NCBI GenBank assembly: GCA_021776275.1
Contig: JAJFGH010000074.1
Location: 1 to 53,937 of the forward strand
Source of the DNA: Alphaproteobacteria bacterium
Lineage (GTDB): Bacteria; Pseudomonadota; Alphaproteobacteria; GCA-2746255
Length of the DNA: 53,937 bases
Direction of reading: 5' to 3'
The position numbers and the translations under genes were made by a program. Of this stretch, positions 1 to 53,937 are shown piece by piece; position 1 is the stretch's first letter; each line of letters opens with the position of its first letter. The notes under the pieces are model-generated. The model was not told the origin of the DNA and searched no databases. It saw nothing but the letters and a program-made list of their open reading frames with translations.

Positions 1-80
1 TGCCTCGCGGCGGATGGAAAGGCCATACTTTGCACCGAAAAGCCGACCGCGAAAAGAAAACAAGGCCAAGGGAAACGGAT

Positions 81-164
81 ATGTGCAAGCAGTGGAAAAA
101 GCCTCGGGTCCAGGTGATCCGTATCGGCCTTGAGATCAACGCTTACGCCTGCTCGGAAGGCTGA
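81..164 (+). CDS. pqqA: PQQ precursor peptide PqqA (27 aa, too short for the ORF track)
   Basis: ATG at 81, TGA at 162-164. Translates MCKQWKKPRVQVIRIGLEINAYACSEG, which contains the PqqA Glu-x3-Tyr motif (EINAY). Lies 60 nt upstream of pqqB. Confidence 0.85.
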   Translation: MCKQWKKPRVQVIRIGLEINAYACSEG

Positions 165-223
165 TCTCGACCCTTTCACTTCATTGAACGCCTAAAAAAT
201 TTACCCACAACGGGAGATTCCGG

Positions 224-1156
224 TTGTTGCAGATTCGTGTTTTGGGATCGGCGGCGGGCGGCGGCCTCCCGCAGTGGAATTGCAATTGTTCGATCTGCCA
301 ACGTGCCCGCGCGAAGGACCCGATGGTTCGGCCCCGAACCCAATCGTCGCTGGTTGTGCGCGCCGGGGACGGCCCTTGGTTCCTGTTGAACGCCTCGCCC
401 GATCTGCGCCAGCAACTAAACGAAACCCCCGCCCTGCACCCAGCCGATATGGGCCGCGGAAGCCCCATCGGCGGCGCCGTTGTGACCAACGCCGACATCG
501 ACCACATTGCCGGGCTGTTGAACTTGCGCGAAAGCCAGCCGCTGCGCCTTTACGCGACGGCGCGCGTACAAGAAACGTTCAACGCAAACCGAATTTTTAA
601 CGCCCTCAACCCAGAGATGGTGCGTCGAAGCCCGTTCGCCCTTGGCCAGCCAACGCGCCTTGAAACCGCCGACAACGCCCCTTCGGGTCTTGTCGTCGAA
701 GCCTTCACCGTTCCGGGGAAAGTGGCGCTTTATTTGGAAGACCCAACCGCCGGCCCCAATTTTGGCAGCGTTCCGGAGGACACGATCGCGCTTCGGGTGG
801 CATCGGAGACGGGCGATCGCCATTTCTATTACATTCCGGGCTGCGCCACCTTTCCCGACCCATTGGCGGAGCGCCTGGATGGCGCGCCCCTCGTCTTCTT
901 CGACGGCACGCTTTGGACGGACGATGAAATGATTGCGGCAGGCGTTGGCATAAAGACGGGAAAGCGCATGGGACATATGAGCATTTCCGGCCAGGACGGT
1001 ACTCTAGCCGCCTTTCAGAAACTGGACGTGAAGCGTAAAATCTTTATTCACCTGAACAACACGAACCCCGTTCTTGTGGAAGACTCGCCGGAACGCAAAC
1101 GCGTCGAAGAGGCGGGCTGGGAAGTTGCCTATGACGGCATGGAGATTTGCCTGTGA
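224..1156 (+). CDS. pqqB: PQQ biosynthesis protein B (metallo-beta-lactamase fold)
   Basis: 310 aa. The N-terminus IRVLGSAAGGGLPQWNCNCSICQRAR is typical of PqqB. Position between pqqA and pqqC. Confidence 0.95.
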   Translation: MLQIRVLGSAAGGGLPQWNCNCSICQRARAKDPMVRPRTQSSLVVRAGDGPWFLLNASPDLRQQLNETPALHPADMGRGSPIGGAVVTNADIDHIAGLLNLRESQPLRLYATARVQETFNANRIFNALNPEMVRRSPFALGQPTRLETADNAPSGLVVEAFTVPGKVALYLEDPTAGPNFGSVPEDTIALRVASETGDRHFYYIPGCATFPDPLAERLDGAPLVFFDGTLWTDDEMIAAGVGIKTGKRMGHMSISGQDGTLAAFQKLDVKRKIFIHLNNTNPVLVEDSPERKRVEEAGWEVAYDGMEICL

Positions 1157-1893
1157 GCCCCGCGCCATTGACGCCAGAAGCCCTTGAAGAGGCATTGCGC
1201 ACTATCGGCCGCGAACGTTATCACGACCGGCATCCTTTCCACGCCCTTCTCCATGGCGGCAAGCTTGAGAGAGGACAGGTGCAGGCCTGGGCGCTGAACC
1301 GGTATTGCTACCAGGCGCATATTCCCATCAAGGATGGCGTGTTGTTGGCGCGAATGACCGACCCGGCACTCCGGCGGATCTGGCGGGTGCGCATCGAAGA
1401 CCATGACGGAACCCAGGAACGCGAAGGCGGCATCGCGCGCTGGCTGAAGCTGACGGACGGCCTTGGCCTTCCCCGGGACGAGGTCATCGCCATGAAGGGC
1501 GTGCTGCCGGCGACCCGATTTGCCGTCGAAGCCTATGTACATTTCGTCGGCGAGCGCCCCTTGCTTGAAGGCATTGCCTCCTCCCTGACGGAACTTTTTG
1601 CGCCGAAAATCCACCGCGAGCGGATCGCCGGCATGTTGGAGCATTACGACTTCATCGAGGACGCCACGCTCTCTTACTTCCGCAAACGTCTCGATCAGGC
1701 AACGCGGGATGCGGATTTCGCTCTGGATTACGTGAAACGGGAAGCGCGAACGGCGGACGCCCAACACCGCGTGCTGGGCGCGCTTACGTTCAAATGCGAC
1801 GTGTTGTGGGCGCAATTGGACGCGTTGATGCACGCCTATGTCGCGCCCGGCCAAATTCCGCCCGGCGCCTTTCAACCGAAAGACGCGTCCTGA
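1147..1893 (+). CDS. pqqC: Pyrroloquinoline-quinone synthase PqqC
   Basis: 248 aa with PqqC-like sequence (RYHDRHPFHALLHGGKL..., NRYCYQ). The start may instead be GTG 1153, which gives a GTGA overlap with the pqqB stop. Confidence 0.95.
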   Translation: MPVSPAPLTPEALEEALRTIGRERYHDRHPFHALLHGGKLERGQVQAWALNRYCYQAHIPIKDGVLLARMTDPALRRIWRVRIEDHDGTQEREGGIARWLKLTDGLGLPRDEVIAMKGVLPATRFAVEAYVHFVGERPLLEGIASSLTELFAPKIHRERIAGMLEHYDFIEDATLSYFRKRLDQATRDADFALDYVKREARTADAQHRVLGALTFKCDVLWAQLDALMHAYVAPGQIPPGAFQPKDAS

Positions 1894-2177
1894 TGGCCCG
1901 CGTTGAGCTGAACGCCGATGCGGTGCCGCGCTTTGCGCCGCATGTGCAGTTTCGCTTCGATGCGAAGCGCACCCAATGGGTCATATTGGCGCCGGAGCGC
2001 CTTCTTGTACCGGATGCGATTGCCGTTGAAGTGCTTCGCCTTTGCGACGGGCAGGCATCGATTTTCACGATGGTCGCCGCCCTTGCCGAAACGTATCAGG
2101 CCACCCCTGAAACCCTTGAAGGGGACATCTTGGAACTGCTGCAGGACCTCATGGACCAGGGAGTTCTTACCTTATGA
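1893..2177 (+). CDS. pqqD: PQQ biosynthesis peptide chaperone PqqD
   Basis: Internal ATG at 1893 overlaps the pqqC stop by 1 nt. The 94-aa product MARVELNADAVPRFAPHVQFRFD... is PqqD-like, and the gene order fits. Confidence 0.9.
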   Translation: MARVELNADAVPRFAPHVQFRFDAKRTQWVILAPERLLVPDAIAVEVLRLCDGQASIFTMVAALAETYQATPETLEGDILELLQDLMDQGVLTL

Positions 2178-3262
2178 GCACGCCCGAACCGCCCTTGGCC
2201 TTACTTGCGGAGCTGACCCACCGTTGCCCCCTGCAATGCCCCTATTGCTCGAACCCATTGGCGCTTGAAGGCGTCGAGGGAGAGCTTGGCACGGAGGAAT
2301 GGTGCCGGATTCTGGATGAGGCGGCGGCGCTTGGCGCCTATCAGGTCCATTTTTCCGGAGGTGAACCTGCCCTTCGCAAGGATCTGCCCAAGCTTGTCCG
2401 CCATGCGAGCGCCGCCGGGCTTTATACAAATCTGATCACCTCCGGCATCCCCCTCAATGGGGAAAAAATCGACGCCCTCGCCGGGGCCGGTCTCGAACAT
2501 GTCCAGCTTAGCTTGCAAGATACGCTGCCTGAGGAAGCCGACCGGGTCGCCAAGATGCCAGGCGCCCATGCAAAGAAATTGGAAATTGCCCGGTGCGTTC
2601 GCGAGGCCGGTCTCGCGCTTACGATCAATTGCGTTTTCCACCGCCAAAATCTGGAGCGCCTCGACGCGATGATCGAGCTTGCCGTCGCGCTCGGCGCGGG
2701 GCGGCTGGAAATTGCCCATGTCCAATATTACGGCTGGGCCATCGAAAACCGTCAGGCCCTGCTGCCCAGCCGCGACCAGATCGAAAAGGCAAACGCCCTG
2801 ATCGCCGACGCCGAGGCGCGGCTAAAGGGCGTGCTGCTCTTCGATCATGTGCCGCCGGATTACTACGCCCGGCGGCCAAAGGCCTGCATGGGCGGATGGG
2901 GACGGCAATTTTTGAATATCAGCCCATCCGGCAAGGCCCTTCCCTGTCACGCCGCCGAAACCATCCCGGACCTTCGTTTCGACAATGTCCGCGAGCGCAG
3001 CCTGGCCGACATCTGGGTTGAATCGGACGCTTTCCGGCGCTTTCGCGGCACCGGCTGGATGCCGGAACCCTGCGGGTCCTGCGACAGGCGGGAAATCGAC
3101 TGGGGCGGCTGCCGGTGCCAGGCGCTGATGCTGACGGGCGATGCGGCGCAGGCGGACCCAGTCTGCGAGCTTTCCCCCGACCATGGCCGGATCCTTCAAA
3201 TGGTGAAAAACGAGGCCGGCCAGGAGGTCCCTCCCTTTCGCTATCGGCGGAAGGCAAACTAG
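2174..3262 (+). CDS. pqqE: PqqA peptide cyclase PqqE (radical SAM/SPASM)
   Basis: 362 aa with a CPLQCPYC radical SAM motif and C-terminal Cys clusters. ATGA overlap with pqqD. Confidence 0.95.
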
Positions 3263-3344
3263 GAACCGGTTGCAAGGCGCCCCTATCTTTTGGATACTGC
3301 GGGCGAATTTGCACAAGCCTTGTGGAACGCTCTGGAGAGAACAG

Positions 3345-3728
3345 ATGAGATCATCGAAGATTTTGGGCCTTGGCCTTGGACTCGCCCTTGCCCTAGCGCT
3401 GGCCAGCGGCTCGGCACTGGCAGGTGACGCAAAGAAAGGCGAAAAGGTTTTTAAGAAATGCAAAGCCTGTCACACGCTGGAAGCTGGCAAGCATAAGGTA
3501 GGTCCGTCTCTGGCCGGTATCTTTGGCCGGAAAGCCGGATCTTCGGAGGGCTTTAAATTTTCGAAAGCGATGCAAGAATCCGGCATTACGTGGAACGCGG
3601 AAACGCTGGATGCCTATCTTGCCAATCCGAAAGGCTACATTAAGGGCAACAAGATGGCCTTTCCGGGCGTGAAGAAAGAGGCCAAGCGCCAGAACCTAAT
3701 TTCTTATCTGGAAGAAGCGACGAAATAG
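3345..3728 (+). CDS. Class I c-type cytochrome (cytochrome c2/c550-like), secreted
   Basis: Start chosen at ATG 3345 after a GGAGAGA ribosome-binding site. Signal peptide [31 protein letters not shown] heme motif, and a distal Met in KMAFPG. Confidence 0.9.
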
Positions 3729-3751
3729 CCCTCCCAGGTAAGTTTTTTTAG

Positions 3752-3785
3752 CGGCGTCGCCCCCATGGAGAGCGGCGCCGTTTTC
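3752..3785 (+). terminator. Rho-independent terminator after the cytochrome c gene
   Basis: Stem CGGCGTCGC / GCGGCGCCG with an 11-nt loop, followed by TTTT (3781-3784). Confidence 0.6.
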
Positions 3786-4503
3786 ATTGTTGCGCCAGCA
3801 CCGTTTCCAATTGCCGAAGCTTGTCATCGACGGAAATGTCCATTTCCGAGGTGATTTCAAGCTCGCGATCTTCATACACGTTCCGGTCCGGGTGCTGTTT
3901 TCCCCAGGCCTCCACGGCCAAATCGCGCCGTGCGATCAAATCAAAAATCTCGGGCTGAAAAAGCCGGACCATCGCCGTGACCCAGCGATTGACCGGCCAG
4001 GACGGACGCGCCTGGTCCATTTCGAATCGCGCGATCATTTGGCAAACGTCCTTCGCCACATACCATGCTTCGCCGGTTACCCAGCGGTTTGTCGTGAACA
4101 GGCTGGTCGGGAAGCCATAGGCGTCCATCGAGATCGCAATCAGATGGCTTAGCGCGCCGTTGCTATCCTCGGGCGTCTCGAAATCCGGCAAAGGGGCCGG
4201 CCGCATGCCCGCGGGCATGCCCTTCGGCCGCAAGAAGACGTGAAAATGGCCGTGTTCCTCCCGGTCTTCCCGATGGGAATGGTAATAATATTGGGAATGG
4301 GTTTCCCCATCATAGGCGTCCCCATCCGGGTAGTGATTCCACTGATAAAAGGTCTCGTGGCCACGGATCAGCTCGCCAACGATGTTGTCCCCGGTCTTGG
4401 CGAGAAGCCGGTAGCATTCCAGGATTTCTTGAGCGGCCGCCATCTGCGCCTCCAGCCGGGGGCGTGGGATCGAGGCAAGGGCCGTCTTTTCGCTTTCAGC
4501 CAT
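3784..4503 (-). CDS. Conserved hypothetical protein with a His-rich segment
   Basis: ORF 3784..4560. The likely start is MAESEK at 4503. Contains HSQYYYHSHREDREEHGHFHVF. No family can be assigned from sequence alone. Confidence 0.65.
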   Translation of the reverse strand: MAESEKTALASIPRPRLEAQMAAAQEILECYRLLAKTGDNIVGELIRGHETFYQWNHYPDGDAYDGETHSQYYYHSHREDREEHGHFHVFLRPKGMPAGMRPAPLPDFETPEDSNGALSHLIAISMDAYGFPTSLFTTNRWVTGEAWYVAKDVCQMIARFEMDQARPSWPVNRWVTAMVRLFQPEIFDLIARRDLAVEAWGKQHPDRNVYEDRELEITSEMDISVDDKLRQLETVLAQQ

Positions 4504-4762
4504 CCCGTTTTCCACCCCCTTCTCAAGCTGCCAAAACCCGATGGAGAACACAGTTAACAAAATTTATCCATCTTAATCAATTAGTTAGAAAAATCTCCGG
4601 TGGCGGGCCCCACCCTCAATCCAGGCCGACCGCCCAAAAGGGCGTAATTGACTAGATTTTCTGCCCTGTTGAAAATATGTTAGTCCACTCAATGGGGCAG
4701 CCCAACGCTAACGATAAAAAAACAAAGAATTCCCAGACAGATACACAGACGGTGAGGAAGCC

Positions 4763-5884
4763 ATGCGTTCAAGTTTCGTGAAATCCCTTCTGTCGTCCGG
4801 AGCGATCCTTCCATGGGTGATCGGAGCCGGCGTCGTAACAACCGCCGCACTGATCACGCACAACCCAGCCAAGGCGGAAATGGTTCAAAAGCCATCCATC
4901 GCCTTCGAGCAGGTTGCGGAATCAACGGATGCGCCGGAGACATTCATGCGCGGGGGTCATGAGTACAACGTCGTTAAATCGACCTATGACGGAGAAGCCG
5001 CCCTGCAGAGCTTTATGAAGCTCAACAAAGGTCAGTACCGGTTCTATCCGGACCCGGTGGACAACCCCGGCACGTTCTACGCGCCGAAGGGCTGGCCCTT
5101 CAAGAGCGGCGAAGTCATCCCGAAGCTCCTCGTTACGGGGCAAGAGGTTCTCGAGGAAGGTTTTGCCGCGAAGTACATTCTTGGCGAAGACCATGCCAAG
5201 CGCGTACGCCCAGGCGAGCCATTCGACTATGACCTTTTCGTTCTTGCCGTAACGTCCCTTTTCGCAACCGGCCTTTATTGGGAAATCGTCGTTTCCCGCG
5301 AGGGCGATACGCTGGTCGTCAACGCGATTGAATCCCCGGTCGTTCGCGGGGAAGTGGTGGGCCGCGAGGACTTGATGTCGGCAGAAGAAAAAGCCGCGCT
5401 CGAAGCGAAAAACAAACTCAACATGAAAGAAGCAAACGCGCTTTACGAAGCCGTTCGCTTCAAGATGATCGAGGGTTGGGAAAAATCAAACAACGAGATC
5501 GTTTCCGAATATTCCGAGTGGAAGCGCTACAACGTCGTTCCCTTCCAGACCGGGGAATTTACCGGCGATCAATACATCAATCTTTATGCAAATGAAAAAG
5601 TCGAGAAATGGGAAAATTTTGATCAAATGCCGATTGGGACCGTTCTCGTGATCGATAGTTTCCATGGCGATGCGGATCGCATCGGTTTCGCCGCCAGATG
5701 GAAAGCCGGCGAGCTGGTTATCTTGCAGAAGATGAAAAATGGCTTCAACGCCGCGACCGGCGACTGGAAGATTACTAAAATCGACCACAAAGGAGTGGCC
5801 CAGGACATCACCGAAGAAAAGGGTGTACGGTCGACCTACCTTTTTGCCCTGCCGGATGAATACAAGAAGACGATCTATTTCTAG
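4763..5884 (+). CDS. Secreted or membrane-anchored protein with a C-terminal cytochrome-P460-fold-like domain lacking CxxCH
   Basis: 373 aa with an N-terminal hydrophobic segment. The C-terminal about 130 aa aligns by eye with the two P460-like paralogs (WKRYNVVPF..., DSF..., KMKNGFNAATGDWK...), but the heme motif is replaced by STYLFALPDEY. Confidence 0.75.
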   Translation: MRSSFVKSLLSSGAILPWVIGAGVVTTAALITHNPAKAEMVQKPSIAFEQVAESTDAPETFMRGGHEYNVVKSTYDGEAALQSFMKLNKGQYRFYPDPVDNPGTFYAPKGWPFKSGEVIPKLLVTGQEVLEEGFAAKYILGEDHAKRVRPGEPFDYDLFVLAVTSLFATGLYWEIVVSREGDTLVVNAIESPVVRGEVVGREDLMSAEEKAALEAKNKLNMKEANALYEAVRFKMIEGWEKSNNEIVSEYSEWKRYNVVPFQTGEFTGDQYINLYANEKVEKWENFDQMPIGTVLVIDSFHGDADRIGFAARWKAGELVILQKMKNGFNAATGDWKITKIDHKGVAQDITEEKGVRSTYLFALPDEYKKTIYF

Positions 5885-5926
5885 GTTCGTCTCCATATTC
5901 AACGGGTAGAATTCGTTGTGAGAAAT

Positions 5927-5955
5927 TGGGGGGCGCTTCGGCGCCCCCCTTTTTT
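5927..5955 (+). terminator. Rho-independent terminator
   Basis: GGGGGGCGC-TTCG-GCGCCCCCC hairpin followed by TTTTTT. Confidence 0.75.
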
Positions 5956-6100
5956 ATACGATTTTAATTTGCGCCCGGCGCACATTGACACCCTGCCCAG
6001 AGGGCCCTAACTATTACTTGTCGCAGGCCAAATCTGGCGGGCGCGGCGGTTTTTTTGGCGCTTGCGGATTCCCCACATGAATGGGGAAAGGAGGATTTCC

Positions 6101-6739
6101 ATGGCAATGGCGTCTCGGAGCTTTCTGAAATTTCCAGCCTTTATCGGTGCTGCCTTTCTGTTGGCCGCGGCGATCGGCGGCGAAGCCGTCTCGAAAGAGC
6201 CTTTGACCGACGAGGGGGCGGAAATGACCTACAACGCCCTTCGTGCAGCCATGGTCGAGAGCTATCGGGCCGGCGGCGATGACACTGCCGCCGTCTATAT
6301 GGGCTGGCAGCGTTTTAACCGTGTACCGTTTCTTTCCGGAACCCATGGTGGGCGCTACAGCAACATCTATGGCAACGCGAAAGCCAGCGCCTATGGCCTC
6401 TTTGAAAAGGGGAAACCCCTGCCGAAAGGCGCGGTCCTGGTAAGAGACAGCTTTATGGCAGCCAAAGCCTGCCTTACGGGCAACGTAGCGCTTGGCGATA
6501 AAACGCCGCCGGGCGTCTTTGCCTGTTTTGGGCCGCTATTCGTTATGGAAAAAATGGAAAAAGGCTTCAATCCGGAGAGCGGCGATTGGCAGTTCACGAT
6601 GATTTTTCCGGGTGGCACCGTCTTCGGCACGACAAAGGGACAGGGCGCGGAAAACGTCGACTTTTGCATGAATTGCCACGAAGCGGCCGAACCGGACGAT
6701 TTTATCTTCTACACCCCGGAAGAATATCGGCCCAATTAG
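6101..6739 (+). CDS. Cytochrome P460 family protein (mono-heme, periplasmic)
   Basis: Start at ATG 6101 after an AAGGAGGA ribosome-binding site. Signal peptide present. C-terminal FCMNCHEAAEPDDFIFYTPEEY (CxxCH near the C-terminus) and GFNPESGDWQF are typical of P460/c-prime-beta family proteins. Confidence 0.8.
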   Translation: MAMASRSFLKFPAFIGAAFLLAAAIGGEAVSKEPLTDEGAEMTYNALRAAMVESYRAGGDDTAAVYMGWQRFNRVPFLSGTHGGRYSNIYGNAKASAYGLFEKGKPLPKGAVLVRDSFMAAKACLTGNVALGDKTPPGVFACFGPLFVMEKMEKGFNPESGDWQFTMIFPGGTVFGTTKGQGAENVDFCMNCHEAAEPDDFIFYTPEEYRPN

Positions 6740-6761
6740 ATCGCCACGAACAATCCTTCAT

Positions 6762-6800
6762 AAAAAAAGGGTGGAACCTTCCGGTGCCACCCTTTTTTTG
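6762..6800. terminator. Bidirectional rho-independent terminator between convergent genes
   Basis: A-run, then GGGTGGAACC-TTCC-GGTGCCACCC hairpin, then T-run. Confidence 0.7.
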
Positions 6801-6812
6801 TGCAACGAGGCG

Positions 6813-8093
6813 CTACCACTTTGCCCGTTTTACAGCCTTCAGATTGATCTCCGTCGGCTGCATATCCGTATTGAACTTGATGTTCTCATCCGTCATCAAA
6901 ATGGTGGCGTGGCCGATCAGAAAATCATAAACGGCGGACCATGTCGGCCATAGAACCTTGCCGTCCGGATCGTCCTCGGTCGGAAAAACGCGATACCCCT
7001 GAATTGTCGTCTTCCAGAGTTGGCCTTTCGGCGTGAAATATTCGCCCAGATAAGGGGTCCAGAGTTCCGCATCGACGTAAACCACCTTGCGGCTGTAGGG
7101 ATGGCTCTCCGGCGTCATGCCTTCAACGACATAGACTTCCCTAGGCTCCCATTCTTCCACCGGGTTCCAATGGGGGCGCGTCTCCAAATCGAAAACGGGA
7201 AATTGTTCCTTCGGCGTACTGCCCCTCGGGTTCCAAAAGGGCTTGGTCACGTTCGCGATGACAAGAATTTTCTTTTTCGCGAGAACCTTGAAGCCGTCAT
7301 ACCAGGTCGGGTGCGCGCTCAAGATCATAATATCGTCGCTGAGAAAATCCGTCGAACCCAGCTTGTCCATCCAGAATCCGCCCGAAAAGCGGCGCACCTT
7401 GCGCGCCGCGACCGCGTAGGCCAACAGCCAGTCCGGATCGCCGTTCACATAGCGAATCAGGACCAGTCCGTTCCCCTTCATGTCCTGTGGAGCCGTCAGG
7501 ACGCTGAGCGTTTTCTCGAGAATTCTTTTATTTTCCGACCCCGCGCCATTGTCGCGGCGAAGCGCACCTCTTACGAAGGCCCGTTTGACAAACTGTTTCT
7601 GAACACGTTCGAGACCGGTTTTCTCGTTGAGAAGCGCGATCACCGTGTTCGGGTATTCCTGGTTGTCCCCCTGCTGTTTGCCGAGGAACATGTTCCACAT
7701 GACTTTTACGCCCGCCTTGGGATCGTCGGGATCGATCACCGGAAAAGGCGCGCCGGCGACCCACCCGTTTACCTGATTCGAGGCATCGTCCAGCGTGACG
7801 ACGTCGACGTTCTGATTCGTCGCCGCCACCCATTTCGGGTCCTTCGGATGAGGCTTGGCGTGGGCCAGCTTCATCGTCAGTCCCTTTTCGCGGATCTGCC
7901 ACTGAAAATGTTCGGGGATAAGGCTTTGGATGGTTTCCCCCTCGAAGGTTTTTTCGAGAAGCGCGCCTAAATTCTTGGCGCTGATGACCGTTCCTTCCGG
8001 CACTTCCTCGGCCATGGCCGAGGTTCCGAAAATCAAGCCGGTGGCCAGGACGGCCCAAACCCAAACGTCCCGCATCTTGGTCTTTCCCATCAT
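6813..8093 (-). CDS. DUF1329-like (LolA-fold, lipoprotein-sorting-like) periplasmic protein
   Basis: 426 aa with a signal peptide ending SAMA-EE. The family call comes from remembered overall sequence character, not from a search. Confidence 0.7.
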   Translation of the reverse strand: MMGKTKMRDVWVWAVLATGLIFGTSAMAEEVPEGTVISAKNLGALLEKTFEGETIQSLIPEHFQWQIREKGLTMKLAHAKPHPKDPKWVAATNQNVDVVTLDDASNQVNGWVAGAPFPVIDPDDPKAGVKVMWNMFLGKQQGDNQEYPNTVIALLNEKTGLERVQKQFVKRAFVRGALRRDNGAGSENKRILEKTLSVLTAPQDMKGNGLVLIRYVNGDPDWLLAYAVAARKVRRFSGGFWMDKLGSTDFLSDDIMILSAHPTWYDGFKVLAKKKILVIANVTKPFWNPRGSTPKEQFPVFDLETRPHWNPVEEWEPREVYVVEGMTPESHPYSRKVVYVDAELWTPYLGEYFTPKGQLWKTTIQGYRVFPTEDDPDGKVLWPTWSAVYDFLIGHATILMTDENIKFNTDMQPTEINLKAVKRAKW

Positions 8094-8189
8094 CCTCTCT
8101 CGCTCCTACCCCATGAATTTTCCCCTAACCCATTAGCATAGAAAGCTTTTGGAAAAATACTAGGTGGCGCCAAGGGCGTTCGCCATAAT

Positions 8190-8837
8190 TTGCCGATTCG
8201 TCCGAACGGCCCTGAGGCCGGAACATCCGGGCAAGCGGACAGGCGGCCCGGCCGCAGGAGGGGGTGGAAAATAGCCGAGAGCAGGACGCCACCGGAGAAC
8301 CCCGGACGCCGCCGTTTTCTGAAATTCGGTCTTGCCGGAGCCGGCCTGATTTTCCTGGCCGGGCTGTGGCGCCATGCCGCCAAGGCGGCCCAGGGGGCGC
8401 CCGCCGGCTTTCGTTTCCTCACCACCCAGGATCGGCGAATTTTCGCCGCCCTTGCCCCTCGCCTGCTGGGAGAGGCCCTGCCAAGGGATGGGAGGGAAAG
8501 CCGCATTGCCGAGATCCTTGCCGCCATCGACCAGCTGGCAGCGGCGATGCCGCCGGTTATGCAGGCCGATTTACGCCAGCTTTTCGACCTTCTCGGCTTC
8601 CCCCCGACGCGGATCGCCCTAGCCGGCGTCTGGAGCGGCTGGGAGACGGTTTCCGAGCAGGAGGTGGACGCTTTCCTCGACCGTTGGTCGACAAGCACGT
8701 TTACGCTTCTCCAACTGGCTTACGCGGCCCTCCACGACCTTGTCATGGCCGCCTGGTACGACAACCCCCACGCCTGGGCCCGGGTCGGCTATGACGGCCC
8801 CCCGGACATCCCGGATGCGGTTCGCAAGGCCGTGTGA
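8190..8837 (+). CDS. Tat-signal small subunit associated with a GMC oxidoreductase (gluconate 2-dehydrogenase subunit 3-like)
   Basis: Twin-arginine motif GRRRFLKFGLAGAGL. Its stop overlaps the downstream GMC gene (GTGATG). The start codon is uncertain (TTG 8190). Confidence 0.7.
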   Translation: MPIRPNGPEAGTSGQADRRPGRRRGWKIAESRTPPENPGRRRFLKFGLAGAGLIFLAGLWRHAAKAAQGAPAGFRFLTTQDRRIFAALAPRLLGEALPRDGRESRIAEILAAIDQLAAAMPPVMQADLRQLFDLLGFPPTRIALAGVWSGWETVSEQEVDAFLDRWSTSTFTLLQLAYAALHDLVMAAWYDNPHAWARVGYDGPPDIPDAVRKAV

Positions 8838-10417
8838 TGGCGGAACGCATTCACATCGATGCCGCAAGGCTTGAGAAGGACGAAAGCTTTGCCGCCGATG
8901 TCGCCATCGTCGGCAGCGGCGCCGGCGGCGCCGTGGCGGCCGAAATTCTGGCCCGGGCCGGCCTTCAGGTCGTCTTGATCGAAGCGGGCGGGTACCACAC
9001 GGCGAAAGATTTCAACGGCCGCGAGGGAGAGGCCTTTCGGACGCTCTATTGGGACGCCGCCAGCCGCAAGACGAAAGACAAGGCGATCACCCTGTTGCAG
9101 GGGCGCACGGTCGGCGGCAGCACCGTCGTCAATTGGACGGCAAGCTTCCGCACGCCGCCCGAAACCCTTGCCCATTGGGCCGAAGCCTTTGCCGTAAAGG
9201 AAACGGATGCGGAACACATGGCGCCCTGGTTCGAGATGGTCGAGCGCCGCCTTTCCGTTGCCCCCTGGGACGTTCCGCCGAATGCAAACAACGCGGCCCT
9301 AGGCCGGGGTTGCGAACGCCTTGGATGGCACCATGGCGTCGTACCCAGAAACGTCCGCGATTGCTGGGACCTTGGCTATTGCGGGTATGGCTGCCCGACC
9401 AATGCCAAGCAATCCATGCTTGTCACGACGATCCCGGCAGCGCTTGATCATGGCGCCATCCTCATCAGCCACGCCCGGGCCATGACGGTCGAAACCGAAC
9501 GCGACCGCGTCACTCATGTTGAATGCCTTGCCCTCGATTCCGAAAGCCTGCATCCGACCGGGCGCAAAATTCGCGTCCATGCCAGCCATGTGATCGTTGC
9601 GGGGGGCGGCATCAACGGCCCGGGGCTGCTTTTACGATCCCGGCTTCCGGACCCCCATCGCCGCCTTGGCAAACGCACCTTCCTCCATCCCGTCAACGCC
9701 CTTGCCGGCGAATTGCCGGAAAAAGTTCTGCCGTTTGAGGGCGCACCGCAATCCATCTATTCGGATGCGTTCCTTTGGCGAGACGGCGTCGCCGGAAAAG
9801 CGGGGTACAAGCTTGAAGTGCCGCCGCTCTTTCCCGTCCAGGCGGCCATCGCCATCCCGCTATTCGGCGACATCCATGCAGCGGGCATGGCCGCGCTTCC
9901 CCATACCCATGCCATCCTTGCCTTAATGCGGGACGGATTTCATCCGTCCTTTTCCGGCGGCCGCGTCCTGCTGCAAAGCGACGAAAGCCCCGTGCTGGAT
10001 TACCAAACGAACGCGTTTCACTGGGAGGGCTTTCAGCATGCCTATCTTTCGATGGCGGAGCTTAGCTTTGCCGCCGGCGCAAAATCCGTTTTCCCGGTGC
10101 ATCGGGAAGCAAGGCCCTATGAAAGCTGGCGGGAAGCGAAGCGCGCCATCAAGGAAGGCCTTTCCATGAAACCGCCTCGGGCGCTCGTCTTCTCCGCGCA
10201 CATCATGGGCGGCTGTGCGATGTCGGAGGACGCCAGGCTGGGGGTGGTCGATTCCTTCGGCCGCCACCACCAGATAGAAGGGCTTTCCGTTTTTGACGGG
10301 TCCCTCTTTCCCACAAGCCTCGGCGTCAATCCGCAGATATCGATTTACGCGCTGGTCGCCAGGAACGCGGTACGGCTTGCCGAGGCCCTCGCCGGGCACC
10401 CGGTAGGATTTGCCTAA
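8834..10417 (+). CDS. GMC family FAD-dependent oxidoreductase
   Basis: 527 aa. FAD-binding motif DVAIVGSGAGGAVAAEILARAG and a C-terminal GMC signature region (HIMGGCAM..., DGSLFPTSLGVNPQ). Confidence 0.9.
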   Translation: MMAERIHIDAARLEKDESFAADVAIVGSGAGGAVAAEILARAGLQVVLIEAGGYHTAKDFNGREGEAFRTLYWDAASRKTKDKAITLLQGRTVGGSTVVNWTASFRTPPETLAHWAEAFAVKETDAEHMAPWFEMVERRLSVAPWDVPPNANNAALGRGCERLGWHHGVVPRNVRDCWDLGYCGYGCPTNAKQSMLVTTIPAALDHGAILISHARAMTVETERDRVTHVECLALDSESLHPTGRKIRVHASHVIVAGGGINGPGLLLRSRLPDPHRRLGKRTFLHPVNALAGELPEKVLPFEGAPQSIYSDAFLWRDGVAGKAGYKLEVPPLFPVQAAIAIPLFGDIHAAGMAALPHTHAILALMRDGFHPSFSGGRVLLQSDESPVLDYQTNAFHWEGFQHAYLSMAELSFAAGAKSVFPVHREARPYESWREAKRAIKEGLSMKPPRALVFSAHIMGGCAMSEDARLGVVDSFGRHHQIEGLSVFDGSLFPTSLGVNPQISIYALVARNAVRLAEALAGHPVGFA

Positions 10418-10437
10418 CCGATTGAAAGAATTCTCTT

Positions 10438-11433
10438 TTAATCGACGTGGATCACGCCTTTGGGGTAGAAGGCACGAAAGGCGAAGGCGAAGCTTATGTC
10501 GTGCACGGCGTCTTCCAGGCCATCGTCCGTTTTTCGCTGCACAACCACGTTGCCGATATCGCGCCCTTCGCGGATGCGCTCCGTATCAAGCGCCGAGTTC
10601 TGACCCGTTTCCCAGGTGAGCACCAGATCCCCGACGACGATCTTTCCACGATTCTGGAGAAGCCGCAGGCTCCATGCCTCGCCCCCCACCGAGACCACCC
10701 GTTCCAAAGGCGGCAGATTGGACGGCAGATCGCCTTTATACAGAAACGGAAGCTGGCTGCTGTCGTAGCTGACATAGGGATTGTAGCCATAGGCACGCAT
10801 GCTTGCCGAATTCGGGATAAGCACCCTTCCCTTCGGCGCCCGCTTCCGAAACTTCGCAAAAGATTCGACCCGCGAAGGAATCATTTTCAAAGTTTCGCCC
10901 GTATATGCCCCGACAATACCCATGCCTGTAAATTGCTGCCACCAGCTTTCCGTCTGACGGTCATACATGACGAGATCCGAATTTCGAAGCTTGCCCGTCG
11001 TGCCAAAATCCAGGACGACTCCATCCAAGCGGCGATCGAAGACAATTGCGGAATTGCAAAGCGGACAAAAGGTAACGGCAAGCGGCACGCTACCGATCTG
11101 GTCGTTCACAATCTCGTGCCACATGAGGATCTGCAAAGGATAGGCGCGCGCCTCATCGCCAATGACGACGCTTACAACCGGTTCGTCATTGCCGATTGCC
11201 GTAATGGAATCCACCGATTTAAATTTCGGATTGTTGACCGCAGGGATGCCGTCCTTCGATGGCCCGCCGGAAACAATGTCGTTGAAATCAATCGACGTCT
11301 TTGCAAAATCCGTTTTCGGCCATTCCCCACGCCAGCGCCGAAGGTCGCTGGCCGCCGCTTCGTTCCCAGGGAAAAAAGATTGGGCGGATACGCAAAATAT
11401 GAAAATGCCCGCAATGAAAAGAAAAGCCTTCAT
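10438..11433 (-). CDS. DUF3179 domain-containing secreted protein
   Basis: DGIPAVNNPKF, AYPLQILMWHEIVND, FCPLCNS and TGKLRNSDLVMYDRQTESWWQQ are hallmark DUF3179 motifs. Start chosen at MKAFLF (11433) after an AGGGG ribosome-binding site. Confidence 0.85.
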   Translation of the reverse strand: MKAFLFIAGIFIFCVSAQSFFPGNEAAASDLRRWRGEWPKTDFAKTSIDFNDIVSGGPSKDGIPAVNNPKFKSVDSITAIGNDEPVVSVVIGDEARAYPLQILMWHEIVNDQIGSVPLAVTFCPLCNSAIVFDRRLDGVVLDFGTTGKLRNSDLVMYDRQTESWWQQFTGMGIVGAYTGETLKMIPSRVESFAKFRKRAPKGRVLIPNSASMRAYGYNPYVSYDSSQLPFLYKGDLPSNLPPLERVVSVGGEAWSLRLLQNRGKIVVGDLVLTWETGQNSALDTERIREGRDIGNVVVQRKTDDGLEDAVHDISFAFAFRAFYPKGVIHVD

Positions 11434-11556
11434 CCAACCCCTACACATCACCGTCCTTCCCCTTCGCTTTTGCCGCTACCGGGCGGTGCATCGCAGGATG
11501 CAAAACCGCACCGGCAGGGCATGGGTTTTTCCGAGCAATCGACGCCGAATTTCGTT

Positions 11557-12414
11557 TTATTTCTTCCGGTATTCTTCCGGCAGAAACATCAAATGGTCGT
11601 AATCTTCCGCGGCGGCATGGCAGGCAATGCAGAATTCGACCTTGTCGGAGCCTTTTCCGTTCGTCGTCCCAAGGATCTGCCCGTTCGGAAGGACCATCGT
11701 GTAGCGCCAATCCCCACTGGCCGGATTGAAGCCAGAGCCCATTTTCTCCATGACGAAAAGCGGCCCGATGGGCGAGGCGGCGGCCGCCCCACAAGGGTTG
11801 CATGGGTTGCAACTGTTTGCCGCGCATGGGTTTTTCGCCGCGCATGGGTTGCATGGGTTGCAGCCCTTTGCCGCAGCGGCTGTGAAGCTGTCTTTTACAA
11901 GGATGGCCCCTTCCGGCAACCGGCCGGCATCTTCGTATTTCCCGTAAGCGCCCGCCTTTGCATTGGCGTAATTGTTCACATAACGCCCGCCATGGGTGCC
12001 GGAATTGTAAGGGACGGTGTTGTAGCGCTTCCAGGTTTGATAGGTCGCGGCATAGGGAAGGCCGGATTTCTTGTAGGCCTTCATCATCCCATGCTTCTGG
12101 GCCTTATAAAGGGCCGCAGCTGCCGCGTCCGAAAGTTCCGGCCCCGCCGCTGCGCCACATGGACCGCAGGGGCTACAAGGGCCGCAGGGGTTGCAGCCCT
12201 TTGCCGCGCACGGGTTTTTTGCCGCGCAGGGGTTCTTCGCTGCACACGGGTTTTTGCTGCTGGTGCTTTTGGAATAGCCCGCCAACTGGTCGGCCTGCGC
12301 CGGGGGTCCGGCCAAGGTCACGCTTATCGCGATGACCCCTGCGCCAACCATCATGGGAAGCACGGTCCCCGATAGCAAAGCGGATTTGAGGGGTTTTTGG
12401 GAATCGGTCCGCAT
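11557..12414 (-). CDS. Cytochrome P460 family protein carrying two Cys-rich (N/G/S)PC repeat insertions
   Basis: 285 aa with a signal peptide. CIACH heme motif (nt 11617-11631) followed by DYDHLMFLPEEY. Paralogous to 6101..6739. Repeat blocks KNPCAAKNPCAAKNPCAAKGCNPCGPCSPCGPCG and KGCNPCNPCAAKNPCAANSCNPCNPCG. Confidence 0.8.
   Translation of the reverse strand: MRTDSQKPLKSALLSGTVLPMMVGAGVIAISVTLAGPPAQADQLAGYSKSTSSKNPCAAKNPCAAKNPCAAKGCNPCGPCSPCGPCGAAAGPELSDAAAAALYKAQKHGMMKAYKKSGLPYAATYQTWKRYNTVPYNSGTHGGRYVNNYANAKAGAYGKYEDAGRLPEGAILVKDSFTAAAAKGCNPCNPCAAKNPCAANSCNPCNPCGAAAASPIGPLFVMEKMGSGFNPASGDWRYTMVLPNGQILGTTNGKGSDKVEFCIACHAAAEDYDHLMFLPEEYRKK
11788..11868 (-). repeat. Coding tandem repeat 2: CNPCNPCAAKNPCAANSCNPCNPC
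   Basis: Residues 183-209. It replaces a loop that is non-repetitive in the paralog at 6101..6739. Confidence 0.85.
12154..12255 (-). repeat. Coding tandem repeat 1: (KNPCAA)n / (G/S)PC units
   Basis: Residues 54-87 of the P460-like protein. The DNA shows near-tandem 18-nt and 9-nt units (gcgcacgggttttttgcc / gcgcaggggttcttcgct ...). Confidence 0.85.
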
Positions 12415-12669
12415 CGAATTCTCCTGCTTACTGGAGTTTAAAAACTCGTTTCCAACTTTCCTTTCGTTTTTCTCCTAGGCGCGTTCCAGCCCAAGAGTCC
12501 CCATTGGTCCGTAAGCAAGGTCGATTTGCCGTGAGTGGCATAGCGTTCGAGCGGGATTTTATCGGCATGGGCAAGGCCGTTCAAACGGCGTGCGATCACA
12601 ACTTTGTGAGACGGCCGCAAACGCGAAAGGGGGGGGGCCATGTCCGGTTTTCTTCGATTTACCGCATTT

Positions 12670-13827
12670 CTAGCAGCATTCCCCATCGGATCCGCAAAGG
12701 TCCGCTTCTTCCGTAGTGGCGTCGTACGCCACCCCTTTTGTCTCCCTTGGGTGCCGCGCAACGGTCCGCGAGCAATCGAAGGGGGCGGCCTCATCGAGGG
12801 GAATAGCCACTCGGGGCGGCACCGGATAAACGTCCTCCGCATAGGGAGCGGAGGTGAAAATCCGGTAGGTCTTGTCGCAAACCGCCGCCGGCACGCCGCG
12901 CTGCAAGACATGGCCGTCGTCGTCTTGAACTTCGCGCCATGGGCCTTTGTAGACGACGGCCTGATTGCGCTCCCAACAGGCCCCTTCTTTGCCCTTATGC
13001 GCCGTGACGGTCACCGAACGAAACTCGATGCCCTCCACTGTCCGCCAAGGCTCCGCATCGCGCTTTGCGAGGGAAATCCCGTAGAAGCCCGCCTCTTCAA
13101 AGGCGCGCAGGAACGCGCTTTCCTGAAAGGCTCCGGAAATGCACCCGGACCAAAGCTCGGCATCCTCGCGGAGCTGGGCCGGCACTTCCTCGTCCGACAC
13201 GATATCGGAAATCGCGACGCGGCCGCCCACCTTCAACACCCGGTACATTTCCTGAAAAAGCTGCTTTTTCTCATCGGGATGGACGAGGTTCAGCACGCAA
13301 TTCGAAACGATGACGTCGACATGGCTGTCGGGGACAAGCGGCGTCATGTCCTCGCGGCGGAAACGCTCAAGCGCGCCATAATCGGCATAATTCGCGATTG
13401 GTTTTTCTGCGATCTTCTTTTCAAGCGCGGCAATGTCCGTCCGCAAATCCTGAATACGCCCCCGGTGAAAAGTCACATTGTCCCAGCCGATACGCTTCGC
13501 GATTTCCGAACGGTGCTTTTCCGCAAGCGCCAGCATATCGGGGTTGAAATCAACGCCAATCACCCGGCCCGCGGCGCCGACAATCTGAGAGAGAATGTAA
13601 CAGGCCTTGCCGCCGCCGCTTCCCAGATCGAGCACGGTTTCGCCCTCGCGGACGTAGGGCGTGGGATCGCCGCAGCCATAATCCCTTTCAAGAATTTCGT
13701 CCGGAATAACCTTGAGGTAGGCGGGGTTGTACGAAATGGGGCAGCAAAGCGCTTCCTCTCGAATTTTCGACGCATCCGCATAGCGGCGTAAAACTTCGCT
13801 GTCTTTATCAAGCGTGGCTGTCGTCAT
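12670..13827 (-). CDS. SAM-dependent methyltransferase, ArsM-like (arsenite methyltransferase family)
   Basis: Start ATG 13827 after an AAGGAGG ribosome-binding site. N-terminal CCP...YGCGDP cysteine motifs, SAM motif VLDLGSGGGKACY, and a C-terminal CGSDGECC. Confidence 0.8.
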   Translation of the reverse strand: MTTATLDKDSEVLRRYADASKIREEALCCPISYNPAYLKVIPDEILERDYGCGDPTPYVREGETVLDLGSGGGKACYILSQIVGAAGRVIGVDFNPDMLALAEKHRSEIAKRIGWDNVTFHRGRIQDLRTDIAALEKKIAEKPIANYADYGALERFRREDMTPLVPDSHVDVIVSNCVLNLVHPDEKKQLFQEMYRVLKVGGRVAISDIVSDEEVPAQLREDAELWSGCISGAFQESAFLRAFEEAGFYGISLAKRDAEPWRTVEGIEFRSVTVTAHKGKEGACWERNQAVVYKGPWREVQDDDGHVLQRGVPAAVCDKTYRIFTSAPYAEDVYPVPPRVAIPLDEAAPFDCSRTVARHPRETKGVAYDATTEEADLCGSDGECC

Positions 13828-13864
13828 TTGCGTCGGCCTCCTTGGCAGAGCTGAAGAACGGCTG

Positions 13865-13942
13865 TTACAGGTAGTTCGCAGCCAACCACCATAGGATGGC
13901 AAAAATCGCCGCTATGATCGTAAATTTGAATCGGGAAGCCAT
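13865..13942 (-). CDS. Possible 25-aa hydrophobic micro-protein (MASRFKFTIIAAIFAILWWLAANYL)
   Basis: ATG with a GAGG ribosome-binding site 6-7 nt upstream, one predicted TM helix, and a stop 37 nt upstream of the ArsM-like start. No homology evidence. Confidence 0.3.
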   Translation of the reverse strand: MASRFKFTIIAAIFAILWWLAANYL

Positions 13943-14152
13943 CGAAACCTCGTCGCTTGCGAGCGCCCAAAGGCGGGCACTCCCTCCCTCTAATTTCACC
14001 AGAAAGGCTGTGCCGACAAGGGCGTTTCATAACCTTTTGGGATGTCAGAAGAATTTTTGAGAAACCTGGGCTGCATGCGTCGCTTTTGAGCGGGCCAGCC
14101 TTGCGCTATCTTTAGAATTGTCCCCACAATAGCAACGCGACAAGGAGGAGCC

Positions 14153-16339
14153 GTGTTACCTCGCATCCATTATGCGTCACCTCGCTGTCTTAAATTGCTC
14201 CTTGCGATGCTTGCCATCGCTTGTGCCACAATTTTTGTTTCCCGGTCAGCCTTGGCAGAAACCCGCTACGCCCTTTTGGTGGGCGTGAACGATTATGAAA
14301 GCCTACCGGCTTATCTGCAATTAAAAGGCCCGCGGAACGACGTGGAATTGGTTGCCGGCGTCCTTCAGGAAAATGGGTTTGAAGAATCCCACATCACCCT
14401 CCTGACGGACGGGCTGGAGGGCGCAAAAAAACCAACGCGCGCTGCTATTCTCTCCGAGCTTGGAAAGCTGGCCGCCAACGTTAAGAAAAAAGATTTTGTC
14501 TATCTCCATTTTTCCGGCCATGGCTCGCAACAGCCCATAAACCCTACGGCCAAAGGCACCGCCTGGGAGACGGACGGCCTTGATGAAATTTTTCTGCCAG
14601 GTGACATCGGCAAATGGGACAACGCCATCGGCAAGGTTGCGCGTTCGATCACGGATGACGAGCTGGGCGCTGCAATCACGAAAATTCGCAATCGCGGCGC
14701 TTTCGTTTGGGCGGTTTTCGATGCCTGCCACTCGGGAACCATGACGCGCGGCCTGCCCTCGGGTGAAGAAGCCATGCGTTTACGAAAAGTAGCGCCATCC
14801 AGCCTTGCCATTCCGGATTCGCTCTTCGAATCCGACATATCCTCTCTGCCGTCTTCGGCTAGGGAGGAAGGGCCAGGGTTTATGGAGGAAGCGGGTGGCT
14901 ACGTTGCCTTCTTTGCCGTGCAGACGACGGAAACGACACCGGAAATGCGCTTGCCGGCAGGCCATCCGGAACGCCGTTCCCAAGGTTTATTCACCTTCAC
15001 GGTGATGCAGGCGCTGGCCACGGACCCAGACGTGACCTATCGGCAACTTGGAGAGCGTGTGCTGCAGATTTATGCGTCCCAAAACCGCCGCAATCATACG
15101 CCCCTGTTCGAAGGAAGCGCACTGGACGCCCCGCTCTTCGGTAGCCGCCCGCAGCGCCAGGCGCGGCAATGGAAGGCCAAACGGAAAGACGATCTCCTCT
15201 ACATTGCCGCCGGCAGCCTTCATCAATTGGCGGAAGGGTCCATTTTCGCCATCGTAGCGAAGGCCAATTCGAGCCAGGACGCGGTTTTAGGCTATGTCCG
15301 CCTTGAAAAAGCGAACGTGTTGCAAAGCAGGCTTCTTCCCATTGCCCATCGGGGCGTCCCGGCCTTGGCATCAACGGACATCCCGGATCACGCTTATGCC
15401 CGTCTGGCATCCCAGCGCTTCACGCCCGGCATTCGAATAGCCAAGCCCCCTGCATCCACACCACCGTCACCGATAGACCGTGAAGTTGCATCGCTCCTCG
15501 ATGCGCTTGCCAAGGCATTGGGGAAAAAGGAGGACGGCATCGCCATCACGTGGGTTCCGCCGAACCAGATGGCGGATATCCGCTTGGCGATCGGAGAATC
15601 GCCGGACACCGCCGGCCCCGTTCTCTGGCTGTTGCCGCCGTCGAGCGAAATCGTAACGGAGGGTGCCGGCAAAACCCATTCCATCGCCCTGAACGCAGGC
15701 CGGGATGCCATCTACGAAAAGCTGGAGACAAGCTTTATGCGGATGGCCAAAATGTTCAACCTCTTGAAGCTTGCAAGCCAACTTTCCACAAGCCGGACCG
15801 CCAAAAAAATCGAGCTTTCGGCGAAAGTCACACGGGCGGGTACGGGAAAAACGGAACGCTATTTTCCTTCCGACATTCCCTATTTCCAGGCCAGCGATGT
15901 TGTCGAATTTGCAATCGCGAACCCAGGCCCCCTGCCTTTGGATCTGACCCTTCTGTTCGTCGATACCGATTTTGGCATCACGCCCCTTTTCCCCACCGAA
16001 GCGGGCGAAATCAACCGCATCGAAGCAGGGGGATTCTACACATTGCAAACCGAGGTAAATGCCGAGACGGTCGGCCTGGAACGCCTGATCGTAATCGCCG
16101 TCGAGGCCGAGGCGAACGCGCCGCTTGTTGAGTTCACTTTCCTTGCACAAGCGAGCCTTCCGCGCACGCGCGGGAGGAAGTCGAATGATTCCGCCACGCG
16201 TCCAAATGCCGAATTGGAAGCCATGTTCCGTCACGCGGGTTTCAACCCCCCACGAACGCGCGGACTGACTCCAGAGCGATCAACGTCGGAACGGGCCGGC
16301 ATGCGGATCTTCAGCTGGCAGACCTTGCCGCCGAAATAA
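14153..16339 (+). CDS. Secreted caspase-family (peptidase C14) protein with a C-terminal DUF4384-like domain
   Basis: Signal peptide, YALLVGVNDY, catalytic dyad contexts LHFSGHG and FDACHSG. The C-terminal segment ASDVVEFAIANPGPLPLDLTLLFVDTDFGITPLFP resembles DUF4384. Confidence 0.9.
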   Translation: MLPRIHYASPRCLKLLLAMLAIACATIFVSRSALAETRYALLVGVNDYESLPAYLQLKGPRNDVELVAGVLQENGFEESHITLLTDGLEGAKKPTRAAILSELGKLAANVKKKDFVYLHFSGHGSQQPINPTAKGTAWETDGLDEIFLPGDIGKWDNAIGKVARSITDDELGAAITKIRNRGAFVWAVFDACHSGTMTRGLPSGEEAMRLRKVAPSSLAIPDSLFESDISSLPSSAREEGPGFMEEAGGYVAFFAVQTTETTPEMRLPAGHPERRSQGLFTFTVMQALATDPDVTYRQLGERVLQIYASQNRRNHTPLFEGSALDAPLFGSRPQRQARQWKAKRKDDLLYIAAGSLHQLAEGSIFAIVAKANSSQDAVLGYVRLEKANVLQSRLLPIAHRGVPALASTDIPDHAYARLASQRFTPGIRIAKPPASTPPSPIDREVASLLDALAKALGKKEDGIAITWVPPNQMADIRLAIGESPDTAGPVLWLLPPSSEIVTEGAGKTHSIALNAGRDAIYEKLETSFMRMAKMFNLLKLASQLSTSRTAKKIELSAKVTRAGTGKTERYFPSDIPYFQASDVVEFAIANPGPLPLDLTLLFVDTDFGITPLFPTEAGEINRIEAGGFYTLQTEVNAETVGLERLIVIAVEAEANAPLVEFTFLAQASLPRTRGRKSNDSATRPNAELEAMFRHAGFNPPRTRGLTPERSTSERAGMRIFSWQTLPPK

Positions 16340-16356
16340 CGAAAAGACGGCGCGTC

Positions 16357-19239
16357 TTATTCCGCAGGCTTTAGAAGACTGGAAGGAAGAACGAGACGAA
16401 AGCCCGAAGGCACGGCCAACGGCCGTCGCGTCGTTGGGGTTTGTTTTCCGCCCGTTAATTCGAAGACCCGCTCGGACAGATAGACATCCAACATCGAGAC
16501 CGTGATGTAAGGCTTCTTTCGATAGGCGGCCTCTCCCCCAATGGCCTCCAGCAAGGCTTCCGTAAAGGCGCCGTTTCGCCAAACCTCGCTTTCCAATGAA
16601 AGCTGTTCGCTAGCCGAGGAAGCAAAAACCACAACGCCATATTCCGGGCTGGCAAGGTCGTTGACAACGCGGTTGACGTCTACGGGCGGACGATCCCCTC
16701 CCCAAACCCCGGCGGCATGGCAGGTATCGACGAAAAGGAACGTTCTGGCAGGAATGCTGGCCAGGGCGTCCCGGATTTTTTCATACGGCATCGCCGTTTC
16801 TTTCAAGCGTTCCGGATCCACTTTAGTCGGCAGGAAAAAATAATTTCCCTTTGCATCGTCAACGCCATGACCGGCAAAAAAGACGATGGCAACGTCGCCT
16901 GGCTGCGGCGCCGTTTGAATCCATTCGAGCCCTGCAAAAATATTTTCGAGAGATGCCTTATCATCCTGAAGAAGCTTAGTCTCTACGGAATGGTAAAGGC
17001 CTCCTTTTTGAAGCTTGGCGATCGCGGTGAAGTCGCGGGCATCCTGGTTCGCATAATTGAGCCGCAGCGCAGGATTTTCATAAGCACTTATCCCGACCGC
17101 CAATACGTAGAGCGTTGGCTTTCCGCCAGCCGCATTCCTGCCGGTCAAGGCGTAGGAAGCCGCTTCGCTATAGACGCCGTGACGATTCTTGGCGACAACC
17201 GAGATGCCCCTGGCATTTTTTGGAATTGTGACGTCAAGGCGATGCTGGGTGCCATCTGCCGTCGCCGCGATCTTTCCCTCGATGTCGGCGATCGGCCTGC
17301 CGTCCGCCATAATGCGGATTTCTGCCGCAGGCTCTCCGTTTGCCGAACGCAGGGAATAGCGAAGCGTAACCTGATCCGGGCCCGCCGCCTTCTCGGTGGC
17401 CTCGATCGAGATGACCGGAGGCAAGATCTCGGCAATGCCGCGTTGCCGTTGCTTGCGGCCGGCAGCGCGGTTGGCGGCGGCCAGCGCCTTGCCTTCGTCC
17501 AGAAAAGCCAGAACCTGGCCGACGACGTCCGGGCGGTAAAGGTCATCGCGAAAACGCGAGACGGAAAAGAAATCCGCGGCGTACCCCTTGCCCCGGTTCA
17601 CATGCCAACCGATGAGGTCGTCCCCGCCAGCGGAAGCCATGTAATAGCCCGAAGGCGTCCACGCCACCCACCGCTTGTCCCGGTGCGGGAAAAGGGCAAG
17701 CAGTTCTTCGCCATCGGCCACGCGATACCAACGGATGGTGCCATCCCCAAGGGCAAGAATGGCAAGCTTGCCGCTTTGCGCAACGTTGACGGCCCAGACC
17801 TGCTCGGGCGTTTGCACGTTCCAAATCTCTGCGCCCTTGCGGTCAAAATGGCGCAGGCGCCAACGGGTGCCCAACAGAAAGCTGTCGCCATCCGGCAGAA
17901 TGGCGAGGCTAAAGGCCCGTTCATGGCGCTTGAGGGGAAGCGGACGGCCCTGAAGGGTCGGCTCGCGGGAATCCCGCCAGTTTTCAATGACGAGCCCCTC
18001 GCCCTCGGTGACCGGCGGCAAGAAGCCATCTCCAGCCGCGGGCGGATCGCGCGTCAAAGCGCGCGCGGCAATCGAAAAACGCGCCGGCGACTGCCCCCAA
18101 CGATCAAAGCCGAAAAAAACGGTGCCGCCATCGGGGGAAACGAGAAACCGGTCGTCCAGATTTTGAAACTTCGCGATCGACGTCGTTTGCGTAAAAACCC
18201 TTCGGAAAGAAGAGTCGAAAGCGCCAAAGGCCGGGTCGTCACTTGCATAAAAAACGCCACCGTCTTTCCGCGCAAGCAGGTGCATCACCATATCTTGCGA
18301 AGCCGCTCTCTCAAGGCGCCGGCCTTTCCCGCTTTTGTCCCAGCGAAGAAGAAGCTTGCGACCGCCTTTCTCATATTTACCGGCGGCGAAAAGAAAACGG
18401 CCATCCAGAGACCAGGCAACCCGAGCTAAATTTCCCTTCTCGATGCCATTTATATCGGGCGTAAAAAGAAGCGCGAGATCGCGCGCGGAGAACACCTCTA
18501 CAAGCGGCTCATCATACCCCACGGCGATTTTCTCTCCATCCGGCGAAAAGCTCGCCATGACGGGGATTCGCGCCGGCAAGGACGGCGTCTTTGCGATCCG
18601 GCGAAAGGACGCATCGTAAAGCCGGACATGACCATCCAGAGAAGCCGTGACCAATCGGCCATCCTGGGCGAACTCGGCCGAAAGCGTATCGTCCTCGTAA
18701 TCCTTGTCTTCGGCGACAAGCCGAAAATCCTTTGCGTCATAGATTCGAAGGCCATGCTCCGACTTGAAAGTGACCGCCAGATAGTTGCCGTCTTGCGAAA
18801 AAGCCAAATGCAGGGGCCGAAGCGGCAAGTCGCCGATTCGACGGATCATCTGACCGGAAGCCGTCTCAAAGAGATAAAGGCTCCAGTCCTCGCCCCAGCC
18901 ACCGGTCCAACCACCCGCGACGATACGCTTGCCATCGGGAGAAACGGCCAGCGCATAGAGGGCGCCCTCCTTGCCGGCATCAATGGGCATGCGGATGACC
19001 CGGATCAGCTCGCCTTTCGGCAGCGCCCAAACCCGGATGGTCTTGTCATAAGAGGACGTAACGAGGATGCGGTTGGCGGCGTCCACGCCAAAGCGATTGA
19101 TCGAGGCCGTGTGGGTACCCGCCTCGATCCGGAGAATGGGGCTTTCCGGCGGAGCGGTACCTGCCGCTACAGCTTGACGCGCGCTGGAACCCATCGCCAA
19201 AAGGGCGCAAAAAACGCTTATAAAAGTAATGAATCTCAC
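16357..19239 (-). CDS. Secreted WD40-repeat protein with a C-terminal caspase (peptidase C14) domain
   Basis: 960 aa with a signal peptide. Multiple WD-like blades (SSYDKTIRVWAL, SLDGHVRLYD, LGDGTIRWYRV). C-terminal LYVLAVGISAYEN, FFAGHG and FVDTCHAAG. Confidence 0.9.
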   Translation of the reverse strand: MRFITFISVFCALLAMGSSARQAVAAGTAPPESPILRIEAGTHTASINRFGVDAANRILVTSSYDKTIRVWALPKGELIRVIRMPIDAGKEGALYALAVSPDGKRIVAGGWTGGWGEDWSLYLFETASGQMIRRIGDLPLRPLHLAFSQDGNYLAVTFKSEHGLRIYDAKDFRLVAEDKDYEDDTLSAEFAQDGRLVTASLDGHVRLYDASFRRIAKTPSLPARIPVMASFSPDGEKIAVGYDEPLVEVFSARDLALLFTPDINGIEKGNLARVAWSLDGRFLFAAGKYEKGGRKLLLRWDKSGKGRRLERAASQDMVMHLLARKDGGVFYASDDPAFGAFDSSFRRVFTQTTSIAKFQNLDDRFLVSPDGGTVFFGFDRWGQSPARFSIAARALTRDPPAAGDGFLPPVTEGEGLVIENWRDSREPTLQGRPLPLKRHERAFSLAILPDGDSFLLGTRWRLRHFDRKGAEIWNVQTPEQVWAVNVAQSGKLAILALGDGTIRWYRVADGEELLALFPHRDKRWVAWTPSGYYMASAGGDDLIGWHVNRGKGYAADFFSVSRFRDDLYRPDVVGQVLAFLDEGKALAAANRAAGRKQRQRGIAEILPPVISIEATEKAAGPDQVTLRYSLRSANGEPAAEIRIMADGRPIADIEGKIAATADGTQHRLDVTIPKNARGISVVAKNRHGVYSEAASYALTGRNAAGGKPTLYVLAVGISAYENPALRLNYANQDARDFTAIAKLQKGGLYHSVETKLLQDDKASLENIFAGLEWIQTAPQPGDVAIVFFAGHGVDDAKGNYFFLPTKVDPERLKETAMPYEKIRDALASIPARTFLFVDTCHAAGVWGGDRPPVDVNRVVNDLASPEYGVVVFASSASEQLSLESEVWRNGAFTEALLEAIGGEAAYRKKPYITVSMLDVYLSERVFELTGGKQTPTTRRPLAVPSGFRLVLPSSLLKPAE

Positions 19240-19290
19240 AAATTGATAGCCATTTCAGTAGGTTAGGCAAATCGCCCTTTAGGGATACCC

Positions 19291-19320
19291 TTGACTTAAC
19301 CGGAAAGTTGGCATCAAAAT
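19291..19320 (+). promoter_or_regulatory. Candidate sigma70-type promoter of the peptide/radical SAM operon
   Basis: TTGACT (19291-19296), an 18-nt spacer, then CAAAAT (19315-19320), about 40 nt upstream of the first small ORF. Prediction by eye only. Confidence 0.3.
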
Positions 19321-19359
19321 CAATAGCCTGATTTTCATCGTCTCTTTGGGGGAACGGTC

Positions 19360-19506
19360 ATGAAAACGTCCAAATTGCTCGCCTGTTTTTTCGTCATCGC
19401 TTTCGCATTCGCCTCTTTCGCACCGGTCGTGATGCTTGGTGGCAACGCCCATGCGAGCGCCGGAACCGGCGAGGCCTGCGAAGCCGGCCCGGATGGGGAA
19501 TGCTAG
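19360..19506 (+). CDS. Small secreted Cys-containing peptide (48 aa, not in ORF track)
   Basis: GGGGGA ribosome-binding site 6-7 nt upstream of ATG 19360. Translates MKTSKLLACFFVIAFAFASFAPVVMLGGNAHA/SAGTGEACEAGPDGEC, a canonical Sec signal with an AHA cleavage site and a 16-aa mature part with a CX7C pair. TAG at 19504-19506. Confidence 0.5.
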   Translation: MKTSKLLACFFVIAFAFASFAPVVMLGGNAHASAGTGEACEAGPDGEC

Positions 19507-19553
19507 CGGCACACCAAATTGCTGCGAGCTTTCTAGCCCCTACCTTTCGGAGG

Positions 19554-20249
19554 ATGGCCGCGATGTTTTCGAAGCAGCCAAGATTCTTTCTTTTTGCGTT
19601 CAGCGCAGCGTTTCTTTTGACCTTTGCCGCACCCCAAGCCGCGGAAAAGGCGTCCAATGTCGAAGTGGAAACGCTGCGAAAGGTCAACCTGGCGCGCCAG
19701 ATCATTCAGCTTGGGATCGAAGACAAGGATCCCTTCGCCCTGATCGTCGCCGCCCGGATTTTCCGAGAAATCCCGCCAATTGAAGGGCCGCCGCCGAAGA
19801 AGATCAGCGGCAATTTGGCTGAGGACCGATCCACCGGCTCCGAGCAGATGTCCCTCGTTCTCGATCACTCGGTCGGCAATCTTTTGAAGAAGGCGCGGGA
19901 ATTTGCCGGTGACCGCCAGGACATTCTCGCCTTGATCGAGGACATTGCCGCCATGTCCCCCCGCGGCGCAGGCGGTGTCATACATCTGGATCAAATTCTT
20001 TCCGGCAAGACGGATGCCTATGAAATTACCTATGAGGGGAAAAAGCCCGCCGCTCTTTATATCGAAGCGCAGGACAACGTCGATTTGGACCTGCGCATCG
20101 AAGACAAGGCGGGAAAGAAAATCTGCGAGGACATGCGCCAGGGCGTTACCTCGCTTTGCGAATGGGACCCCGAAGAGACGGCGCCATTCGTCATCAAAAT
20201 CATCAACACAGACGACACACCAACCGAATACATTCTGTTGACGAATTAG
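19554..20249 (+). CDS. Secreted hypothetical protein, C-terminal beta-sandwich (pre-peptidase C-terminal-like) region
   Basis: ORF 19500..20249. Start is probably ATG 19554 or 19563, next to GGAGG. Signal peptide FFLFAFSAAFLLTFAAPQA. The C-terminus ALYIEAQDNVDLDLRIEDKAGKKICED...CEWD resembles PPC domains. Confidence 0.7.
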   Translation: MAAMFSKQPRFFLFAFSAAFLLTFAAPQAAEKASNVEVETLRKVNLARQIIQLGIEDKDPFALIVAARIFREIPPIEGPPPKKISGNLAEDRSTGSEQMSLVLDHSVGNLLKKAREFAGDRQDILALIEDIAAMSPRGAGGVIHLDQILSGKTDAYEITYEGKKPAALYIEAQDNVDLDLRIEDKAGKKICEDMRQGVTSLCEWDPEETAPFVIKIINTDDTPTEYILLTN

Positions 20250-20267
20250 GCCGTTGACGATGGGGGC

Positions 20268-20492
20268 ATGAGACAAATGACAGCGCGCCTACCTTTTAGA
20301 AAACGAACCATTCAGAAAGCTTCCCGCTGGACATTGGCGCTGGTGAGCGCCTTCGGCCTTGGCGCGATTTCCACGCCGCCCGCCATGGCCGCCGAAAGTG
20401 AAAAACCAATCGGCCCGATCGCATCCGATGCCGGGGCAGAAATGTTGGCTCAAACCAGCTGCGGCTGCGCCGTGACCGGGGTGCGGGGGTAA
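20268..20492 (+). CDS. Candidate RiPP precursor peptide A1 (signal-peptide-like leader, core ...EMLAQTSCGCAVTGVRG)
   Basis: 71-74 aa (ATG 20268 or 20277). Paralog of A2. Differences between the copies are concentrated at synonymous third positions in this frame. Located immediately upstream of the radical SAM gene. Confidence 0.65.
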   Translation: MRQMTARLPFRKRTIQKASRWTLALVSAFGLGAISTPPAMAAESEKPIGPIASDAGAEMLAQTSCGCAVTGVRG

Positions 20493-20505
20493 AAGGAGTA
20501 CGAGC

Positions 20506-20709
20506 TTGCCATTGAGAAAACGCACGATCCGAAAAGCCGCCCATTGGGCCCTGGCGTTGATGGGCGCCTTTGGCCTTGGCGCTTCTCCCACATCCACCAT
20601 GGCCGCCAAGGCGGAAAGCTCCCCCTTGCCGACAGCCCCCGATGCCGAGGCGGAAATGCTGGCCCAGAATTGTTGCAGCACCACCACCGTGACCGGAGTG
20701 CGGGGTTAG
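20506..20709 (+). CDS. Candidate RiPP precursor peptide A2 (core ...EMLAQNCCSTTTVTGVRG)
   Basis: TTG start 7 nt after an AAGGAG ribosome-binding site. 67 aa. Shares the RKRTI-K...W-LAL--AFGLGA N-region and the EMLAQ...VTGVRG C-terminus with A1. Confidence 0.65.
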   Translation: MPLRKRTIRKAAHWALALMGAFGLGASPTSTMAAKAESSPLPTAPDAEAEMLAQNCCSTTTVTGVRG

Positions 20710-20742
20710 GGAAACCGAACCCAGGCACCCGCCCATACGCCG

Positions 20743-22512
20743 TTGCGAATTCTTCGTATCCTCCCTCCCGGTCGCTTTCCGACGGTCGTCCACGACCCAG
20801 GCCGTTGGCTGGACCGTCTCGCCACGGATCCCGGCATCGAGGTCCTCTCCTACAGCTTGAACCATGCCTGGTGGCGTGTCCTCTGTTCGCCCGCCGTCTG
20901 GAAGGCCGTGCTCGCCCCCCTCTCCGCGACCCAGCGCCTGCGCAGACGTCTCGAATGGTCGGCCGCGGATTTTGAAGCAAAGGCAGGCACCAAAGCCGCC
21001 GCCGAGGCGCTTGCGAATTTCTACCGGCCGGAAACCTATGCCAATCGGGAAGCCTATTTTACGGCCGTCATGGCCCTTGCCAGGCACGTGGAGGCCTTAA
21101 ACGGCGCGCAAGATGAATTGACGTTTTCCCTACAGCATGGGGTCCTAGCGCATGGGCTGAATTATCGGGCAAGCGCGGAACTGGTCCGGTACGCAAACCG
21201 TGACACGCTGCTTGCGCGTTCGATGGTGGCGGCCCTCGAAGACTGTCCGGAAGCGGTGGATCTGCTTTGCCTCTCCGCCAACTCACCGTTTGATTTTCTG
21301 ACGGCGCTTATCGCCGCCCGCCTTCTTCGCGAGCGCCATCCGCGTCTTCACATATGTCTCACCGATCATGGTTATGAGAATTTCTCCCTGCAGCCGCATC
21401 TCGATCGCCTCCGCCAAGCCGGTACGCTGGACACGATTTTCGACACGGTGATCGAATCGCGGGACGAGCGGGACGTCATTTTGCCGGCGCTAGCCCAGCG
21501 GATAGCGGCCCAAAAACCCATCCGCGGTTTCTTGCGGAAAACCGAATTCCCAGAAGCTCCAGCGGCTTCCTCCGCACAAGCCTTGCCCGCCCCTCTTGTG
21601 CCGACCTTCTCAAGCGAACCGGTGCTGTGGACGCGCATTAGCCAACGGCGCTGTTATTGGAGCCGCTGCACGTTCTGCACGCAAAATTCAAAATATGATG
21701 ACCCGCGGGTGCCTACGAAGTCCGAAATTGCCGGCGCTTTGGATCGCATTCAGGCACAAATCACCGCCGGTTATCGGAACCTGCATTTCTCGGACGAAGC
21801 CGTATCGCCGGCGCTTCTCCGCCTTTTCAGCGAAGGCATCCTGGAGCGTGGCCTTTCTTTTCGCTGGGGATGCCGGTGCAAGCTTGACCCCTCGCAGACG
21901 CCCGAGCTGTTTCGTCTTGCCCGCGAGGCGGGGTGCTACGAAATCATCTTCGGGCTTGAGAGCATCTCGCCGCGCGTTCAAAAATTGATGGACAAGCATG
22001 TGGAGGGATTGGATCAAGAGCGGATTGCCGAAATTTTTGGCGCCGTCCACGGGGCGGGGATTGCCCTTTTCATCAATTTGATCGCCGGCTTCCCAGGTGA
22101 TACGCCCGAGGAAACGACGGCATCCGTGGCGTTCCTGATCGACACGTGTCAAAATTTCGAAAACACAACCTATGTTTTGAACCCCTTCGGGCTTTTCCCC
22201 GCGACGCCGATCATGGACAACCCCGCCGCCTTCGGCGTTGTTCCCATTGAGGCGGCAGGCGATATGGTGTCGGCCTATGGCTACGATCTGGACCCAAAAA
22301 TCCGCGACGCCACCTTGGCAGCCGCCGCGGCCATGCCCGAGATGAAAGCGCGCCTGAACGCCGCGTTTGGCTGGGATCGGCTGGGCCTTGGCGCAACCCT
22401 TGAGACGGTGCAGGCGCTTTATTTCGAAATGGGTCATGGCGCCCTTTTCAAGGCCATGCCCCATAACCCATTGGCAAATTTTGCCGGAAGACCCGATCGG
22501 CGCGCCTCATGA
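20743..22512 (+). CDS. Radical SAM protein with an N-terminal B12-binding-like domain and atypical CX4CX2C cluster motif
   Basis: 589 aa. RRCYWSRCTFCTQ at nt 21652-21678 (Cys304, Cys309, Cys312). The downstream region (GCYEIIFGLES, INLIAGFPGDT) is typical of class-B-like radical SAM cores. No C-terminal Cys-rich SPASM/twitch region. Confidence 0.88.
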   Translation: MRILRILPPGRFPTVVHDPGRWLDRLATDPGIEVLSYSLNHAWWRVLCSPAVWKAVLAPLSATQRLRRRLEWSAADFEAKAGTKAAAEALANFYRPETYANREAYFTAVMALARHVEALNGAQDELTFSLQHGVLAHGLNYRASAELVRYANRDTLLARSMVAALEDCPEAVDLLCLSANSPFDFLTALIAARLLRERHPRLHICLTDHGYENFSLQPHLDRLRQAGTLDTIFDTVIESRDERDVILPALAQRIAAQKPIRGFLRKTEFPEAPAASSAQALPAPLVPTFSSEPVLWTRISQRRCYWSRCTFCTQNSKYDDPRVPTKSEIAGALDRIQAQITAGYRNLHFSDEAVSPALLRLFSEGILERGLSFRWGCRCKLDPSQTPELFRLAREAGCYEIIFGLESISPRVQKLMDKHVEGLDQERIAEIFGAVHGAGIALFINLIAGFPGDTPEETTASVAFLIDTCQNFENTTYVLNPFGLFPATPIMDNPAAFGVVPIEAAGDMVSAYGYDLDPKIRDATLAAAAAMPEMKARLNAAFGWDRLGLGATLETVQALYFEMGHGALFKAMPHNPLANFAGRPDRRAS

Positions 22513-23414
22513 CGACGGTCTTTCTCACCGGCGCTTCCGGCCAGCTTGGCCAAGCGGTGGCAGGCGAGTTGCTGGCCCGGGGCCATGAGGTGGCGGCGAT
22601 GGTGCGCCGGCCCGTTTTTCCCAAGGGTTGTCGCCCGGTTCTCGGCACGCTCGAAGACGTCGGCCAATTGGCCCATGAGATAGCCAAGGCCGACGCCATC
22701 GTCCATGTCGCATCGGCACGCAGCAACAACCGGGAAGAGGTGGTTCAGAAGGACATCCTTGGCACTGGGCATCTTCTCGATGCCTGGGCGCGAGGAAACT
22801 TCGTCTATGCCAGCAGCCAGACGGTTTACGGCGTGCCCCAAGGCGACCTTACCGAGGCCGCCCCCTTGCAACCGGTCGTCTGGTACGACCTTGGAAAAAT
22901 CTGCAACGAATTTCAAATCGCAATGGCGGCGGAAACGGGCAATCGTGGCGCCGGCCTTTCCCTTCGCATGGCCGTCATGTTTGGCCCCGTTGCAAAAAGC
23001 AAAGGCCCGCCGCAATTTCACGAGATGATTTACGAGGAATGCCAAAAAGGCAGCGCGTTTCTCCTGGATTCGGAGGAGGCGCTTGAAACCTACGGCACGT
23101 CCTTCATCGGCGATCGCGACTTGGCACGCGCCATCGCCGATTCTATCAGCCTTACCGAGACCGGCCCCTACAACATCGCCGGGCCTTTCTGCAGCTGGAA
23201 GGAATTGATTGAAACCATCGACCGATTTGCCGGCACGCGGTCGAAATTCATCTTTCGGAAAGGCGCCGTGCCAAAGCCTGGGGAATTCCGCTTGCCGCAA
23301 TCGCGCTCGTTTATCAATTCACAAAAATTCGACGCGGCAACGGGCTTTTGCGCAGAACAAACTTTGGAAGAACTGATTGAGCGGTTTGTCCAATTTCGCA
23401 GCGACTCTAAATAA
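22509..23414 (+). CDS. NAD(P)-dependent epimerase/dehydratase family (extended SDR) protein
   Basis: TGASGQLGQAVAGELLARGHEV Rossmann motif and a YDLGK (YxxxK) catalytic motif. ATGA overlap with the radical SAM stop. Confidence 0.9.
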   Translation: MTTVFLTGASGQLGQAVAGELLARGHEVAAMVRRPVFPKGCRPVLGTLEDVGQLAHEIAKADAIVHVASARSNNREEVVQKDILGTGHLLDAWARGNFVYASSQTVYGVPQGDLTEAAPLQPVVWYDLGKICNEFQIAMAAETGNRGAGLSLRMAVMFGPVAKSKGPPQFHEMIYEECQKGSAFLLDSEEALETYGTSFIGDRDLARAIADSISLTETGPYNIAGPFCSWKELIETIDRFAGTRSKFIFRKGAVPKPGEFRLPQSRSFINSQKFDAATGFCAEQTLEELIERFVQFRSDSK

Positions 23415-23442
23415 AAAGGCCCGCGCAAAGCGCGGGCCCTTT
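23415..23442. terminator. Strong bidirectional rho-independent terminator
   Basis: AAAAGGCCCGCGC-AAA-GCGCGGGCCCTTT. Separates the SDR gene (+) from cspA (-). Confidence 0.85.
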
Positions 23443-23466
23443 CATTTCATCTTATCCGCAGCCGGA

Positions 23467-23676
23467 TTAGTCGGCGAGCTTCAAATTGCCGGCAAAGGTT
23501 TTACCATTCTGCCCGCTCTCAAGCTCATACTCGACCTGCTGACCTTCATTGAGGCCCGGCAGTCCAGCACGCTCGACCGCTGAAACATGGACGAAGACAT
23601 CCTTCGATCCATCTTCTGGCGTAATAAACCCATATCCTTTGACAGGGTTGAACCATTTCACGGTTCCAGTACTCAT
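23467..23676 (-). CDS. cspA: Cold-shock protein (CspA family)
   Basis: [34 protein letters not shown]... contains the RNP1/RNP2 motifs. Start at 23676 after an AAGAAGGAA ribosome-binding site. Confidence 0.95.
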
Positions 23677-23884
23677 TTGACTTATTCCTTCTTTAATTGT
23701 CATAGCCGCCCGCACGTTACGCGTAGGCGCGTCCTCGTTAAAAAATTCCTGGGGTATAGCAGCTAGGTCGGCTTGACAAAGCAGGATACGTCCGGGTCTT
23801 CGAAGACGAAGAGGATGATATAGGGCGAAGGCCACAAAATTTCAAAGAATTTGTAAAAACCCCTTGTAAATCAGGGGGGATAGG

Positions 23885-23934
23885 TGGTGGGCGCACACGG
23901 ACTCGAACCGTGGACCCGCTGATCAAGCGTCAGG
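23885..23934 (-). pseudogene. tRNA-Lys 3' fragment (degenerate anticodon arm, T-arm, acceptor 3' strand, CCA)
   Basis: The reverse complement reads CCTGACGCTTGATCAGCGGGTCCACGGTTCGAGTCCGTGTGCGCCCACCA. The T-arm CACGG/TTCGAGT/CCGTG is intact, but the anticodon loop has G at positions 33 and 37 and there is no proper D-arm upstream. Confidence 0.6.
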
Positions 23935-24199
23935 TGTGCTATCTAGCAAACGGTCGTTTAACGCGCCCCTGCGAGGGCGAACGACGACATGGTCGCGGCC
24001 TTGAGCATGGCGTGGTTCGGGGTGATGCACTGCTCGGGCTCACTCGGCCCGCCGAGGGAGGTCAATTGGTAGACGGAGATTTACACGAAGGAAACCAACA
24101 CCTTCCTCGGTATCTAAAAGGGAGTTAGTTAGCGACAAGTCTACTACAAGTTGGCTATAATCCAATTCTGCGACAAATGTGCGCAAAGGAGGATAAGAG

Positions 24200-24847
24200 T
24201 TGGATACGAACGTCCCATATATGCCGTCGGTGACCAACCTCCAGAAAATCTTGGACGCAATCCAAAAGGCTGGCGTTCCTGAAGTTTTTAATCTCGACTT
24301 TTTGAAGGACTTAGGATTTACGAGTTCCAATGATCGACCAGTAATCAAGGTCTTGAAATATCTCGGTATGCTAGACCCTTCAGGGCACCCGCAGACTGCT
24401 TACCGTGAGTTTGTTGACCATACTAAGGCAAAGGGAGTGCTCGCAGGGCGCATACGCGCCGCCTTCGACGACCTTTACCTCAGCGACAAGGATGCTCACA
24501 ACAAATCTGCAGAACAGCTTAAAGGCTGGTTCAAAACCAAAACAGGTGCAAGTGATTCTGTCGCGAAAAAGATGGCAACGCAGTTCAAATCACTTGCAGC
24601 CTACGCTGATTTCACAGCCGCCCTGGATGCTGAACCCAAAACCCCAGAGGCGGAGCCTGAAAAGAAAGATAAAATTGAGCCAGAAAAAAACGATAAGGAG
24701 AAGCCAACGGATTTACCGCCGCCTCCCATATCTGACATGAAGGGTTTGGGCTTTGTTTATCGGCTGGAAATTCATCTTCCTGACACGCAGAATGTGGAAA
24801 CGTTTCGCGCGATTTTCCGTGCTCTGCGAGAAGAGCTCATGCCGTGA
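24200..24847 (+). CDS. DUF5343-like protein
   Basis: TTG start after an AAGGAGGA ribosome-binding site. The N-terminal VPYMPSVTNLQKILDAIQKAGVPEVFNLDFLKDLGFTSSNDRPVIKVLKYLGMLD pattern matches my recollection of DUF5343. Acidic/Lys-rich linker. Confidence 0.65.
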   Translation: MDTNVPYMPSVTNLQKILDAIQKAGVPEVFNLDFLKDLGFTSSNDRPVIKVLKYLGMLDPSGHPQTAYREFVDHTKAKGVLAGRIRAAFDDLYLSDKDAHNKSAEQLKGWFKTKTGASDSVAKKMATQFKSLAAYADFTAALDAEPKTPEAEPEKKDKIEPEKNDKEKPTDLPPPPISDMKGLGFVYRLEIHLPDTQNVETFRAIFRALREELMP

Positions 24848-25419
24848 AATCACAGATAAACGATTTTGTCTTCACCGGGGTCCTGGCTTCACACTGCATC
24901 CGTGACCTGCAAGCTAAAGGTCTCCTCCGAACGCCAGCGGTAACACCTGACGAACGGCGCGAACAAGATTTGTTCGCACCGGTCCCGGAAAGTATCCGCG
25001 GCGGCTCCATTCAGATGCAGCGCTGGTATCGAATGCTATTTGTATTTGAGAATCTCGTGCGAGACTTCATTATTACTCGCTTAAAGGAACTAGACGGAGA
25101 AGGTTGGTTTGAAAAACGTGCATCAAGCCAGATGAAGAAAAAAGTCGAGGATCGGGAGAAGAATGAGGAAAAAAATCAATGGCATATCGGTAGAAATAAG
25201 CAGCCTATTTTCTATCTGGATTTCGGCGACCTTGGGCTCCTTATCACCAACCACTGGAACGTTTTCAACGATTTCTTCGATAATCAAGCTTGGGTCATTA
25301 GCCGCATTCAGGATGCAGAGCGGACGAGAAATGTTATCGCGCACACGAATCTCCTGTCCTCTGAAGAAGGAGAACGTCTCGAAATGTATTTACGAGACTT
25401 CTTAAGGCAGATCGGTTGA
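24844..25419 (+). CDS. Swt1-like HEPN domain protein (putative RNase)
   Basis: GTGA overlap with the upstream gene. Rx4H motif RNVIAH at nt 25327-25344, with an upstream helix FENLVRDFI typical of HEPN. Confidence 0.7.
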   Translation: MKSQINDFVFTGVLASHCIRDLQAKGLLRTPAVTPDERREQDLFAPVPESIRGGSIQMQRWYRMLFVFENLVRDFIITRLKELDGEGWFEKRASSQMKKKVEDREKNEEKNQWHIGRNKQPIFYLDFGDLGLLITNHWNVFNDFFDNQAWVISRIQDAERTRNVIAHTNLLSSEEGERLEMYLRDFLRQIG

Positions 25420-25476
25420 GGCCAAAGACACAGCATCGTGCGCTCGGCCCTACACGCCGGGACCAGTATCAGAGCG

Positions 25477-26022
25477 ATGGATGATCCCGCGACATGGAAG
25501 GACCTAATTCCGGTTATCAGCGTGATGACCGCACTGGTAGCAGTCATCGTTTCGCCACTCGTGAGCTGGATGATCGCCAGACGCCAACTCGACATCGTCA
25601 AACACCAGATTTCTTCTTCAAATGTTTCCTCTAAGAGGCAAGTCTGGATAGACGAGTTGCGGCAGGACATCGCCGAGGCTCTAGCCCTAATGTCTCGAAT
25701 TGAAGAACTTAAAAGACCAAGCCCCAACCTTAATGAAAATGAGCATCTAGAGGTTTTTGATCGGAGAATGGAAGCCGAGTTACGTGCTACCGAACTCCTG
25801 ATGCGGATCAGGCTGCGGCTTAACCCAAATGAGCAGGTACACAACGACTTGGTGAGTGCGTTTCAAGAGGTTGCGCTCGCGGCCCCTGATCCAAAGCCGG
25901 GTGAGACGGAAGAAGACCGACACAGGTTGCAGGCAGGGTTTAAATCTGCCCGCGACAAAGCCCTTGGGATCACGCAAACGATTCTGAAGAATGAGTGGAA
26001 CCGCGTACGACGCGGCGAATAG
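25477..26022 (+). CDS. Small membrane-anchored hypothetical protein
   Basis: ORF 25438..26022. The likely start is MDDPATW at 25477. One N-terminal TM helix (LIPVISVMTALVAVIVSPLVSWMIA), then a helical, charged region. Confidence 0.55.
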   Translation: MDDPATWKDLIPVISVMTALVAVIVSPLVSWMIARRQLDIVKHQISSSNVSSKRQVWIDELRQDIAEALALMSRIEELKRPSPNLNENEHLEVFDRRMEAELRATELLMRIRLRLNPNEQVHNDLVSAFQEVALAAPDPKPGETEEDRHRLQAGFKSARDKALGITQTILKNEWNRVRRGE

Positions 26023-26084
26023 CACGAGAGACCCGTCTACTTTTCTAGTGCGTAGTAGGGAGAAGCATCAAAGGTCAAATTAAA

Positions 26085-26115
26085 TGGGGTCAGAACGATG
26101 TGCCGTTCTGACCCC
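26085..26115. terminator. 12-bp hairpin just downstream of the tRNA-Lys 3' end (likely tRNA terminator on the minus strand)
   Basis: GGGGTCAGAACG-ATGTTGC-CGTTCTGACCCC. On the minus strand it is followed by ATTTAATTT. Confidence 0.5.
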
Positions 26116-26125
26116 TTCGAGGAAT

Positions 26126-26410
26126 TGGTGGGCGATGCAGGGCTCGAACCTGCGACCCGCTGATTACTCCACCACTACGGCTTTCGCCGCCCCTTTCGGG
26201 TTTGTGGCCCGGACTATCCCATCACCATATCCCGGAGGATGTAGGTGGGTGCCGTCTAGTCTCTACACCTTCCCCTTGCGGGGCTTGGCTCGGGATTGCC
26301 AACGTCCATGGACGGAAGGGTTCCCCGAATTTGACACCTGTTCACCGCGCCGTTTCCAACGCGGGCTCCCAATCGAGAGTCAGCTGCTCTACCAACTGAG
26401 CTAATCGCCC
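26126..26410 (-). tRNA. tRNA-Lys(CUU) interrupted by a 209-nt group I intron in the anticodon loop
   Basis: 5' exon 26376-26410: GGGCGATTAGCTCAGTTGGTAGAGCAGCTGACTCT (positions 1-35). 3' exon 26126-26166: TAATCAGCGGGTCGCAGGTTCGAGCCCTGCATCGCCCACCA. Spliced, this gives a 76-nt cloverleaf with anticodon loop CUCUUAA. Confidence 0.9.
26167..26375 (-). ncRNA. Group I (IC3, Azoarcus-like) self-splicing intron
   Basis: Contains GGTGTCAAATTCGGGGAACCC, TTGGCAATCCCGAGCCAAGCC and GGAAGGTGTAGAGACTAGACGGCACCCACCTA, which closely match the Azoarcus tRNA-Ile intron core as I remember it. P1 is exon CUCU paired to GGAG with a U.G wobble at the splice site. P10 is GAUU paired to exon AAUC. The intron ends in G. 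Confidence 0.85.
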
Positions 26411-26530
26411 TTAGTGATTCCCCCGTTTAACCTCAACATCAATAAGCGAAAAGTCATCAAAATGCCATCAAAATCTTAGCTAAATAACGACTAACCTATT
26501 GTTTTTACTACAGTTACAGCCGACACACCA

Positions 26531-26573
26531 TCTGATTAAGAGTCAGCTGCTCTACCAACTGAGCTATGCGCCC
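26531..26573 (-). pseudogene. tRNA-Lys(CUU) 5' fragment (acceptor 5' strand, D-arm, anticodon arm; no T-arm)
   Basis: The reverse complement reads GGGCGCATAGCTCAGTTGGTAGAGCAGCTGACTCTTAATCAGA. It is followed by non-tRNA sequence (TGGTGTGTCGGCTGTAAC...). Confidence 0.6.
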
Positions 26574-26647
26574 CAAGGGGGAAGCCCCTATAGCAAAGCC
26601 CGCCCGTCTTGTCGATAGGCCAGCGAAATCCGACCGCCTGAAGGCCT

Positions 26648-27799
26648 TTAAAGGTCGTCCACGCCGCCCCGGCGGCTTAGCCGCACGTCGCGATGAACGT
26701 GGATGCTCATCAACAAGCCGAAGGCGAACAGCAGCGTCAAAAGCGCCGTGCCCCCGTAGGAGATCAACGGAAGCGGCACCCCGACCACCGGGATAAGGCC
26801 GGTCACCATGGCGATGTTGATGAAGAAATAGAGCGCGAAGGTGACGGTGATGCCCATGCCCAGCAGGCGCCCGAACTGGTTGCGGCAGTGAAGGCTGATC
26901 AAGAACCCGCAAAGGACAAGCAGCACATAAAGCGTCAGCAGAAGCAGGCCGCCCGCGATGCCGAATTCTTCCGCCAGCATCGTGAAAATGAAATCCGTCT
27001 GTTTTTCCGGCAAAAAATTCAGATGGGCCTGGGTTCCCTGAAGAAACCCTTTTCCTATAAGCCCGCCGGAACCAAGGGCAATTTGCGATTGCAGAATATG
27101 ATACCCGGAGCCTAGCGGATCGCTTTCGGGATCCAGGAAAACAAGAATGCGGCGCTTCTGGTAGTCGTGCAAACCCATCCAGAGAAGCGGCATCGCCGCA
27201 AGGACGCCGCCGATCAGCAGGGCAAATTTCCAGATGCGCACGCCTGCCAGGAAAAACACCGAAAGGCCCCCGATGATCAGCATCAGCGCGGTTCCCAAAT
27301 CCGGCTGCCGAAGGACCAGCAGCGCCGGCAAGGCAAGCAAGGCGAGCGGCGGCAACAGAAAGGCCGGGCGGACAACATCTTCCAGGCTGGCCCCATGGAA
27401 GTAACGGGCAAGGGCCAGCACCAGCGTCATCTTCACGACTTCGGAAGGCTGGATCTGAAAATAGCCAAGGTCCAGCCAGCGCTGTGCGCCCATTCCAACG
27501 ATGCCGGCAAACTCGACCGCAATTAGGAGCAAAAGGGAAATGCCATAGATCGTATAAGCATGATGCAGCCAAAAACGAATGTCCGTAAGCCCAACGGCAA
27601 GGAGAACGGCAAGCCCAACGGCAAAGCGGATCGCTTGCTGGCCCGCCCAAGGCGTAAGGCTTGCATTGCCGGCGGAATAAAGCATGGCAATGCCGATCGC
27701 TGCGATCAGGAAGAGAAGAAAAAGCATCCCCCAATGGAGCTGGCGGATCTTGTCGCCAAAACGAAGGGTATCGCCGTGATAATCGCTTGCTTCGATCAT
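26648..27799 (-). CDS. rodA: Rod shape-determining protein RodA (SEDS glycosyltransferase)
   Basis: 383 aa polytopic FtsW/RodA/SpoVE family sequence. Downstream of mrdA with a 4-nt overlap. Confidence 0.95.
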   Translation of the reverse strand: MIEASDYHGDTLRFGDKIRQLHWGMLFLLFLIAAIGIAMLYSAGNASLTPWAGQQAIRFAVGLAVLLAVGLTDIRFWLHHAYTIYGISLLLLIAVEFAGIVGMGAQRWLDLGYFQIQPSEVVKMTLVLALARYFHGASLEDVVRPAFLLPPLALLALPALLVLRQPDLGTALMLIIGGLSVFFLAGVRIWKFALLIGGVLAAMPLLWMGLHDYQKRRILVFLDPESDPLGSGYHILQSQIALGSGGLIGKGFLQGTQAHLNFLPEKQTDFIFTMLAEEFGIAGGLLLLTLYVLLVLCGFLISLHCRNQFGRLLGMGITVTFALYFFINIAMVTGLIPVVGVPLPLISYGGTALLTLLFAFGLLMSIHVHRDVRLSRRGGVDDL

Positions 27800-29655
27800 G
27801 ACGCCACCGGATTCTTACGCGCGGCCTTCGATGGCTGTCTTCGCTGAATCTCAAGCAAGAGGTCCCTCGCAATGGGGGCGGCGGCGGCCGAGCCGCTGCC
27901 GCCATGCTCGACGATGACCGAGATGGCGTATTTCGGGGCGCTCAACGGCGCAAAGCCAACGAAAAGCGCGTGGTCGCGTTCCTGCCAGGGGCGGTCCCGG
28001 TTCTTGAGGACCCCCTCTTTTCGCTCCCGGTCCGAAATGCGCATCACCTGAGACGTACCCGTCTTGCCGCCCATGGCCATGGCCTTGTCGTGAATACGGG
28101 CGCCAAAGGCCGTGCCTTTGGGCTCGCTCGTCACCGCAATCATTGCCTGGCGGATACGCGAAAGCGTGGACTGGCGAATGCCAAGCGGCTTGAAGGTCGC
28201 CGGCGGCCGGTCGGCAACGCTTTCCGGCTGCACAAGTTCTTGGGTTAGATGGGGAAACACTTCGTAGCCGCCGTTCACCAGCCGGGACGTCATCACGGCA
28301 AGCTGCAAGGGGGTGGCCAGGGCATAGCCTTGACCGATCCCGGTGACCAGGGTTTCGCCCCCCTGCCAGGGCGCGCCGAAGGTCGCCATTTTCCAATCGG
28401 GGTCCGGCACAAGCCCAGTTTGCTCGCCCGCCAGATCCGGGATCAGGGATTGGCCCAGGCCAAACCGGCGCGACATCTCGGCCATCCGCTCGATGCCGCA
28501 ACGCCGGGAAAGCTCGTAAAAATAGACATCGCAGGATTGCTGGATTGCCTCATGAAGCCCCACCAGGCCATGGCCTTCCCGTTTCCAGCAATGGAAGCGG
28601 TCCCCGCCCAGCTCGACGTAGCCTTTGCAAAAAACCTTTTTCTGCTGCGAGACCAGACCGGCTTCAAGGCCGGCGGCCGCGACCATCATCTTGTAGGTCG
28701 AACCGGGAGCATATTGGCCGGCGATGCATTTGTTCGTCAGAGGCGCGCGCCGATCCGAAAGCAAATTTTTCCAGCTTTCCTCACTCAAGCCCGTTACGAA
28801 TGCGTTCGGATCGAATGCCGGCGTCGAAATCATCAGAAGCACTTCGCCGGTGTGCACATCCATCGCAACGCAGCCGCCGCTTTTGCGCTCAAATCGTTTG
28901 CTCGCAAATTGCTGCAAATCGGAATCCAGCGTCAGCGCCACCTGGTGGCCGGGCTTTCCTTCTTCGCGCGAAAGTTCCCGCACAACGCGCCCAACCGCAT
29001 TCACCTCCATTTGGCTGCTGCCCGCCTTGCCGCGAAGCGCCAAATCGTAAATCTTCTCGATGCCGCTTTTGCCGATGCGAAAATCGGGGAGTTGAAGCAA
29101 CGGATCTTCCGTAAGTTCTTTTTCCGTAACCGCTGCCACATAGCCAATGACATGTGCCGCTGCAGCACCCAGCGGGTAATGGCGGCTTTGGCCAACGTCG
29201 ATCAGCACGCCGGGCAAATCCGGCGTGTTCACTTCGACACGCGAAACCTCTTCCCAATCCAGATTTTCCTGCACCATGACCGGGACAAAACCGCGCTTGC
29301 GCTTCATTTCATGGAGAATTCGCCGCCGCTCCGCAGCCCCAATCGGCAAGATAGCGCCAAGACGATCCAAGGTTTCTTCAATATCCAGCGTCTGCTCCGG
29401 AACCATGACAACGCGGTAGTTCTTCCGGTTTCTTGCGATCGGTGTCCCGTTGCGGTCAACAATCGGGCCTCGTGACGGCTGAATTAAACGAAGATTGATC
29501 CGGTTTTCTTCCGCCAAGGTGACGTACCGGTCCGATTCGAGAACCTGCAAATAATAGAGGCGGCCGATCAGCGCCGAGACCAGCGCCATTTTCCCGCCCG
29601 CCAGAATCGCGGCCCGGCGGCTGAAGACGCGGTAACGGTCGCCTTCCCGATACAT
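27796..29655 (-). CDS. mrdA: Penicillin-binding protein 2 (peptidoglycan D,D-transpeptidase MrdA)
   Basis: PBP dimerisation and transpeptidase motifs (SxxK context GSTYK, KTGT). Start chosen at MYREGD (29655), giving a TAATG overlap with mreD. Confidence 0.93.
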   Translation of the reverse strand: MYREGDRYRVFSRRAAILAGGKMALVSALIGRLYYLQVLESDRYVTLAEENRINLRLIQPSRGPIVDRNGTPIARNRKNYRVVMVPEQTLDIEETLDRLGAILPIGAAERRRILHEMKRKRGFVPVMVQENLDWEEVSRVEVNTPDLPGVLIDVGQSRHYPLGAAAAHVIGYVAAVTEKELTEDPLLQLPDFRIGKSGIEKIYDLALRGKAGSSQMEVNAVGRVVRELSREEGKPGHQVALTLDSDLQQFASKRFERKSGGCVAMDVHTGEVLLMISTPAFDPNAFVTGLSEESWKNLLSDRRAPLTNKCIAGQYAPGSTYKMMVAAAGLEAGLVSQQKKVFCKGYVELGGDRFHCWKREGHGLVGLHEAIQQSCDVYFYELSRRCGIERMAEMSRRFGLGQSLIPDLAGEQTGLVPDPDWKMATFGAPWQGGETLVTGIGQGYALATPLQLAVMTSRLVNGGYEVFPHLTQELVQPESVADRPPATFKPLGIRQSTLSRIRQAMIAVTSEPKGTAFGARIHDKAMAMGGKTGTSQVMRISDRERKEGVLKNRDRPWQERDHALFVGFAPLSAPKYAISVIVEHGGSGSAAAAPIARDLLLEIQRRQPSKAARKNPVAS

Positions 29656-30170
29656 TAGGCTTGCCGAAGGATGGTCTTCTGGGTCCGGGCATAGACCCAG
29701 GCAAGGCATGGATAAAGGGCAATGGTGAGAAAATACTGGAAGACCCCCGGGCTGGGATCCCGGATCGTCCAGTCAAGCAGCGACAACGCCGCCCATTGAA
29801 GGATGGCCGCGCCCGCCGCCACCACCATGAAGCTTGCCCACGCGACGGAGAAGGATTCGTGCAGCAAATAACGGCGCTGTGAAACGACCGTTCCGTAGAC
29901 GAGCAGAAGAATGCCGGCGTTCAAACCGATCGGCGCACCGGAAAGCAGATCCAGCGCAAGGCCAATAAAAAACACCACCGGCGCCGGCAACAGGTCGGAA
30001 CGGTACAGCCCCCAATAATAGACCGCCGTCAACGGCAGCATGGGGACGATCGCCGCATAAGCGGGCACATGAAACGGGATCACGGTAAGAAACAAAAGGA
30101 CGACGGCGCTTAAGAACGGCGCCAGATTGCGCACATATTGGTTCAAGCGATACCAAAAGGGGGCCGTCAT
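29655..30170 (-). CDS. mreD: Rod shape-determining protein MreD
   Basis: 171-aa hydrophobic protein between mreC and mrdA. ATGA overlap with mreC. Confidence 0.85.
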   Translation of the reverse strand: MTAPFWYRLNQYVRNLAPFLSAVVLLFLTVIPFHVPAYAAIVPMLPLTAVYYWGLYRSDLLPAPVVFFIGLALDLLSGAPIGLNAGILLLVYGTVVSQRRYLLHESFSVAWASFMVVAAGAAILQWAALSLLDWTIRDPSPGVFQYFLTIALYPCLAWVYARTQKTILRQA

Positions 30171-31057
30171 TTGCGCAATATCTCTTTCGTTTGGGAATCC
30201 CCAAGCAAGTCCGGAAGCGCCCCTTTCAGGCCGTAATTGACGATGCGCACAAATTCGAGACGGTTCCAGGTCACAAAAGGCTGAATGCGAATCCCATCCT
30301 CTCCGACGGAACCCACCGTACCGATTGGCAAACCGGGCGGAAAAACCCCGCCATGGCCGGACGTGACGATGCGATCCCCTTGTGCAACGGCGGCCGTCGA
30401 CGGCAAGTAGCGCAGGCGCGGATGGCGGGTGTTGTCACCGGCTAGGATCGCCTTTTCCCGTGAGGATTCCACCAGTACGGGAATACGCGAATTCCAGTCC
30501 GTGATCAGAAGCACACGAGACGCGCGATTTCCAAGTTGCGCAATCCGGCCGACGACCCCTTCGCCATTGATCACCGGGTCGCCCCTTTTTACCCCTTCGT
30601 GCCTTCCAGCATCGATAAGAACGCTGCGAACGAAGGCATTGCCTGAATCCGCAATCGTGCGCGCCGCGACAAAGTGGACCGGGGCATCTGGCACGAGATT
30701 CAAAAGCGCACGCAGGCTCTCGTTTTCGCTTGCAAGCCGTTCCGCCGTCAATTTGGATTGCTGCAAGCTCGCGACCGTAGCGCGCAGACTCTGATTTTCC
30801 TCACGCAGCGTCGCCAGATCCGATATTTCGCCAAGCAGGGCCCGGCTTGCCACCACCGGACGGGAGATAAGGTCCACGATCGGCGCCGCAAAATCCGTGA
30901 CGTTGGCGCGCAGCCGTTCCGCAAAGGAAGTTTCCAGCCGCCCGATCACCATCAGGACCAGGGTTGCCGCAACCAAAAGCAAAAACGGGAAGCGGTGGGC
31001 AAACAATCTCACCGGCGTCGTGAGACGCAGGAACGATCCAGCGCGCAATCTTGCCAT
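30167..31057 (-). CDS. mreC: Rod shape-determining protein MreC
   Basis: 296 aa with an N-terminal TM, a coiled-coil, and MreC beta-barrel motifs (VVGRI..., GGVFPPGLPIG). Confidence 0.9.
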   Translation of the reverse strand: MARLRAGSFLRLTTPVRLFAHRFPFLLLVAATLVLMVIGRLETSFAERLRANVTDFAAPIVDLISRPVVASRALLGEISDLATLREENQSLRATVASLQQSKLTAERLASENESLRALLNLVPDAPVHFVAARTIADSGNAFVRSVLIDAGRHEGVKRGDPVINGEGVVGRIAQLGNRASRVLLITDWNSRIPVLVESSREKAILAGDNTRHPRLRYLPSTAAVAQGDRIVTSGHGGVFPPGLPIGTVGSVGEDGIRIQPFVTWNRLEFVRIVNYGLKGALPDLLGDSQTKEILRK

Positions 31058-31101
31058 CCCCCTTCTCCTTGAACCTCCGGCCTAGCTGAAAGCGAAACCC
31101 G

Positions 31102-32148
<1,047 letters not shown>

Positions 32149-32209
32149 TCACCTTGATTTCGGTTGCGCGGCAAAGGGCGACGTTCGCACCCTTTTCCAC
32201 AATGCGTTC

Positions 32210-33763
32210 TTAGGCCGTGAGAGCCGCCGGTGCGGTCTTCTCCCGTTTGACGAGCAATTTATTCAACGCGTTGATATAGGCCCGCGCAGAAGCCACCAGC
32301 GTGTCGGTGTTTGCCCCCTGGCCGTTCACCGTCTTCCCGTTTTCCTCAAGCCGAACCGTGACTTCCGCCTGCGCGTCTGTCCCTTCCGTCACCGCATGCA
32401 CCTGGTAAAGCTGCAAACGTGCGTCATGGGGGAACAGCTCGCGAATCGCATTGAAGGTCGCGTCGACCGGCCCGTCGCCGGATGCCGTCGTCTTGCGCGT
32501 TTCGCCGTCGATCTCAAGTTCTAGATCTGCCGTCTGCGGCCCGGTCGAACCGCACACTACCCGCAACTCCCCAAATTTGATCCGATTGTTTACCTGCATC
32601 AGCGCGTCATCCACGAGCGCGACGATATCCTCGTCGTAGAGGTCCTTTTTTTTATCGGCGAGGTCTTTGAACCGCCGGAAGGCGTCCTCGATGGCGTTGT
32701 CGCCCAGCTCATAGCCAAGATCTTTCAACTTCACCCGGAAGGCGTGGCGGCCGGAATGCTTCCCCATCACCAGTTTCGACTGGGTCAGGCCAACGGATTC
32801 CGGCGTCATGATTTCATACGTACCGGCATGTTTCAGCATGCCATCCTGATGAATGCCGGATTCATGGGCGAACGCATTTGCCCCGACAACGGCCTTGTTC
32901 GGCTGGACCGTAAAGCCGGTGATCGTCGAAACAAGCCGCGAGATCTTCGAGATGTTCTCCGTCTTGACCCCGGTTTGATAGGCAAGCACGTCCGCACGCG
33001 TGCGAAGCGCCATCACGATCTCTTCCATCGCCGCATTGCCGGCGCGCTCGCCGAGACCGTTCACCGTGCATTCAACCTGGCGCGCTCCCGCCTCGATCGC
33101 CGCGATCGAATTCGCGACCGCCAGGCCTAGATCGTTGTGGCAATGCACCGAGAGGGTGGCCTTGTCGATGTTCGGCACCCGATTGCGAATGGACGCGATC
33201 AAATCGGCAAATTCATCCGGCACCGCATAGCCGACCGTGTCCGGAACGTTGATGGTTGTCGCCCCGGCCTTGATCGCACTTTCGATGCAGCGGTATAGAA
33301 AATCCCGCTCGCTTCGCGATCCGTCCTCACAAGACCATTCGACATCGTCGGTAAAATTCCGCGCATGGGAAACGCTGTCGATCACCGCTTCATGAACGGC
33401 ATCCGGCTCCATTTGCAATTTGTATTTCATATGGAGCGGGCTGGTCGAAATAAACGTATGGATACGCTTGCGTTTGGCCGGCCTCAGCGCCTCCGCCGCC
33501 CGCTCGATGTCTTCACGGCCCGAACGCGCGAGCCCGCAGATGACAGGCCCCTTGACCGTCTTCGCAATCTCGTGCACGGCTTCGAAATCGCCCTTCGAGG
33601 CAATTGGAAAACCGGCCTCGATCACATCGACGCCAAGATCTGCCAAAGCTTGCGCGATCCGCAATTTTTCTTCGAGATTCATCGACGCGCCGGGCGATTG
33701 CTCGCCATCGCGCAAGGTCGTATCAAAAATAATGACTCGGTTTTTATCCGTGCTTTTACTCAT
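32210..33763 (-). CDS. leuA: 2-isopropylmalate synthase
   Basis: 517 aa. [26 protein letters not shown] and a C-terminal LeuA dimerisation domain. Confidence 0.95.
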
Positions 33764-34298
33764 CGGAATGCCCCTTCAGATTCTTCGAATAAACGTCAGG
33801 CTTAAGACAACTCTCCCTGAACATCCGCCAGCAAGTGGCAGCAACGCCCAGGGCGACTAAGTCGAAGAATCTCCGCGAGAGAATTCGCAGCAGGTACGCG
33901 CGATGAGAGGGTTGCGGCAGCAACGACGCCACGGCGCCCGCGGAAAGAACCCTTCCCGCCGGATGTCGAATCAAACCGATTTTTCGACCGCGTAACCATG
34001 CCACTCGTCTTTCCGCTGGCTCGAAAGCGTGATTGAACCTGGTAATTGCCTTTCATCCCCTGCGGTTAGGATTAACAACCAAAGGGAATTGTCAACAAAA
34101 TTGGTTAACGCTTTCTTTGTAAGCCTAGGGAATGTGCGCTTCCTAGGGACATTTTGCAACGATCGGGACGTTTTTTTTAACGGCTTCGCCTTTTATTGTG
34201 AACCGATCGGTCCAAATTAAGCTGGGCGATGCCTCTCGGCGCAAGGGGTGGTTATCATAGAGCAGGTATTTTGAACCGATAAGTCCGAAACAGAGAAA

Positions 34299-34928
34299 TC
34301 ACCTGTCCAGGGCCGTCAGCGCGACGCGCAGGATATCGTTCAAAGCGGTGCGGTCCGGCCTGGCCTTGCCGATGACCCGAAGGCCGCCAAGGCTGCTCAC
34401 CAGGTAGCCGGCGAGCACGCCAGCGCTGCGATCGGCCCGGATTTCGCTTGCCGCCTGGGCGCGGGCGATGACCGGCTGTAACACCGACGCCATCCGTTCA
34501 AAAATCCCGTTCACCTGCGCCGCAATTTCCGGGTCATGGGCGGCCAGCTCCACCGCCGTATTGACAGCAAAACAGCCATGGCGCCCTTCCGGGGTTAGGA
34601 GGCGGTCAATGGCCATCTCGAAGAGATCCGCGATGGCCTGGCGCGGCGACACATCGCCGCCGAGATGGGTCTTGATCTGTTCGAGTTGAACGTCCCCATA
34701 GCGTTCCAGGGCCGCAAGGAAGAGGGTCCGCTTGTTGCCAAAGGCCTCATAGAAGCTGCTTTTGCTGATACCCATGGCCACGAGCAGATCCTGCAGCGAG
34801 GTCGCCCCATAGCCTTTTTCCCAAAAGGCCTCCATCGCCCGGTGGAGCGCTTCCCCATGATCAAATTCGCGCGGGCGAACCATTTGCGCCTCGGTCGTGT
34901 TGCTTGCCGCTTTTTTCCGATCAGGCAA
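34299..34928 (-). CDS. TetR/AcrR family transcriptional regulator
   Basis: N-terminal HTH GYGATSLQDLLVAMGISKSSFYEAFGNK. The start codon is uncertain. Confidence 0.85.
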   Translation of the reverse strand: MPDRKKAASNTTEAQMVRPREFDHGEALHRAMEAFWEKGYGATSLQDLLVAMGISKSSFYEAFGNKRTLFLAALERYGDVQLEQIKTHLGGDVSPRQAIADLFEMAIDRLLTPEGRHGCFAVNTAVELAAHDPEIAAQVNGIFERMASVLQPVIARAQAASEIRADRSAGVLAGYLVSSLGGLRVIGKARPDRTALNDILRVALTALDR

Positions 34929-35017
34929 TATGGCGCTTTTGGACCAAACGGTCCAATAAATTCCCGCAACCTTGCCTCCGCAAAACGGCGGCCGGGCCGA
35001 ACCTTCCGTGCTTTCGG

Positions 35018-36049
<1,032 letters not shown>

Positions 36050-36574
36050 CTATAGCGGGTTTGGGCCCCGTGAAATTGCAACAACGCCAGTACGCGAAAC
36101 GTCGGTAAGTCCCAACGGGATCATTAAACTGATAAAGGCATTCAACTTGTCCGTCGAGCCGGTCATCTCAAAAACGAACGACTCGCTTGTGCTATCCACA
36201 ACGCGCGCACGGAAAATATCCGCAATCCGCAACGATTCGACGCGCTGTTCGCCACTGCCTGCGACTTTGATAAGCGCAAGCTCGCGTTCGACCGATGGTC
36301 CGTCGGTTGTAAGGTCGCTGACCTTATGGACTGGCACAAGCCGGCTAAGCTGCGCCTTGATCTGTTCGATCACCATGGGCGTTCCTGACGTGACAACGGT
36401 GATCCGGGAAAGCTCCTTTTCAACGTCGACTTCCGCAACGGTCAGGCTTTCGATGTTATAACCGCGACCGGAAAAGAGGCCGATGACGCGGGCAAGCACC
36501 CCCGCCTCGTTATCGACGAGCACCCCGATGGTATGTTTTGCAACGTTTCCCACGTTTTCGCCTCGACCGATCAC
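36050..36574 (-). CDS. ilvH: Acetolactate synthase small (regulatory) subunit
   Basis: 174 aa. ACT domain HTIGVLVDNEAGVLARVIGLFSGRGYNIESL. Confidence 0.95.
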   Translation of the reverse strand: MIGRGENVGNVAKHTIGVLVDNEAGVLARVIGLFSGRGYNIESLTVAEVDVEKELSRITVVTSGTPMVIEQIKAQLSRLVPVHKVSDLTTDGPSVERELALIKVAGSGEQRVESLRIADIFRARVVDSTSESFVFEMTGSTDKLNAFISLMIPLGLTDVSRTGVVAISRGPNPL

Positions 36575-36583
36575 GTCCCCGCC

Positions 36584-38347
36584 CTAAACGAGAACCATTC
36601 CTTCATCTGAAATCGTAGCCTGCGTATCCTCCGGTCCGAACAGCATCTCGTTGTGAGGGGCGCCGGAAGGAATCATCGGAAAGCAATTTTCCGCCGGGTC
36701 CACACGAACGTCGACGATGACCGGTGCATCGGCAGCGAGCATCTCTTCAATCACCGGATCGACCTCTTCCGGCTTCGTCGCACGCAGGCCAACCCCGCCA
36801 AAGGATTCCGCGAGTTTCACGAAATCCGGCAACGCGGCCGAATAGCTTTCGGAATAACGCCCGCCATGCATCAACTCCTGCCATTGGCGGACCATCCCCA
36901 TATATTCGTTGTTGATAATGAAGACCTTCACCGGCAATCGGTACTGAGCAAGGGTCGACATTTCCTGAATGTTCATCAGGATGGACGCCTCGCCGGCAAT
37001 GTCGACAACCAACGCCTTCGGATGGGCCACCTGAACGCCCATCGCGGCCGGCAGGCCATACCCCATCGTTCCGAGACCGCCGGATGTCATCCAATGGTAC
37101 GGTTTTTCAAATTTATAATATTGAGCCGCCCACATCTGATGCTGCCCGACTTCCGTCGTGATGAACGTCTCGCGGTCCTTCGTCAGCTCGTAAAGCCGTT
37201 GAATGGCATATTGCGGCTTGATCAATTTACCGGACTGGTTAAAGCGCAGGCAATCCCTTGCCCGCCATTCCTCGATTTGCGCCCACCAATCTTTCAGCGC
37301 TTTCTTATCGGGCCTGGCTTGCGCCGCCTTCCAGAATTTGATCATGTCCTCCAGCACATGGGCGACATCACCAATAATCGCGTGGTCCACCTCGATGTTC
37401 TTGTTGATGGAGGACGGATCAATATCGATGTGAATCTTTTTCGAGCCTGGTGAAAAGGCATCCAATCGACCCGTAACCCGATCATCGAAGCGGGCGCCGA
37501 TGTTGATCATGACGTCGCAGCCATGCATCGCCCAATTCGATTCACACGTGCCATGCATGCCGACCATGCCAAGGAACTGCGGATGCGACGCCGGGAAGGC
37601 GCCAAGCCCCATCAAGGTGCTCGTGCACGGGAACCCCGTCATTTCAACAAATTGTGTCAGCAGCTGACACGCCGCCGAGCCAGAATTCACGACGCCGCCG
37701 CCGTAATAGATAAGCGGACGCTTCGCCGAACCTATAAGCGCCACCGCCTGACGGATGGCATCTGCGTCCCCCTTTACGGTCGGCTTATAGGTTTTGTGCT
37801 CGACATTCGTAGGCCCAAAATATGGGCCGCTTTCCATCAAAATATCTTTCGGCAAATCGACAACGACCGGACCCGGCCTGCCGGTGCGCGCAACGTAGAA
37901 CGCCTCGTGCACGGTGCGCGCAAGCTTGTCCGTATCGCGCACAAGATAATTGTGTTTTGTGCACGGTCGCGTAATGCCCGTCGTGTCCGCTTCCTGGAAA
38001 GCATCGTTGCCGATGAGATGCGTCGGCACCTGCCCCGTTAAGCAAACGATCGGCACGCTATCCATGAGGGCGTCCGTCAAGCCGGTGACGGCATTCGTCG
38101 CCCCCGGGCCGGAAGTCACCAAGACGACGCCCACCTTGCCGGTCGAACGCGCATAGCCCTCCGCCGCATGGACCGCCGCCTGCTCGTGACGCACGAGGAT
38201 GTGCCGCAATTCCTTTTGCTGGAACAGCGCATCGTAAATCGGCAGCACGGCACCGCCCGGATAGCCGAAAATGACCTCGACCCCCTGGTCACAGAGGGCC
38301 TTAAGGACGATTTCCGATCCGATCATCCGATCCTGGTTCATTCCCAT
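36584..38347 (-). CDS. ilvI: Acetolactate synthase large (catalytic) subunit, biosynthetic type
   Basis: 587 aa. ThDP-binding motifs (GYPGGAVLPIYDAL, GLGTMGYGLPAAMG). Confidence 0.97.
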   Translation of the reverse strand: MGMNQDRMIGSEIVLKALCDQGVEVIFGYPGGAVLPIYDALFQQKELRHILVRHEQAAVHAAEGYARSTGKVGVVLVTSGPGATNAVTGLTDALMDSVPIVCLTGQVPTHLIGNDAFQEADTTGITRPCTKHNYLVRDTDKLARTVHEAFYVARTGRPGPVVVDLPKDILMESGPYFGPTNVEHKTYKPTVKGDADAIRQAVALIGSAKRPLIYYGGGVVNSGSAACQLLTQFVEMTGFPCTSTLMGLGAFPASHPQFLGMVGMHGTCESNWAMHGCDVMINIGARFDDRVTGRLDAFSPGSKKIHIDIDPSSINKNIEVDHAIIGDVAHVLEDMIKFWKAAQARPDKKALKDWWAQIEEWRARDCLRFNQSGKLIKPQYAIQRLYELTKDRETFITTEVGQHQMWAAQYYKFEKPYHWMTSGGLGTMGYGLPAAMGVQVAHPKALVVDIAGEASILMNIQEMSTLAQYRLPVKVFIINNEYMGMVRQWQELMHGGRYSESYSAALPDFVKLAESFGGVGLRATKPEEVDPVIEEMLAADAPVIVDVRVDPAENCFPMIPSGAPHNEMLFGPEDTQATISDEGMVLV

Positions 38348-38454
38348 GTCCTTGTTCGGCTCGCCGTCGATCCCAGATGGTCCTATGGCCGGATTGCCAG
38401 GAAAAACAGGCGAAATCCCCCGGATTTCCCCGGCGAGCCGCCCAACCTAGTCGG

Positions 38455-39387
38455 TCAGTCGGTCGCGGTCAATCGAAACTGACGAATAAATGAAAAGATT
38501 TTTTGCTCTAAACTTTCCGAATATTGCTCATTCACCCAGTGCCCCTCCGCCATTTGGTTGCGAAACCAGGTGAGTTGGCGCTTGGCGTAGCGCCGGGTCG
38601 CCTGCTGAGCCTCGGAAATAGCCGCCTCCAGCGAGATCGCCCCCTCCAGATGGCGCAGCAATTCCGGCACGCCCAACGCCTTTCGCAAGGGCAACGCCGG
38701 GTCGAGCCCAGCCAAGGCCCCCGCCTCGTCGAGGGCGCCCATCGCAAGCATGTGGAGGAAACGCTGGTCGCACGCCACATAGAGGGCGGGACGGGGCGGG
38801 GCGAGAAGGATGGGGACAAGGGAGACGCTTGCTTCTTCGCTGGTTTCGCGCTGCCAATCGGCGAGCGACCGGCCAGTAGCCTGAAACACCTCCCAGGCTC
38901 GAAGCAGCCGCTGGCGATCGCCCGAAGGCAAACGTGCCGCCATTTCCGGATCGCGCTCCCGAAGCATGGCGTGAAAGCCCTCGCCGCCGAGACGCGCCCA
39001 TTGCTCTGCCGCGTCTTTTCGGATCTCCGGCGGAATTTCCGGCACCGGCGCCAGACCGAAGGCAAGGGCGCGCAGGTAAAGCCCGGTCCCGCCGACAAGG
39101 ATAGGCAATTTTCCCGCCGCCTTTGCGTCACGAATTTCCGCAAGGGCCATGTCGCGCCACATCGCAGCGGAAGCGGGCGTCGTTGCCGGGAGCACGCCAT
39201 AGAGGCGATGGGGCGCACGGGCAAGGGCCGCCGCGTCGGGACGGGCCGTCAAAATACGAAGCTCGCGGTAGAGCTGCATGCTGTCCGCGTTGACGACAAC
39301 CCCATCGAAGGCTTCGGCAACGGCAAGAGCAAGCTGCGACTTCCCGCTTGCGGTCGGGCCACAAATCGCGAGGACGCGTTCTGTCAT
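38455..39387 (-). CDS. miaA: tRNA dimethylallyltransferase
   Basis: P-loop ICGPTASGKSQLAL and DSMQLYRELRILTARP. Confidence 0.95.
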   Translation of the reverse strand: MTERVLAICGPTASGKSQLALAVAEAFDGVVVNADSMQLYRELRILTARPDAAALARAPHRLYGVLPATTPASAAMWRDMALAEIRDAKAAGKLPILVGGTGLYLRALAFGLAPVPEIPPEIRKDAAEQWARLGGEGFHAMLRERDPEMAARLPSGDRQRLLRAWEVFQATGRSLADWQRETSEEASVSLVPILLAPPRPALYVACDQRFLHMLAMGALDEAGALAGLDPALPLRKALGVPELLRHLEGAISLEAAISEAQQATRRYAKRQLTWFRNQMAEGHWVNEQYSESLEQKIFSFIRQFRLTATD

Positions 39388-39429
39388 GACATTCGACTGG
39401 TCTTTGAAAGAAAGCCCGCGGTCAGAACC

Positions 39430-40668
39430 TTAAGATAGCATGTGTGAGATCAGTCCGTCGGCCAGTTTTGGCTCGAACCAGGTCGATTTTGGCGGCATCA
39501 CCTGACCGGCATCGGCGACGGCCATCAAATCGTCCAGCCCCGTCGGATGCAGTGAAAAGGCAACGGCCATCTCACCGGAATCAACCCGGCGGGAGAGTTC
39601 CTGCAAACCGCGGATGCCGCCGACGAAATCGATCCGGTCGTCGGTGCGAGGATCCTCAATGCCAAGAACGGGCGCGATCAAATGATCGGCAAGCAGGCTG
39701 ACGTCGAGCCTGGCAACCGGGTCCGCCGGCACAAGCGCCTGGCGAATGGCAAGCCGATACCACTTCCCTTCGAGATACATGCCAAATTCGCCCGAACGCG
39801 CGGGCGAGACGGCCTCGGTGCTTTCCTCGATGGAAAACGCCTCTTCGACGCGGGTTAGAAACGCCGCCTTCCCATGGCCGTTCAAATCCCGAACAACCCG
39901 GTTGTAATCCAGCACCTGAAGCGTGTCGGAAGGAAACGCAACGGCGAGAAAATAGTTATAGGGCGCATCGTCCTTGTCACCCGGATGGGCGGCGCGTTTC
40001 GCCGCCGCAACCCGTGAAGCGGCAGCCGAACGGTGATGGCCATCGGCAATATAAAGCGCCGGCATCGCCTCGAAGGCCTCGGTAATCGCCGCGATATTGG
40101 CGGGGTCCCGCACCACCCAGAGGGCGTGCACGATCCCATCGTCGGCAACAAGGTCGTATTCCGGCGCTTGCTCGCAGAGCTTTGCGATCAAGGCCGTAAT
40201 GGCCGAAGACGGGGCATGGGCCAACAGGACCGGCCCCGTTTGGGCATCCAAGGCCTCAATCTGGCGCACACGATCGTTCTCTTTCGCGGGCCGGGTGAAT
40301 TCGTGACGACGGATGCGGCCCGCATCATAGGCATCGACGGAAGCCGCAAGGGCGATGCCGGTTTGTTCGTGGTTGCCCATGCGCAAGCGGTAGATGTAGT
40401 AACAGGGCGCCTGATCGCGGCAAAGCACGTCTGCCGCCAACATGGCCTTCAAGTTTGCCGCCGCCTTCGCATAGACGGCATCGTCGTAAGCCTGGGTCCC
40501 CTGCGGCAGGTCGATCTCCGCCTTCGATATATGCAGGAAGCTCCATGGCCGGCCTTCCGCGCGGGCACGCGCCTCGTCGCTGTTCAGCACGTCATAAGGC
40601 GGCGCCAACACATCGGCGACATGGTTGCGTACCGGCCGCAGACCGGCAAAGGGGGCTATGAGCGGCAT
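39430..40668 (-). CDS. DUF1015 domain-containing protein
   Basis: 412 aa. The N-terminal PFAGLRP...VLAPPYDVL signature is characteristic of DUF1015. Confidence 0.85.
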   Translation of the reverse strand: MPLIAPFAGLRPVRNHVADVLAPPYDVLNSDEARARAEGRPWSFLHISKAEIDLPQGTQAYDDAVYAKAAANLKAMLAADVLCRDQAPCYYIYRLRMGNHEQTGIALAASVDAYDAGRIRRHEFTRPAKENDRVRQIEALDAQTGPVLLAHAPSSAITALIAKLCEQAPEYDLVADDGIVHALWVVRDPANIAAITEAFEAMPALYIADGHHRSAAASRVAAAKRAAHPGDKDDAPYNYFLAVAFPSDTLQVLDYNRVVRDLNGHGKAAFLTRVEEAFSIEESTEAVSPARSGEFGMYLEGKWYRLAIRQALVPADPVARLDVSLLADHLIAPVLGIEDPRTDDRIDFVGGIRGLQELSRRVDSGEMAVAFSLHPTGLDDLMAVADAGQVMPPKSTWFEPKLADGLISHMLS

Positions 40669-40756
40669 CCCGAAGGGTTTCCAGAAATAGGTTTCAAAAT
40701 CTTTGCCGTTCCCGGCCGCGGTGGAAACACGCGGCCGGGAAAGTGCAAAACGTCAA

Positions 40757-42277
40757 TTAGTCTTTCTCGATTCGAAGCGTGATGAAAAGCAGTTGATCGC
40801 CGCCACGTGCGATCTGCAGAAGGAAGAACTTCTGGCCTGACTTGCGCGCCTTCTCGACCTTCTCAAGGACGTCCGTTGGGGAATTTACCTGCTCGTGATT
40901 CTGCCCGACAAGTACAATGACGTCGCCCTGTCGAATCCCTTTCTCCATGGCTTCGCTGTTTTCATCAACACCGGCGATTGCCACGCCCTTTACGTCGCGC
41001 GGCAAATTAAACCTGCGGCGGATTTCTCCATTCAGCGAGGTTAGGGAAAGGCCTAGCGCCGTGGCGGTTTCACCGGAGGCGGCGCCCTCTTCCGAAGGCA
41101 CCTTTTCTGCCTCCGCCATTTCAGCCTCTTCCATCAGGCCGATCTCGACCGTCAAGGTCTGCTTCTTGCCCTTGCGCCAAATGACCAGACTGACTTTGTT
41201 GCCGACGCCGGTTTCCGCAACGACACGGGAAAGTTTCCGGACCTTATCGATCTCCTCGTCGCCAAAGCGCAGGATGACATCCCCCGGCTCCAATTTTATC
41301 TTATCCGCCGGGCTTCCCTCGACGACGCTGGCGACCATCGCGCCACGCGCACGGCCCATACCAAGGCTTTCGGCAATTTCAGGCGTGACCTCCTGAATGC
41401 GGATGCCAAGCCAGCCACGGCGCGTTTGACCGAATTTCTTCAGTTGCTCAACCACCGGCTTGGCCAGGGAAGAGGGAATCGCGAAGCCAATGCCGATGTT
41501 GACACCCGTGGGCGAAAATATGGCCGAATTGATGCCAACGACCTGGCCCTGCATGTTGAACATCGGGCCGCCGGAATTGCCGCGATTGATCGGCGCGTCC
41601 GTTTGAATGAAATCGTCATAAGGGCCAGCTTGAATGACGCGGGCACGCGCCGAAATAATGCCGGCCGTCACTGTGCCCCCCAACCCGAAGGGGTTGCCGA
41701 TGGCAATGATCCAATCGCCGACTTCCGCCTCATCCGAATCGCCCCAGCGCACGGCGGGAAGGGGCTTTTTCGTTTCAACTTTCAAAAGGGCCAGATCCGT
41801 TTTCGGATCACGGCCGACAATTTTTGCTTTGAGGTTCGTGTCGTCGTGAAGAATCACGTTGATTTCATCCGCGTCCATAATGACGTGGTTGTTCGTTACG
41901 ATGTAACCATCCGGGCTTATGATGAACCCTGAACCCAAAGACGTTGCTTTTTGGGGACGCTGTTCCTGGCGCTCTCCGAACTCGCGGAAAAATTCCTCGA
42001 AAGGCGAACCCGGAGGAATTTGCGGCGCTTCTTGCTGCCCCGGCCCACGTCCGCGCCGTTTGACCGTCTGGGTGGTCGAAATATTGACGACCATCGGCGT
42101 TAATTCTTTTGCAAGTTTCGCAAAACTATCCGGCCCCTGCCTGGCTTCAGCGGAAGCGACGATAAAGAAGCTGGCAAAAACTAAAAAGAGGATCGCCGGA
42201 AAGGCGACGAATATTGAAACCGGGTTTTTTGCGATCGGCGCAGTTTGCGCCACTGCCGAGAACTTGGTCCGGGTCAT
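40757..42277 (-). CDS. degP: Periplasmic serine endoprotease DegP/HtrA family (two PDZ domains)
   Basis: Catalytic motifs TNNHV, DLALLK and GNSGGP, with two PDZ-like C-terminal regions. Confidence 0.92.
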   Translation of the reverse strand: MTRTKFSAVAQTAPIAKNPVSIFVAFPAILFLVFASFFIVASAEARQGPDSFAKLAKELTPMVVNISTTQTVKRRGRGPGQQEAPQIPPGSPFEEFFREFGERQEQRPQKATSLGSGFIISPDGYIVTNNHVIMDADEINVILHDDTNLKAKIVGRDPKTDLALLKVETKKPLPAVRWGDSDEAEVGDWIIAIGNPFGLGGTVTAGIISARARVIQAGPYDDFIQTDAPINRGNSGGPMFNMQGQVVGINSAIFSPTGVNIGIGFAIPSSLAKPVVEQLKKFGQTRRGWLGIRIQEVTPEIAESLGMGRARGAMVASVVEGSPADKIKLEPGDVILRFGDEEIDKVRKLSRVVAETGVGNKVSLVIWRKGKKQTLTVEIGLMEEAEMAEAEKVPSEEGAASGETATALGLSLTSLNGEIRRRFNLPRDVKGVAIAGVDENSEAMEKGIRQGDVIVLVGQNHEQVNSPTDVLEKVEKARKSGQKFFLLQIARGGDQLLFITLRIEKD

Positions 42278-42495
42278 TAGGGGTCTCCTATCTACCTTTA
42301 CGTCTTCGGTTCATATTTGAAAGGAACGCCCCTTCAAACATCCCTCCGGAAAGGTCGGATTCGTCAACGTCTCGGTCGACGCCCCTAAGAGTCTTCTTCA
42401 CAAGACTGTTCCGCATGCCTTCGGATGGAACTCACGAATAGATTTAGCTTTTGACGGAAAAAATCAAGCGTGCAGCCTACAAGTCGGATCACAAA

Positions 42496-42526
42496 GTCGA
42501 GAGACGGGCCTTGTCTGGCCCTCGAC
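42496..42526 (-). terminator. Hairpin terminator immediately after the hflC stop
   Basis: On the minus strand: GTCGAGGGCC-AGACAA-GGCCCGTCTCTCGAC followed by TTTGTGAT. Imperfect stem. Confidence 0.45.
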
Positions 42527-43414
42527 TTAGCGTTTTTTGCTCTGCTTGCTTCCTTCTAATTCTTTGAAAAACCTAAAGAAAGCACTGTCCGGCGAAAGCA
42601 CGAGCGTCGTGTTATCCCCCTGCAGCGCCTTGCGATAGGCTTGCAAGGACCGGTAAAACGCATAGAAGTCCGGCGCCTTGGTAAAGGCATCCGCGTAGAG
42701 TTGGATCGATTTTGCGTCGCCTTCGCCACGCAGAATCTGTGCCTGCTTCTTAGATTCAGCGAGGATAACCACGCGATCCCTCTCGGCACGAGAGCGGATA
42801 CGCTGGGCAATCTCGGCACCTTCCGCGCGGAATTCCTTCGCTTCACGTTCGCGCTCGCTTTTCATGCGCGCATAAATTGCCTGACTGTTTTCGGCTGGCA
42901 AATCGGCGCGACGAATACGGACATCGGTCACGCGAATGCCAAAACTCTTCGCTTCGCTATCCACTTCGTAACGGATTTTCTTTCGAATATCGGCGCGCTT
43001 CTCCGTCAGCACCTCAGCCAAGGGCACGCTGCCGATCACGCGCCGAAGGCCGGCGCTCATCAACGAATTCAACCGCGCGCGGGCGCCAAGTTCATTTGCG
43101 ACCGTTTCGTAGAAAAGAAGCGGATCGATGATTTCCCAACGCGCATAACTGTCAATCACCAATCGTTTCTGGTCGGCGGCGATCACCTCTTCCGCGGAAT
43201 GGGGAAAATCCAACAGCCGTTTGTCGTAATAGACGACATTCTGAATGAAGGGGGTTTTGAACTTGAGGCCCGATTCTGTGATGACCCGTCTCGGATCACC
43301 AAATTGCAGAACGAGGGCCTGCTGAGTCTGCTGCACGGTAAAAAACGCATTCAGGGCCACGATAATGGCGAAAAGAATCCCGCCAACTACGATAAGAAGC
43401 GCGTTCTTCTTCAT
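42527..43414 (-). CDS. hflC: Protease modulator HflC
   Basis: 295-aa SPFH/band-7 protein. 4-nt overlap with hflK. Confidence 0.95.
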   Translation of the reverse strand: MKKNALLIVVGGILFAIIVALNAFFTVQQTQQALVLQFGDPRRVITESGLKFKTPFIQNVVYYDKRLLDFPHSAEEVIAADQKRLVIDSYARWEIIDPLLFYETVANELGARARLNSLMSAGLRRVIGSVPLAEVLTEKRADIRKKIRYEVDSEAKSFGIRVTDVRIRRADLPAENSQAIYARMKSEREREAKEFRAEGAEIAQRIRSRAERDRVVILAESKKQAQILRGEGDAKSIQLYADAFTKAPDFYAFYRSLQAYRKALQGDNTTLVLSPDSAFFRFFKELEGSKQSKKR

Positions 43415-44514
43415 TCTCCCCGCTCCTTCCCATCTTTGCTACGGATCCGCTTTTGGACTTCGGGAAGCGGAAGGTAAGGAATCACACCCTGCCCATCCGA
43501 TGCGCCGGAATCGATAATAACTTTTTCTGAGTTTTGGAAAATTTCTTCCATGGTTTCTAGATACAACCGCTGCTCGGTGACTTTTTCTGCCCGGCGGTAT
43601 TCCTTGTAGACGGCGAGAAAACGGCTCGCATCCCCTTCCGCACGGGCAATGATTTCCTGCCGATAGCCTTCGGCCTGCTGAACGTTCTGTTCGGCTTCGC
43701 CGCGCGCCTTCGGAAGAATGTCGTTTCGATAGGCTTCCGCCTCGTTGCGTTGGCGCTCGAGGTCGGCTCGGGCACGCTGAACGTCCCGAAACGCATCAAT
43801 GACTTCGGAAGGCGGGTCCACTTTCTGCAACTGCACCTGAGTGATCTGAATGCCCGAATCGTAGGAATCCAGAATTTGCTGCAGAAGAGCATGGGTTTCC
43901 TGCTCGATCTGCTGGCGTCCCTCGGCGAATGCGCGAGCAATCGGTTTTTGTCCGATAATTTCGCGCATGGCACTTTCGGATGCGGATTTCACGGTTTCGG
44001 CCGGGCTGCGAATGTTGAAGAGAAACTTTCCGGCGTCACTGATTACCCAGAAAGTCGTAAAGTTGACGCTGACGATGTTTTCATCCCCCGTCAGCATCAG
44101 GCTTTCTTCCGGCACCCCACGCAAGGCACCGGCGCCCCCAAACTCGGAAGCCGAACGAAAGCCAACCTCGACGCGGTTGACGCGCGTGACTTTCGGCGTT
44201 TCAACCCGCTCGACCGGATAAGGCAGATGGTAGTGAAGACCCGGCGGTCTTGTCGGCCGGATCCATTCACCAAAACGAAGGACGACGCCTTGCTCGTCGG
44301 GAAGCACCCGATAAAACCCGCTGGCGAGCCAAATGCCGGCCACCACGAGCACGGCCAGAATCAGGCCGCGGCGACTGCCGCCAGGAAAAAGGTTTCGGAA
44401 TCGGTCCTGGCCCTGACGAAGCAGGTCCTCGATATCCGGTGGCTGCGGACCACCCGGCCCACGCCCCCAGGGGCCGCCTTGCCCCCCGTTTCCACCCTGA
44501 CCAGTCCAAGGCAT
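43411..44514 (-). CDS. hflK: FtsH protease activity modulator HflK
   Basis: Start chosen at MPWTGQGGNGGQGGPWG (44514) after a GGAGAC ribosome-binding site. SPFH domain. Confidence 0.92.
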   Translation of the reverse strand: MPWTGQGGNGGQGGPWGRGPGGPQPPDIEDLLRQGQDRFRNLFPGGSRRGLILAVLVVAGIWLASGFYRVLPDEQGVVLRFGEWIRPTRPPGLHYHLPYPVERVETPKVTRVNRVEVGFRSASEFGGAGALRGVPEESLMLTGDENIVSVNFTTFWVISDAGKFLFNIRSPAETVKSASESAMREIIGQKPIARAFAEGRQQIEQETHALLQQILDSYDSGIQITQVQLQKVDPPSEVIDAFRDVQRARADLERQRNEAEAYRNDILPKARGEAEQNVQQAEGYRQEIIARAEGDASRFLAVYKEYRRAEKVTEQRLYLETMEEIFQNSEKVIIDSGASDGQGVIPYLPLPEVQKRIRSKDGKERGE

Positions 44515-44664
44515 TGTTCGCGTCTCCTTGGCTTTATGAAATGCCCGCCTTTTCAAGGCGTCTTTAGGGCCTTATATGACAGCTTGGGTTGTCGCGCAAC
44601 GATGGCCTATTTAAACGGCATTTTACGCTGAAAACCGCTTTCAAAAGGGGGCAAGGCAAGAGGC

Positions 44665-45759
44665 ATGGCGACGAAAGATCATCCGGAAATCTTGAAGGCC
44701 CTTCGCGAGATCGCCGACCCGGCAAGCGGCAAAGACATCGTGACCAGCGGCCTGGTGGCGAACGTCCTTCAGAAGGAGGGCAACGTCGCCATTGTCCTCG
44801 AAATCGATCCGAAACGGGCACAGGAGCTGGAGCCGGTCCGAAAGGCCGCCGAGGCGGCGGTGCAAAGCCTTCCTGGCGTCCTTTCGACAAGCATCGTGCT
44901 GACCGCCGAAACGGCTGGCAGCGAAGCCGCCCACGCGCCGCCCGACGCGCCGTCCCATGGCCCGTCCGACGGGCCGAAAGAAATTGCCCGCATCCCCGGC
45001 GTGCGCAGCTTGCTGGCGGTGGCGTCGGGCAAGGGCGGTGTCGGCAAATCCACGACCGCCGTCAATCTGGCCCTTGCCTTGAAGGCGAACGGCCTTGCCG
45101 TCGGGATCTTGGATGTGGACATCTTCGGCCCATCGATCCCCCGCATGATGGGAATAGCCGGCAAACCCGAGACGTCCGATGGCAAGACGATCCTTCCGCT
45201 TGCCAATCACGGCATTGCCTGCATGTCCATCGGGTTCCTGGTCGAAGCAGACGCCCCCGTCATCTGGCGGGGCCCCATCGTTATGCGTGCGGTCGAGCAG
45301 ATGCTCCGGGACGTGCGCTGGGGCGAACTGGACGTTCTCGTGCTTGACCTGCCCCCTGGCACCGGAGACGTTCAATTGACCCTGGCACAGAGCGCGCCGC
45401 TTACCGGCGCCGTCATCGTTTCGACGCCACAAGATCTGGCCCTTCTCGACGCCCGCAAAGGGTTGAACATGTTCAGGCAGGTGCACGTGCCGGTTCTCGG
45501 AATCGTCGAGAACATGAGCTATTTCACCTGCCCCCATTGCGGCGATCAAACGCCAATTTTCAGCCATGGCGGCGCCCGGGAAGAAGCCAAGCGCCTTGGC
45601 GTGGATTTCCTAGGCGAGGTCCCCCTTGCCATTGCCATTCGCGAACGGGCGGACGAAGGGGTGCCCATCGTCATCGCCGAGCCGGAAGGCGAACATGCCA
45701 AAGCCTACCGGGAAATTGCCAACCATGTGTGGAAAAGCCTGGAAGCGCGCGTAGCCTAA
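44665..45759 (+). CDS. apbC: Iron-sulfur cluster carrier protein ApbC/Mrp
   Basis: N-terminal MIP18/DUF59-like domain, deviant Walker [11 protein letters not shown], and a CPHCG motif. Confidence 0.93.
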
Positions 45760-45768
45760 ATCGGAAGC

Positions 45769-46716
45769 TTACGCATCCTCCCCGTTTTCTTCGAGGACCG
45801 CCATCAACTCGCGCCATTCGCGGGCGCTTAGGCCCGTTTCTTCCTGGGTGGGTTTTTCTCCCGCCAACATGCGGCGAACGACGCGCATCCCCTCCGCCGA
45901 AAGATGAACGCCCCCCATGCGGTATTGCCGAAAGGCGGCATGGGTCATCGGCACCCAGTGCTTCAAAGTATCGAGAAGCACGTCCGCATAAACCCGGATT
46001 TCATACTGGGCATGGGGGTCCGCGCGCAGCGAGATGAAATGCATCAAATTGTGCAAATCGATCTTCCAATACCACTGGGTATAGAAATTCAAGGAAAGGT
46101 TCATCCGCGCAAGTTCCCGCGCCAAACCGGAACGGGTTGGGTCAAGCAAATTGCCTTCTTCGTCGGTATTCATCATTTCCGTGTAGTGCGCGTAGGCGCG
46201 CTCTGAATCTTCCCGCAACAATTGCTGGACCCGCGCCGCCTCCTCGCCTTCCAGAACGTCACCGCGGCCCTGACGGTTTGCTGAAGATTGTGTGCCGAGC
46301 TGTTCCGGCGTGGGGATATAGAACTCGCGGTCCAAAATGGAATATCGCGCGGAATATTCGTTCACGCTTGCCATGCGGTGACGGATCCACTGCCGGGCAA
46401 CGAAGATCGGCAGTTTTACATGGAATTTGATTTCGCACATTTCGAACGGTGTCGTGTGCCGGTGGCGCATCAGGTAGTTGATCAACCCCTGATCTTCGCG
46501 CGTCTTTTGCGTCCCCTTGCCATAAGAAACGCGGGCCGCCTGAACAATGGCGCCATCGTCTCCCATGTAATCGATAACACGGACAAAGCCGTGGTCGAGC
46601 AGGGGCACCGCCTGATAGAGGATCGCCTCCAACGCGGGCACGGTTACGCGGCAGGTCGGCTGCTGGTTTGCGCGAAGGTCGTCGATTTCCTGAAGCTGCT
46701 CGGGCGTAAGTGACAT
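45769..46716 (-). CDS. thyX: FAD-dependent thymidylate synthase ThyX
   Basis: RHRxxS signature ([16 protein letters not shown]). Start at MSLTPEQ (46716) after a GGAAGG ribosome-binding site. Confidence 0.92.
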
Positions 46717-46842
46717 TGGGCCTTCCACGCGTTCGTCCGGTCGGCACTTTAGCGCCTGGGTCCGGCCAAGGCCAGCGCTCCCGCGCGCGAAAATCCCCCC
46801 GGCCAACCTTTCCACCGCGCCCCGAAGTGCCTATATTAGAGG

Positions 46843-47150
46843 GGTCGGTTTTCCGGCTATGGCAATAAACGTTAAGTGAAATAGACGGTGCGGACCCGGG
46901 GGCAGTACCCGGCGCCTCCACCAAATTTACCTGCCCAATCGTCTTGGACGATGGGCGCTTTGGGGGCGAACTAGGATCGACGCACGTGATAAAGGCTTAA
47001 TTTTTGCTCGGTATGATACCACCGTTATCGGGTCGTTTTATAAGTGCCAATGACAACAATCGTTATGCACTCGCTGCTTAAGCATTAAGCAAGCGCGGTC
47101 CGGGGGGCACCGGGCAACAGAAGCCCCCCACCTGCCACCTGCGAAGCCGG
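46843..47150 (+). ncRNA. ssrA: Circularly permuted (two-piece) tmRNA gene ssrA; outer boundaries approximate
   Basis: The acceptor piece ends CCGGG-GGCAGTA-CCCGG-CGCCTCC-A-CCA at 46923. The coding piece starts GGGGGCGAACTAGGATCGACG at 46962. GGGGGCG/CGCCTCC form an acceptor stem with a G3.U70 pair. The tag ORF GCC AAT GAC AAC AAT CGT TAT GCA CTC GCT GCT TAA (47046-47081) encodes ANDNNRYALAA. Confidence 0.8.
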
Positions 47151-47159
47151 TATGGAACG

Positions 47160-47666
47160 ATGAGCGAAATGGATTACGACAAGCTGTTTGAAGATGCGCT
47201 GCGCAGCGTTGTGCAAACGGTTCTGACGCGCGTCATCAAAGAGGGCCTCCTTGGAGACCACCATTTTTATATTTCCTTCCAAACCAACCACGCCGGCGTT
47301 TCCATTCCGGACAGCCTGCGGGCCCGTTATCCGGACGAAATGACGATTGTCCTGCAAAATCAGTTTTGGGATTTGAAAGTGACGGACGAGCTGTTCGAAG
47401 TCACGCTCAGCTTCAACGACATGCAGGAACAAGTGGTCGTGCCTTTTAAGGCGATTACCAGCTTTGTCGATCCTTCCGTGCGCTTTGGCCTGCAATTTCG
47501 CGGCGGCAAAGAATCGGAAGGTGGCGCCATCCTTCCACAAGAAGGGATACCCCAGCCACGGCCCGAAACGGCCACCAAGGACAAGGGCGGCAAGGCCACA
47601 TCGGATCAAACCGAAGACGATACAACGGCGGAAGTCATCCCCCTCGATACCTTTCGCAAAAAATAG
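47160..47666 (+). CDS. sspB: ClpXP adaptor SspB (alphaproteobacterial type)
   Basis: 168 aa. DYDKLFEDALRSVV..., HHFYISFQT and VVVPFKAITSFVDPSV are typical of alpha-type SspB. Acidic C-terminal tail ending in a ClpX-binding-like LDTFRKK. Confidence 0.85.
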   Translation: MSEMDYDKLFEDALRSVVQTVLTRVIKEGLLGDHHFYISFQTNHAGVSIPDSLRARYPDEMTIVLQNQFWDLKVTDELFEVTLSFNDMQEQVVVPFKAITSFVDPSVRFGLQFRGGKESEGGAILPQEGIPQPRPETATKDKGGKATSDQTEDDTTAEVIPLDTFRKK

Positions 47667-47705
47667 CCTGCATGCGGCAACTCCAGACGAAATGAAATTC
47701 GTTCC

Positions 47706-48080
47706 GTGTCTACGACAACTGAATTTATCGACTATATCTTCGACCTGCTGAGACCGCTTGAGCCGCTTAACCGACGGCGCATGTTTGGGGGGCATTGCAT
47801 CTATAGGGATGGGCTGCCCTTCGCCATCATTTTTGACGACACGCTGTATTTGAAAGTGGACGATTCAAATCGTGAGGCTTTCGCGGCCCATGGTATTCAC
47901 GATTCCATTCGGGCTTTCGACAAGGACCCGAGCATGACGATTTCCTATTACGAGGTTCCGGCCGACATCATGGAAGACCGGGAGGAGCTGTGCGATTGGG
48001 CGCGCAAGGCATTTGAAGTGGCCCTCCGCGCAAAAAGCCCCAAGAAGGGGAAGCAAAAAACAGTCGCAGGGAAACCATGA
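47706..48080 (+). CDS. TfoX/Sxy N-terminal domain family protein
   Basis: 124 aa. RRMFGGHCIYRDGLPFAIIFDDTLYLKVD matches the TfoX_N pattern. Confidence 0.8.
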   Translation: MSTTTEFIDYIFDLLRPLEPLNRRRMFGGHCIYRDGLPFAIIFDDTLYLKVDDSNREAFAAHGIHDSIRAFDKDPSMTISYYEVPADIMEDREELCDWARKAFEVALRAKSPKKGKQKTVAGKP

Positions 48081-48340
48081 CGCCCCAGGAAACCCGCCGA
48101 ACAGACCTGATTCGCAAACGATCCGTGATTGTCGCCGGCCATCGGACGAGCGTCTCGCTAGAAGAGACGTTCTGGGAGGCGCTGTCCGAGATCGCCACCG
48201 CGCGCAGCATCTCGATCAACCACCTCGTCACGGAAATCGACCGCGAAAACCCGAACAATCTTTCAAGTGCGATTCGCGTTTATGTCCTGCAAACGTTCCG
48301 AGACCGCGCCCCGCGCGGGGCCGAACCCGGCCAGCCTTAA
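48077..48340 (+). CDS. Ribbon-helix-helix (RHH_4-type) domain protein
   Basis: 87 aa. RSVIVAGHRTSVSLEETFWEALSEIA...ISINHLVTEID is typical of this small conserved family. 4-nt overlap with the upstream gene. Confidence 0.75.
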   Translation: MTPQETRRTDLIRKRSVIVAGHRTSVSLEETFWEALSEIATARSISINHLVTEIDRENPNNLSSAIRVYVLQTFRDRAPRGAEPGQP

Positions 48341-51300
48341 AGGCCAAAGCCCTTCAAAAGATCTTGAATGACTTTTTCCGGCTTGGGCGCTTCTTCGCCG
48401 CCGCCCTCTTCCGCTGGCGCAGCGCCTTCCGGCGCCCTCGGCTCTTTAAACGGCAGCACCTTTTTCAACAAACTGCCAATGCCTTTTTTGACGAGGTGCT
48501 TTTGAAACTGTTTTGTATCGAAACGGCGATGGGGATTGTCCAATGGCCCCTTCATGAGAAGTGCGAAGACCGGCGCCCCCGGCTCGGAAGCGAGGTGGAA
48601 ATCGGTCCGCAGATCCATGTGCCAATTTGGCAAATCCACCTTCCCGGTAAGGTCCGCCGTGCCGGACTGTGCCTGCATATGCATGTCCTTTATTTGGGCA
48701 ACGCCGTTTGCGACCGGGATCGTGCCGCTTAAATTCTGAAACCGCGTCTCGCCGCCTGAAAGCGCCGTGTCCAGAAGCCCAAGAAAGGCCTCCGGCCGGT
48801 CCAAATTGTCCAACTTCTCGCTTACCGCGTCGAGATCGAAGCCCCGGACCGTCCCGTCTTTGACATGAAGCTTCGCCGCCCCGTTTAGCGCCGAAACAAG
48901 TGCATGCTCGCTGTTTCCGGACGTCTTCAGATCGAGATCAAAGTCCAGCGTGCCATCCCCGAGATCAAATCCCGAAGAAGCAAACAGCGCTTTCTTGATA
49001 TTGGCGTTCCTTACGACAAGCTTGCCGTTCGCCGTTGCCGGCGTGTGATCCGCAAGTTTTGCCGATGCATCAAAAGCGCCGTCGAATAAATTTCCGGATA
49101 GCTTGTTGAGATTAAGGACACCCTCTTTAAGCACGATGCCCATGCGCGGCTGTTCGACACGAATGTTGTCGTAGATGAGGGCGGCTGCCGAAAGATCGAT
49201 GTCCGCGTCGAGCAGCCGAAGGCCCGAAAGATCGAGCGGCGCCTTTGACCAATGGCCGCTGCCCTTGCCGCCTTGGGAAGGGGCCTGGGCCGCCTTTTTC
49301 TGGTCGGGCGCCGGCGACGAGGCGGCGGCACGGGACGGCGCGGGCAGGAAGCGATGCGCCGGGATTGCCCCCGATTCGAGCTTTGCCGTAATCACCGGCC
49401 GTGGCCCATCAAGCTTTGCGCCGATTTTTCCGGCAAGTTTTACCGGGCCAACTTGCCCATCCAGGCCGGAAAGGACGATGGATGTGGGCGTTCCCTGCAA
49501 TTGCGCCTTCAGATCCATCGCGCCCAATTTTGATTGCGGCCGATAATCGAAGACTTCCAGAAGCGTCGCCAGATTCGGGTAGGCAACGGCAAGACGAAGA
49601 TTGAAATCGGGTGCTTCCGGCAGATTGCCGATGTCCCCATTTGCACGAACGACCCCCTTTGCGGCACCAAGCTCGGCGTTGAGGTTCAAACGGTCCTGGG
49701 TACCGGCAAGACGCGCCTGCATGGTCGCGGGCCCAAGCTTCGCCACCGCCGCCGATGGCGCATCGCCGGTTAAACGAAACAACTGCCCCACGTCTCTCGA
49801 ACGCAGGTCCAGCTTGGCATCGAATTGTGGCGTGTCGGAAAATTTTCCGGCCTTGCCGGAAAGTTTTGCCTGAGTGCCGGCAAGGTCCTGAACGCTGGCT
49901 TCCCGAAGCGTCAACGCGCCATTCTCAAGCATGCCGCTTAAACGAATTCCGGAGATCGGCTGCTTTTGATAGGTAAGCCTGGAAAGCGCAAAGGAAAAAT
50001 CGGCATCGAAATCCTCCAGAACTTTCAGGCCGGAGGCGGCCCCTTTTTTCGGTTTTTCCTTTTCCTGTTTCGCCTCGGAACCAGCGGAAGGGGTTGCAGC
50101 CGCGCCTACGGTGGCATCCTTCTTTTCTTTTCCCAAATAGCTATCCAGGTTCAACTGGTTCATGGACAATTGGCCGCGTAAATTCGGACGGCCCGCAAAC
50201 GCTGCGGAAAGCATCCCCGTCAGCCGCGAATCATCGAGCTTGAGATCCAGTTTTTCGGCGGTTGCCCTTTCCGGGGTAATGGCGAGCTTCGCCGTCAACG
50301 CCGCCTCGCGCATGCGGCCCGCCGGCACATCCGCAAGGTCGACCCGTAACCAGTTAAAGAGGCTACGCAGATTTTTTGTACGGAAGTCCAAATCGCCTTC
50401 GAAACGCGGCGCGCCCTTCACCGCGGAAACAAAACCGAACATTGAAAGGCTGGCGCCGCCCGGCAATTGGGCCGCGGCCTGATCGAGCGCAAGCTCGCCA
50501 TCCGCAAGCGACGCATGGATGCGAGCCTCGCGTATTGCCGCGCCCTGAAAGATGATGGATTCGGCCGCCAGGTTGAAAGAACCGCTGAAATTTTTTGGAA
50601 AAGCGAAGACGGTTTTCTTCTTCTCTTTTTTTGTCCCCGAAGGACCCTCGCCCCCTGCTGGCGAAGCGGCCCCCTCTTCCTCGATTGTCTTGGCCGCTTT
50701 GGGCGCAGCTTCCCGCTGCATTGCCAACCACGCATCCAGGTCTATTTTCGAAGCCCGGATCGCCGTTTCGGCATGGATGGTTTCGCCAAGGCGCATTTTT
50801 ACGCTGCCATCGGCCGTAGCCCCTCCGAAACCGAGGGCAATTTCGCGAAGCTCGATGTTGCTGGAAGAACCGACGAACGACGATTGATAGGAAAATTCCT
50901 GCGCCAGCGCGCCCGGCAATGGCGCCGCCCCCGCCTCGGCGAACGCACCGATCAAACCTGCAAGATCTGCGCTTTTTGCCGTCAGGGTCCCGGTAAGCAC
51001 CCCCGTTGGATTGGGCGCCGAAAGCGTTCCGGAAAAGCCCAAGGTTGTATCCGCCTTCGGGACGCTAATTTCCAAATCAATCGGCGTCCCGGGCCCCTCG
51101 ACGAGGGCCCCCGCGCCCAACTCAAGGGAGACCGGCAAACCACGGACGATAAAATCACCGCCCACACGAAACGGCCCAACCAGGGATTCGGCATGAATGT
51201 CCGCATTTAATTTCTCGATACGCTCCAACGTTCCCGATTGTCCATCCCGGTAAACAAGCGTTCCGTTTTCAATCGTGAACCGATCCACCTGGATTGCCTG

Positions 51301-51795
51301 CGCAGCGCCACCGGCGTCCGTATCCGCCCCCGCTTGCTCCGCCGGCATTTCCGCGAGCGCCTTTGCCGTGTCGGCGATTTCCTCGCTTGCCGGCGGTGCG
51401 AATTCCCAATTCGCCCGGCCATCGGCGAGCCGCTCCAGCTCGATGACGGGATCAATCATCGCGATGCTTTCGATCTGAACGCGGCCCGTGAATAGCGGAA
51501 AGAGCGCAACGCGCACGCGAAGCGCTGCTAGCTGCACCATATCCGGGCTGGCAGCCCCCTCAAGGTTTGCAAGTTTTATTCGATGAACGGACAAGGCCGG
51601 CGTCGGCAGGATCGAAAGATCCATGTCTCCTTCGATCGTAAGCGTCCTGCCCGTTGCGGAACGCGCTTTGTCCGCGATCAGGTCCTTGTATTGATTCGCA
51701 TCAATAAAGCTCGGAACAATCAGCGCGAGAAAAAGCAGGAGGGAGACGGCGATGAGCGCGCCGTAAAGAATTCTGTTTTTACTTTTTTTATTCAT
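48337..51795 (-). CDS. AsmA family (AsmA-like, outer-membrane biogenesis/lipid transport) protein
   Basis: 1152 aa. N-terminal TM anchor followed by an AsmA N-domain (DANQYKDLIADKARSATGRTLTIEGDMDLSILPTPAL) and a long repetitive beta-rich body. Confidence 0.88.
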   Translation of the reverse strand: MNKKSKNRILYGALIAVSLLLFLALIVPSFIDANQYKDLIADKARSATGRTLTIEGDMDLSILPTPALSVHRIKLANLEGAASPDMVQLAALRVRVALFPLFTGRVQIESIAMIDPVIELERLADGRANWEFAPPASEEIADTAKALAEMPAEQAGADTDAGGAAQAIQVDRFTIENGTLVYRDGQSGTLERIEKLNADIHAESLVGPFRVGGDFIVRGLPVSLELGAGALVEGPGTPIDLEISVPKADTTLGFSGTLSAPNPTGVLTGTLTAKSADLAGLIGAFAEAGAAPLPGALAQEFSYQSSFVGSSSNIELREIALGFGGATADGSVKMRLGETIHAETAIRASKIDLDAWLAMQREAAPKAAKTIEEEGAASPAGGEGPSGTKKEKKKTVFAFPKNFSGSFNLAAESIIFQGAAIREARIHASLADGELALDQAAAQLPGGASLSMFGFVSAVKGAPRFEGDLDFRTKNLRSLFNWLRVDLADVPAGRMREAALTAKLAITPERATAEKLDLKLDDSRLTGMLSAAFAGRPNLRGQLSMNQLNLDSYLGKEKKDATVGAAATPSAGSEAKQEKEKPKKGAASGLKVLEDFDADFSFALSRLTYQKQPISGIRLSGMLENGALTLREASVQDLAGTQAKLSGKAGKFSDTPQFDAKLDLRSRDVGQLFRLTGDAPSAAVAKLGPATMQARLAGTQDRLNLNAELGAAKGVVRANGDIGNLPEAPDFNLRLAVAYPNLATLLEVFDYRPQSKLGAMDLKAQLQGTPTSIVLSGLDGQVGPVKLAGKIGAKLDGPRPVITAKLESGAIPAHRFLPAPSRAAASSPAPDQKKAAQAPSQGGKGSGHWSKAPLDLSGLRLLDADIDLSAAALIYDNIRVEQPRMGIVLKEGVLNLNKLSGNLFDGAFDASAKLADHTPATANGKLVVRNANIKKALFASSGFDLGDGTLDFDLDLKTSGNSEHALVSALNGAAKLHVKDGTVRGFDLDAVSEKLDNLDRPEAFLGLLDTALSGGETRFQNLSGTIPVANGVAQIKDMHMQAQSGTADLTGKVDLPNWHMDLRTDFHLASEPGAPVFALLMKGPLDNPHRRFDTKQFQKHLVKKGIGSLLKKVLPFKEPRAPEGAAPAEEGGGEEAPKPEKVIQDLLKGFGL

Positions 51796-51904
51796 AAGAC
51801 CTGAAGCTGCGATTTCAATGGGGGAACGGTGCCTTAATGCTTACACCAAAATGGTTTGGCTTTCGATCAAAGGTTCACCCGCGCGCCCTGGCCTTCTAGG
51901 GAAT

Positions 51905-52273
51905 CTAAGCGTTGCCAGCCGCCAAGGCAGCGTCAACGGCATCGCAAATCTCTTTCAGCGTAAAGGGCTTTGAGATGATCCGGTGAATTAAGACATTGAG
52001 ATTGTGTGCGCGTTGTTTTTCTGCCGCATAGCCGGTCATCAATACGATCGGCATGTTTGGGTTCTCTTTCGCGGTCTTCAGGGCCAGGGCGATGCCGTCC
52101 ATGCCCGGCATGAGAATGTCCGTCAACAGCAGGTCGTAAGATCCTGCCGCCAGCATATCGAGGGCAAGCAGGCCGTTTTCGACCGCCGTCACCTCGTGCC
52201 CGCCATGGGTCAGCGCGCGGGCAACGAATTGCCGTACAGATTCTTCATCTTCGGCTACAAGAACACGCGCCAT
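51905..52273 (-). CDS. cpdR: Single-domain response regulator, CpdR-like
   Basis: 122 aa. VLVAEDEESVRQFVARAL..., phospho-acceptor context LLLTDILMPGMDG, ...SKPF. Resembles Caulobacter CpdR as I remember it. Confidence 0.75.
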   Translation of the reverse strand: MARVLVAEDEESVRQFVARALTHGGHEVTAVENGLLALDMLAAGSYDLLLTDILMPGMDGIALALKTAKENPNMPIVLMTGYAAEKQRAHNLNVLIHRIISKPFTLKEICDAVDAALAAGNA

Positions 52274-52302
52274 TTTTTAACCGCTATGCAAAAAGCTAAT
52301 TT

Positions 52303-52953
52303 TTAGTCGCGCCCGGAAAAACCGATGGCCATTGCCTCGGCCGTTGAAGAAGGATTTTCGACTCTTGTTTCAAACGCAACACTCTCACCGGGAAGAAGAC
52401 GCATCTCCGTGGCGACAAAAAACCATTCGTAAACCGTTTTGCCCTCTGCATCCTGAAGCATTCCGGAAAGTTCGGGCACTTCTCGTACGTGCTGTGAGGT
52501 GTTCAAGACTTCTCCCGTTACGACCAGCCATTGATTTTCGCCTTCGGAAATGCGCCCAGATGCAACGCTGCGAATTTCCAAACCCGTTCCAGCAATCTCG
52601 GGCGCCAATCCCACCAACGCATAGAAACGTTCAACCGGAGGCCATGCCGCAATCGCCTGCTGACGCGCAAGCAACCCGATGGCGATGGTGCCCGTGACAA
52701 AAAGCAGCAGCGTCGCCCAGCCAAGCAGGTTCCGCCCACCCGGCGATGCGCGTCGGACGCTTGGAAGATTCGAACCGTCCGGAATGGCCCGTGGCTCGGA
52801 AGGGCGTGCGGCAAGCGGTTCCGTGGAGACATGGGAGGGTTCTTGATGCCAGACATGGCCACATTTCGCGCAGCGGACCTTGCGCCCAGCCGCACCAATG
52901 GCATGGGGGTCAACCAAGTAACGGGCGGCGCAACTGCTGCAGCTAAGAATCAT
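52303..52953 (-). CDS. MJ0042-type zinc-ribbon protein with a DUF3426-like C-terminal domain
   Basis: N-terminal CSSCAARYLV...RCAKCGHVW zinc ribbon, one TM helix, and a C-terminal beta-rich domain. Confidence 0.8.
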   Translation of the reverse strand: MILSCSSCAARYLVDPHAIGAAGRKVRCAKCGHVWHQEPSHVSTEPLAARPSEPRAIPDGSNLPSVRRASPGGRNLLGWATLLLFVTGTIAIGLLARQQAIAAWPPVERFYALVGLAPEIAGTGLEIRSVASGRISEGENQWLVVTGEVLNTSQHVREVPELSGMLQDAEGKTVYEWFFVATEMRLLPGESVAFETRVENPSSTAEAMAIGFSGRD

Positions 52954-53099
52954 CGAAAAATTACCCCGGGAAACTGGCTGATTTTATAGGCAGAGACAAG
53001 TTTGAATGGCAAGGGCCACGCAGGGCGCTGGACGCGGTTGAGCCCTCTATGCGATCCTATTTTGCCCGAATTTCCTAGCTTTTTGGAGACCGAACGAGC

Positions 53100-53819
53100 G
53101 TGGACACAACCCCGATAGTGCGACTCCAGAATATCGGCATGCGGTATGGCCCTGGAGAAGAAATTCTTAGCGACGTCTCGTTTGAATTGGCGGCCGGGTC
53201 TTTCCATTTTCTAACTGGCCCCAGCGGTGCCGGCAAATCAACCCTTTTGAAGCTGATGCACCTTGCCGAACGGCCGACGCGCGGCTGGATACGGATCTTT
53301 GGAAAAGACGTGACGACCTTGCCGCGCTCGGCGCTTCCGGCCCTGCGGCGGCGCATCGGCATTGTCTTTCAGGACTTTCGCCTCCTTAACCACCTTTCTA
53401 CCCTCGAAAACGTGGCCTTGCCCTTGCGCCTTGCCGGGGCGAAGAAGAAAGAAATCACCGAACATGTCACGGAGCTGCTCAAATGGGTTGGCCTTGCCGA
53501 CCAGATAAACGCACGCCCGCCAACGCTTTCGGGGGGACAGAAACAGCGCGTTGCCATTGCCCGGGCCGTTATCTCGCGGCCAAGCCTCTTGCTTGCCGAC
53601 GAACCGACCGGAAATGTCGATGAACAAAGCGCCATGCGCATTCTTCGTCTGTTTGAAGAGCTCAACAAAATTGGAACAACCGTCGTCATTGCCACCCACA
53701 ATGAATCGCTCGTCGGGCAATTTTCCTATCCGGCGCTTCGCCTTACGGATGGCAAGCTCATTTCTTGCCCGCAGGATGCCGCGCCCCCTGCAAGGGATGC
53801 CACACGGGAAATCGCTTAA
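53100..53819 (+). CDS. ftsE: Cell division ATP-binding protein FtsE
   Basis: Walker A GPSGAGKST, ABC signature LSGGQKQR, Walker B LLLADEP. Followed directly by ftsX. Confidence 0.93.
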   Translation: MDTTPIVRLQNIGMRYGPGEEILSDVSFELAAGSFHFLTGPSGAGKSTLLKLMHLAERPTRGWIRIFGKDVTTLPRSALPALRRRIGIVFQDFRLLNHLSTLENVALPLRLAGAKKKEITEHVTELLKWVGLADQINARPPTLSGGQKQRVAIARAVISRPSLLLADEPTGNVDEQSAMRILRLFEELNKIGTTVVIATHNESLVGQFSYPALRLTDGKLISCPQDAAPPARDATREIA

Positions 53820-53937
53820 ATGTTTTCAAGACCTGTCGAGCTTCAGTTTCGCCGCGACCCTTCGACGCGAACGCTGCCATGGATCATCGCCGTGATGGTT
53901 TTTTTGGCTGGCCTTGCGCTAAGCGGAGCTCTTTCCC
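53820..53937 (+). CDS. ftsX: Cell division permease-like protein FtsX (5' partial, runs off the window)
   Basis: ATG at 53820 immediately after the ftsE TAA. MFSRPVELQFRRDPSTRTLPWIIAVMVFLAGLAL... resembles alphaproteobacterial FtsX N-termini. Confidence 0.8.
   Translation, partial: MFSRPVELQFRRDPSTRTLPWIIAVMVFLAGLALSGALS

Follow-up and report, generated by a model that had tools for sequence, protein, structure and literature searches.

A group I intron-split tRNA-Lys(CUU) gene on a small genomic islet that probably replaces a disrupted resident copy in an alphaproteobacterium

An interrupted tRNA-Lys(CUU) gene within a strain-variable insert

The window, by which we mean the whole 53,937-nucleotide stretch of alphaproteobacterial DNA analysed here, contains a tRNA-Lys(CUU) gene whose anticodon loop is interrupted by a group I intron (Table 1). 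An earlier note on this DNA had proposed such an intron, and its coordinates, its minus-strand orientation, the match to Rfam model RF00028 and the cloverleaf of the spliced product all agree. The 5' exon ends in C32 U33 C34 U35, where U35 is the -1 U that pairs with a G in P1, and the 3' exon opens with U36 A37 A38. When the exons are joined, they form a perfect cloverleaf of 76 nt, and ARAGORN calls the spliced sequence tRNA-Lys(ctt). No other splice register combines a 7-nt loop with U-1 and omega-G. The exon mapping and the ARAGORN call on the spliced sequence also bear out the predicted 35/36 insertion and the loop CUCUUAA. Judged by its sequence, the gene is functional-looking.

In its default mode, ARAGORN missed the intron-containing gene in the window. 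Its intron mode returned a tRNA-Arg(ccg) with a 188-nt intron; we rejected this call, which has the gene ends right and both the splice sites and the isotype wrong.

The gene lies in an insert whose boundaries were set by comparison with a related contig, L079. The insert comprises an AT-rich spacer, the intron-containing tRNA gene, a terminator-like hairpin and three plus-strand genes, and has a GC content of 0.49-0.50 compared with about 0.56-0.61 in the flanks. The spacer contains a tandem repeat (ATTTTGATGGC/ATTTTGATGAC, at 26474-26453). At the right insert end, no arm-type repeats like the spacer ATTTTGATGRC were found. Searches with Pfam, NCBIfam, PADLOC and phmmer detected no recombinase or integrase in the insert, and an integrase cannot fit because no ORF there exceeds 215 aa. 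The integrase of Brucella phage BiPBO1, used as a phmmer query, likewise matched nothing, either in the window or in the further regions covered. An exact-protein look-up for the DUF5343 gene returned a 1.5-kb contig only. Given the absence of an integrase, the element is either a remnant or was moved in trans, and its mode of insertion is read from the junctions.

Table 1. Features of the tRNA-Lys(CUU) locus, in window coordinates
Feature	Coordinates	Strand	Basis
tRNA-Lys(CUU) gene, group I intron between U35 and U36	26410..26126	-	exon mapping
5' exon, nt 1-35, 35 nt, ...GACTCT at 3' end	26376..26410	-	
Intron, 209 nt, CGATTGGGAG at start, GGTGGAG at end	26167..26375	-	
3' exon, nt 36-76, 41 nt, encoded CCA, TAATCAGC...CCACCA	26126..26166	-	
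P1, CUCU/GGAG with U35.G at 5' splice site	26379-26375 / 26370-26366	-	
P10 guide GAUUG; 5 contiguous pairs GAUUG/UAAUC with 3' exon	26374-26370	-	
P2, GAAA loop	26364-26345	-	
P3	26338-26333 / 26253-26248	-	
P4	26328-26323 / 26295-26290	-	
P5	26319-26299	-	
P6/P6a	26289-26267	-	
P7	26261-26257 / 26216-26212	-	
P8	26247-26223	-	
P9 three-way junction, GAAA loop	26208-26171	-	
Omega-G, terminal intron nucleotide	26167	-	
Terminator-like hairpin, 13-bp stem then short T-containing tail ATTTAATTTG, directly 3' of intron-tRNA gene	26086..26115	-	inverted repeat I6
Strain-variable insert, ~2.6 kb	23935..26531	.	boundaries by L079 comparison
AT-rich spacer, 121 nt, 5' relic to intron gene, left insert end	26411..26531	-	
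5' relic, nt 1-42 of resident intron-less tRNA-Lys(CUU); attL-like	26532..26573	-	Rfam tRNA partial match
Right junction: anticodon stem-loop mimic CCTGACGCTTGATCAG (23934-23919) and 3' relic nt 43-76 (23918-23885); attR-like	23885..23934	-	repeat D1
DUF5343 protein gene, PADLOC PDC-M34A (candidate defence)	24200..24847	+	Pfam 6.5e-40; PADLOC 4.5e-65
Swt1-like HEPN (predicted RNase) gene, PDC-M34B	24844..25419	+	Pfam 2.1e-12; PADLOC 2.1e-56
ORF, 194 aa, one predicted transmembrane helix, no family match	25438..26022	+	

Structure, splicing and relatives of the intron

Covariation across homologous introns supports the intron structure. The RF00028 covariance model, named beforehand as a check on the assignment, matches the window at 55.9 bits (E = 1.4e-11 for the whole window) and so passes the gathering score of 50 by a margin of only 6 bits. 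The ends reported by Rfam (26453..26187) were discarded in favor of exon-based boundaries, since P1/P2 had been misaligned onto upstream DNA. We based the structure on RNAalifold and pair counts from an alignment of 60 homologous introns, in which the proposed structure has 97.8% of cells paired, compared with 34-47% after sliding of the partners. Compensatory changes occur in 38 of the 59 pairs, across 13 helices. P7 is 100% paired, with two covarying pairs, and the splice-site U.G pair is present in all 60 introns. Covariation thus backs P1-P9, including the P7 pseudoknot, and the structure match far exceeds chance. The minimum-energy fold of the single window sequence gives the same helices, with a modest folding z-score (-1.35). 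P1, P10 and the terminal G, all drawn in the earlier note, are present; the terminal G is shared by all 62 resolved homologues. The intron has no ORF.

By sequence and structure, we classify the intron as an Azoarcus-like IC3-type group I intron. We compared it with the Azoarcus tRNA-Ile intron, taking that sequence from the supplement of Williams 2020, and found an overall identity of 62%. Three core segments quoted in the earlier note are exact in both introns, and the two have the blocks GGUGUCAAAUUCGG, GAGCCAAGC and GAAGGUGUAGAGACUAGACGGCACCCACCUA in common. Identity extends over a 31-nt block spanning J6/7, the 5' strand of P7 and the 3' strand of P3, and over the P7 3' strand AUAGUCC. 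Both introns are compact (~205-209 nt), ORF-less and located inside a tRNA anticodon loop, and they share a short P1 with U.G, a terminal G, GAAA tetraloops on P2 and P9, and the P3-P8 architecture. They differ in host (tRNA-Lys(CUU) in the window, tRNA-Ile(CAU) in Azoarcus), in insertion position (35/36 rather than 36/37) and in the guide sequence, which is GAUUG-GGAG in the window intron. P9 branches in the window intron, forming a three-way junction that bears two hairpins, whereas Azoarcus has a single hairpin. Furthermore, the Azoarcus ribozyme is active, while activity of the window intron is predicted.

Knowledge of the family suggests how splicing would proceed. The internal guide 5'-GAUUG-GGAG-3' would pair with both exons, CUCU-UAAUC. 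An exogenous G would then attack 3' of U35, in the U.G wobble of P1, and omega-G would dock into P7. Ligation of the exons would produce the 7-nt loop CUCUUAA.

Group I introns at this position of tRNA-Lys are not new. The earlier note knew of no described tRNA-Lys(CUU) host, an argument for novelty that fails on two counts. First, Williams 2020 (bioRxiv 10.1101/2020.01.27.920355) expanded the catalog of settings in which bacterial tRNA genes are intron-split from 4 entries to 21, and the seed alignment includes Mpe6.Lys.4Ug (position 4 = 35/36) together with Lys.3Ug and Lys.2Ug, the Lys.4Ug class being known from this preprint only. Second, our scan of one genome per species gave 78 matches, of which nine were discarded as not tRNA genes. 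The remaining 69 are tRNA-Lys genes interrupted by an intron at 35/36. In about 50 of these the anticodon is CUU, which is a commoner host anticodon than UUU in this species-representative set.

On sequence grounds, we therefore place the window intron in the Lys.4Ug class as a further member, and not as a new setting. It shares with that class the isotype Lys, insertion after the fourth loop nucleotide (35/36), U-1 and omega-G. The Mpe6 seed, which is identical to our locus L025 from Neomegalonema perideroedes, has 75% identity to the window intron and equal helices, including the branched P9; its anticodon is UUU rather than CUU. P10 has 5 bp in the subgroup of the window intron, whereas most Lys.4Ug members have two contiguous pairs only. 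A metagenome scan with the spacer motif as query gave no match, and one with the exon-intron junction 21-mer gave a single chance match in which the intron was absent. A scan of viral contigs for the tRNA-Lys/intron pattern gave one match, which was spurious.

The closest relative of the window intron is that of locus L061, at 97% identity. The six differences include one compensatory P2 pair, two loop changes and two changes of unpaired nucleotides. A compensatory change also separates the T-stems of the two genes, which lie outside the intron. The 5' exon does not vary (0/35 nt, and the same sequence occurs in L027), while the adjacent 5' relic shows decay, with 4 of its 42 nt changed.

The split resident gene and related loci

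Parts of a second, intron-less tRNA-Lys(CUU) gene lie at either end of the insert. The 5' relic (GGGCGCA...GCTGA CTCTTAA TCAG) follows its native upstream region, downstream of rodA, and continues into ATGGTGTG...; from its sequence, this junction appears attL-like. At the far end, the 3' relic (CGGGTC CACGG TTCGAGT CCGTG TGCGCCC A CCA) has a stem-loop mimic ahead of it and no 5' half, which makes the right junction attR-like in appearance. The acceptor halves of the two relics pair with one another (GGGCGCA with TGCGCCC) and not with the intron gene, which has GGGCGAT/ATCGCCC. The resident gene is broken at nucleotides 42/43, and neither Rfam nor ARAGORN detects an intact tRNA at the left or right junction. 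The earlier note saw no other intact tRNA-Lys(CUU) at the locus. This is correct: the nearby fragment is half of the split resident gene, and the intact copy is alone because the insert that carries it split the resident one.

The junctions share a core consisting of the anticodon stem-loop only (GCTGACTCTTAATCAG vs CCTGACGCTTGATCAG), with 3 differences over 16 positions between its two copies. Reconstruction of the joined ends gives an imperfect palindrome, CACACCTGA-CGCTTGA-TCAGATGGTGTG, which would be typical of a tyrosine-recombinase core. A circular form of the islet is predicted to carry the junction ...CACACCTGACGCTTGATCAG joined to ATGGTGTGTCGG....

Contigs from related strains show the site in a different state. 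Contigs L079-L086 match the window at 97% identity over 30000-26532 and 23933-23405, and carry at the site an intact intron-less tRNA-Lys(CUU) gene, then a different cargo gene and then the 3' relic. Identity to L079 ends exactly at 26532 and resumes at 23933. The right-junction mimic is common to the window and L079, with two indels. Thus, the history of the site may be one of tandem integration and deletion, or of cassette exchange, and not one simple insertion. We considered whether the relics might stem from intron homing or reverse splicing and rejected this, the junction being at nt 42/43 and not at the 35/36 insertion site. We also rejected an assembly artefact, since L061 has these relic-spacer-gene junctions as well.

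The module of relic, spacer and intron gene recurs elsewhere. It is 90% identical in L061, where the spacer is about 80% conserved and rodA is 71% identical. Six loci (L015, L033, L037, L043, L061, and L067) have a 5' relic 97-230 nt upstream of an intron-containing tRNA-Lys, ending at nt 38-45, within or just past the 3' strand of the anticodon stem. The relic of L036 is inverted. Regions downstream of the relic-bearing loci were found to have no protein in common, and Pfam detected no integrase among 10 selected ORFs within ~4.8 kb downstream in L004, L015, L037, and L043. Cargo there is diverse (KaiC-like ATPase, XRE regulators, Mob_Pre relaxase, DUF6338, and porin). Behind the intron-containing genes of L004 and L016 are ordinary islands, integrated in the 3' exon; not every relic near an intron-containing gene therefore reflects the replacement mechanism.

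Two phages provide further points of comparison. In Gordonia phage Daredevil, an anticodon stem-loop mimic precedes a complete tRNA-Lys(UUU) gene with an intron by ~150 nt, beside the integrase of the phage. Clear plaques have been reported for this phage, as if it were without a complementing tRNA (PMC10865867). The attP of BiPBO1 shows that alphaproteobacterial phage integrases use the tRNA-Lys(CUU) anticodon loop.

Replacement, shielding and comparison with known elements

Taken together, we consider it likely that the gene with the putatively self-splicing 35/36 intron is not ancestral at this locus, and that it arrived on the islet and replaces the destroyed resident tRNA-Lys(CUU). The islet would have entered the resident intron-less gene downstream of rodA, in its anticodon stem-loop region, and site-specific recombination is the mechanism that we infer. 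Since the insert split the resident gene and neither junction rebuilds a tRNA, the sequence suggests that the intron gene most likely complements it. Transcription probably starts at the resident promoter, crosses the relic and then the spacer, and stops at the hairpin that follows the gene. With the resident gene destroyed, selection should maintain the intron copy. A second tRNA-Lys(CUU) outside the 54-kb window could make the islet copy dispensable. In addition, AAG decoding, which the earlier note suggested may depend on self-splicing, is a task that tRNA-Lys(UUU) can also perform when its U34 is modified.

It is unlikely that the intron-containing gene is instead a native, vertically inherited copy, with relics left by unrelated island integrations or excisions. 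Such a history would be in keeping with the gene order of seven alphaproteobacterial loci (L006, L011, L012, L028, L044, L057, and L074), where rodA is followed by an intron-containing tRNA-Lys(CUU) and no relic was detected, and also with the classical islands of L004 and L016 and the mimic in L079. However, the 5' relic occupies the native position, and L079 matches the window at 97% up to nt 42 before continuing as an intact intron-less gene. The mutual pairing of the relics, the low-GC, strain-variable setting of the intron gene, and the presence of its closest relative in a genome with so divergent a rodA also argue against vertical inheritance.

Very unlikely, in our view, is an arrangement produced without site-specific recombination, whether by tandem tRNA-Lys duplication and deletion or by break-repair capture after an endonuclease cut the anticodon region of an intron-less tRNA-Lys. 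The clustering of relic ends in independent loci could mark a cleavage site, and the lack of a recombinase gene in the insert would also be in line with these routes. Nevertheless, the ORF-less state of the intron, the stem-loop mimic at the right boundary and the palindromic joined ends weigh against them, as do the equivalent mimic beside an integrase gene in the free Daredevil element and the use of this anticodon loop by BiPBO1. That the intron or its host tRNA is a non-functional, decaying selfish element in a pseudogene is highly improbable: the near-threshold Rfam score and the clear plaques of Daredevil, which has a comparable gene, speak for it, whereas the core is intact throughout, with P7 and J6/7 exactly as in the active Azoarcus ribozyme, the exons form a perfect cloverleaf with CCA, and the L061 differences are compensatory or in loops while the adjacent relic has disruptive changes.

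Besides replacement of the resident gene, we tentatively raise a more doubtful idea: the intron may not be a mere passenger, and by splitting the anticodon loop may leave the complementing tRNA-Lys that the element carries without the attachment-site core. If so, an element with an anticodon-mimic attP could carry its cognate tRNA ~120-230 nt away without self-recombination, and that tRNA would also be spared as a secondary attB. An intron-less tRNA of an element has been suspected to act as attB (PMC10865867). The combination of mimic, short spacer and intron-split tRNA-Lys occurs in both the window islet and the free Daredevil genome, which is consistent with shielding. Only the relic-spacer-gene part of this design is visible in several other bacterial loci, and this sampling is biased because intron-containing genes alone were searched. 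The islands of L004 and L016 sit in the 3' exon despite the intron, which sets a limit on shielding. If the idea is true, group I introns in anticodon loops could more generally protect tRNA genes against integrases whose crossover falls within that loop, a testable selective rationale for such introns.

As an intron, the window example is one more member of a widespread Lys class; its genomic context is less ordinary and more useful. Standard tRNA finders miss or miscall intron-split genes, so that genomes seem to lack tRNA-Lys(CUU), and recognizing these genes has value for annotation. A complementing tRNA can also hide behind a group I intron, and surveys with tRNAscan or ARAGORN will thus under-count such tRNAs; Daredevil is apparently one case. 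The strategy of disrupting a host tRNA and bringing one's own, so far a matter of actinobacteriophages, would extend to small integrase-less defense islets in Alphaproteobacteria.

The islet resembles the tRNA-dependent lysogeny of actinobacteriophages such as Fionnbharth and LeBron (Guerrero-Bustamante & Hatfull 2024, PMC10865867) in its logic of a short core, a tRNA that is not rebuilt and an element-borne cognate tRNA. In both, the target is a host tRNA gene (most often tRNA-Lys), the common core is short and neither junction yields a functional tRNA. The attachment site of the islet overlaps a tRNA gene, split at nt 42/43, and the intron-containing tRNA-Lys(CUU) is carried 121 nt inside the insert, closer to the junction than in these phages. 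The islet is not a temperate phage and has no tyrosine integrase. Its host is an alphaproteobacterium, and at 2.6 kb it has PDC-M34 cargo in place of an integrase and phage genes. Its complementing tRNA is intron-split, while group I introns go unmentioned in PMC10865867, and the islet-bearing host would presumably depend on that tRNA. Classical Islander-type elements, represented by the BiPBO1 attP and the CBS-gene islet of L079, share with the window a target in the anticodon loop and stem of tRNA-Lys(CUU), and a displaced 3' tRNA fragment at the far end. An element of this type restores an intact gene at the junction by contributing the 3' part of the tRNA, whereas the window has a dead junction and, instead, a separate and complete gene carried by the insert.

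A group I intron in the anticodon loop of tRNA-Lys(CUU)

A genuine group I intron interrupts the tRNA-Lys(CUU) gene of the window between U35 and U36, as an earlier note had proposed from sequence alone. The Rfam group I intron model, RF00028, matches above its gathering score (55.9 bits vs 50; E = 1.4e-11). The 5' end of the reported range (26453..26187) is misplaced because P1/P2 were aligned to upstream DNA. In default mode, ARAGORN finds no tRNA at this position; in intron mode, it gives the right gene ends but calls a tRNA-Arg(ccg) with a 188-nt intron. Miscalls of this kind on intron-split tRNAs have been described (Williams 2020, bioRxiv 10.1101/2020.01.27.920355). When the exons are joined after U35 and after the terminal G, a 76-nt RNA with a perfect cloverleaf and an encoded CCA results, which ARAGORN identifies as tRNA-Lys(ctt). 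No other splice register yields a 7-nt loop while also having U as the last exon nucleotide at the 5' splice site and G as the last intron nucleotide.

The intron is not new as a kind. Neither the host nor the insertion position is a first: the window intron adds one more case to a class that is widespread and already catalogued. Williams 2020, a preprint, raised the settings of intron-split bacterial tRNAs from four classical ones to 21, and its seed alignment holds Mpe6.Lys.4Ug, Mle24.Lys.3Ug and Dba165.Lys.2Ug, where the 4 denotes insertion behind nucleotide four of the loop (35/36). Full-text searches of peer-reviewed papers returned nothing relevant on group I introns in tRNA-Lys. We scanned one genome per species (GTDB) with the pattern TGACTYT-N(3-12)-GGGAG-N(20-45)-TCAAANTCGGNGAA and obtained 78 matches: 67 complete tRNA-Lys genes with a 35/36 intron, two cut by contig ends, and nine spurious. 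Anticodons were CUU in about 50 and UUU in 19. The genes occur chiefly in Pyrinomonadaceae and other Acidobacteriota and also in many Alphaproteobacteria, with a few in Gammaproteobacteria and Chloroflexota and one in Bacteroidota. Mpe6 is identical to the match in Neomegalonema perideroedes (L025). The closest intron to that of the window is in L061, from an alphaproteobacterial MAG (SZUA-147), at 97% identity, followed by L027 at 87%.

Two scan matches have peculiarities of their own. L048 is a 1.6-kb contig (CAZOQD010000160.1) from a MAG labelled 'Candidatus Woesearchaeota archaeon', with a tRNA-Lys(CUU) split by a group I intron of 209 nt; the contig is probably mis-binned and bacterial, as was suspected for a similar case in Williams 2020. 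The L059 intron starts with TAATCAG, a duplicate of the 3' exon start, and its genomic 5' splice site therefore mimics an uninterrupted anticodon loop.

All structural elements drawn in the earlier note (P1 with a U.G pair at the splice site, P10 and the terminal G) are present. The guide 5'-GAUUG/GGAG-3' is complementary to the ligated junction CUCU/UAAUC, giving a P1 of four pairs that ends in the U35.G wobble and a P10 of five contiguous pairs. The three core blocks quoted there occur without mismatch in the window intron and in its Azoarcus counterpart, for which we used the sequence given in the Williams 2020 supplement (seed alignment); overall, the two are 62% identical. A single-sequence fold gives P1, P2, P3, P4, P5, P6a, P8 and a branched P9. 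Across 60 aligned tRNA-Lys introns, with 6 nt of exon kept on each side, RNAalifold recovers P1, P2 (GAAA loop), P3, P4, P5, P6, P6a and P8, and likewise P9, P9a and P9b (GAAA loop), with compensatory change in 36 of 56 predicted pairs. We then added the P7 pseudoknot to this fold and took out two exon-exon pairs that were spurious; in the resulting structure, 97.8% of cells pair, vs 34-47% with slid partners. Both-sided changes occur in 38 of 59 pairs, no shuffle reached the observed values, and the splice-site U.G pair is invariant (60/60).

The six differences between the window and L061 introns comprise one compensatory P2 pair, two hairpin-loop changes and two changes at unpaired positions; a compensatory change is seen in the T-stem of the tRNA as well. 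Such a pattern is expected if the RNA has stayed under selection to fold and function; the intron is presumably active.

A strain-variable islet between the halves of a resident tRNA gene

The intron gene lies on an insert of ~2.6 kb that splits a resident intron-less tRNA-Lys(CUU) at nt 42/43, leaving a 5' and a 3' relic. The 5' relic lies ~120 nt upstream of the intron gene, directly downstream of mreC-mreD-pbp2-rodA. The relic acceptor halves (GGGCGCA/TGCGCCC) pair with each other and not with the intron gene (GGGCGAT/ATCGCCC), and neither junction forms a tRNA. GC content is 0.49-0.50 between the relics vs about 0.56-0.61 in the flanks. Along its length, the insert carries first a spacer, then the intron gene, a terminator-like hairpin and three plus-strand genes, with no ORF above 215 aa and no recombinase-like sequence. 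One of the three is a Swt1-like HEPN gene; thus, a predicted HEPN RNase travels on the same islet as the tRNA-Lys gene.

Features of the window and of comparison loci
Feature	Position	Strand	Remark
tRNA-Lys(CUU) intron gene	26410..26126	-	GGGCGATTAGCTCAGTTGGTAGAGCAGCTGACTCT + 209 nt + TAATCAGCGGGTCGCAGGTTCGAGCCCTGCATCGCCCACCA
5' relic	26573..26532	-	first 42 nt of intron-less tRNA-Lys(CUU): GGGCGCA...GCTGA CTCTTAA TCAG
3' relic	23918..23885	-	missing half, 2.6 kb beyond 5' relic: CGGGTC CACGG TTCGAGT CCGTG TGCGCCC A CCA
Imperfect anticodon stem-loop copy	23934..23919	-	CCTGACGCTTGATCAG; precedes 3' relic, opens right junction
Spacer tandem repeat	26453-26474	-	ATTTTGATGGC/ATTTTGATGAC; upstream of intron gene
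Terminator-like hairpin	after intron gene		13 bp
DUF5343 gene and Swt1-like HEPN gene	24200-25419	+	jointly match PADLOC candidate defence system PDC-M34 (A and B)
Membrane-anchored ORF		+	194 aa, without family
Possible sigma-70-type promoter	26600-26640	-	TCGACA-N17-TATAGG, by eye; just upstream of 5' relic
cspA thermoregulator match (RF01766)	23411-23859	-	32 bits vs 78, sub-threshold; cspA downstream of 3' relic
Two-piece (permuted) alphaproteobacterial tmRNA gene (RF01849)	46805-47132	+	261 bits; tag ANDNNRYALAA
Intron-less tRNA-Lys(CUU), CBS-domain gene, 3' relic	L079 4543-5790		also L080-L082
Daredevil tRNA-Lys(UUU)	L091 (NC_048021.1) about 793-1107		intron at 34/35
Daredevil stem-loop mimic	L091 625-641		ACGGACTTTTAATCCGC
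BiPBO1 tRNA-Lys(CUU) nt 32-76	L092 (NC_031264.1) 1596-1641		directly after tyrosine integrase gene
pCTX-M3 tRNA-Leu(UAA)	L090 (NC_004464.2) about 61.83-62.13 kb		unannotated; group I intron at 34/35

Several further signals lie in or around the islet. Both copies of the spacer repeat read ATTTCGATGRC in L061, and this identical T-to-C change suggests that a protein binds here, the repeat being either an arm-type site or part of a promoter; the right end of the insert has no copies that match it. The possible promoter is conserved in L079 and was not reported by a consensus scan; it could drive read-through of relic, spacer and intron gene. The thermoregulator match spans the cspA 5' leader and coding region. 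The two-piece tmRNA places the window in Alphaproteobacteria.

An exact-protein look-up with the window's CspA yielded metagenome contigs (L079-L086) that match the window at 97% identity over two stretches, 30000-26532 and 23933-23405. Their site holds, one after the other, an intact tRNA-Lys(CUU) that has no intron and shares its acceptor stem with the relics, ~1.1 kb with a CBS-domain gene, a 3' relic and cspA. This is an ordinary, reconstituting, integrase-less tRNA islet that alternates with the window's insert. As these contigs carry another islet there, the window's 2.6 kb is a strain-variable segment that ends at attachment cores. Window and L079 have the right-hand stem-loop mimic in common, two indels apart; the islet may thus have arisen by direct integration, by cassette exchange, or by integration in tandem with an older islet that was later deleted.

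Recurrence in other genomes and on a phage

Relic, spacer and intron gene have moved as a module between distant lineages: they are 90% identical between the window and L061, the sequence after the tRNA differs, and the rodA genes are only 71% identical. Six loci (L015, L033, L037, L043, L061 and, with anticodon UUU, L067) have a 5' relic from an intron-less tRNA-Lys at 97-230 nt upstream of their intron gene, and all six relics end within or just after the anticodon-stem 3' strand (nt 38-45); in L036, the relic is inverted. Downstream ORFs in L004, L015, L037 and L043 are diverse and accessory-type (KaiC-like ATPase, XRE regulators, Mob_Pre relaxase, DUF6338 protein, porin), with no protein shared among these regions in the ORFs examined and no integrase among those tested. 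Not all relics near intron genes stem from the same process. L004 and L016 instead show classical islands without a 5' relic, where a 3' relic starting at ~nt 38 lies behind the intron-containing tRNA-Lys(CUU) (+1770 and +478 from the splice site, respectively); an intron in the gene thus does not always keep ordinary islands from integrating in its 3' exon.

The window's architecture also exists in a free element. A BLAST search of phage genomes with the window's gene found Gordonia phage Daredevil. There, at about 41.8-42.3 kb, an unannotated, complete tRNA-Lys(UUU) lies between gp53 and the integrase gene, gp54, at about 560 nt from the latter, and is interrupted by a homologous group I intron. 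Rfam reports no such intron at E <= 0.01; homology and the spliced cloverleaf argue for its identity. About 150 nt upstream lies a 16/17 match to the uninterrupted anticodon stem-loop of this tRNA, followed by non-tRNA sequence. Daredevil has been described as targeting tRNA-Lys-TTT without reconstitution, as forming clear plaques and as having no tRNA of its own (Guerrero-Bustamante & Hatfull 2024, PMC10865867), whereas we find an intron-split one. Surveys of tRNA-dependent integration miss such genes when tRNA finders are intron-blind.

Separately, plasmid pCTX-M3 carries an intron-split tRNA-Leu(UAA) near aac(3)-IId (spliced product checked with ARAGORN; RF00028 36.8 bits, below the gathering score). 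Such a gene is also present in a further 1,275 plasmid records; most of these plasmids are conjugative and enterobacterial.

Comparison with tRNA-dependent lysogeny

In tRNA-dependent lysogeny, recombination by a tyrosine integrase takes place at a core of ~10 bp inside a tRNA gene of the host, with tRNA-Lys as the most frequent target; the host gene stays disrupted, and the phage makes up for the loss with a tRNA of matching isotype that it encodes itself (PMC10865867). The tRNA-Lys(CUU) segment of Brucella phage BiPBO1 is a classical attP, which puts the crossover in the very anticodon loop that is split by the intron in the window. As this example shows, integrases of alphaproteobacterial phages do use this loop for crossover.

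The Daredevil architecture, and the suspicion in PMC10865867 that an element's own tRNA can act as a secondary attB, lead us to speculate that an anticodon-loop intron rids the tRNA carried by the element of the att core, such that attP and complementing gene can adjoin. An intron-split, putatively complementing tRNA on a candidate defence islet that destroyed the resident gene is a context worth following.

The window shares three defining features with tRNA-dependent lysogeny (target, lack of reconstitution and cognate tRNA). Unlike those phages, it has neither an integrase nor phage genes. For this reason, we do not count it as a member of the family but regard it as an islet without an integrase that functions like such an element or is derived from one.
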